DNA of 30,115 nt. It comes from a virus. Its lineage: Duplodnaviria; Caudoviricetes. The stretch is taken from positions 1 to 30,115 of IMG/VR virus record IMGVR_UViG_3300017747_002189. The stretch is one strand, 5' to 3'. The notes beneath the pieces were generated by a model, which had not been told where the DNA came from, did no database searches, and was given only the letters and a program-made list of their open reading frames with translations. A program made the position numbers and the translations under genes. Of the stretch, positions 1 through 30,115 are shown one piece after another (the stretch's first letter is position 1; each line of letters begins with the position of its first letter).

Positions 1-380
1 GATGCATTCCATGTACCCTTATATTCCATGACCGAAGATGGCAACTGAGCAGCAGGAATCTTACCGCCTGAGTCCAATGTTGCAACACCATTTGCCAAAC
101 CATATCCGTAAGTACCTACAACCTCACCATTTGTTGATCTAACAACTCCTGTTCCTATATTCGTTAAAGTTAAACCGCCTGTAGTTATTGGATCAGTTGT
201 TGTATTTCCGTTATCTGTAACCTGCTGCAATGTAACTGATGCCTGAGCACCAATTAAATGAGCAACCTGCAACCATGTGATTTTCTTTAACTGACCTGTG
301 ATTGGATCACCTATAGTAGTTAAATCACTTGTTTGTGGATTTACATTTGTCGCTAACTGATTTATTTTTTTAGACTCCAT
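1..380 (-). CDS. Tail fibre/receptor-binding protein, N-terminal part (runs off the window)
   Basis: Not in the ORF track. ATG at 380 gives MESKKINQLATNVNPQTSDLTTIGDPITGQLKKITW...TLQQVTDNGNTTT...ANGVATLDSGGKIPAAQLP...YKGTWNA, open to base 1. Gly/Thr-rich, fibre-like motifs; follows the tail-completion gene. Confidence 0.75.
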   Translation of the reverse strand, partial: MESKKINQLATNVNPQTSDLTTIGDPITGQLKKITWLQVAHLIGAQASVTLQQVTDNGNTTTDPITTGGLTLTNIGTGVVRSTNGEVVGTYGYGLANGVATLDSGGKIPAAQLPSSVMEYKGTWNA

Positions 381-382
381 AG

Positions 383-820
383 TTATTTAGTTGGGACTTG
401 ACATCTGTCATTAATCAATGGTAAAGTTAAAGTCACATCTGCTCTCACACCTGCCAAATAATCTGGATCACCCTCAACAAAATATTCCAAAGGAATATTA
501 TCAGGAGCATCCCAAATATTTGAGTTATTTCTTAATTGGGCAATAATATCACCGCAAACCTGAGTCATATCAGACAATACTTCCTGCCCTTCTGTTTCCT
601 GCAATTGCCTGTCCATAAAATAAAGACTGAATCTGAACTCAATCTGCTTTGCAAGTATATTTGAACTTTCAAGTGTAATAAACATGGCAGGATATGTCAC
701 ATCTTCCTGACTCAAACGATTATAAACCTCACCAAAATAAACGAAATTAATTTGTGCGTGGTTGTTTCCGTAATCTGTCAGAGCTTTTATCGTTTGGTTT
801 AGTGTTAGTGTTGTTGCCAT
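383..820 (-). CDS. Putative tail terminator/tail completion protein
   Basis: 145 aa; 'TYPAMFI' followed by alternating beta-strand pattern; lies after the adaptor gene. Confidence 0.55.
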   Translation of the reverse strand: MATTLTLNQTIKALTDYGNNHAQINFVYFGEVYNRLSQEDVTYPAMFITLESSNILAKQIEFRFSLYFMDRQLQETEGQEVLSDMTQVCGDIIAQLRNNSNIWDAPDNIPLEYFVEGDPDYLAGVRADVTLTLPLINDRCQVPTK

Positions 821-870
821 TTTTCTTCAGATAAATCTGCAATTTCTTTTGATTTTTCAAATTAGCTTGT

Positions 871-1473
871 TTACTCATAACAGCATGGAGGATTATCGCC
901 CTGGTATATATATTTAAAATCTTTATAGTATTTTTTTCCACCACAGCATGTATCATCACCTAAATAAATAGTTGAATTATATCCATCATGCTCAGGTCTT
1001 ACTGTATCAATACCAGAACCTGGGTTTAAATATAGTGGAAAATTACCTTTTGATGATTGCTCTTTTAAATACTTAATTAATCTTTGTTTGTAATATTCTG
1101 CTCTTCCTTTGTATCTATTTGCAACATCAATCATGTCCTGCATAGATGGTGATTCAAAATTTTCACCTGTTTTTCTTAGCAGTCCTTTATTATAATATTG
1201 GAAACTCAATCCCTGAGGTAACTCACTTAAAACAAAGTTTACTAATGTATCAACAATATAATCATTCATCAAAGTTACTTCAGCTTGAGTCAAATTATTA
1301 TTGTTTATACCATCTTGTAGTCTATTATAAAGTCCTGATCCAAGTGCAGGCAAAATATAAATATCTTGAGCTGCTTTAATTTCAGGCAATATTAATTTTT
1401 CATCTACATTATTGTGCAGTCCTGTCCTATCTTTGATAGTATCAACTGATATGAAAAGTATGTTTAAACTCAT
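871..1473 (-). CDS. Putative head-tail adaptor/connector
   Basis: 200 aa, helical, directly downstream of portal; 'AAQDIYILPALGSGLY' pattern resembles connector proteins of Bacteroidota phages. Confidence 0.55.
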   Translation of the reverse strand: MSLNILFISVDTIKDRTGLHNNVDEKLILPEIKAAQDIYILPALGSGLYNRLQDGINNNNLTQAEVTLMNDYIVDTLVNFVLSELPQGLSFQYYNKGLLRKTGENFESPSMQDMIDVANRYKGRAEYYKQRLIKYLKEQSSKGNFPLYLNPGSGIDTVRPEHDGYNSTIYLGDDTCCGGKKYYKDFKYIYQGDNPPCCYE

Positions 1474-1474
1474 T

Positions 1475-3301
1475 TTATTTTCTTGTTACAATGTTTTCTT
1501 TCCATTCGTGTCTGCAAGATGGTGAATGTTTACCATTTGGTTTTGTCCACCATCCTCCTAATCTATCCCATACTGAATAACCTAATCTTGAACTCATCTC
1601 TTCAATTTCACTTCTGGAATACATTCTTTTTTTATTATTAACTCTTTGACTAATCATATACTGACAAAATGGCCTACTTGATGGTTTATCTGAATCATTA
1701 AAACCTTTTTTCCATTCATATGTATATCTGACAAGCAATTGAGTTGTTTCTGGTTTTATTTTTTCAACAATATCTCTTAATGGTTCAGTCAACTGTCTTT
1801 CAGTTATTATATTTGAATCAATACCTTCACCAATCAAAATATCTTTTACTGCTATATAACCTTTATCAGCAAGTAAACCCATAATTCTCTTAATAGTTCC
1901 TACATCTTCTTTTAAAACAGATGCAATCACTTCAGGAGTAATTCTTTTATCCTTAGAAATTAAATCTAAAATATTTGCCTGTAATTGACTTACATCAGCA
2001 AAATTTTCTTGCATTTCAAATGCACTTCTTTTTCTCCAAATAATATAATTTTCTTCATCATCACCTAAATCATCTAAAGCAGAAAAATCAAAATGCTGAT
2101 CAAATTGCTCTGCAGTCTCTACAGGTTGTTGAATAGGTTGCTCTTGTTGTTGATATTTACTCATATCAATACCAAGTTTTTCAATAATCCATTCTTTTGG
2201 AGCAACTTGTAAAATTGTTGCTTCACTAAATTCAATTCCTATAGGTTCTGTTGAAAGTATTGTTAAATCTTCTGGATAACCTGCATATCCTGCCAACATA
2301 TTAAATGCAGATTCCAAAAACATTTGCTTACCATTAACATATGTAGATTTAAAAATCTCATATCCGTCACGCATTTCTGTTCTTGTTCCTAATTTTCCAG
2401 GGACTGCAATACCAAATATTGACGGAGTTGTAACCTGATGACCACTAAATATATTAGTCTGGATCAATTCATCAACTCTGCCAAAGTCCTCTTTTGTCAA
2501 ATCAGACTGCCCTAAATCATCAACTATTGGTTTTCTGGATGCATCATTTACAAAGGCTAACATATATTTTATACCATCAGCACCTGTATAAGTATTCTTA
2601 AATTTATTATGAACAACCCTCTGTTCTTCTGGCGAAGGTTCACCATTAGGCAATGTAATTAACTTACTTGCTGAAAAACCTGTCTTAGCATTGCCGAGAA
2701 CATGTTTAGAAACCTCTATATCACTCTCAATATAATTAAGTGCGCCAAAATATGAAGGTAAAGAATAAACACCACCATTTGGTCTGTATTCCTTTAAATA
2801 AAGAATCTGTTTTCCCTGTGGCATTTTTGGATTAAATGCAGGGTATACTTCATATTTTTCATTTCTATCTTTCCAATCTTCCTTATACCAAAATTGAGTA
2901 TTATCTTTATTTGTTCTAAACTTAGTATAATCACAATGCCAAATTTCTGCAACTTTACCAATACCCCATATAATTTCTAAATATGCACCTCCAAAAAGTT
3001 CTATGTCAAGACTAACCTTTCTTGAAAGATCATCAAGACTTTCACTCCTGTTTGGACTATCAATAAATGGTTGAGATTCTTCACCACCTTTCCATCCATT
3101 ACCAATTATATAATGAACTTTATTTCTTACAATAGCATTATGCTTTGCAGATTTATTAAAAAGTTCTACTAAATATGTTGGATAGTCATTTCTATCACCA
3201 TATTGAATATAACCTTCTCCCTTTTTTTCTCTATATTCAGGTTGTTTAGCTTCTGCAAATTGCACTAAAACGTAGTTACCTATGTTCTGATTACTTATCA
3301 T
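1475..3301 (-). CDS. Portal protein with C-terminal extension (winged-HTH-like segment plus MuF-like Cys/His segment)
   Basis: 608 aa. Portal-like N-terminal ~370 aa (YGDRNDYPTYL, SAKHNAIV, DIELFGGAYLEI, IFSGHQVTTPSIFGI), then a Q/E/D-rich linker, then RPFC...GG...SCRHEW. Confidence 0.8.
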   Translation of the reverse strand: MISNQNIGNYVLVQFAEAKQPEYREKKGEGYIQYGDRNDYPTYLVELFNKSAKHNAIVRNKVHYIIGNGWKGGEESQPFIDSPNRSESLDDLSRKVSLDIELFGGAYLEIIWGIGKVAEIWHCDYTKFRTNKDNTQFWYKEDWKDRNEKYEVYPAFNPKMPQGKQILYLKEYRPNGGVYSLPSYFGALNYIESDIEVSKHVLGNAKTGFSASKLITLPNGEPSPEEQRVVHNKFKNTYTGADGIKYMLAFVNDASRKPIVDDLGQSDLTKEDFGRVDELIQTNIFSGHQVTTPSIFGIAVPGKLGTRTEMRDGYEIFKSTYVNGKQMFLESAFNMLAGYAGYPEDLTILSTEPIGIEFSEATILQVAPKEWIIEKLGIDMSKYQQQEQPIQQPVETAEQFDQHFDFSALDDLGDDEENYIIWRKRSAFEMQENFADVSQLQANILDLISKDKRITPEVIASVLKEDVGTIKRIMGLLADKGYIAVKDILIGEGIDSNIITERQLTEPLRDIVEKIKPETTQLLVRYTYEWKKGFNDSDKPSSRPFCQYMISQRVNNKKRMYSRSEIEEMSSRLGYSVWDRLGGWWTKPNGKHSPSCRHEWKENIVTRK

Positions 3302-3672
3302 TCTCTTATTTTATAAGTGTCTGTAGTTGCATATTCAGTATAAACTGTTGCTGATTGATTTAGCATCATTATACCACTTTCTAATAAATTTAAACCTGCA
3401 GGATTAGTATTTGATGAACTTACTTGCTCATAAACATTATAAGTCCATTGACCATTTAAACTGCTACCAAAATAAGTATTGGTTACAATTGAAAATTTAT
3501 TATATCTGTCTTTATATTGACTCACATCTGCAGCATTAAGCAATACAAATTTAACTTCAATATTAGAACTCCTGTTAGTAAATATGAACAAATAATTAGG
3601 ATTTGATAATAACTGTTTTTCAGTTAAAGTTAAATATATATATTGAGTTTGTCCTTTAGTTAATTGTATCAT
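3298..3672 (-). CDS. Virion structural protein, beta-rich, function unknown
   Basis: ATG at 3672 (track uses TTG at 3675); stop overlaps the portal start (ATGA); preceded by the late-promoter motif. Confidence 0.55.
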   Translation of the reverse strand: MIQLTKGQTQYIYLTLTEKQLLSNPNYLFIFTNRSSNIEVKFVLLNAADVSQYKDRYNKFSIVTNTYFGSSLNGQWTYNVYEQVSSSNTNPAGLNLLESGIMMLNQSATVYTEYATTDTYKIRE

Positions 3673-3676
3673 CAAT

Positions 3677-3705
3677 TATAAATGCAGAATTTATTGGATA
3701 TTAAC
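3677..3705 (-). promoter_or_regulatory. Putative late promoter GTTA-N17-CATTTATA
   Basis: + strand TAAATG at 3679-3684 and TAAC at 3702-3705, 17-bp spacer; the same layout occurs at four other gene starts. Confidence 0.65.
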
Positions 3706-3734
3706 AAAAATGCCCCACCTAAAAAGGCAGGGCA
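3706..3734 (-). terminator. Intrinsic terminator after the major tail gene
   Basis: - strand TGCCCTGCCT-TTTT-AGGTGGGGCA followed by TTTTTGTT. Confidence 0.85.
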
Positions 3735-3761
3735 AATTCACCTAAAAGCACTATGTATATA

Positions 3762-4283
3762 CTATGAACCTGCAGTTTGAAGTTGACCTGCAACTGTAGA
3801 GTTTACCTCAGGAGCAAGTTCTGGTTCTTTTGCTGTGAAAGTAAGTGTGTAACCACTTCTGTCACCTTCAGAAGTACCTGATTGAGATGAACCTGCTGTG
3901 ATGTCAAGTCCTCTTGTCAATCCCATGTACCAATATTTACCATTGTTGTCTTTGGCTACAGCGACTAAAAGATTCTTAGCAAGTAACAAGATTTCGTTTC
4001 TTGTATTTACTTGAAGTTTATTCAAAACAACAGTCAACTCTTGCTGATAGAAAATAGTTCCGTTTTCAACAGATGCATTTATATTCTCAACAAAATTTGA
4101 AGTTGCTTTGACTAACTCGTATTTGTAGAATCTCTTTCCTGTATCTTTTGTGAGTGCTGTCATAACACCACCTGAAACAGTATAAGATGCTACATCCTGA
4201 GCAGCCATGAAGTAAACTTCAACTATGCCACCGAGTGAATCTTTACAATCTAATGTGTAACCTTGTGTAAGTGCACAAGCCAT
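3762..4283 (-). CDS. Major tail (tube) protein
   Basis: 173 aa: MACALTQGYTLDCKDSLGGI..., ENGTIFYQQELTVVL, SGT...DRSGYTLTFTAKE; immediately after the capsid gene, own terminator. Confidence 0.75.
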   Translation of the reverse strand: MACALTQGYTLDCKDSLGGIVEVYFMAAQDVASYTVSGGVMTALTKDTGKRFYKYELVKATSNFVENINASVENGTIFYQQELTVVLNKLQVNTRNEILLLAKNLLVAVAKDNNGKYWYMGLTRGLDITAGSSQSGTSEGDRSGYTLTFTAKEPELAPEVNSTVAGQLQTAGS

Positions 4284-4304
4284 TTGATTTAATTTTATTT
4301 ATTT

Positions 4305-4333
4305 AAAAATAGGGCAGTTTTTAGGCTGCCCTG
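4305..4333 (-). terminator. Intrinsic terminator after the major capsid gene
   Basis: - strand AGGGCAGC-CTAAAA-ACTGCCCT followed by ATTTTT (7-bp stem AGGGCAG/CTGCCCT). Confidence 0.8.
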
Positions 4334-4337
4334 TTAA

Positions 4338-5291
4338 TTATGCAAGGATGAACTTCACAACTTCATCAGGGAATGCAATGTTCACACCCATTTTGAATTC
4401 AGATACGAAACGTACTTGATCAGCTTCTTTTGCGTAGAAGATTTCAAATTTTTCTTCTTCGTTCAAAAGATCAGTTCCGATAAACAAGTTACTCAATCTC
4501 ATTGCGTAAACTTTGTTTGTACCATTCAAACCTGCAACTGCAACAACTTTAATTGTTGTACCAGGAAGAATGAACTCGCTATCAGCTTTTACATCAATTG
4601 AGTAATGGAACTGATTAGCATCTTTCAATGCAATTGTGTAAGTTCTGAACAAATCTTGACCGCAGAAGATAGTCATATCATCAGCAGCAACAACTTGAGC
4701 AGGGATTGCTTTGTAAACACCATCGAAAATGCTGATTACATTAGCAGATGTAATGCTTGACAAAGGAGCGCCAGAAATGTAAGTTGATGCATTCGCAGCA
4801 ACAACACCAGATGCAGCACCGATCAATTTAACCAAACCATCAAATTTGTTGAGGTTTACGTTAACTGAATCAGTATCACCTTGCCAAAGAGCAGTTTCAA
4901 GTTGAGCAGCAATTCTCTTAGCTTTCTTTTCAGAAAACTCTTGTTCAAAAGGAATTGCATCATACATTGAACCTGTAGGCAATGCTTTTTGAAGATACTT
5001 TGCTTCCAAATCTTTAGGGCAAAGAGCTTCGTTTACTTTAATTTTTCCAACAGTCACAGTTCTTTGTGTGAAAGTTGTTGAACCAGATGCAGTAAATCCG
5101 CAAGATGCACCGCTTTGGAAAATTGCGTCTGTGTCCATGATGTTAATGGTTTCAGATGATTTAACACCTACCATTACGTTACCTGCACTCTTAATCAAAG
5201 ATGCAGTTTTAGCACCGAGTACACTTGATGTTACAAGTAGAGCCTCGTTTTGTTCTGTGTAATCTGCAAGAGCAGAAACGTTAAATGCCAT
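4338..5291 (-). CDS. Major capsid protein (HK97 fold likely)
   Basis: 317 aa following protease and scaffold; 'IAAQLETALWQGD...KFDGLVK' is the typical spine-helix/GxG-like capsid signature. Confidence 0.85.
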   Translation of the reverse strand: MAFNVSALADYTEQNEALLVTSSVLGAKTASLIKSAGNVMVGVKSSETINIMDTDAIFQSGASCGFTASGSTTFTQRTVTVGKIKVNEALCPKDLEAKYLQKALPTGSMYDAIPFEQEFSEKKAKRIAAQLETALWQGDTDSVNVNLNKFDGLVKLIGAASGVVAANASTYISGAPLSSITSANVISIFDGVYKAIPAQVVAADDMTIFCGQDLFRTYTIALKDANQFHYSIDVKADSEFILPGTTIKVVAVAGLNGTNKVYAMRLSNLFIGTDLLNEEEKFEIFYAKEADQVRFVSEFKMGVNIAFPDEVVKFILA

Positions 5292-5296
5292 TTTTC

Positions 5297-5875
5297 TTAG
5301 TTTTTAGAGTTTAAAATTGCGTGTCTGTATTTATTAAGTCTTTCAAACTTAATGTCTTTTGTAGCTTCAAATTTGAATGATTGTGGCTTTTCAATTGGAT
5401 CAGCCTGAGGCATTTTTGTAACCTCCTCAATCAAATCAACTACCTGTGAGAAACCTTGCTTAGATTTATCTTCAATTGAAGATACCTTAGCATTCAAGGC
5501 TTCGATTAATCCGTTCAACTCAGAAATCTTTGCAGCAAATTCTGCAGCCATTTCCTCCATTTTTTTGTCTTTTGCTTCAACTTCAACTTCTGGAACATCA
5601 GCCTCTGGTTTTTCTGCAGCTTCGATTTCAGTAATCTTGCCATCCAAAACAGAGATTTGAGAGCCATCAGCAAGTTGATGATCACCATCAGGAGCAAATG
5701 AACCATCTTCAAGTTTAACCTCACCGCCAATTTCGAGTGATGAAATCATAACCTTAGTACCATCTGCAAGTTGATATTCAGCAAAATCTTGTTTTGCCTC
5801 CTCAACAGGTTTTTCCTCCTGTGGCATATCTTCAAATAATGCCTTAATTTTTAGGATTGCCTCTTTTGCGTTCAT
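5297..5875 (-). CDS. Putative capsid scaffolding protein
   Basis: Acidic, 192 aa, repeated LxDG hairpins (LADGT, LEDGS, APDGDHQLADGS) and a coiled coil; between protease and capsid genes. Confidence 0.7.
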   Translation of the reverse strand: MNAKEAILKIKALFEDMPQEEKPVEEAKQDFAEYQLADGTKVMISSLEIGGEVKLEDGSFAPDGDHQLADGSQISVLDGKITEIEAAEKPEADVPEVEVEAKDKKMEEMAAEFAAKISELNGLIEALNAKVSSIEDKSKQGFSQVVDLIEEVTKMPQADPIEKPQSFKFEATKDIKFERLNKYRHAILNSKN

Positions 5876-5883
5876 ACTTTATT

Positions 5884-5913
5884 TTTAAATGTTAATGAAT
5901 ACGATTATTTATC
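5884..5913 (-). promoter_or_regulatory. Putative late promoter GATA-N18-CATTTAAA
   Basis: + strand TAAATG at 5886-5891 and TATC at 5910-5913, 18-bp spacer; upstream of scaffold/capsid genes. Confidence 0.55.
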
Positions 5914-6495
5914 ACTTATGGCAGATAAAATTTTCTTTATCTGATCCAACATCTCTTGATCCTTGCTCTTTGTTTTGCTATATTCAAAGACTCCCTCAAC
6001 AGAAAATCCTTTGACTTCCCCATTTTTTACCTTCTGCCAAGTTTCATCATCCTCAACCTTAAAACTGCCAAACCATGAACCATCAGGAGCATCCTCAAAA
6101 CCTTTCATTGGTGCAACACCTCTCTCCTCATCTGATATAAAACTCTCGAACATAACCACACCATCAACCTTCTGTGATGGATCATGATTAACATTCACAT
6201 TTGCCTGATAACCTTTTTTGAAAAACTTCTGAGCAATCTTGAAAATAGTATCTTTACTAAACATAACATAGTAATCACCATGAGTAGCATCACTCCTAAA
6301 AATTGGAGTGTCAGCCAACATGAGAGCACCGCTAATGATACGTTTATCCTCAGAAGATATTTCAAATTTATACTTTTCTTTAAATGCATTCCAATTCCTT
6401 TGGATCGCAGGTCTATCAACTAATGCCACAAAGTTCACCTCTGCATCATCATTAATATCATCATTGATCTTGAGTTCAAATATTGGTAATTCCAT
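5905..6495 (-). CDS. Prohead serine protease (XkdF-like)
   Basis: VALVDRPAI, NVNH (His), GSWFGSFKV and GEVKGFSVEG (Ser) motifs. Confidence 0.85.
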   Translation of the reverse strand: MELPIFELKINDDINDDAEVNFVALVDRPAIQRNWNAFKEKYKFEISSEDKRIISGALMLADTPIFRSDATHGDYYVMFSKDTIFKIAQKFFKKGYQANVNVNHDPSQKVDGVVMFESFISDEERGVAPMKGFEDAPDGSWFGSFKVEDDETWQKVKNGEVKGFSVEGVFEYSKTKSKDQEMLDQIKKILSAISDK

Positions 6496-6498
6496 GTT

Positions 6499-6527
6499 TA
6501 TAAATGTTTATTTATTAAAATAATATC
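6499..6527 (-). promoter_or_regulatory. Putative late promoter GATA-N17-CATTTATA
   Basis: + strand TAAATG at 6501-6506 and TATC at 6524-6527, 17-bp spacer; fills the gap between tape measure and protease genes. Confidence 0.65.
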
Positions 6528-6530
6528 AAC

Positions 6531-8516
6531 TTAACCGAATCTGGCTCTTTGCTTAATTGCTTGAATCCTTTGTTGATTTGTAGTCATATCTGTTTCAACT
6601 ACATATGCCCTTACTGCCTGATTACCCAGAGCATTAATTGTTGACTGATTCAACTGTGTCAATTGAGCCTCTGGCAATGCAGGTGAAACAGGTGATGCAG
6701 TTCCCAATTTTGCAATAGAAGGTGAACCGCCCCCTTCTGAGTCTGGGTTTTTAATTTTATTAATTTGCTTTGCTGTACTCGCAACAATTGACGCAATAGA
6801 TAATGCTGTTGATGCTGTATTTATTCCTATCCATGGTTGACCTGCTGTTGCAGGGAATTGTGCAAGTGCCTTTGCATTTGCTATTCCTAAGTTGGCAAGA
6901 ATCTTACCAATTGCCCCTGCCTGTTCAACAACCAAAGATGCAATCTGGACTCCTTTGCTTTTCTCGAAAAGCTGTTTTGCTAATCCTGCTGCCTGTGCTG
7001 TTATGTCAATATAAGCAGCCTGAATTGCAGCTTTTTGCTCTTTCTCAGCCAACTCTATATTAATTCTATCCTCAGATAACTTTCTCAGTTTATTATTCCG
7101 ATCTTGCTCAGAGATTAAACCTTTTTGGAAAGATTCCTCAATTAGTTTTTCCTCAGCATCTAATGCCATTTTTCTAATGTCAAATGTTTCCCTTTCTCTG
7201 GATGCCAATGCCTCAAGTTCAGATAGGTTTCTGTTTAAGAAAGACTGAGTGATGTCATTGTCAAATTGTTTCAACTGACCTGCAACCTCAGATTTTTTAT
7301 TTGCGAGTTCTATTTCTGCCTGAGTTCTTGCAAGTGTACCTTTTGCATACAGCTTAACATTGTCCTCAAGTCTGGAAACCTCCAAAATGCTTTCCTCAAT
7401 GTAAATCTGCTTTTTAGCCTGTAGTCTTTTCTGCTCATCTTTGATTAGTTCAGCTTCTGCTTTTCTGGAATCAAATAAAAGTTTATTCTGATTTTGCTGT
7501 GTTAATTTCTGTATTTCTAATTGTTCCCTGAGAAGGCTATTGACGTTTATAAGCTGCTCAGTTCTTTTACCTGTGTATTTCTCCTCAACATCAGCGAGTT
7601 CACCCTGTACCCTGATTCTCTCTGCTAAAAGTTCATTGTTAGCACCTGATAATTTAATCTCAGCATTTATTCTTGCCAACTTTTGACCTATCAATGCCCT
7701 TTCAGCCTTTTCGCCTTCATCTAAAACCTTTGCAAGTTTATCATTTGCTGCAATTCTTTCCTCAATGCTCAATTGCTCATTATCTCTAATTTGCCTTAGC
7801 TTTTCAGCCTCAATCTCATTTTTCTTTATGGCATTGAGTAACCTTGCCTCAGCTAAAATCTGGTTATTTGTTGCATTGGTTAATGCCTTTGCCTCCTCTA
7901 ATTTCTTGCTAAAATATTTACCACTCGCATCAATCAGGTTATTTACACCATCAGCAGCTCTATTGAAAGAATCATCTACACCTGTAACAACATCCACTAA
8001 TTCTTTACCAAACATTTTAGCACTCTCTCCTGCCTCCCTAAAATTTCCTGTAAGCAAATTTTTAAGAGTAGTGCCCAATAAACCTGCAGCCTCAATCATT
8101 GACTCAAATCGTTCAATGACGTTCTTTTTGATTGCCTCTCCTAATTCCTTAACATATTGTTGAGGATCTTGAAAAACATTTTTTATAAATCCAACAACCT
8201 TTTCTGTATTATCTACAATAAGTTTAACCAGATCAGAAAATACACCTGTTAGAAAATTTAGTGATGTACTAAATAGATCAGCTACCTTTTGATTTCTGCC
8301 AAGTACATCTTTAAAAAATTCAAATGCCTTAGCAACTGCAGCAACTAAACCTAAACTTTTTAGGAGTGTTCCTATTTTACCAAATGATGATGCAGCAGCC
8401 TGTTCACTTTTCTTTGCACTTTTACCAATATTATCAACCTGTTCACCAAATTCTTTAACTTTTTTGGTACTATCACCTGTGTCAACTTTGACCTTTATAT
8501 TTAATTCTTCTGCCAT
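6531..8516 (-). CDS. Tail tape measure protein
   Basis: 661 aa, Ala/Glu/Lys/Leu-rich coiled coil with hydrophobic amphipathic stretches near both ends; C-terminal VRAYVVETDMT. Confidence 0.8.
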   Translation of the reverse strand: MAEELNIKVKVDTGDSTKKVKEFGEQVDNIGKSAKKSEQAAASSFGKIGTLLKSLGLVAAVAKAFEFFKDVLGRNQKVADLFSTSLNFLTGVFSDLVKLIVDNTEKVVGFIKNVFQDPQQYVKELGEAIKKNVIERFESMIEAAGLLGTTLKNLLTGNFREAGESAKMFGKELVDVVTGVDDSFNRAADGVNNLIDASGKYFSKKLEEAKALTNATNNQILAEARLLNAIKKNEIEAEKLRQIRDNEQLSIEERIAANDKLAKVLDEGEKAERALIGQKLARINAEIKLSGANNELLAERIRVQGELADVEEKYTGKRTEQLINVNSLLREQLEIQKLTQQNQNKLLFDSRKAEAELIKDEQKRLQAKKQIYIEESILEVSRLEDNVKLYAKGTLARTQAEIELANKKSEVAGQLKQFDNDITQSFLNRNLSELEALASRERETFDIRKMALDAEEKLIEESFQKGLISEQDRNNKLRKLSEDRINIELAEKEQKAAIQAAYIDITAQAAGLAKQLFEKSKGVQIASLVVEQAGAIGKILANLGIANAKALAQFPATAGQPWIGINTASTALSIASIVASTAKQINKIKNPDSEGGGSPSIAKLGTASPVSPALPEAQLTQLNQSTINALGNQAVRAYVVETDMTTNQQRIQAIKQRARFG

Positions 8517-10573
8517 TAGAAAGTTTTTTCAATTGCTTTTAATAAAGAAACTTTTGTTGTTGTATAATCCATAGGGTTATAACCTTCAATTGTATTTAAT
8601 CTGAATAAAACACCATCTATCCAAACTAACTTACCAAAATCAAGATTATAAATATCCATTGTATTAAGTAATGCATTACAGGTTAATAGCTTACTGTCTT
8701 TATCAGTTATCTCAGCCATATAATCTGAATAGTATGCATTGAATAAATTAGTAGTTGGATATGTTGTTGCTGTAAAAAAAATCTCTTTTGGTGCTCCAAA
8801 ATTTATATCATTAGTTGGACTAAATGGATTGTCAAGATGCCCAACGTAAGTATAAGTAGTTACGTTACTTAATACGTTATTATTTCCATTTTTAATTTTA
8901 TATCCTGTCCTTCCATTTATATATCTTGCCTGAAAAATCCTAATATTAAAATCAATAGATTCCTCAACTCCACCTGATCCAACTTTATAAATTGCAGGAT
9001 ATATTTTATCTGTACCCTGTTTTTGATATAATGGACTTGCACTAAATATCACCTCAGTAGTGTCAGTATCTTTAACAAAATCAAATTCAGTATCAAATAT
9101 CCTATCACCGTAACCCTCTGCATATTTCTTTCTATAGTTTTCATTATACAAATCATTGTCCTGTTTAAACTTAAATTGATAATATCTGGCATTAATTTCA
9201 CTCATTGGTTTAATGCTCATTGGCTTTGATCTATCAATTTTGTTTGTCCAATCTTCTGTAGAACCACTATAAAAATCAATGTATGGTTTTATAACTATTT
9301 TCTTTTCCTCTACAGGATCATCATAAACATACAGATTAAACATTTTACAGATTGATAAAAAGAAATCTCTCTGAAATATACCCTGTGGCAATTGCTTATC
9401 AAACTGTATTATTTCTCCATAATTGATTGGTACATCAGTCACAGTTGTAGTTGTAACTGACAAGCTACCTGATGAAACACTATATTGAGTTGCAGCAGAT
9501 GATACATAAATATCTATTGTATCATTAGTATTTAAAGTTGTAGTGTATTCTTTAAATAGGCTAAAATATCTTGGCAGGTATAAGACAGGAAATGTTTCTG
9601 ATGCAACTTCCAATGTGTTAACCCTTAATGATATAGTTACATCATAATAATTACCTAAACCATCCTGTTGAACATTCAGAAATTCCCCATATAATTGTGC
9701 CTGTATTGTACATGGAAAAGATGATGCTCCATTATATCTGTAGGAATTGCCAACTAATGTGAAATTACCTGCAGTCTGTACTGTAAAATCTGGGTAGTTA
9801 TCTGTGTTATATGTTGCCTCCACAGCCTCAGCAAAAAATGCCTGAGTTGATGTATTTGATAAAACCTTTCTATTTGTAGGTATAACAAGTCTGTCAAATA
9901 ATGAATTACTCAAATATGAAAAGTCCCAAGTATATCCAGATTGAATCCTAATTTTTTCAAGCATTTCTTTAACCTTGTAACAAGGTCTAAAAGCATTGAA
10001 TTGAAAATCAACTTTATCTGTACTAACATTCCCTATGTCAATTAAGCCATAAAGAATTGGACTTCCTGAAACAGGCACAGATTGATCTGTTATATTTGCT
10101 GCAGTCCATGCCTCATTATATGAACTATATGCAGAATAACCGCCACCTGTCACATTAGCTAAATCTTCTAATCTGTTATTTCCTAATGCTGAAATAAAGC
10201 CTCCTAATTCACCAAAAACTGCACATTGATATTCTATAGCTGATCCATCTTTAACGATCTCTAAGAGCCTTAAAACCCCTTTAAATATCTGTATTTTATC
10301 AATGAATATCCTACAGTTTGCAACCTTAGATGCATTGAAGTTATATCCCACATTAGGCTGATCATTATCTGTAATATTTGCATTGCCTAAATCAAAAACA
10401 AATCCAAAGATTTTGTTATTGTTTGCAGTACCTGTTATATTGATGGTCTTTGAAAAGGAAGTATTTTTACTACCAAAGTCCTGAATATCATCAATGGCAT
10501 ACTGAAACTCAGTTGATATTTCATCAACCAAATCCAACCTGTTATCTTCAATATAAATCTCTGTTGAAATCAT
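8516..10573 (-). CDS. Tail tip/baseplate structural protein
   Basis: 685 aa, beta-rich: IDDIQDFGSKNTSFSKTINI, FFLSICKMFNLY, DWTNKID; adjacent to tape measure gene. Confidence 0.7.
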   Translation of the reverse strand: MISTEIYIEDNRLDLVDEISTEFQYAIDDIQDFGSKNTSFSKTINITGTANNNKIFGFVFDLGNANITDNDQPNVGYNFNASKVANCRIFIDKIQIFKGVLRLLEIVKDGSAIEYQCAVFGELGGFISALGNNRLEDLANVTGGGYSAYSSYNEAWTAANITDQSVPVSGSPILYGLIDIGNVSTDKVDFQFNAFRPCYKVKEMLEKIRIQSGYTWDFSYLSNSLFDRLVIPTNRKVLSNTSTQAFFAEAVEATYNTDNYPDFTVQTAGNFTLVGNSYRYNGASSFPCTIQAQLYGEFLNVQQDGLGNYYDVTISLRVNTLEVASETFPVLYLPRYFSLFKEYTTTLNTNDTIDIYVSSAATQYSVSSGSLSVTTTTVTDVPINYGEIIQFDKQLPQGIFQRDFFLSICKMFNLYVYDDPVEEKKIVIKPYIDFYSGSTEDWTNKIDRSKPMSIKPMSEINARYYQFKFKQDNDLYNENYRKKYAEGYGDRIFDTEFDFVKDTDTTEVIFSASPLYQKQGTDKIYPAIYKVGSGGVEESIDFNIRIFQARYINGRTGYKIKNGNNNVLSNVTTYTYVGHLDNPFSPTNDINFGAPKEIFFTATTYPTTNLFNAYYSDYMAEITDKDSKLLTCNALLNTMDIYNLDFGKLVWIDGVLFRLNTIEGYNPMDYTTTKVSLLKAIEKTF

Positions 10574-11778
10574 CTAAACTGTGAGTTTAAGTATTTACTA
10601 ACCTCAATGTCTATTTCAAAATTAAATAGCTTGTCTGCACTCGCTACCTTGTATGTGTAATTTGTACTCGCAATTGTCACAGGGAAATATGCACCTTGTA
10701 CCTCAATATAACATATTGAACTCGCAACCAATTGAGCCAACCATGTATAGTCTTGTTCACTAACCCAATCAGATATTAAATGGAATCTGTCTTTATGCTG
10801 AATTGCATAGTTCAAAGATGTTTCATTATATCTGTTGTAAGCATCCACATTTTTCATCTGGTTGCCTGATAGCTGCCAATCATTTCTTCTGTATGAACTC
10901 CTCTGGAATTCGCTGCTTCGCCTATTGACCAGAGCAAACTTCATTGTGTCCCAACCTCCAACTCTATTCAGGAAATGCAGGTTATATTGCTTGTATTTAG
11001 GATAGCATTTCTGCCTGATCTTTAAAACTCTTGAAACCGCAACCCCTCTTTTCAAATAGAAATTATAACCATATGTTGATGAAGTTATTATTGTACTACC
11101 TGCCCAATCATTAACGTGAGCAGCCTGTAAATTAAAGAGATTCATCTCTCCTGCTAAACTAATGTTCGCACTAACTGTAGTTAAAACCTGCTCTCCTGAA
11201 TCAACAACCTCAACCCATGCAGAATATGTACCTCCTGTTTTTTTAAAATATGTTGCATAAAAATTGTCACCATATTCAATTCCTATTTCATCAGTATCTC
11301 TTTCTGTTAGCCAATCATCACTAAAATTCTCAATCAAAAGATTATCATAATAGTTAGATAGTACCAATGGAGTATTATCATTGATTGCAAGAATATCCGC
11401 AAACAATGGTGGATAGTAATTGTAACTACTGAACTCACCAGATGCCATATTTCTGGTTATAGTTCCTGTGACCTCCTCACCTACAGCAACATTATAAGTT
11501 ACCTTTAATTTGTCATTAGATGCCACCAGAATTGAATTTCCAGAAGGCTCAAAGTAATTTGTAACATATGCCCTGACAATTGGTGATGCATTGAAAATTC
11601 CAACACTACCAGAAGGATCAGGGAAAACCTTTACTGTGCTAACTATATTTCCATTAACCCTTACATCATACACAAATTTAAAATTTGTAGTTCCTGAATT
11701 TGTAGATGTTGAAACAAACCACAAATCATCATGCAGAGATGCATATGCTGCAGGACTATCTGTTATCGTTATTGCCAT
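10570..11778 (-). CDS. Tail structural protein (distal-tail-like)
   Basis: 402 aa, beta-rich, FLNRVGGWDTMKF motif; translationally coupled to the next tail gene. Confidence 0.65.
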   Translation of the reverse strand: MAITITDSPAAYASLHDDLWFVSTSTNSGTTNFKFVYDVRVNGNIVSTVKVFPDPSGSVGIFNASPIVRAYVTNYFEPSGNSILVASNDKLKVTYNVAVGEEVTGTITRNMASGEFSSYNYYPPLFADILAINDNTPLVLSNYYDNLLIENFSDDWLTERDTDEIGIEYGDNFYATYFKKTGGTYSAWVEVVDSGEQVLTTVSANISLAGEMNLFNLQAAHVNDWAGSTIITSSTYGYNFYLKRGVAVSRVLKIRQKCYPKYKQYNLHFLNRVGGWDTMKFALVNRRSSEFQRSSYRRNDWQLSGNQMKNVDAYNRYNETSLNYAIQHKDRFHLISDWVSEQDYTWLAQLVASSICYIEVQGAYFPVTIASTNYTYKVASADKLFNFEIDIEVSKYLNSQFR

Positions 11779-12445
11779 AAGATTTTATTTGTACAATTAT
11801 ATCAGCACTTAGAGCAATCTCTAATGCCTCTCTAAATTCTTTATTGAATACTAAATTAATTGCCTGATCAACATATTGCGTTGCTTTTATACCGTCTCTC
11901 TTTATCCCTCTTGCAATTGCATATGCCAAAGTTCTTTTACTTTTTGCAGCGTCAGTTATAGCAGTCAAACTTTTTCTTTTCTTTTCGACTCTGGTAATTG
12001 GTACTCTAACAGCACCAGATTTAAATTTTGCATTTGCTAACCATCTTATAATGGCATTCCTCATAGAAAGTCCAACTTTCATTGATTTAAACCTATATTT
12101 ACCTGTAGTGAATTTCTTTTTTGCATTCTTTCCCCCAACACCTGAAACACCTTTATTTATAAAATCATAGTATTTATCTTGTTTTGATCCTATTGGATAA
12201 CCAAGATTTAAAACAGACAAAGATTCTTTATTCTGAATAAAAGGAATTTCAATGTCTAATAATGCTCCTGTATTAATTGCTGCCGCCCTTTGCAAGTTTC
12301 TTTTGATTGCCTTGTTAAATTCCAAACCAAACTCAAATAAAACCTTTTCAAGTGCATTAAATGTGTTTGGATCAACATCATTAAATTCTGCATTGAACTT
12401 ATTCACAAAGTCATCAGCAATAAATTTAGCCTGAGCCTTATTCAT
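11756..12445 (-). CDS. Putative neck/tail-completion protein (HK97 gp10-like, basic)
   Basis: Likely start MNKAQ at 12445; the track's start at 12517 crosses a terminator. Motifs NTGAL, YYDFINKGVSG, AYAIARGIKRDGIKAT. Confidence 0.55.
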   Translation of the reverse strand: MNKAQAKFIADDFVNKFNAEFNDVDPNTFNALEKVLFEFGLEFNKAIKRNLQRAAAINTGALLDIEIPFIQNKESLSVLNLGYPIGSKQDKYYDFINKGVSGVGGKNAKKKFTTGKYRFKSMKVGLSMRNAIIRWLANAKFKSGAVRVPITRVEKKRKSLTAITDAAKSKRTLAYAIARGIKRDGIKATQYVDQAINLVFNKEFREALEIALSADIIVQIKSYGNNDNR

Positions 12446-12448
12446 ATA

Positions 12449-12477
12449 TATAAATGAAGAAAATCTTAGAAAATAAC
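12449..12477 (-). promoter_or_regulatory. Putative late promoter GTTA-N17-CATTTATA
   Basis: + strand TAAATG at 12451-12456 and TAAC at 12474-12477, 17-bp spacer. Confidence 0.65.
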
Positions 12478-12483
12478 TGGAAT

Positions 12484-12510
12484 AAAAAACCCCGCCTAAA
12501 AAGGCAGGGT
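12484..12510 (-). terminator. Intrinsic terminator
   Basis: - strand ACCCTGCCT-TTTT-AGGCGGGGT followed by TTTTTATT; core is 19/20 identical to the terminator at 3713-3732. Confidence 0.85.
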
Positions 12511-12530
12511 AAAACAACCGCTATGAAAAA

Positions 12531-12764
12531 TTATTGTAATTGAATTAAAATTTTCTTTAATAACAAATAAGGTACTGTGCTGATATATGTATGATTCCCA
12601 ACATGAATCTCAGTATATTCAACCCCATCTCTAACATATGGCAAGATCACATCTATATTACAGAAATATGCCATAACCCTATCAAGATCATCCCAATTAA
12701 ACTCCATATCTAAATCCTTGAGCATCTTTGTTGTATCTGTATGGTACAAGATTTCTATTTCCAT
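12531..12764 (-). CDS. Hypothetical protein
   Basis: 77 aa ORF abutting the upstream gene and followed by a terminator. Confidence 0.6.
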   Translation of the reverse strand: MEIEILYHTDTTKMLKDLDMEFNWDDLDRVMAYFCNIDVILPYVRDGVEYTEIHVGNHTYISTVPYLLLKKILIQLQ

Positions 12765-13484
12765 TTATCCGTTTTTAATATAATCTCTTTCTGCCTTCAA
12801 ATATGACAGATCATTTAAGAATTGTATAACAGGCAAATTGTATGCTGCATCCAGAGTTATGCTTTCATGCTCTGCAACAATTTTAGCACAATACTGCCAC
12901 CCATAAAACTCAACAAACCTGCTGCCTCCTCTTTGCTGCTGACTTTCCATATCCTGATCTATCTCATCGTATAACCCCTTATAATTAGAATCCAGATCAG
13001 CAATCATCTTAACATACTTAGTTACAGAAAAATAAACATCAACAAAATTTGCCTCCTGTATGTCCTGACTATAAATGCTATGCAAGGTTGCATTGTAGCG
13101 CTTAGTAAAATAACCCAATGGAGTCAATACTGTTGGAATCACCATACTCGCTGCAACTTTATGCAAGTTCTGAACAAAGTCCTTAGCAAATACTTTTGTT
13201 TCAATATATCTGGCAGTATTTACTTTGTTTATATCGTAATTGCAGATATATCTTTTTAAACCTATTTGAATATAGTCTTTTGGTTTTCCATCAAACTGAG
13301 TGATTAAGAACTTTATTTTCTGCAGTTCCTTTAATAACCTTTTATGGCTGTACTTCTCAACCTGTGACTCTGTGGTTGAGTTTATGATTGCTATTATTCG
13401 CATGGCATGACCTAATGGATTTTCACCCAATAGGATTTTCTCAAGCTGTTGATACTGAAATACATTCAGATCATTCCATGTCAT
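12765..13484 (-). CDS. Putative tail assembly chaperone-like protein
   Basis: 239 aa, helical; 'WNDLNVFQYQQL' N-terminus and 'YGWQY...LPVIQFLNDLSYLK' C-terminus resemble chaperone-type proteins. Function inferred. Confidence 0.45.
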   Translation of the reverse strand: MTWNDLNVFQYQQLEKILLGENPLGHAMRIIAIINSTTESQVEKYSHKRLLKELQKIKFLITQFDGKPKDYIQIGLKRYICNYDINKVNTARYIETKVFAKDFVQNLHKVAASMVIPTVLTPLGYFTKRYNATLHSIYSQDIQEANFVDVYFSVTKYVKMIADLDSNYKGLYDEIDQDMESQQQRGGSRFVEFYGWQYCAKIVAEHESITLDAAYNLPVIQFLNDLSYLKAERDYIKNG

Positions 13485-13591
13485 CAGTAATGTATTTGAT
13501 CATACCATTCTATAAATGCATAATATAAACCTACAGCAACAATAGGAAAACAAATTAACATTGCTAACGTAATCCATAGAATACTAACCAT
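13484..13591 (-). CDS. Small membrane peptide (35 aa)
   Basis: MVSILWITLAMLICFPIVAVGLYYAFIEWYDQIHY from ATG 13591; the longer track version overlaps the HTH gene. Confidence 0.5.
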   Translation of the reverse strand: MVSILWITLAMLICFPIVAVGLYYAFIEWYDQIHY

Positions 13592-13790
13592 GTATTTCAG
13601 TATAATCTGAAAGGTTGATGGTGACTCTTTTTCCCATAGCTGAAAAAATCTTCTCAATAATGGATAGTCTTGGTGGATTGCCATTTTCAATTCTGTTTAT
13701 TGAAACAAAGCTGATGCCTGATTTCTCAGCTAATTGTTTCTGAGTTAGGTTTTGTTCTTGTCTTGTTTTCTTTAAAAGTTCACCGATCAT
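13584..13790 (-). CDS. XRE/Cro-family HTH regulator
   Basis: LKKTRQEQNLTQKQLAEKSGISFVSINRIENG, a classical HTH_3 pattern. Confidence 0.92.
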   Translation of the reverse strand: MIGELLKKTRQEQNLTQKQLAEKSGISFVSINRIENGNPPRLSIIEKIFSAMGKRVTINLSDYTEIHG

Positions 13791-14020
13791 ATTTCTGTTT
13801 GTTTGATTATTTCTGTTTTCTTTTCACCTCTGCTTTCTACAATAAATTGATACATTTTATCTGCCTTTTCTGAATCTCCTGACATTGATCCTGAAACATA
13901 TGATCCATCAAGAGTTACAAAATAAGTTACTTCACCTGCAAAATTTGTTTCTTTAATTAGTTCAACTTTCATGGTAGTTGTTTTCACAAAGTCTGTTTCT
14001 TTGATTGATTCGATTTTCAT
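13787..14020 (-). CDS. Hypothetical protein
   Basis: 77 aa with its own TATATTTG promoter; coupled to the HTH gene. Confidence 0.65.
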   Translation of the reverse strand: MKIESIKETDFVKTTTMKVELIKETNFAGEVTYFVTLDGSYVSGSMSGDSEKADKMYQFIVESRGEKKTEIIKQTEI

Positions 14021-14034
14021 AATAGTGGTTTTTG

Positions 14035-14042
14035 CAAATATA
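14035..14042 (-). promoter_or_regulatory. Bacteroidota-type -7 promoter element TATATTTG
   Basis: Matches TAnnTTTG, 14 nt upstream of ATG 14020. Confidence 0.65.
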
Positions 14043-14050
14043 AATAAAAT

Positions 14051-14350
14051 TTAATAATTAATGATTTCTTGTCTGAATCTTTTTTCTTCTTTATGTCTTT
14101 GATAGTAACTTTCTCCACGAAGTTCAGATTGTTGTTCTTGAATTTTTGCTCTTGCACGTCTTATTGATTCAGGATTTGACAGTTTTCCTTCAGAAAATAT
14201 CTTAAGAAATTCAAAAACCGTTATCTTATCTTTTCCTTGTGTAACCAATTCTCGCCACCAAATGTTGGCAATTAATGCTTGATCATTATCACGTAAATGC
14301 TGCTTATTTGTCAATAAGTCAATTATAACTTCTTTGTTATGTAATTTCAT
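14051..14350 (-). CDS. Hypothetical phage protein
   Basis: 99 aa: LRDND..LIANIW...PESIRRARAKIQE. Confidence 0.65.
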   Translation of the reverse strand: MKLHNKEVIIDLLTNKQHLRDNDQALIANIWWRELVTQGKDKITVFEFLKIFSEGKLSNPESIRRARAKIQEQQSELRGESYYQRHKEEKRFRQEIINY

Positions 14351-14433
14351 AAAGAATAATTATCTTGTATTAAACCAATAATAATTGCGCCAATAATTAA
14401 TGCTAAAAGTAAGTTTACTATTTCTTTTTTCAT
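14347..14433 (-). CDS. Small membrane peptide (28 aa), not in ORF track
   Basis: MKKEIVNLLLALIIGAIIIGLIQDNYSL; stop overlaps the next ATG (ATGA); fills the gap exactly. Confidence 0.6.
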   Translation of the reverse strand: MKKEIVNLLLALIIGAIIIGLIQDNYSL

Positions 14434-14442
14434 TATAAGTGA

Positions 14443-14736
14443 TTAAATAACCATCAATCTTTTTTTCAATTCTAATAATGAGTCAATTTGATTCATATCA
14501 TTTGCAAAACGATTCATTCTATCTAAATTGTTTTCTCCTTTATTAAACTTATATTTTATTTGAATTAATTGAAATAATTGCTTAGATGCATCATAAACTT
14601 CTTTTGAAGTTTCTTTACTTGGATACATTTGATAAGTTTCTCCATTTCTTGAAATAGAAAATCTTATTCCTTCTCCATTAGAAAATTTTGCTTTACAATT
14701 CATTTTGTCATGTGTGATTGTTAATTTACTTTTCAT
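14443..14736 (-). CDS. Hypothetical protein
   Basis: 97 aa; preceded by an AAAAACACTTATT leader and near-consensus TATATTAG (14760-14767). Confidence 0.6.
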   Translation of the reverse strand: MKSKLTITHDKMNCKAKFSNGEGIRFSISRNGETYQMYPSKETSKEVYDASKQLFQLIQIKYKFNKGENNLDRMNRFANDMNQIDSLLELKKRLMVI

Positions 14737-14830
14737 AATAAGTGTTTTTGTTTATACAGCTAATATAAACCTTTCTTTAATAATAGAACACTTAAAGTAA
14801 ACTTTTTTTTAAAAAATATTACAATATTTT

Positions 14831-14857
14831 ATAATATATTGTAAATCAATCAGTTAT
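14831..14857. repeat. Imperfect palindrome, copy A (TAA-N4-TTGW-N3-TCAA-N4-TTA)
   Basis: ATAATATATTGTAAATCAATCAGTTAT; 20/27 identical to copy B at 17521-17547. Confidence 0.55.
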
Positions 14858-14885
14858 AAAATGGTTAAAACGGGCAATTTCACTG

Positions 14886-15542
14886 TTATTTCACAGTTTT
14901 TTTCATCTTATAATGCCTTTCATAGATATGCATATTGCAAACATAATGGTAATATTTGCCTACTTTTCTTTCTAATTCTTTTGCTACCATTATTTGAAGT
15001 TCACTAAAACAGTATTGATCATTGCAGAAACCATAAACAAGATCATTTGATCTCATCATTACTTGCATACTTAATTCGTCATTATTATCTATATAAAAAT
15101 TAATAGCATATGTGCAGATTGTGTCTTTAGCATATTTGTCTATTTCTTTACCATCATACAATGAAATACTCGCTCTACGTGTCAGAGGATCATTTCTAAG
15201 CATGTCTATAACCTTATTAAGTTGGTTATTTCTTTTCCATTGATAACCATAGTTAGAATTGACATTTCCATTCTCATCCATCATGGTTGCCCATATCTTA
15301 GCTTTTTTAGATATTTCTTCCGCATTAGGATTACCTGACAAGTACCATTGGAACTCATATTCAGCATAGTATGAATTCCATTTACGCCATTCTGTTCTTA
15401 TTAAGTTTTCTTTAGGTGTTCTTATTTCAACTAATACATTATGGACTGTCTTAGTTCCATTTCTTTCTTCACCATTTTTCATTATAATGTCATACAAGTC
15501 TTCAAATGCATCTTGAGCATTATAATATGATTTGTTGTACAT
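14886..15542 (-). CDS. Thymidylate-synthase-fold enzyme of the dCMP hydroxymethylase (T4 gp42-like) type
   Basis: EFQWY, KIW..., NSNYG, TRRA, catalytic DTICT, MRSNDLVYGFCND (Asp where ThyA has Asn), NMHIYERH. Confidence 0.85.
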   Translation of the reverse strand: MYNKSYYNAQDAFEDLYDIIMKNGEERNGTKTVHNVLVEIRTPKENLIRTEWRKWNSYYAEYEFQWYLSGNPNAEEISKKAKIWATMMDENGNVNSNYGYQWKRNNQLNKVIDMLRNDPLTRRASISLYDGKEIDKYAKDTICTYAINFYIDNNDELSMQVMMRSNDLVYGFCNDQYCFSELQIMVAKELERKVGKYYHYVCNMHIYERHYKMKKTVK

Positions 15543-15927
15543 AAATCTTTGATTTTCGTAATAAGTTTAATCCATCGAGGATTCTATATTCTTCTAAGTA
15601 ATATACTTTTTTTATTCCAGATTGAATAATTATTTTGGCACATTCAAAACAAGGCGACAAAGTTACATACAATGCCGCCCCATCTGAATTGTTTGATGAC
15701 TTAGCACATTTTGCTATTGCATTTGATTCCGCATGAAGCACATCTGGTCTTGTAGATCCATCTTCTAACTCACATACATTAGGAAAACCACTAATTGTCC
15801 CATTATAACCAATTGCTATAACGTTATCTTGATTGACAATTAATGCTCCTACTTTTTTTCTTACACAGTAAGAAGCTTGTGCTACATTCAGAGCCAAATT
15901 CATGTAAAATGTATGCTTATTTTGCAT
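15520..15927 (-). CDS. dCMP deaminase (ComEB/T4 cd family)
   Basis: CVRKKVGA, GYNG, HAESNA and SPCFEC zinc motifs. Confidence 0.93.
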   Translation of the reverse strand: MQNKHTFYMNLALNVAQASYCVRKKVGALIVNQDNVIAIGYNGTISGFPNVCELEDGSTRPDVLHAESNAIAKCAKSSNNSDGAALYVTLSPCFECAKIIIQSGIKKVYYLEEYRILDGLNLLRKSKIYVQQIIL

Positions 15928-16222
15928 TCTTTACAAATGTTCCATTTTCCATTTTACCACTTCTCTTTGCAATAACTTCATATGCGCCATTAATGCAATG
16001 CTCTATTTTAACTCCCCCAAGATGAGCAAGATTTGTTAGAACAACAACGCAATCTCCTATTGCATCATTAAATTCTGAATGATCATTTTTTAAAATAGCT
16101 TTTGCAAGTTCACCTGCTTCTTCTTGTAGTTTTACGAATTGAGTCTTTACATCGCCTTTTTCATATAATCCTCTACTTCTTGCCCATTTTCTTATAGGTT
16201 CAAATTCATTAGTTAATTCCAT
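15917..16222 (-). CDS. mazG: MazG-like all-alpha NTP pyrophosphohydrolase
   Basis: KLQEEAGELAKA...DAIGDCVVVL; C-terminal KRSGKMENGTFVK. Confidence 0.88.
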   Translation of the reverse strand: MELTNEFEPIRKWARSRGLYEKGDVKTQFVKLQEEAGELAKAILKNDHSEFNDAIGDCVVVLTNLAHLGGVKIEHCINGAYEVIAKRSGKMENGTFVKNAK

Positions 16223-16223
16223 A

Positions 16224-16976
16224 TTATTTACGTTTTAATACCCACAATGTATTGCGAGATTGTTCAGGAAAAAATGGTGCCATAATTACGCTAAGCAAGT
16301 TACTATCATAGTATGCTTTTAATTCTTCAAACATTTTAACTTGCCAATCATTTAATAGATGTTTATAATCTTTAATTGAAGCAAAAGTTCCAAACTTTTT
16401 TTCAATATTAAAATATTTTTCTATATGTGATTGCAATTCAAAATGATTAAATTCTTGTACAGCAACACCTCTTCCATCTCCTGAATCATATGTATGATTT
16501 CCTGCTGCTCCTACATTTTCATCAAAGTTAGGAGTACTAATGTAATATGTAGCATTGTCATTTCCGCAATCTTTCATGTTTGAAAGAAATGCATCTATAT
16601 TCTGCTTACCAACATGTTCAGCAACTTCAAATGAACAAACCTTGTCTGCTTGAAATTGCTTGTAATCCATAGATGGCACTATTAAATCATCAGCATAAAA
16701 TTCTGCCCATTCTACTGGTTTAAATTTTTCTTTTGCTGCTTCAATAGTTTGCTTACGAATATCAATTCCTATGTATTTCTCACATTTGAATTTATTTCTA
16801 TAAAATACTTCAAGCATATTTCCTTTGCCACACCCAAAGTCTACTACTGTTTCACCAATTTTGGCTTCTTTAACAATATGTGACCATCTTAAATAATGTG
16901 CAAATTGATCTCTGTGAAATACATGCCTTTCAAATGTTGAAACAGGATCTAAATCTGTCGTGTTATACTTTTTCAT
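16224..16976 (-). CDS. Class I SAM-dependent methyltransferase (small-molecule/UbiG-like)
   Basis: VVDFGCGKG (motif I), YIGIDI, SFEVAEHV, ISTPN. Confidence 0.88.
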   Translation of the reverse strand: MKKYNTTDLDPVSTFERHVFHRDQFAHYLRWSHIVKEAKIGETVVDFGCGKGNMLEVFYRNKFKCEKYIGIDIRKQTIEAAKEKFKPVEWAEFYADDLIVPSMDYKQFQADKVCSFEVAEHVGKQNIDAFLSNMKDCGNDNATYYISTPNFDENVGAAGNHTYDSGDGRGVAVQEFNHFELQSHIEKYFNIEKKFGTFASIKDYKHLLNDWQVKMFEELKAYYDSNLLSVIMAPFFPEQSRNTLWVLKRK

Positions 16977-16990
16977 AATGGTGGTAAAAT

Positions 16991-17173
16991 TTATTGAGCT
17001 AAAGTTACTTTAGTCAATTGTTTAGAAAATAGTTTGTTATTAGATTTTACTTGACAATACTCTTTGTTGTCTTTTTTACTTGTGTAGATTTTTACAACTT
17101 CTCCTACAATTGTTGTTTTAGGTTTAGAAAATGATTCAAACTGAACATTTGCGCCGATTGTGATTGTTTCCAT
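16991..17173 (-). CDS. Small beta-rich hypothetical protein (SH3/KOW-like pattern)
   Basis: 60 aa, ITIGANVQF...GEVVKI...YCQVK; fills the gap within the operon. Confidence 0.55.
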   Translation of the reverse strand: METITIGANVQFESFSKPKTTIVGEVVKIYTSKKDNKEYCQVKSNNKLFSKQLTKVTLAQ

Positions 17174-17175
17174 TT

Positions 17176-17445
17176 TTATTTGGTTTTGTTTAAAAAATCG
17201 TTCATTGATGAAAGATAGGCAACTGCATCAAGCAAATTATCTTCTTTATGATTATAAGATTCTCTTGAAAGTTTTAATGCAATTAATGCCTTATACATTA
17301 TTTCGGCATCAACATTTAATCCTGTCATACCATTTAAAATCTGAGCTGCTCGTTGCATGCCTTCTTCAAATGGTCCATATTGTCTTTGTTTTTCTTCTGT
17401 ACGCTCATATACTATCTCATGAGCCTTCTTTAGTATATTATTCAT
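17176..17445 (-). CDS. DUF6378-like helical protein (nucleotide-modification-associated, NTP-PPase-like)
   Basis: RQYGPF...ALKLSRE...KEDNLLDAVAY pattern. Confidence 0.7.
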   Translation of the reverse strand: MNNILKKAHEIVYERTEEKQRQYGPFEEGMQRAAQILNGMTGLNVDAEIMYKALIALKLSRESYNHKEDNLLDAVAYLSSMNDFLNKTK

Positions 17446-17462
17446 GTAATAGGTTTATTACG

Positions 17463-17492
17463 CAAATATACTAATTTCTTGAAAATACACAA
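17463..17492 (-). promoter_or_regulatory. Bacteroidota-type promoter TTG-N19-TATATTTG driving the nucleotide cassette
   Basis: + strand CAAATATA at 17463-17470 and CAA at 17490-17492; 17 nt upstream of ATG 17445. Confidence 0.7.
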
Positions 17493-17520
17493 GAATTTTA
17501 TAAAATTAATTTAATACAGT

Positions 17521-17547
17521 ATAATTAATTGATAATCAATAACTTAC
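17521..17547. repeat. Imperfect palindrome, copy B
   Basis: ATAATTAATTGATAATCAATAACTTAC; its terminal TTA (17544-17546) is the terL stop codon. Confidence 0.55.
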
Positions 17548-18707
17548 ATAAAGGAATATCTTCCTCTTGAAACATTATCTAATAAGTTTAAGCATATATA
17601 ACGTGTAGCATCTATTGCGTGATTCATAAAATCTACAGGAACATTTTCAAGTTTTCCATCTTTACTTTGTTTCCATTTATATGCATTTAACTCTTTTTTT
17701 AAATTATGACTGCTTTGAGTCACATTTATTTTATATCTTTTTAGAATATTTATTGATTGCCTAATACTATCATTTCCTTTTTTTGCAGGTTCTACAAACC
17801 AACCATATGATTGTAATTCAGCAATTGACTTAGGTTCAGCAGAATCCGCAACAATAGTTCCTGATATATTTAATTCTCTCATTCTATTGCTTATATCTAC
17901 ATTTAATAATCTTTTTTCATAAATTAATTCGTCTAAAACTATTTCTCCATTTTGATTATACATTGCAATCAAAGAAGTAGGATCATTTGTAAATCCAAAG
18001 TCTAATCCATAACCTATAAGCTTTGCATCTAAACTAACATTTGGTATAATATTATAATCTCTAAAAATTACTCCTTCTAATTTACCAGTTAATCCTCTTG
18101 CATAAACTTTCCATAATTCTGGATCTTCAATTGATTCAATTTTGTTATGAATGTTCTGATCTAAAAACGTATTATGACGATGATCTGAAATTATTAATGT
18201 AACATTTTCTTTACCTATTAAATCACTATGTACCCAAAACTCTGTATTTGGGTTATAATCTAAATATGTTCTTCTTTTTGTTCTTAAATATAATTCATCA
18301 AATATTGGCTTAGGTATTCCATTAACCTCATTCATAAACAAATAATCACGTTTTCCAGATTTAGCATCTTGCCAATCATCATAACTTTTAAACTCTATAA
18401 TAGAACCATTAAAAAATGTAAATACCCTATCTGACTTATTATAATTATTAATGTATGCTTGTAATATTTCACTTGATGAAAGAATAGTTTCAGCATCTCT
18501 TAATGCACCAACTTTTAAATTTGGAATATCTTGACCAACAACAGTAATAACTTGATTTGGTTCTTCAATAGCATGCAAAAATAGATTCTGCATTATTGCA
18601 TAGGTTTTACCTGAAGAGGTTCCACCTTGATTAATTATTATTTCTGTTTTAGCATCTCTATTTGCCTTAAAAACATCTGTTGTTTGAAAAATATTATTTT
18701 GTAACAT
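17544..18707 (-). CDS. terL: Terminase large subunit (PBSX/SPP1-like)
   Basis: Walker A QGGTSSGKT, Walker B YLFMNE, coupling motif DYNP, nuclease GLDFGFTNDP, ADSAEP, NHAIDATRY. Confidence 0.96.
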   Translation of the reverse strand: MLQNNIFQTTDVFKANRDAKTEIIINQGGTSSGKTYAIMQNLFLHAIEEPNQVITVVGQDIPNLKVGALRDAETILSSSEILQAYINNYNKSDRVFTFFNGSIIEFKSYDDWQDAKSGKRDYLFMNEVNGIPKPIFDELYLRTKRRTYLDYNPNTEFWVHSDLIGKENVTLIISDHRHNTFLDQNIHNKIESIEDPELWKVYARGLTGKLEGVIFRDYNIIPNVSLDAKLIGYGLDFGFTNDPTSLIAMYNQNGEIVLDELIYEKRLLNVDISNRMRELNISGTIVADSAEPKSIAELQSYGWFVEPAKKGNDSIRQSINILKRYKINVTQSSHNLKKELNAYKWKQSKDGKLENVPVDFMNHAIDATRYICLNLLDNVSRGRYSFM

Positions 18708-19107
18708 CTACATCTGTTTCTCTATTTGCTAAAGGAACTTGACTTGAATTTATAATAACTTCAATTTTCCCTTGTAATTGACCGTTTACATTTGCATCAA
18801 TTGTTTCTCTTGGCTTGCCAAAAGTTCTTGTTAATAATGTATCTAAAGAATATAAACTACCTTTTTTTAATGATTTTATAATTGAATTCGCAACAGTAAC
18901 TTCTAATACAGTTGCCTCAGGATTTTCTGTAACTTCAATTAATTCATCAACAGTCATTGAAATTAATACTTGTATTGCATCATTAACTTCAGATAATTTA
19001 TAACCCTGATCTTTTAAATTTGAAACATATTTTCTTGGTCTGCCATTCATATTTCTTTTTTCATCATACCCTTTTTTAAAGGGTTTTAAGTTTTGTTCAT
19101 TTGCCAT
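18694..19107 (-). CDS. terS: Terminase small subunit (putative)
   Basis: NEQNLKPFKKG...NMNGRPRK N-terminal motif, LLTRTFGKP; overlaps the terL start. Confidence 0.8.
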   Translation of the reverse strand: MANEQNLKPFKKGYDEKRNMNGRPRKYVSNLKDQGYKLSEVNDAIQVLISMTVDELIEVTENPEATVLEVTVANSIIKSLKKGSLYSLDTLLTRTFGKPRETIDANVNGQLQGKIEVIINSSQVPLANRETDVDVTK

Positions 19108-19133
19108 ATATTATATTTTGACAAATTATAAAA

Positions 19134-19256
19134 TTATCTACCTTGACCACGATAATTTTTTTCTTTTTTATCGTGTTTATTAAATGCTCTTTGTGCTTTG
19201 CCTTTTTTTCTTTTACCAAAGGTAACTTTTATTTTATCTGCTGATCCTTTTTTCAT
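19134..19256 (-). CDS. Small basic peptide (40 aa), not in ORF track
   Basis: MKKGSADKIKVTFGKRKKGKAQRAFNKHDKKEKNYRGQGR; fills the gap between methyltransferase and terS. Confidence 0.7.
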   Translation of the reverse strand: MKKGSADKIKVTFGKRKKGKAQRAFNKHDKKEKNYRGQGR

Positions 19257-19257
19257 C

Positions 19258-19788
19258 TTACATCAATTGATAAATCTTTGACCATTCTGTGGGAAGTGTA
19301 AGTTGTTTGTGTACCCTGTATCCTAACTTTAAAAAGAAATCATCCCACTCTTTTTGTTCTTTTACGTTTATATGTCCCCACATTTCATCATTGGCAGTCT
19401 TTTGACTTGTACTGCTGAACAGAATCCATATAGGATTGATCTGCTCGAATATCAAAGCAATCTGATTATCTGTCATATGCTCTGCAGTTTCAATAAACAT
19501 CAATATATCTGTTTTTGGCAGTTTGCTTACAATCTGTAATTCAGGTAAATGTATCTTTAAATAATCTTTATGAGCCTTAAATTTCTCGAATGCATAAACC
19601 TCGAACCCATGTTCAATTGCTGCCTTTGCATATGCCCCAACTCCACAACCATAATCCAGAATCTTTGAGCCATATCCATTGAGTTGAGCAACTGTATTTC
19701 TTGCTAAATCCATGAATGCAGGATTGTCTAAACTAATCCCCATTTTTAATTCTGTTTCCAGAAATTCTTTATCAGTACATTTTGCCAT
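19258..19788 (-). CDS. Class I SAM-dependent methyltransferase
   Basis: ILDYGCGVG, FIETAEHM, GHINVK..EW. Confidence 0.85.
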   Translation of the reverse strand: MAKCTDKEFLETELKMGISLDNPAFMDLARNTVAQLNGYGSKILDYGCGVGAYAKAAIEHGFEVYAFEKFKAHKDYLKIHLPELQIVSKLPKTDILMFIETAEHMTDNQIALIFEQINPIWILFSSTSQKTANDEMWGHINVKEQKEWDDFFLKLGYRVHKQLTLPTEWSKIYQLM

Positions 19789-20038
19789 AAATTTCTATAA
19801 ATCTGTGATGTGTTTGTTTTAGTAATTCTGTGTATTCTTTTTTGTCACCATACTTTTCATGGCACATTCTGCATACTGCCATCAGGTTTTCGATCTTGTC
19901 TTTGTCTTTGCTGCTACCCATCCCCCGACAATCAATATGATGAATGTCAACAGCTTTATTACCGCATACTTCACAGCCAATAAAATCTTCGATTCCATAT
20001 CCAAAATATTTCATGTAAATTTTAGTGTGCTGCTTCAT
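19772..20038 (-). CDS. HNH endonuclease
   Basis: CEVCG...DIHHI...ENLMAVCRMCH. Confidence 0.88.
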   Translation of the reverse strand: MKQHTKIYMKYFGYGIEDFIGCEVCGNKAVDIHHIDCRGMGSSKDKDKIENLMAVCRMCHEKYGDKKEYTELLKQTHHRFIEIYGKMY

Positions 20039-20331
20039 TTCGTACCATCTTGTAAAGGTTCATGCACTTCAGGCTCTATTCTCCTGTAATGCTCTGACCA
20101 TAAAATTTTAGTTAAAGTTATTGATTTTTCAACAACCTCCTGTTCTGTTGCTTCCGGAAATAATATGTGAAATACTTCATGGATGACAATCTCTAAATGT
20201 TTACGGGATTTAATCGAAGGATCAATTTCAATTAAGCCATCAGAATGTGCAATACCCCAAGCTTTTTCTTTTCCAAGCTTACGGTATTTAATCCTGATCT
20301 TTGGCTTTCCTTTTCTAAGCAGCAACGTCAT
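20035..20331 (-). CDS. Small HExxH zincin-like metalloprotein
   Basis: AWGIA...IEIDP...IHEVFH...EQEV. Confidence 0.7.
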   Translation of the reverse strand: MTLLLRKGKPKIRIKYRKLGKEKAWGIAHSDGLIEIDPSIKSRKHLEIVIHEVFHILFPEATEQEVVEKSITLTKILWSEHYRRIEPEVHEPLQDGTK

Positions 20332-20509
20332 CTTTCATTTCCATTAAATCGGGTCTTTCTAAATCTGACAAATCTATTTTATGATTACCTCGCACCTTTG
20401 CCAATGCCCTCCTGTATATTTCCTCTTTCCTGTATAACTCCTGCATTTTCTTAATCAAATACACTTCCTGTTCTTCGATGCTCATTTTATTTATTTTTTT
20501 AGGTAACAT
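20315..20509 (-). CDS. Hypothetical protein
   Basis: 64 aa, helical; tightly packed between neighbouring genes. Confidence 0.6.
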   Translation of the reverse strand: MLPKKINKMSIEEQEVYLIKKMQELYRKEEIYRRALAKVRGNHKIDLSDLERPDLMEMKDDVAA

Positions 20510-20510
20510 A

Positions 20511-21266
20511 TTATTTGTCGGTTTTAGAATGAAATTTATGGCAGGTATTACATTTATACTGAATCTTTTTAACTCCTGATGCTGTTGTTCTTCTCATACT
20601 TACAATAATATCATCTGATCCACATTCAGGGCAAGTACCTCTGTCAGCACCGAATAAAACCCCATAATGACTCTTTGGCTCTATATGATTATTAAGGTGT
20701 TTGAATACTTTTTCAAGTAATACAACATCCATTTTACAATACTTAATCATTTTCTCCATTGCCTGTTGGTCGCTTTCCATTAATATGGATTTCCACAAAT
20801 CAAACTCAGTCTTTATCTTTTGCCCGATTCCTAAATACTTAGCAATGTAATTAAGCCTGTTTGAATTAAACCTGAACTTGGACCTCGCAACCTTTAGAGT
20901 ATCAATAGTTGTATATTTCGGGAACATATCAATACCATGATACAAACATCTTGTCCTAATCCATGCCAAATCAAACTTATCGCCATTATGCCCAACCAAT
21001 TCAGTTGCCTGATTAGCCACCTCAATGAACTGTTGAAGCATTTTCTTGTCACATTGTTTCTTGTCCCAATGCAAAGAATAAATTTGCTTTTCTTCCTCCC
21101 ACTTGTAACAAATACAAATGATCGCTCTTTCTTTTATAATGTTAGAGTAATCAATGTTTTGTTTATAACCTGCTGACCAAAACAGTCCGATGTTTGGACT
21201 TGTTTCGATATCAAAAAATAATCGCCTACGTTTTGTCGGCATAAGGAATGTATTTTGTTTTGCCAT
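20511..21266 (-). CDS. DEDD 3'-5' exonuclease (RNase_H_2/PolB-exo-like) with C-terminal zinc ribbon
   Basis: FFDIETS, GHNGDKFD, YCKMDV; CPECG...CNTC. Confidence 0.88.
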   Translation of the reverse strand: MAKQNTFLMPTKRRRLFFDIETSPNIGLFWSAGYKQNIDYSNIIKERAIICICYKWEEEKQIYSLHWDKKQCDKKMLQQFIEVANQATELVGHNGDKFDLAWIRTRCLYHGIDMFPKYTTIDTLKVARSKFRFNSNRLNYIAKYLGIGQKIKTEFDLWKSILMESDQQAMEKMIKYCKMDVVLLEKVFKHLNNHIEPKSHYGVLFGADRGTCPECGSDDIIVSMRRTTASGVKKIQYKCNTCHKFHSKTDK

Positions 21267-21696
21267 TTTCTTTTATGGCTCTCAATACCTGCTTCCGCTG
21301 CTGACCATTTGATTTGAAAGATACATGAACCCAATCAGGTTCAATATTATTCCCAAATTCGTAAATCAACTGATCGAAATTAAGCTTTTCTTTTATAAAA
21401 TTAAAAATTTCTTTATTTGTGATTTTTGTGCCTTCCATATCAATGTCAATCGCTTCGCCTGTACTGTGCTGTGAATTGGTTGCACCACCGATAGCTGCAT
21501 TCAATGATTGACTTCTATATCCTGAACTTATACGTATAGGCTGTCTGAAATTTGCACGTATAGGCTCGAAAACATTTTCAGCTAACTTTTTAAGGTTAGC
21601 AATGTGCTGTTCAGTTGGCATATTTGAAATGCCCCTTCTCTTGGCTGATTCTGATCTGATGACCTCAGCCAATTCAAGGTGTTCACTCAGTTTCAT
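21226..21696 (-). CDS. Endolysin, peptidase M15 family
   Basis: ISSGYRS..LNAAIGG..NSQHSTGEAID...WVHVS. Confidence 0.9.
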   Translation of the reverse strand: MKLSEHLELAEVIRSESAKRRGISNMPTEQHIANLKKLAENVFEPIRANFRQPIRISSGYRSQSLNAAIGGATNSQHSTGEAIDIDMEGTKITNKEIFNFIKEKLNFDQLIYEFGNNIEPDWVHVSFKSNGQQRKQVLRAIKENGKTKYIPYADKT

Positions 21697-21878
21697 TTCT
21701 TAAATATTTTTTCCGCTGTTGTAAGTCCTAAATATCCTGCACCAATGAAAGCAATCGAAGTAACCAAAACATCACCACCTCTGTGAAACAATTCAGCACA
21801 AAGACTGACTGTGCAGAGAAATCCGCACAATCGCTTCATGCTTAATCTGTTATTATCTTCGGTAAAGAATTGCCTCAT
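21693..21878 (-). CDS. Holin-like membrane protein
   Basis: 61 aa, RLSMKR followed by two hydrophobic segments, basic C-terminus; coupled to the endolysin gene. Confidence 0.6.
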   Translation of the reverse strand: MRQFFTEDNNRLSMKRLCGFLCTVSLCAELFHRGGDVLVTSIAFIGAGYLGLTTAEKIFKK

Positions 21879-22033
21879 TTCTTTTTCTCGCTTCTAATTT
21901 TATAAACGTTATAAACAATTGTTGTTATACCGACTCCAATGGTTACTATGTTGCCCATTTCAGATAAAGTAACGTTTGCAAATATGTTTGTCAGGATTGT
22001 GGCAAAGCACATTCCAATACTATTTTTGTCCAT
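21875..22033 (-). CDS. Second holin-like membrane protein (52 aa), not in ORF track
   Basis: MDKNSIGMCFATILTNIFANVTLSEMGNIVTIGVGITTIVYNVYKIRSEKKK; ATGA overlap with the next gene. Confidence 0.65.
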   Translation of the reverse strand: MDKNSIGMCFATILTNIFANVTLSEMGNIVTIGVGITTIVYNVYKIRSEKKK

Positions 22034-22442
22034 CTTTTATTTCTTGTAATTTACGTTGAGCCCATTCGATACCTGCTTGCCCACCCCATGCATCTACAGC
22101 TAAACCTCCACAACCTTTTGAATATGGGACATCTTTATATTGCAAATGTCTTGCAAATGCCGCCATTCTTGCAATTGTATCTCTTGTAATATTTTCTTTT
22201 CTTGCTAATTGATATGCTCTGGCTTTACCTACAGGAGTTAAGCATGATCCCCATCCATTTTTTTCTGCCCAATCTATTGCTCTTTTTGCTGCGTTTACCG
22301 CTGATTGTGGATAATCATTGTAACTGTCTGCCATTGCAACCCTGATTGCTGCCCATGCTCTGTGTGCTTTTTCCTCTGAATCGTAAATACATGATCCGTT
22401 ACCAATTCTGTATTTTCCGTTTGAGCATTTTATAACAGGCAT
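22020..22442 (-). CDS. Conserved phage protein (WGGxxGxxWA motif), possibly head-associated
   Basis: SYNDYP...GKARAYQLA...TIARMAAFARH...AWGGQAGIEWAQRKL. Confidence 0.6.
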   Translation of the reverse strand: MPVIKCSNGKYRIGNGSCIYDSEEKAHRAWAAIRVAMADSYNDYPQSAVNAAKRAIDWAEKNGWGSCLTPVGKARAYQLARKENITRDTIARMAAFARHLQYKDVPYSKGCGGLAVDAWGGQAGIEWAQRKLQEIKDGQK

Positions 22443-23435
22443 TTAGATCAGTTTATTATAAATGCTGTTTCTTTTAATATTTATCTGTTTAAAATTAAAA
22501 TTGCTTTGGCAATATTCAAAAAGCTGCTGTCCTAACTCCACTCGCATCTGTGGATCATTTAACAAATTCTTTATATGCCTATACCAATCAGATTGTTTTT
22601 TAACATATAAAACAGGAAGGTTTTTATATGGGTGGACATCAGAAACTATAGCAGGGTTTTTCTTTGCTGCAGTTTCTAAAACCTTAAGATTACTTTTCAT
22701 TCCGTTAAACTTTGACTCAACCAAAGGAATCAAACTTACATCAGAGTCTGCATAGGCGGCCATATATCTCTCAATTGGTGCATACCTATAAATGTGAGTG
22801 TCAAGTTTCCTACCTGCTGAGAAATAATAGCACATATTATTCCAGACTTCGCCTTCGCTTTCATTATAACCTGCAATGACCATTTTTACATTATCACCAA
22901 TTAATCTCTTTACAGGTTCTTTAATGATCTTTAAATCCTTTTCATGTGTTCCTGATCCTGACCAAAACAGTCTAAGTTTATCAGATTCGATTTTATTGTC
23001 CATAAATTGCTCCTCTCCATATGGTAAAGCATTAGGCAAAATTTCTACATTCTGATTGTATTGATAAATACCATCTGCAAGTCTTTCATGAGTACAGGTA
23101 CATAAATCTGCAATCTTTATATATTGAATTATTTTATCAGTTATATTATTTGCCTCATATCTATTATAAAGTATATGAGTTGCATTAAGTTGCCAATAAT
23201 CATCATTGTCAACCACTAATTTAAAACCATATTTATTTCGCCAATCAATTATCTGCTGAATGCTTATATCAGCCAAGAACCTATTCATAACAAATATATC
23301 AAATCCCTGACTAACTATTTCCTCACTAAGTGTATCAGTTACCAAACAATAATCTTTCTGCATATGTACTAAAGGCAGCATTATTCTGTGATACCCTACA
23401 CCTGAAAACTTCGATGTTATTGCAAGTATTCTCAT
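22443..23435 (-). CDS. Glycosyltransferase (GT-B fold, GT4-like)
   Basis: SGVGYHRIMLP, VVDNDDYW, ILPNA, WSGSGTH, DVSLIPL..SKFNGMKSNLKVLE...IVSDVHPY. Confidence 0.88.
   Translation of the reverse strand: MRILAITSKFSGVGYHRIMLPLVHMQKDYCLVTDTLSEEIVSQGFDIFVMNRFLADISIQQIIDWRNKYGFKLVVDNDDYWQLNATHILYNRYEANNITDKIIQYIKIADLCTCTHERLADGIYQYNQNVEILPNALPYGEEQFMDNKIESDKLRLFWSGSGTHEKDLKIIKEPVKRLIGDNVKMVIAGYNESEGEVWNNMCYYFSAGRKLDTHIYRYAPIERYMAAYADSDVSLIPLVESKFNGMKSNLKVLETAAKKNPAIVSDVHPYKNLPVLYVKKQSDWYRHIKNLLNDPQMRVELGQQLFEYCQSNFNFKQINIKRNSIYNKLI
22457..22485 (-). promoter_or_regulatory. Putative late promoter GATA-N17-CATTTATA, inside the glycosyltransferase 3' end
   Basis: + strand TAAATG at 22459-22464 and TATC at 22482-22485, 17-bp spacer; upstream of the lysis/packaging block. 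Confidence 0.6.
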
Positions 23436-23734
23436 TTTTTTGGTCTACCTTTCTTTTTAGGTTGTACAACTTCATGTACATCAGATTGTACAACTGGCAA
23501 ATCCTGAACTTGCTCCTGTGGCAAACTTAAATAATATGCATATAATCTTTTGAGCATATCCATAACACAACTACTGCACCATTTCGTTAAAACAAAGTTT
23601 GGATCAAGATAAAGTTTATAAATATGCTCATACATATTTAATAATTGAATATCTAAATTTCGTACATAACCATTTTGTACTGTATGGAAATTTCCTATAT
23701 ATTCTTCAAGGTAATCTTTGTGTTCTTGTTTCAT
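23432..23734 (-). CDS. Hypothetical protein with CxxC and C-terminal AT-hook-like KKGRPKK
   Basis: WCSSCV; C-terminal PKKKGRPKK. Confidence 0.65.
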   Translation of the reverse strand: MKQEHKDYLEEYIGNFHTVQNGYVRNLDIQLLNMYEHIYKLYLDPNFVLTKWCSSCVMDMLKRLYAYYLSLPQEQVQDLPVVQSDVHEVVQPKKKGRPKK

Positions 23735-23973
23735 GATAGTATTTTATAAATTTTTAAGAATAACATTCTCATAATTGGAGCAAGTGATCCTGCAGTAAAC
23801 ATATAAGCCATTATTTCTGTAATCTCTACAGGCAAAAAATAAAGTGCCAATGCTATCCATGCTGCCAAGCAACTCGCACAGTTAAAAGGTTTAAAATCTA
23901 ATTTCCACTTTTGATCAAATCTATGTATTTCAACAAAGAATATTGAAAACATTAAAGCTGCAATTATTATCAT
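23731..23973 (-). CDS. Small membrane protein with CxxC (DUF1360-like)
   Basis: KPFNCASCLAAWIAL, three hydrophobic segments. Confidence 0.6.
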   Translation of the reverse strand: MIIIAALMFSIFFVEIHRFDQKWKLDFKPFNCASCLAAWIALALYFLPVEITEIMAYMFTAGSLAPIMRMLFLKIYKILS

Positions 23974-24452
23974 TTTCTTATTAGTTTTTTTAATTCGTTT
24001 TTAGTCTGGTTTAAAGTTCTTATTATGCTCATATATGGAATCCCTGTCTGTCTACTCAACTCCTTTGCGTTACACTTGAACTCAAAAGCATAGAGTCTTA
24101 ATATTTCCTTTTGATACCAATATAATCCCTCAATATGTTGCATAACATTTTCTGATACATCAACTTCTATTTCATCTGCTTTTTCTATAGGTTGCCACTC
24201 TACAAAATCTCTGTATTTTTTAAAAAATTTTTTATCTGTAGATCTTACAAGATTTAACATTATACGCACCATGTAAAATCTAATCTGTTTTTTTTCATAT
24301 AACTCAATAACTTTTTTTTCATCAAGTTCTGCTATAATTAAAAACACTTCACTTTTTAAATCATCTTGTAATTCAACAGGATGCATTTTTTTAATAGCTT
24401 GATTAACATCATCACTATTCCACAACTCTGTTAATATTGCATTTTTGTCCAT
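23970..24452 (-). CDS. ECF-sigma-like transcription factor
   Basis: Likely start MDKN at 24452. Region-2-like QDDLKSEVFL...FYMVRIMLN; region-4 HTH LYWYQKEILRLY...AKELSRQTGIPYMSIIRTL. Confidence 0.7.
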   Translation of the reverse strand: MDKNAILTELWNSDDVNQAIKKMHPVELQDDLKSEVFLIIAELDEKKVIELYEKKQIRFYMVRIMLNLVRSTDKKFFKKYRDFVEWQPIEKADEIEVDVSENVMQHIEGLYWYQKEILRLYAFEFKCNAKELSRQTGIPYMSIIRTLNQTKNELKKLIRK

Positions 24453-24781
24453 TTGTTTAAAATTGGATTTAAACCTTGTTGTGTACATATAAATGCAATA
24501 CCACCGCAGTCAATTATATCATTTAATCTATCTATTTGTTCTTTACTTAATCTATCTCCTATTTTTTTAACCTCTATTGCAACATATAACCCTAATTGAT
24601 TATATCCCTGTAAATCTGACCATCCTTTTTCTATTGTTCCTTTTCTTCTCCTGACAGGTATATTGTTGACTCTGTTCAGTCTCATTCCAAGTCTTTCTCC
24701 TTCCATTTTCGCCCATTTTGTTAGATCCGAAGCGGTTAACTCCTTGGATAATTCCGCAATATGGGCACTCTTTTTTGCCAT
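24431..24781 (-). CDS. VRR-NUC/PD-(D/E)xK nuclease (resolvase-like)
   Basis: GWSDLQG...AIEVK..GDRLSKEQ..RL....GGIAFI. Confidence 0.85.
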   Translation of the reverse strand: MAKKSAHIAELSKELTASDLTKWAKMEGERLGMRLNRVNNIPVRRRKGTIEKGWSDLQGYNQLGLYVAIEVKKIGDRLSKEQIDRLNDIIDCGGIAFICTQQGLNPILNKWTKMQY

Positions 24782-24841
24782 GTTTATTTTTATAAACAGT
24801 TACAGTATAAAATTTAAAACAGGATTTACAACGCAATTTAA

Positions 24842-25519
24842 TTATTTTTTTAATAAGTTATCAAAATATTCAGCTACTGCCATTCTTCTGCAAGCTAATT
24901 CCATGTATTCATCATCTTCTAACAACTCATTCATTTCTTTTTTTTCTTTATATGAAGCATATAAGAATTTCTTTTTTATTGCTTCTTCTGTTCTTTTTAA
25001 AGTACCTTCAAAATCTGTTATTAAGTTTTGTTTATACAAAATATTAAAACATCTTAATCCATAAAATACATGCTCCCAATCTTTGTTTTTCTTGTAAATA
25101 TCCATTGACATTTGTAATATTTCATCATCTGATATTTTTGGAGCTTCTATTTGCTTTTGTTCTACAGGTTTTTCTTCAATCTTATGTCTATAAGCCCATC
25201 TTGCATATGATGTCATTAATCTTGAAAGATATAAAGCTGAAAAATTTTGATATGTTTCAGGGTTTTCATCAAGTTTGTTTTTAATCATTAAATCAAAAGC
25301 TAATTTGAACTCACCAATCGGTAACTGTCCATAATCAACTTTCATCATTTGACTCATGTATTTTATTTCAAATTCTGATGGTAATCTTTCTCCTTTTACA
25401 CCTAAAAGAATCATTGCTTTTGTTATAATCTCAACTATATCAATAGTTGATGAGTCCATTAGTTTTGGAGTCTTCTTGGCCTCCGATAGAAGCTCTAAGT
25501 CTTTCGTAATAGTCTGCAT
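24842..25519 (-). CDS. Hypothetical replication protein (occupies the helicase-loader position)
   Basis: 225 aa, helical, overlapping the initiator 3' end; function inferred from position only. Confidence 0.5.
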   Translation of the reverse strand: MQTITKDLELLSEAKKTPKLMDSSTIDIVEIITKAMILLGVKGERLPSEFEIKYMSQMMKVDYGQLPIGEFKLAFDLMIKNKLDENPETYQNFSALYLSRLMTSYARWAYRHKIEEKPVEQKQIEAPKISDDEILQMSMDIYKKNKDWEHVFYGLRCFNILYKQNLITDFEGTLKRTEEAIKKKFLYASYKEKKEMNELLEDDEYMELACRRMAVAEYFDNLLKK

Positions 25520-26108
25520 ATATTTCCGTTTTTGTTTTTGGTGATTTAAAACTATTGTTAAAATTAGAATTATTTATCCAAACAGCTAACATTTTTTGTT
25601 TCCAATTTTTTACTGGTTTCCCTTTGCTATCATGCCAATTAGCAGTTTCATAATATTCAAAGGCTTGTTTTGCCTTTTCTACAGTTGATCCTTTTTCTAT
25701 AAAATAATCTTCAACTTCTAAAACTGTTGGCTTCTTTAATCTCTTATTTTTATTTTCATTTATATTTTCATTTTCATTTTCCATATGCATAGGCATATGC
25801 TGTTGCATATGCTCAGGCATATGCTTAGTTTTTGCATTATTTCTTCTTGAATTGGTATAATTTGACCTCTTTTCTGATTCATCAAACATTCTTTTATTGA
25901 TATAATACCCATCTACAAGTTCAAATTTATCATATACATCAGGTGCATATGCTTTGCATATGCTTAGCATATCCTTTTCTGTTAACTTACCTTTTTGATG
26001 TTGCAAACATAATAACCTTATGTACATTCCAACTTCTTCATTTGTCATTGAAAATGTTCCACTTAAAAAATCACTTGTATAAAACAAGACTGCTGGATCT
26101 TTTGCCAT
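25440..26108 (-). CDS. Replication initiator, DUF1376/YdaU-like N-terminus
   Basis: KDPAVLFYTSDFLSGT..MTNEEVGMYIRLLC; ENENEN linker; C-terminal PTVLEV...FEYYETANW...GKPVKNWK. Confidence 0.78.
   Translation of the reverse strand: MAKDPAVLFYTSDFLSGTFSMTNEEVGMYIRLLCLQHQKGKLTEKDMLSICKAYAPDVYDKFELVDGYYINKRMFDESEKRSNYTNSRRNNAKTKHMPEHMQQHMPMHMENENENINENKNKRLKKPTVLEVEDYFIEKGSTVEKAKQAFEYYETANWHDSKGKPVKNWKQKMLAVWINNSNFNNSFKSPKTKTEIYADYYERLRASIGGQEDSKTNGLINY
25741..25974. repeat. Iteron-like GCATATGC palindromes plus AT-rich tract (putative origin)
   Basis: Copies at 25781 (CCATATGC), 25793, 25805, 25817 (12-bp period) and 25945, 25956, 25967 (GCATATCC; 11-bp period); AT-rich 25741-25780. Confidence 0.75.
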
Positions 26109-26199
26109 AAAATAAAAATCCCTGAATGGGATTGGAAATGCAGTTCCGCACCCATCAGGGACATTAATGTTTTCTTATAGAAGGCTGCATCCTTCGTAT
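26109..26199 (-). ncRNA. Structured 5' leader: two hairpins with complementary 6-nt loops
   Basis: Hairpin 1 GAAGG-AUGCAG-CCUUC. Hairpin 2 UCCCUGA.UGGG..GGAA-CUGCAU-UUCC..CCCA.UCAGGGA, followed by UUUUUAUUUU-AUG. Confidence 0.65.
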
Positions 26200-26201
26200 T
26201 G

Positions 26202-26209
26202 CAAATTTA
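26202..26209 (-). promoter_or_regulatory. Bacteroidota-type -7 element TAAATTTG
   Basis: TAnnTTTG match just upstream of the structured leader. Confidence 0.6.
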
Positions 26210-26725
26210 ACAATTAATTTCTAAATTACCATGATTAATTTTTAATCTACCTTCAATAATATCTTTACATTGATTATATTTTGATGCAAAAATTTCATCT
26301 ACTTCTAATAAATTCTTGCATTTTTTAACAGAACTTATAACTGTAGTATGATCAGCATATGTAGATAAATATTCACCTATTTCTTTGTAACTCAAATCAG
26401 TATATGTTCTTAAAAGTAAACATACACAATGTCTTGCATCAGTAACTTTTCTGTGTCTTGTTTTTAACCTACAATCTGTTTCAAAAACATAATTTACACT
26501 TGCTATTACTTCATCAGCTGGCTTATGTGTATAAACAGCAGTTCTTTTAGTTAATGGATAATGTTCTAAAAGACGCTGTAGTTTTAACATGCTTTCTTCA
26601 TGTTCTTTTATAATACGGGTAAAATCATTAATAATATTAAGAATAGTATTACGAGTCACTATATGTGTCCCTATTTGATTCTTTAATATATTAGAATTAA
26701 TTCTTAGTTCATCTACATTAATCAT
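26207..26725 (-). CDS. Protein with DnaA domain IV (Bac_DnaA_C)-like HTH
   Basis: KTRHRKVTDARH...RTYTDLSYKEIGEYL...DHTTVISSVKK matches the DnaA C-terminal signature; no AAA+ domain. Confidence 0.8.
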   Translation of the reverse strand: MINVDELRINSNILKNQIGTHIVTRNTILNIINDFTRIIKEHEESMLKLQRLLEHYPLTKRTAVYTHKPADEVIASVNYVFETDCRLKTRHRKVTDARHCVCLLLRTYTDLSYKEIGEYLSTYADHTTVISSVKKCKNLLEVDEIFASKYNQCKDIIEGRLKINHGNLEINC

Positions 26726-26734
26726 AAAAATAAT

Positions 26735-26956
26735 TTAAAATGGTAAATCTGATTCTTGTTTTTCTTCTTTTACTTTATCATAAATAACATAAAAGTCATT
26801 TCCATACTTGTCCTTTTTTTTAGATAAAAAACATACATATTTTTTGTATGAATTTTCATCTTTTAAAGCAAGTTCAAGATATTCTCCGTTTTTACCTTGT
26901 TTTTTAGTTAAATAAATTCCTTTAGCGAAGTTCGGTTTCTGTAAGTTCTGTTCCAT
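26735..26956 (-). CDS. Small SSB-like protein
   Basis: Aromatic/basic beta core and acidic tail ending ESDLPF. Confidence 0.55.
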   Translation of the reverse strand: MEQNLQKPNFAKGIYLTKKQGKNGEYLELALKDENSYKKYVCFLSKKKDKYGNDFYVIYDKVKEEKQESDLPF

Positions 26957-27122
26957 TTGTTATTTGATTTAAAAATTTAGCTTCCTTTGTTGGGTTCATA
27001 TCCCAGTTATCTAATGTAGTCATTAATTCCTGAAATCTATCCTCTGAATACCATATATGATGGTAGATTTTAGCAACAATAACCATTCTTTCTTGTGGGG
27101 GCAGTTGCTGATAAGAGTTCAT
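26922..27122 (-). CDS. Hypothetical protein
   Basis: 66 aa, coupled to neighbouring genes. Confidence 0.6.
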   Translation of the reverse strand: MNSYQQLPPQERMVIVAKIYHHIWYSEDRFQELMTTLDNWDMNPTKEAKFLNQITNGTELTETELR

Positions 27123-27484
27123 AATATTTGCATTTTTGCTTTTTCATAACTAATTAAAGTGCGTATAGCGTCAATCTGATGAACAGCAGCAGCATTACAT
27201 CTTTCAAATCCAGTTTTCAATCTATTCCAATCTTTTGCTTTTGCTTTAATCATCATATTAAATGTTGATGCTGAATATTTATCCATTATTTCAAGATTTA
27301 CTTTACATTCAATATCAACTACATCATCAATTTTAAATTGACATTCAGTCATATATTGTCCAGATCTTGTCATTAATACAGATAAATTATTTAATCTTTC
27401 AACCAATTCTTCAGGTTCTTTTGGTAGTGGTTGCTCAAGATATTTTAGCATTCTTTGATAATGATCATTGTATTTTTCAAGCAT
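27119..27484 (-). CDS. Helical hypothetical protein (possible recombination mediator)
   Basis: 121 aa coiled coil ending HQIDAIRTLISYEKAKM; next to the annealing protein. Confidence 0.55.
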   Translation of the reverse strand: MLEKYNDHYQRMLKYLEQPLPKEPEELVERLNNLSVLMTRSGQYMTECQFKIDDVVDIECKVNLEIMDKYSASTFNMMIKAKAKDWNRLKTGFERCNAAAVHQIDAIRTLISYEKAKMQIL

Positions 27485-28058
27485 TTTTTAAAGTTTTTTT
27501 AATATCTGTTTGTGAATAATTTAAACCCATGCTTATTCTATCTTTATCCTGAATTTGATTCATTTGCAAATTAGATAATGCTTTATCATATTCAACCTTA
27601 GTTTTAATGCCTTCAATTCTAATTGCTAATTGTTCTTTTTGCCTTTCTTCATATGTTGTAGTTTCTAAAAGAGTTAGCAAATACATTCTGCTTTCCTCAT
27701 TTATTTCTTCAACTCTATTAATTGCTTTTTGAACCTCATCAGCTGAAGCAATACCAGCATCAATTCCAATATTCGCCATTGCACAGGCTCTGCCAACTGC
27801 TGAAGTTTCTGCATTCTCTAAAGCTGAAGTATGATTCACTTCTCTATAATTGTCTGATTCAATTTCTTGAGCCAAACCTGTATAAATATAATCTCTTTCT
27901 GCTCCATGAATGGTGAGTGTTGCTTTAACTACCCACATTTTTCGTTCAGGATAATACTGATAGTCAGAATTAATGTTGTACTCATAATTCTCATTGAGCC
28001 ATTTGATTCTTTCATGTACAGGTACATAGTCCTTTCCTTTGATTTTTACTGTGTTCAT
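27477..28058 (-). CDS. Single-strand annealing protein (Rad52/Sak-like)
   Basis: KGKDYVPVHERI...VVKATL...ALENAETSAVGRA...GIASADEV (track: NIGIDAGIASADEV). Confidence 0.7.
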   Translation of the reverse strand: MNTVKIKGKDYVPVHERIKWLNENYEYNINSDYQYYPERKMWVVKATLTIHGAERDYIYTGLAQEIESDNYREVNHTSALENAETSAVGRACAMANIGIDAGIASADEVQKAINRVEEINEESRMYLLTLLETTTYEERQKEQLAIRIEGIKTKVEYDKALSNLQMNQIQDKDRISMGLNYSQTDIKKTLKNA

Positions 28059-28059
28059 T

Positions 28060-28272
28060 TTAAGTGGTTTTATTTAAAAATTGTTTTCCTAAATCGTTTG
28101 ACCATTTAGCGCCTGCAAAAAATAACATAGATAAATCGTAATTAGTTATTTCATCCTGAAACTCAACTGAAATAGTTGTTTCATTATGCAAATAAATTAA
28201 AACTCTATCTTGAAATTCATCCTTTATTAAGGATTGGCAACCTAATGGTAAGTAAATTTTATTGTTGCTCAT
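28060..28272 (-). CDS. Hypothetical early protein
   Basis: 70 aa ORF in the early operon. Confidence 0.55.
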   Translation of the reverse strand: MSNNKIYLPLGCQSLIKDEFQDRVLIYLHNETTISVEFQDEITNYDLSMLFFAGAKWSNDLGKQFLNKTT

Positions 28273-28516
28273 ATATGTCGTTATTTAAAATGATACAAAG
28301 AGAATCTAACGCATTTTGTGAAATAACTTTCAGATAATGATGAAATGGAAGTTGCCCTAAATCATGATCTACAAACCAACCGATTGGTGTTTTGTAAATA
28401 AAGGCAATGTCATTGTCTTTAATTAATTTAAGAAGTTCTTTTTCTGTGAGAAAACAATTGATGTAATCACCTCCAATGAGATGATACACATCACTTTTGA
28501 TGTGTTTAAGTTGCAT
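28259..28516 (-). CDS. Hypothetical early protein
   Basis: 85 aa, first gene after the TATATTTG promoter. Confidence 0.6.
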   Translation of the reverse strand: MQLKHIKSDVYHLIGGDYINCFLTEKELLKLIKDNDIAFIYKTPIGWFVDHDLGQLPFHHYLKVISQNALDSLCIILNNDIYEQQ

Positions 28517-28536
28517 AAATAAGTGGTTTTAGATTA

Positions 28537-28544
28537 CAAATATA
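28537..28544 (-). promoter_or_regulatory. Bacteroidota-type -7 element TATATTTG (start of early operon)
   Basis: TAnnTTTG match 20 nt upstream of ATG 28516, just downstream of a terminator. Confidence 0.7.
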
Positions 28545-28580
28545 AATCTTTATTTAAAATAAAAAAATATATTTTAAGCT

Positions 28581-28611
28581 AAAAAAGAATGCCCCTGTAC
28601 TTACAAGGGCA
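28581..28611 (-). terminator. Intrinsic terminator ending the late operon
   Basis: - strand TGCCCTTGT-AAGT-ACAGGGGCA followed by TTCTTTTTT; overlaps the spanin stop codon. Confidence 0.8.
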
Positions 28612-29083
28612 ATCTTAACCACCTATTACGAATTGCAAATATAATAACTAATCCTGATATAAGTAAATAAAACCAAAGTTTAAATTTTTTAACATTTTTA
28701 TACTTTTCTTGAATGTTATTTAAATCTTTCTTTAATTTTTCTACTTCTTTGAAATGATTTTCTTCATGTTTTTGATAATCTAAATGAAATGATTCCATCT
28801 GTTTTTGATGAGCAATTTGCATAGATTTAATCCTGGCAGTGTTCTCTTGAACTTTAGTCACTTCTTTTGTCAGAGTAATAGTTTTACTTGGTGGACAAAC
28901 AAAAGTGAAATTTGAGTCCTTAAAATGAACCACAACAGTATCTGGTAAAGATTCAACTGTATCAATGACTAAAACCTCTTTTATTTCTTCTTTGACAGGG
29001 AATTTTTCTGCACAGGTTTCCGCAAGTTTTCTTTCAGAAAGGCATCCTGTTAGAAACAGACTACAGATCAACAGATTCCTCAT
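28601..29083 (-). CDS. Putative unimolecular spanin
   Basis: Likely start MRNLL at 29083; lipobox LTGC, periplasmic beta/coiled-coil region, C-terminal TM segment LWFYLLISGLVIIFAI. Confidence 0.7.
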   Translation of the reverse strand: MRNLLICSLFLTGCLSERKLAETCAEKFPVKEEIKEVLVIDTVESLPDTVVVHFKDSNFTFVCPPSKTITLTKEVTKVQENTARIKSMQIAHQKQMESFHLDYQKHEENHFKEVEKLKKDLNNIQEKYKNVKKFKLWFYLLISGLVIIFAIRNRWLRLPL

Positions 29084-29450
29084 CTTGCTTAAATTCAACT
29101 CCTGTTAACCATCCCTGCAAATACACATGAATTTCTAAACCATCTGGGTTGAGTACCTCAATAGGTTTAAATTCAATTTCTTTTTCTGATAGGTCTTTAA
29201 TTGCTGCATTCAGCTTTTTGATAGCATCCTTAGTAAACTTATATTCACCTTTTTCATTAAGAACAAGATTACCTTTATCATCTACAGATGCATTTTCCAA
29301 TCTCAAATCTTCAAGTTGCTCCTGATAGGAATCAATCAAAGGTTTAATCTTGTCATAAATTTTTCTGAGTTTCTTTTGGGTTTTGGTAGTTTGATCACCC
29401 ATGTTGGCTGCCAATAAATTAGCTGTGATGATTAAGTCTTTGTAAGTCAT
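29061..29450 (-). CDS. Helical hypothetical protein (tail-fibre-associated, DUF1617-like)
   Basis: Likely start MTYKD at 29450; DDKGNLVLNEKGEYKF motif. Confidence 0.55.
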   Translation of the reverse strand: MTYKDLIITANLLAANMGDQTTKTQKKLRKIYDKIKPLIDSYQEQLEDLRLENASVDDKGNLVLNEKGEYKFTKDAIKKLNAAIKDLSEKEIEFKPIEVLNPDGLEIHVYLQGWLTGVEFKQDEESVDL

Positions 29451-29469
29451 AGTTAAAATTTTTACGAAT

Positions 29470-29808
29470 TTAGATATTATTTTGATTCCAAGGCAAAGGC
29501 AAGTTGACAATTGGAGGATTTTTTTGGTTCTCAATTTGCATATCTAAAGAAGAATCCAAAGCCTCCATGTCTAAATTAGCCTCAAGCCATCCGCATACCT
29601 CTTCAAAAGTAAGCTCGCTATAAGGTTTAAATGCCATTGGGTCTGGTGCTGCACAAGTCATAGCTCCATAAATATCCCCATAATAAGTTTTATCCCCATC
29701 TATTTCCTCGGCATCTCTACGCCAATGTACGGTTTTTACTACATCTGTAAGTCCGTCCTCGCTAGGTGCGGTATCCATTGAGGATATAATCCAAAATTTT
29801 GTATTCAT
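29470..29808 (-). CDS. Tail-fibre-associated protein
   Basis: DVVKTVHW...FKPYSELTFEEVCGWLE...LPLPW; directly after the fibre gene. Confidence 0.6.
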   Translation of the reverse strand: MNTKFWIISSMDTAPSEDGLTDVVKTVHWRRDAEEIDGDKTYYGDIYGAMTCAAPDPMAFKPYSELTFEEVCGWLEANLDMEALDSSLDMQIENQKNPPIVNLPLPWNQNNI

Positions 29809-29818
29809 ATATTTTTAT

Positions 29819-30115
29819 TTATAAAGGAACTGCAAATGCTAAATAATAAAGTGTGCCATCTACCTCTACCTCAAGATAATTTGTTGTACTTGTTGATACG
29901 GTTCCACTTAACCTTGCTCCCAATTTCCAAGGCTTTGCCGTACCTCCACTTGGTGCGCCAGTTTTTATTGACCCACCATTAATTTCCACATTCCCCCCAC
30001 TCGTTATGCGCATTCTTTCGGTATCACTACCAACTTTAAAGTACATATCCCCACCAACTGAAGATGAGCCAGATGTTGTCCCAATTGTTGCATAAGCAGT
30101 TGTAGATGCGTTGGC
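29819..30115 (-). CDS. Tail fibre, C-terminal part (5' truncated by window end)
   Basis: Frame is open from 30115: ANASTTAYATIGTTSGSSSVGGDMYFKVGSDTERMRITSGGNV...; ERMRI is a common fibre repeat motif. Confidence 0.7.
   Translation of the reverse strand, partial: ANASTTAYATIGTTSGSSSVGGDMYFKVGSDTERMRITSGGNVEINGGSIKTGAPSGGTAKPWKLGARLSGTVSTSTTNYLEVEVDGTLYYLAFAVPL

What the first reader, a model, noticed from the sequence alone, without database searches (positions are those of the whole stretch)
26109..26209. Kissing-loop RNA candidate in the leader of the replication initiator
Seen on the - strand right after a TAAATTTG -7 element. Hairpin 1 is AUA(C)GAAGG-[AUGCAG]-CCUUC-UAU (26199-26177). A 15-nt A/U-rich linker follows. 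Hairpin 2 is UCCCUGA-UGGG-ugc-GGAA-[CUGCAU]-UUCC-aau-CCCA-u-UCAGGGA (26161-26119). Then come UUUUUAUUUU and the AUG. The two 6-nt loops are exact reverse complements. The element is GC-rich in an AT-rich genome, and hairpin 2 plus the U-tract resembles a terminator. Established: loop-loop and pseudoknot RNAs control Rep expression in several plasmid families. Inference: a cis-regulatory RNA (attenuator, riboswitch-like or protein-binding) or a ~85-nt sRNA controlling replication. I cannot assign it to a known family.
Basis: partly seen in the sequence, partly recalled or inferred. Interest (0 to 1): 0.8.

Follow-up and report, generated by a model that had tools for sequence, protein, structure and literature searches.

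The report
Kissing-loop leader gating phage replication genes
Ahead of this freshwater phage's DNA-replication genes lies a short leader whose two hairpin tips are complementary; related phages keep the match with different letters, and it likely decides whether transcription stops or runs on into those genes.

Summary
The element is real and conserved. A Bacteroidota -7 box, hairpin 1, an A/U linker, terminator-like hairpin 2 and a U-tract precede a DUF1376 initiator-like gene. Of 79 related leaders chosen without regard to loops, 67 have a 6-nt or longer complement between the terminator loop and upstream sequence (nulls 2-4%). All 7 kissing pairs covary; 32 code pairs were seen. Cultured Flavobacterium phages carry it too. 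I found no antisense promoter, conserved leader peptide, conventional antiterminator, covarying partner elsewhere or integrase. Best reading: a transcription attenuator in which the kiss opposes terminator closure, as in the guanidine-IV riboswitch but without its conserved ligand bases. Codes change in multi-base bursts between near-identical phages, hinting that the stopped ~85-nt RNA also acts in trans as a self-specific repressor; this is untested. No Rfam match, though hairpin 2 may be Fremin's anonymous DNAVirus_187. This scan has noted the same design on other DNA before.

The parts
26202..26209 (-). Bacteroidota -7 promoter box TAAATTTG, overlapping the stop codon of the upstream gene; start of transcription predicted at 26197
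   Evidence: consensus TANNTTTG from PMC6847099 and position -12 to -5 from PMC9723704; a -7-like box was assigned about 89-122 nt before the ATG in 72 of 75 hand-picked leaders, two of them degenerate
26180..26195 (-). Hairpin 1 (GAAGG / CCUUC) with kissing loop L1 AUGCAG at 26190-26185; G26191 can add a G.U pair
   Evidence: fold; covariation
26163..26179 (-). 17-nt unpaired A/U-rich linker
   Evidence: 14-26 nt in 40 distinct geometries once hairpin 2 is trimmed to its outermost G-C pairs
26118..26162 (-). Hairpin 2: G+C-rich basal stem, 3x3 internal loop UGC/AAU (26150-26148, 26133-26131), 4-bp apical stem, kissing loop L2 CUGCAU (26143-26138); predicted intrinsic terminator stem
   Evidence: -23 kcal/mol, z -3.94
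26109..26118 (-). U-tract UUUUUAUUUU, directly before the AUG
   Evidence: mean 6.3 U in the 8 nt after the last G-C pair (n=40); 7.4 T per 12 nt before leader-proximal starts (n=19) against 3.3 before 659 other starts in 21 genomes
25440..26108 (-). 222-aa DUF1376-like protein, probable replication initiator; the gene directly gated
   Evidence: Pfam DUF1376 E 3e-6, below cut-off; close homolog over cut-off; PHROG primosomal protein E 1.5e-5; relatives in cultured Flavobacterium phages annotated replication protein and followed by primase/helicase
25779..25974 (.). Palindromic GCATATGC repeats at 11-12 bp spacing inside the initiator gene (25779-25835 and 25945-25974); iteron-like, origin inferred
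26207..26725 (-). Upstream 172-aa gene with a DnaA domain-IV-type helix-turn-helix; last gene before the leader
   Evidence: Bac_DnaA_C E 1e-11
23970..25519 (-). Genes following the initiator on the same strand: 225-aa unknown, VRR-NUC nuclease, sigma-70-like protein; likely gated by the same leader
   Evidence: sigma70-ECF E 0.004, below cut-off; Atlas neighbours with Sigma70_r4; co-transcription inferred from overlapping ORFs

Best explanation
It is a conserved RNA leader in which the loop of a 5' hairpin is complementary to the loop of a predicted transcription terminator, and it likely works as an attenuator that lets RNA polymerase into the replication genes only when the two loops pair. 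Shown from sequence: promoter box, two hairpins, a 6-7 bp covarying kiss, U-tract and downstream initiator-like gene. Inferred: hairpin 1 folds first; the small apical part of hairpin 2 then folds and kisses it; the stacked helices pull on the short linker and hinder closure of the basal terminator stem, giving read-through. Without the kiss the terminator closes and an RNA of about 80-88 nt is released. The most likely trigger, also inferred, is that released RNA: its free L2 loop would bind L1 of a nascent leader during the roughly 40 nt before the leader's own L2 is made. That would give negative feedback on the replication operon, specific to phages with the same 7-base code.
For: Covariation: on 25 aligned compact leaders all 7 kissing pairs change on both sides, 98.3% of cells pair, 0 of 500 shuffles reach the whole-structure score, and slid controls pair 36-53%. 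32 code pairs average 6.8 of 7 paired against 3.8 for 988 cross pairs; 0 of 100,000 permutations reach it (members picked by eye). Selection blind to loops: 67 of 79 leaders have a complement of 6 nt or more, nulls 3.7% and 2.4%. Blind scan of 21 genomes: of 30 promoter-plus-terminator units, all 19 replication leaders kiss and 1 of the 11 others does. Terminator: U-rich starts unlike the A-rich starts of other genes; sense strand folds better in 42 of 54 distinct hairpins. No nested antiterminator: median cost 7.2 kcal/mol over 66 leaders, 9.1 in the window. Geometry: L1-to-L2 distance 38-49 nt in 75 leaders; hairpin 1 and 2 arm lengths trade off (rho -0.89 over 10 hand-grouped subtypes). Precedent: in guanidine-IV a kiss hinders terminator completion and P2 growth shortens the linker (PMC11611296; PMC7736828). 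For action in trans: G007, G008 and G010 are 91-94% identical with near-identical portals yet carry three codes. In 26 independent nearest pairs the kiss differs at 37 of 368 nt against 36 of 979 in stems. The kiss changes come in bursts (p 3e-5; stems p 0.89). Two leaders in one genome use different codes.
Against: No experiment and no usable transcript ends. The steric argument is weaker than for guanidine-IV: helix length over linker length is 0.55-1.04 (0.66 in the window) against about 2.5 read by eye for guanidine-IV, so kiss and full terminator could coexist. The kiss is not uniformly faster than the stems: it was faster in 6 pairs and slower in 9, sign test p 0.61, and 19 of 26 pairs have no change. 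Its rate (10%) is below the linker's (13%). Fremin's probable match is scored 'no' by the terminator predictor RNIE. The carriers look non-integrating (0 of 20 for two integrase families), so there is no lysogenic state to repress. The direction (kiss = on) rests on analogy.
Confidence: 0.5

Rival explanations
1. A purely cis, fixed-ratio attenuator: the kiss sets a constant leak through the terminator to keep initiator, nuclease or tRNA expression low, nothing acts in trans, and the codes drift.
For: No partner outside the leader. The same design sits before unrelated genes: an HNH nuclease and a tRNA-like gene. Kiss rate is below linker rate and the sign test is not significant.
Against: Multi-base code swaps between otherwise near-identical leaders, such as L055/L113 (7 changes in the kiss, 1 elsewhere) and L119/L135 (10 and 4), are hard to get by drift.
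Confidence: 0.2
3. Translational control: hairpin 2 and the U-rich start damp ribosome loading, and the kiss or a protein loosens the basal stem.
For: The stem ends about 10 nt before the AUG and the start lacks the upstream adenines that favour initiation in Flavobacterium (PMC6847099).
Against: In cultured phages the U-tract follows the stem but the AUG lies up to about 50 nt further on, so the U-tract goes with the hairpin, not with the start codon.
Confidence: 0.08
4. A riboswitch for a small molecule or ion that stabilises the kiss, like guanidine-IV.
For: Same two-hairpin layout. First kissing base G in 30 of 32 codes, second U in 24 of 32. A 3x3 internal loop is conserved within the window's subtype.
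Against: No position of the kiss is invariant; internal loops differ between subtypes. Downstream genes are not transporters or metabolic genes.
Confidence: 0.07
5. A single-stranded DNA structure of the replication origin or a primer site.
For: It adjoins the initiator gene, and both strands fold.
Against: Iteron-like repeats lie elsewhere, inside the gene. Sense-strand folding bias, G.U pairs in the kiss and the fixed promoter-to-U-tract order point to RNA. Copies sit before genes unrelated to origins.
Confidence: 0.03

Closest known systems
Guanidine-IV (GGAM-1 / mepA) riboswitch; PMC7736828 (passages and section 13 read), PMC11611296 (passages and supplementary file 15 part 1)
   Same: A 5' hairpin loop kisses the loop of an intrinsic terminator; there is no classical antiterminator; steric hindrance through the linker is the proposed switch.
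   Different: No invariant ligand bases, at least 32 interchangeable codes, a 6-8 bp kiss, a 14-26 nt linker against about 5, and phage replication genes downstream instead of guanidine exporters.
P4 CI RNA (seqA/seqC) and relatives (P1/P7 C4, Gifsy-1 IsrK); passage in PMC4825925 section 21; C4 details recalled
   Same: A short RNA from the leader of a phage replication operon is complementary to an upstream site of the same leader, and premature termination is the output.
   Different: One site pair only, no downstream second target found, no Rfam C4-type match, no conserved coupled small ORF in the compact form, and carriers lack integrases.
I-complex plasmid rep control (IncI/IncB/IncK pseudoknot and antisense RNAI); passages of PMC10724649; leader-peptide details recalled
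   Same: Loop pairing in the leader of a replication initiator, with a few loop bases setting specificity.
   Different: No counter-transcript promoter, no conserved leader peptide, and a terminator-like hairpin in place of a Shine-Dalgarno switch.
DNAVirus_187 of Fremin et al. 2023, PMC10690425 (table rows and passages read; alignments unreadable)
   Same: 49 nt, 122 sequences, mostly freshwater tailed phages, within 25 bp upstream of DUF1376 (54) and DUF4373 (36) genes; the length matches hairpin 2 (34-49 nt in most members).
   Different: Too short to hold both hairpins; not mentioned in the main text; no kiss or function in what I could read; identity with this family not verified.

Membership tests
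Guanidine-IV riboswitch | 5' hairpin loop pairs with the loop of the terminator hairpin | tested here: met
   covariation
Guanidine-IV riboswitch | 97%-conserved G66, U67, G72 in the second (terminator) loop | tested here: not met
   feature; L2 here is CUGCAU and varies; the G-U bias lies in the other loop and is 30/32 and 24/32
Guanidine-IV riboswitch | Upstream of sugE/mepA-type genes | tested here: not met
   initiator-like, HNH and tRNA-like genes follow
Guanidine-IV riboswitch | Binds guanidine and raises read-through | not testable with these tools
   needs in-line probing and transcription assays
P4 CI / P1 C4 antisense immunity | Leader-encoded short RNA complementary to an upstream site of the same leader | tested here: met
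   layout only: L2 with L1; existence of the short RNA not shown
P4 CI / P1 C4 antisense immunity | Second target downstream (seqC type) | tested here: not met
   no covarying site outside the leader in aligned blocks of 21 genomes; the outside candidates were synonymous codons or a hairpin stem; unaligned regions not covered
P4 CI / P1 C4 antisense immunity | Maintains lysogeny of a temperate phage | tested here: not met
   0 of 20 genomes with PF00589 or PF07508; Muminvirus carriers described as lytic only (PMC7077304); a non-integrating carrier state is not excluded
P4 CI / P1 C4 antisense immunity | Match to Rfam C4-type models | tested here: not met
   no gathering-level hit in the window or 20 loci apart from one tRNA; only CRISPR-repeat and SscA noise at E 1-9
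P4 CI / P1 C4 antisense immunity | Regulator released by RNase processing and active in trans | not testable with these tools
   no raw reads available
I-complex plasmid rep pseudoknot | Antisense RNA from an opposite-strand promoter | tested here: not met
   1 antisense -7 box within 350 nt in 21 genomes, 6.1 expected
I-complex plasmid rep pseudoknot | Conserved leader peptide coupled to rep (recalled) | tested here: not met
   50 of 66 leaders have an ATG in the first 9 nt, but length and frame scatter and the window has none there
DNAVirus_187 (Fremin 2023) | 49-nt structure within 25 bp upstream of DUF1376/DUF4373 genes in freshwater phages | tested here: inconclusive
   context and length fit hairpin 2; alignment and model files could not be read

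The most novel reading that the evidence does not exclude
Lytic Bacteroidota phages use a protein-free self-recognition circuit: the prematurely terminated leader RNA kisses nascent leaders with the same 7-base code and shuts their replication operon. That would time the phage's own replication and exclude later-arriving kin, while selecting for code-swapped escapers, like plasmid incompatibility groups but with sensor, repressor and terminator in one ~85-nt sense-strand RNA.
Probability: 0.25. Interest if true: 0.85.

Novelty: new variant of a known kind. Interest (0 to 1): 0.66.

Why it matters
It would extend the kiss-versus-terminator switch, described for a ligand-binding riboswitch, to a widespread phage element with no apparent ligand. 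It would place RNA control on the replication operon of phages that lack integrases and have no obvious repressor system. If the code acts in trans, it gives a simple, mutable self/non-self signal between co-infecting phages and a natural set of about 30 largely orthogonal attenuators for Bacteroidota genetics. Cultured phages with three different codes that infect two related Flavobacterium isolates make it directly testable.

Tried and rejected
Rfam: no family; I did not check whether Rfam 15 holds a guanidine-IV model. RNA evidence: only two contig-level runs with small shares were offered. One 328-nt contig identical to 26201-26528 ends 4 nt before the predicted start; contigs cannot show ends, so it is not used as evidence, and read-level ends remain unexamined. 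Partner elsewhere in the genome: no consistent hairpin-loop copy; own-code count 332 against 297 expected; four aligned candidate positions did not follow the code across genomes. Antisense RNA, leader peptide and nested antiterminator rejected for the compact form. The likeness of AUGCAG to the GCATATGC repeats is taken as coincidence, since relatives with another code keep the same encoded HMP repeats. Model R1 was built on an imperfect alignment (11 pairs). It found one strong copy in each of 14 of 21 genomes and nothing in 5 MAGs, one of which holds a member of another subtype, so it says nothing about absence. A terminase tree failed; the portal tree is the quick version only, with 19 of 21 genomes. 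Rows dropped: L033 and L046 (start not found), 6 loci without a start codon, 6 non-family pattern hits, L175, L026 and L048, L138 (misfolded hairpin 1). Literature: 10 searches found no description of this kissing leader. The library lacks most subscription papers, and three Fremin supplements plus two archives were unreadable. PMC5737381 was read in passages only.

Full report
Observation. On the - strand a TAAATTTG box (26209-26202) is followed by GAAGG-[AUGCAG]-CCUUC (26195-26180), a 17-nt A/U linker, a 45-nt hairpin with loop CUGCAU (26162-26118), UUUUUAUUUU and the AUG at 26108. The predicted transcript leader folds at -29 kcal/mol, z -4.14. The AUA/UAU extension is not in the fold. TANNTTTG is the Bacteroidetes -7 consensus (PMC6847099, passages) and spans -12 to -5 (PMC9723704, passages), so the start is predicted at 26197 and hairpin 1 begins almost at +1. 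There is no Rfam match in the window or in 20 related loci, apart from one tRNA.

Context. The window is a 30-kb tailed-phage record, about 90% complete. The gene below the leader is DUF1376-like and carries iteron-like GCATATGC repeats. Its relatives in cultured Flavobacterium phages precede primase/helicase genes, so 'initiator' is a reasonable inference. It is followed by an unknown protein, a VRR-NUC nuclease and a sigma-70-like protein. The host is inferred to be Bacteroidota from the promoter type and these relatives.

Conservation. Loci came from protein searches and stem-pattern searches. 277 leaders collapsed to 194 unique, of which 190 were analysed. Without looking at loops, 82 of 190 have a -7 box 88-135 nt before the ATG and 79 of those also have a terminator-like hairpin. 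67 of the 79 have a complement of 6 nt or more between that loop and upstream sequence, against 3.7% with shuffled and 2.4% with swapped upstream regions. Seven of the 12 exceptions form a different subtype in which the 5' end appears, by eye, to pair into the side of the hairpin. On a 25-sequence alignment all 7 kissing pairs change on both sides and 98.3% of cells pair; slid controls pair 36-53%. Among 75 hand-picked leaders there are 32 code pairs, 6.8 of 7 paired against 3.8 across. The leader stays when the initiator's N-terminal domain changes from DUF1376 to HTH types. In a blind scan of 21 genomes, 1,148 promoter-like boxes gave 30 promoter-terminator units; all 19 replication leaders detected kiss, as does 1 of the other 11. 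Two known leaders were missed by that scan. Cultured phages morran9-1, tooticki6-1, hattifnatt9-1, mumin6-1 and elemoC carry the design with compensatory changes. Muminvirus is described as lytic only (PMC7077304, passages).

What it is not. No antisense promoter: 1 box against 6.1 expected in 21 genomes. No conserved leader peptide in 66 compact leaders, and no nested antiterminator: median cost 7.2 kcal/mol. No covarying partner elsewhere in aligned parts of 21 genomes. No tyrosine or large serine integrase in 20 of 20 relatives, 19 of them at least 90% complete.

Mechanism. Hairpin 2 has the anatomy of an intrinsic terminator: 6.3 U in the next 8 nt on average, and U-rich starts where 659 other starts in these genomes are A-rich. 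With no competing nested fold, the kiss is the only conserved feature that could oppose it. That is the logic of the guanidine-IV riboswitch, where the kiss hinders completion of the terminator and growth of the stem shortens the linker (PMC11611296; PMC7736828). The geometry is constrained here too: L1 to L2 is 38-49 nt, and long hairpin 1 goes with short hairpin 2 (rho -0.82 over 40 related geometries; -0.89 over 10 subtypes). Against this, the crude helix-to-linker ratio is 0.55-1.04, 0.66 in the window, far below about 2.5 for guanidine-IV. Any hindrance may therefore be kinetic or depend on the polymerase, and the direction of the switch is inferred.

Trigger. The ligand bases of guanidine-IV are absent and the code is free, so a small molecule is unlikely. 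The code changes in an odd way. Three genomes 91-94% identical, with portal branches under 0.01, carry three codes. In 26 independent nearest pairs the kiss differs at 10.1% of sites against 3.7% in stems and 13% in the linker. The changes are clumped: 7 pairs change, by 5.3 nt on average (dispersion p 3e-5; stems p 0.89), while a sign test shows no general excess (6 against 9, p 0.61). Where a genome has two such leaders they use different codes. Bursts of this kind are what escape from a trans-acting, code-matched repressor would leave. The only candidate found is the terminated leader itself, which echoes P4 CI RNA (PMC4825925, one passage). Recombination or templated mutation could also give bursts; I did not test these. 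I put the attenuator reading at about 0.7, kiss-means-read-through at about 0.5, and the trans step at about 0.25.

Comparison and novelty. It works like guanidine-IV in layout and perhaps like P4 CI in logic, but fails defining tests for both and for I-complex plasmid control (see membership). Fremin et al. 2023 list an anonymous 49-nt structure, DNAVirus_187, within 25 bp of DUF1376 genes in freshwater phages. It is probably hairpin 2 of this family or a sister; its alignment could not be read, which bears on the novelty claim. Ten literature searches found no account of the kissing leader. Earlier notes of this scan report the same design on other DNA; none matched this sequence. They gave me the guanidine-IV, HNH-leader and trans-partner leads, which I tested here; they are not counted as support.

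Verdict. A real, well-supported RNA element, best filed as a new variant of kissing-loop attenuation, with an untested but specific case for RNA-coded self-recognition in lytic phages. Interest 0.66.

Noticed in passing
window 25779-25835 and 25945-25974; one related copy near 26347-26360: Palindromic GCATATGC repeats at 11-12 bp spacing inside the initiator gene, iteron-like.
   Followed up: partly
L150:198-299, L351:480-581, L352:480-581: A second kissing leader with its own code (GTCGTCG/CGACGAC) before a NUMOD4-HNH endonuclease gene in cultured Flavobacterium phages.
   Followed up: partly
G016, position 15835 in the leader-oriented sequence: Three-hairpin variant with GTAGAG/CTCTAC match ahead of a tRNA-like sequence that ARAGORN did not call.
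   Followed up: partly
L012, L014, L016, L018, L061, L073, L249 leaders: Larger leader type with a 33-codon upstream ORF through the hairpin; in four it stops on the initiator's start (ATGA overlap), in three it runs in frame or on.
   Followed up: partly
L045, L047, L049, L050, L052, L053, L057 leaders: Subtype with a conserved 13-codon upstream ORF and, by eye, a 5' segment pairing into the side of a 72-76 nt hairpin.
   Followed up: partly
window 26207-26725: Stand-alone DnaA domain-IV-like helix-turn-helix gene just before the leader, also in G001; role unknown.
   Followed up: no
window 23970-24488: Sigma-70-like protein three genes below the initiator, a possible late-gene activator.
   Followed up: partly
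L312:7762-9213: XkdF-type protease domain fused to a Zeta_toxin/AAA domain in relative G001.
   Followed up: no
window 28590-28611, - strand: Terminator-like hairpin ahead of the small-gene cluster that leads to the leader.
   Followed up: no
window 14886-23435: Thymidylate synthase-like, methyltransferase, stand-alone exonuclease, M15 endolysin and glycosyltransferase genes around the terminase.
   Followed up: no
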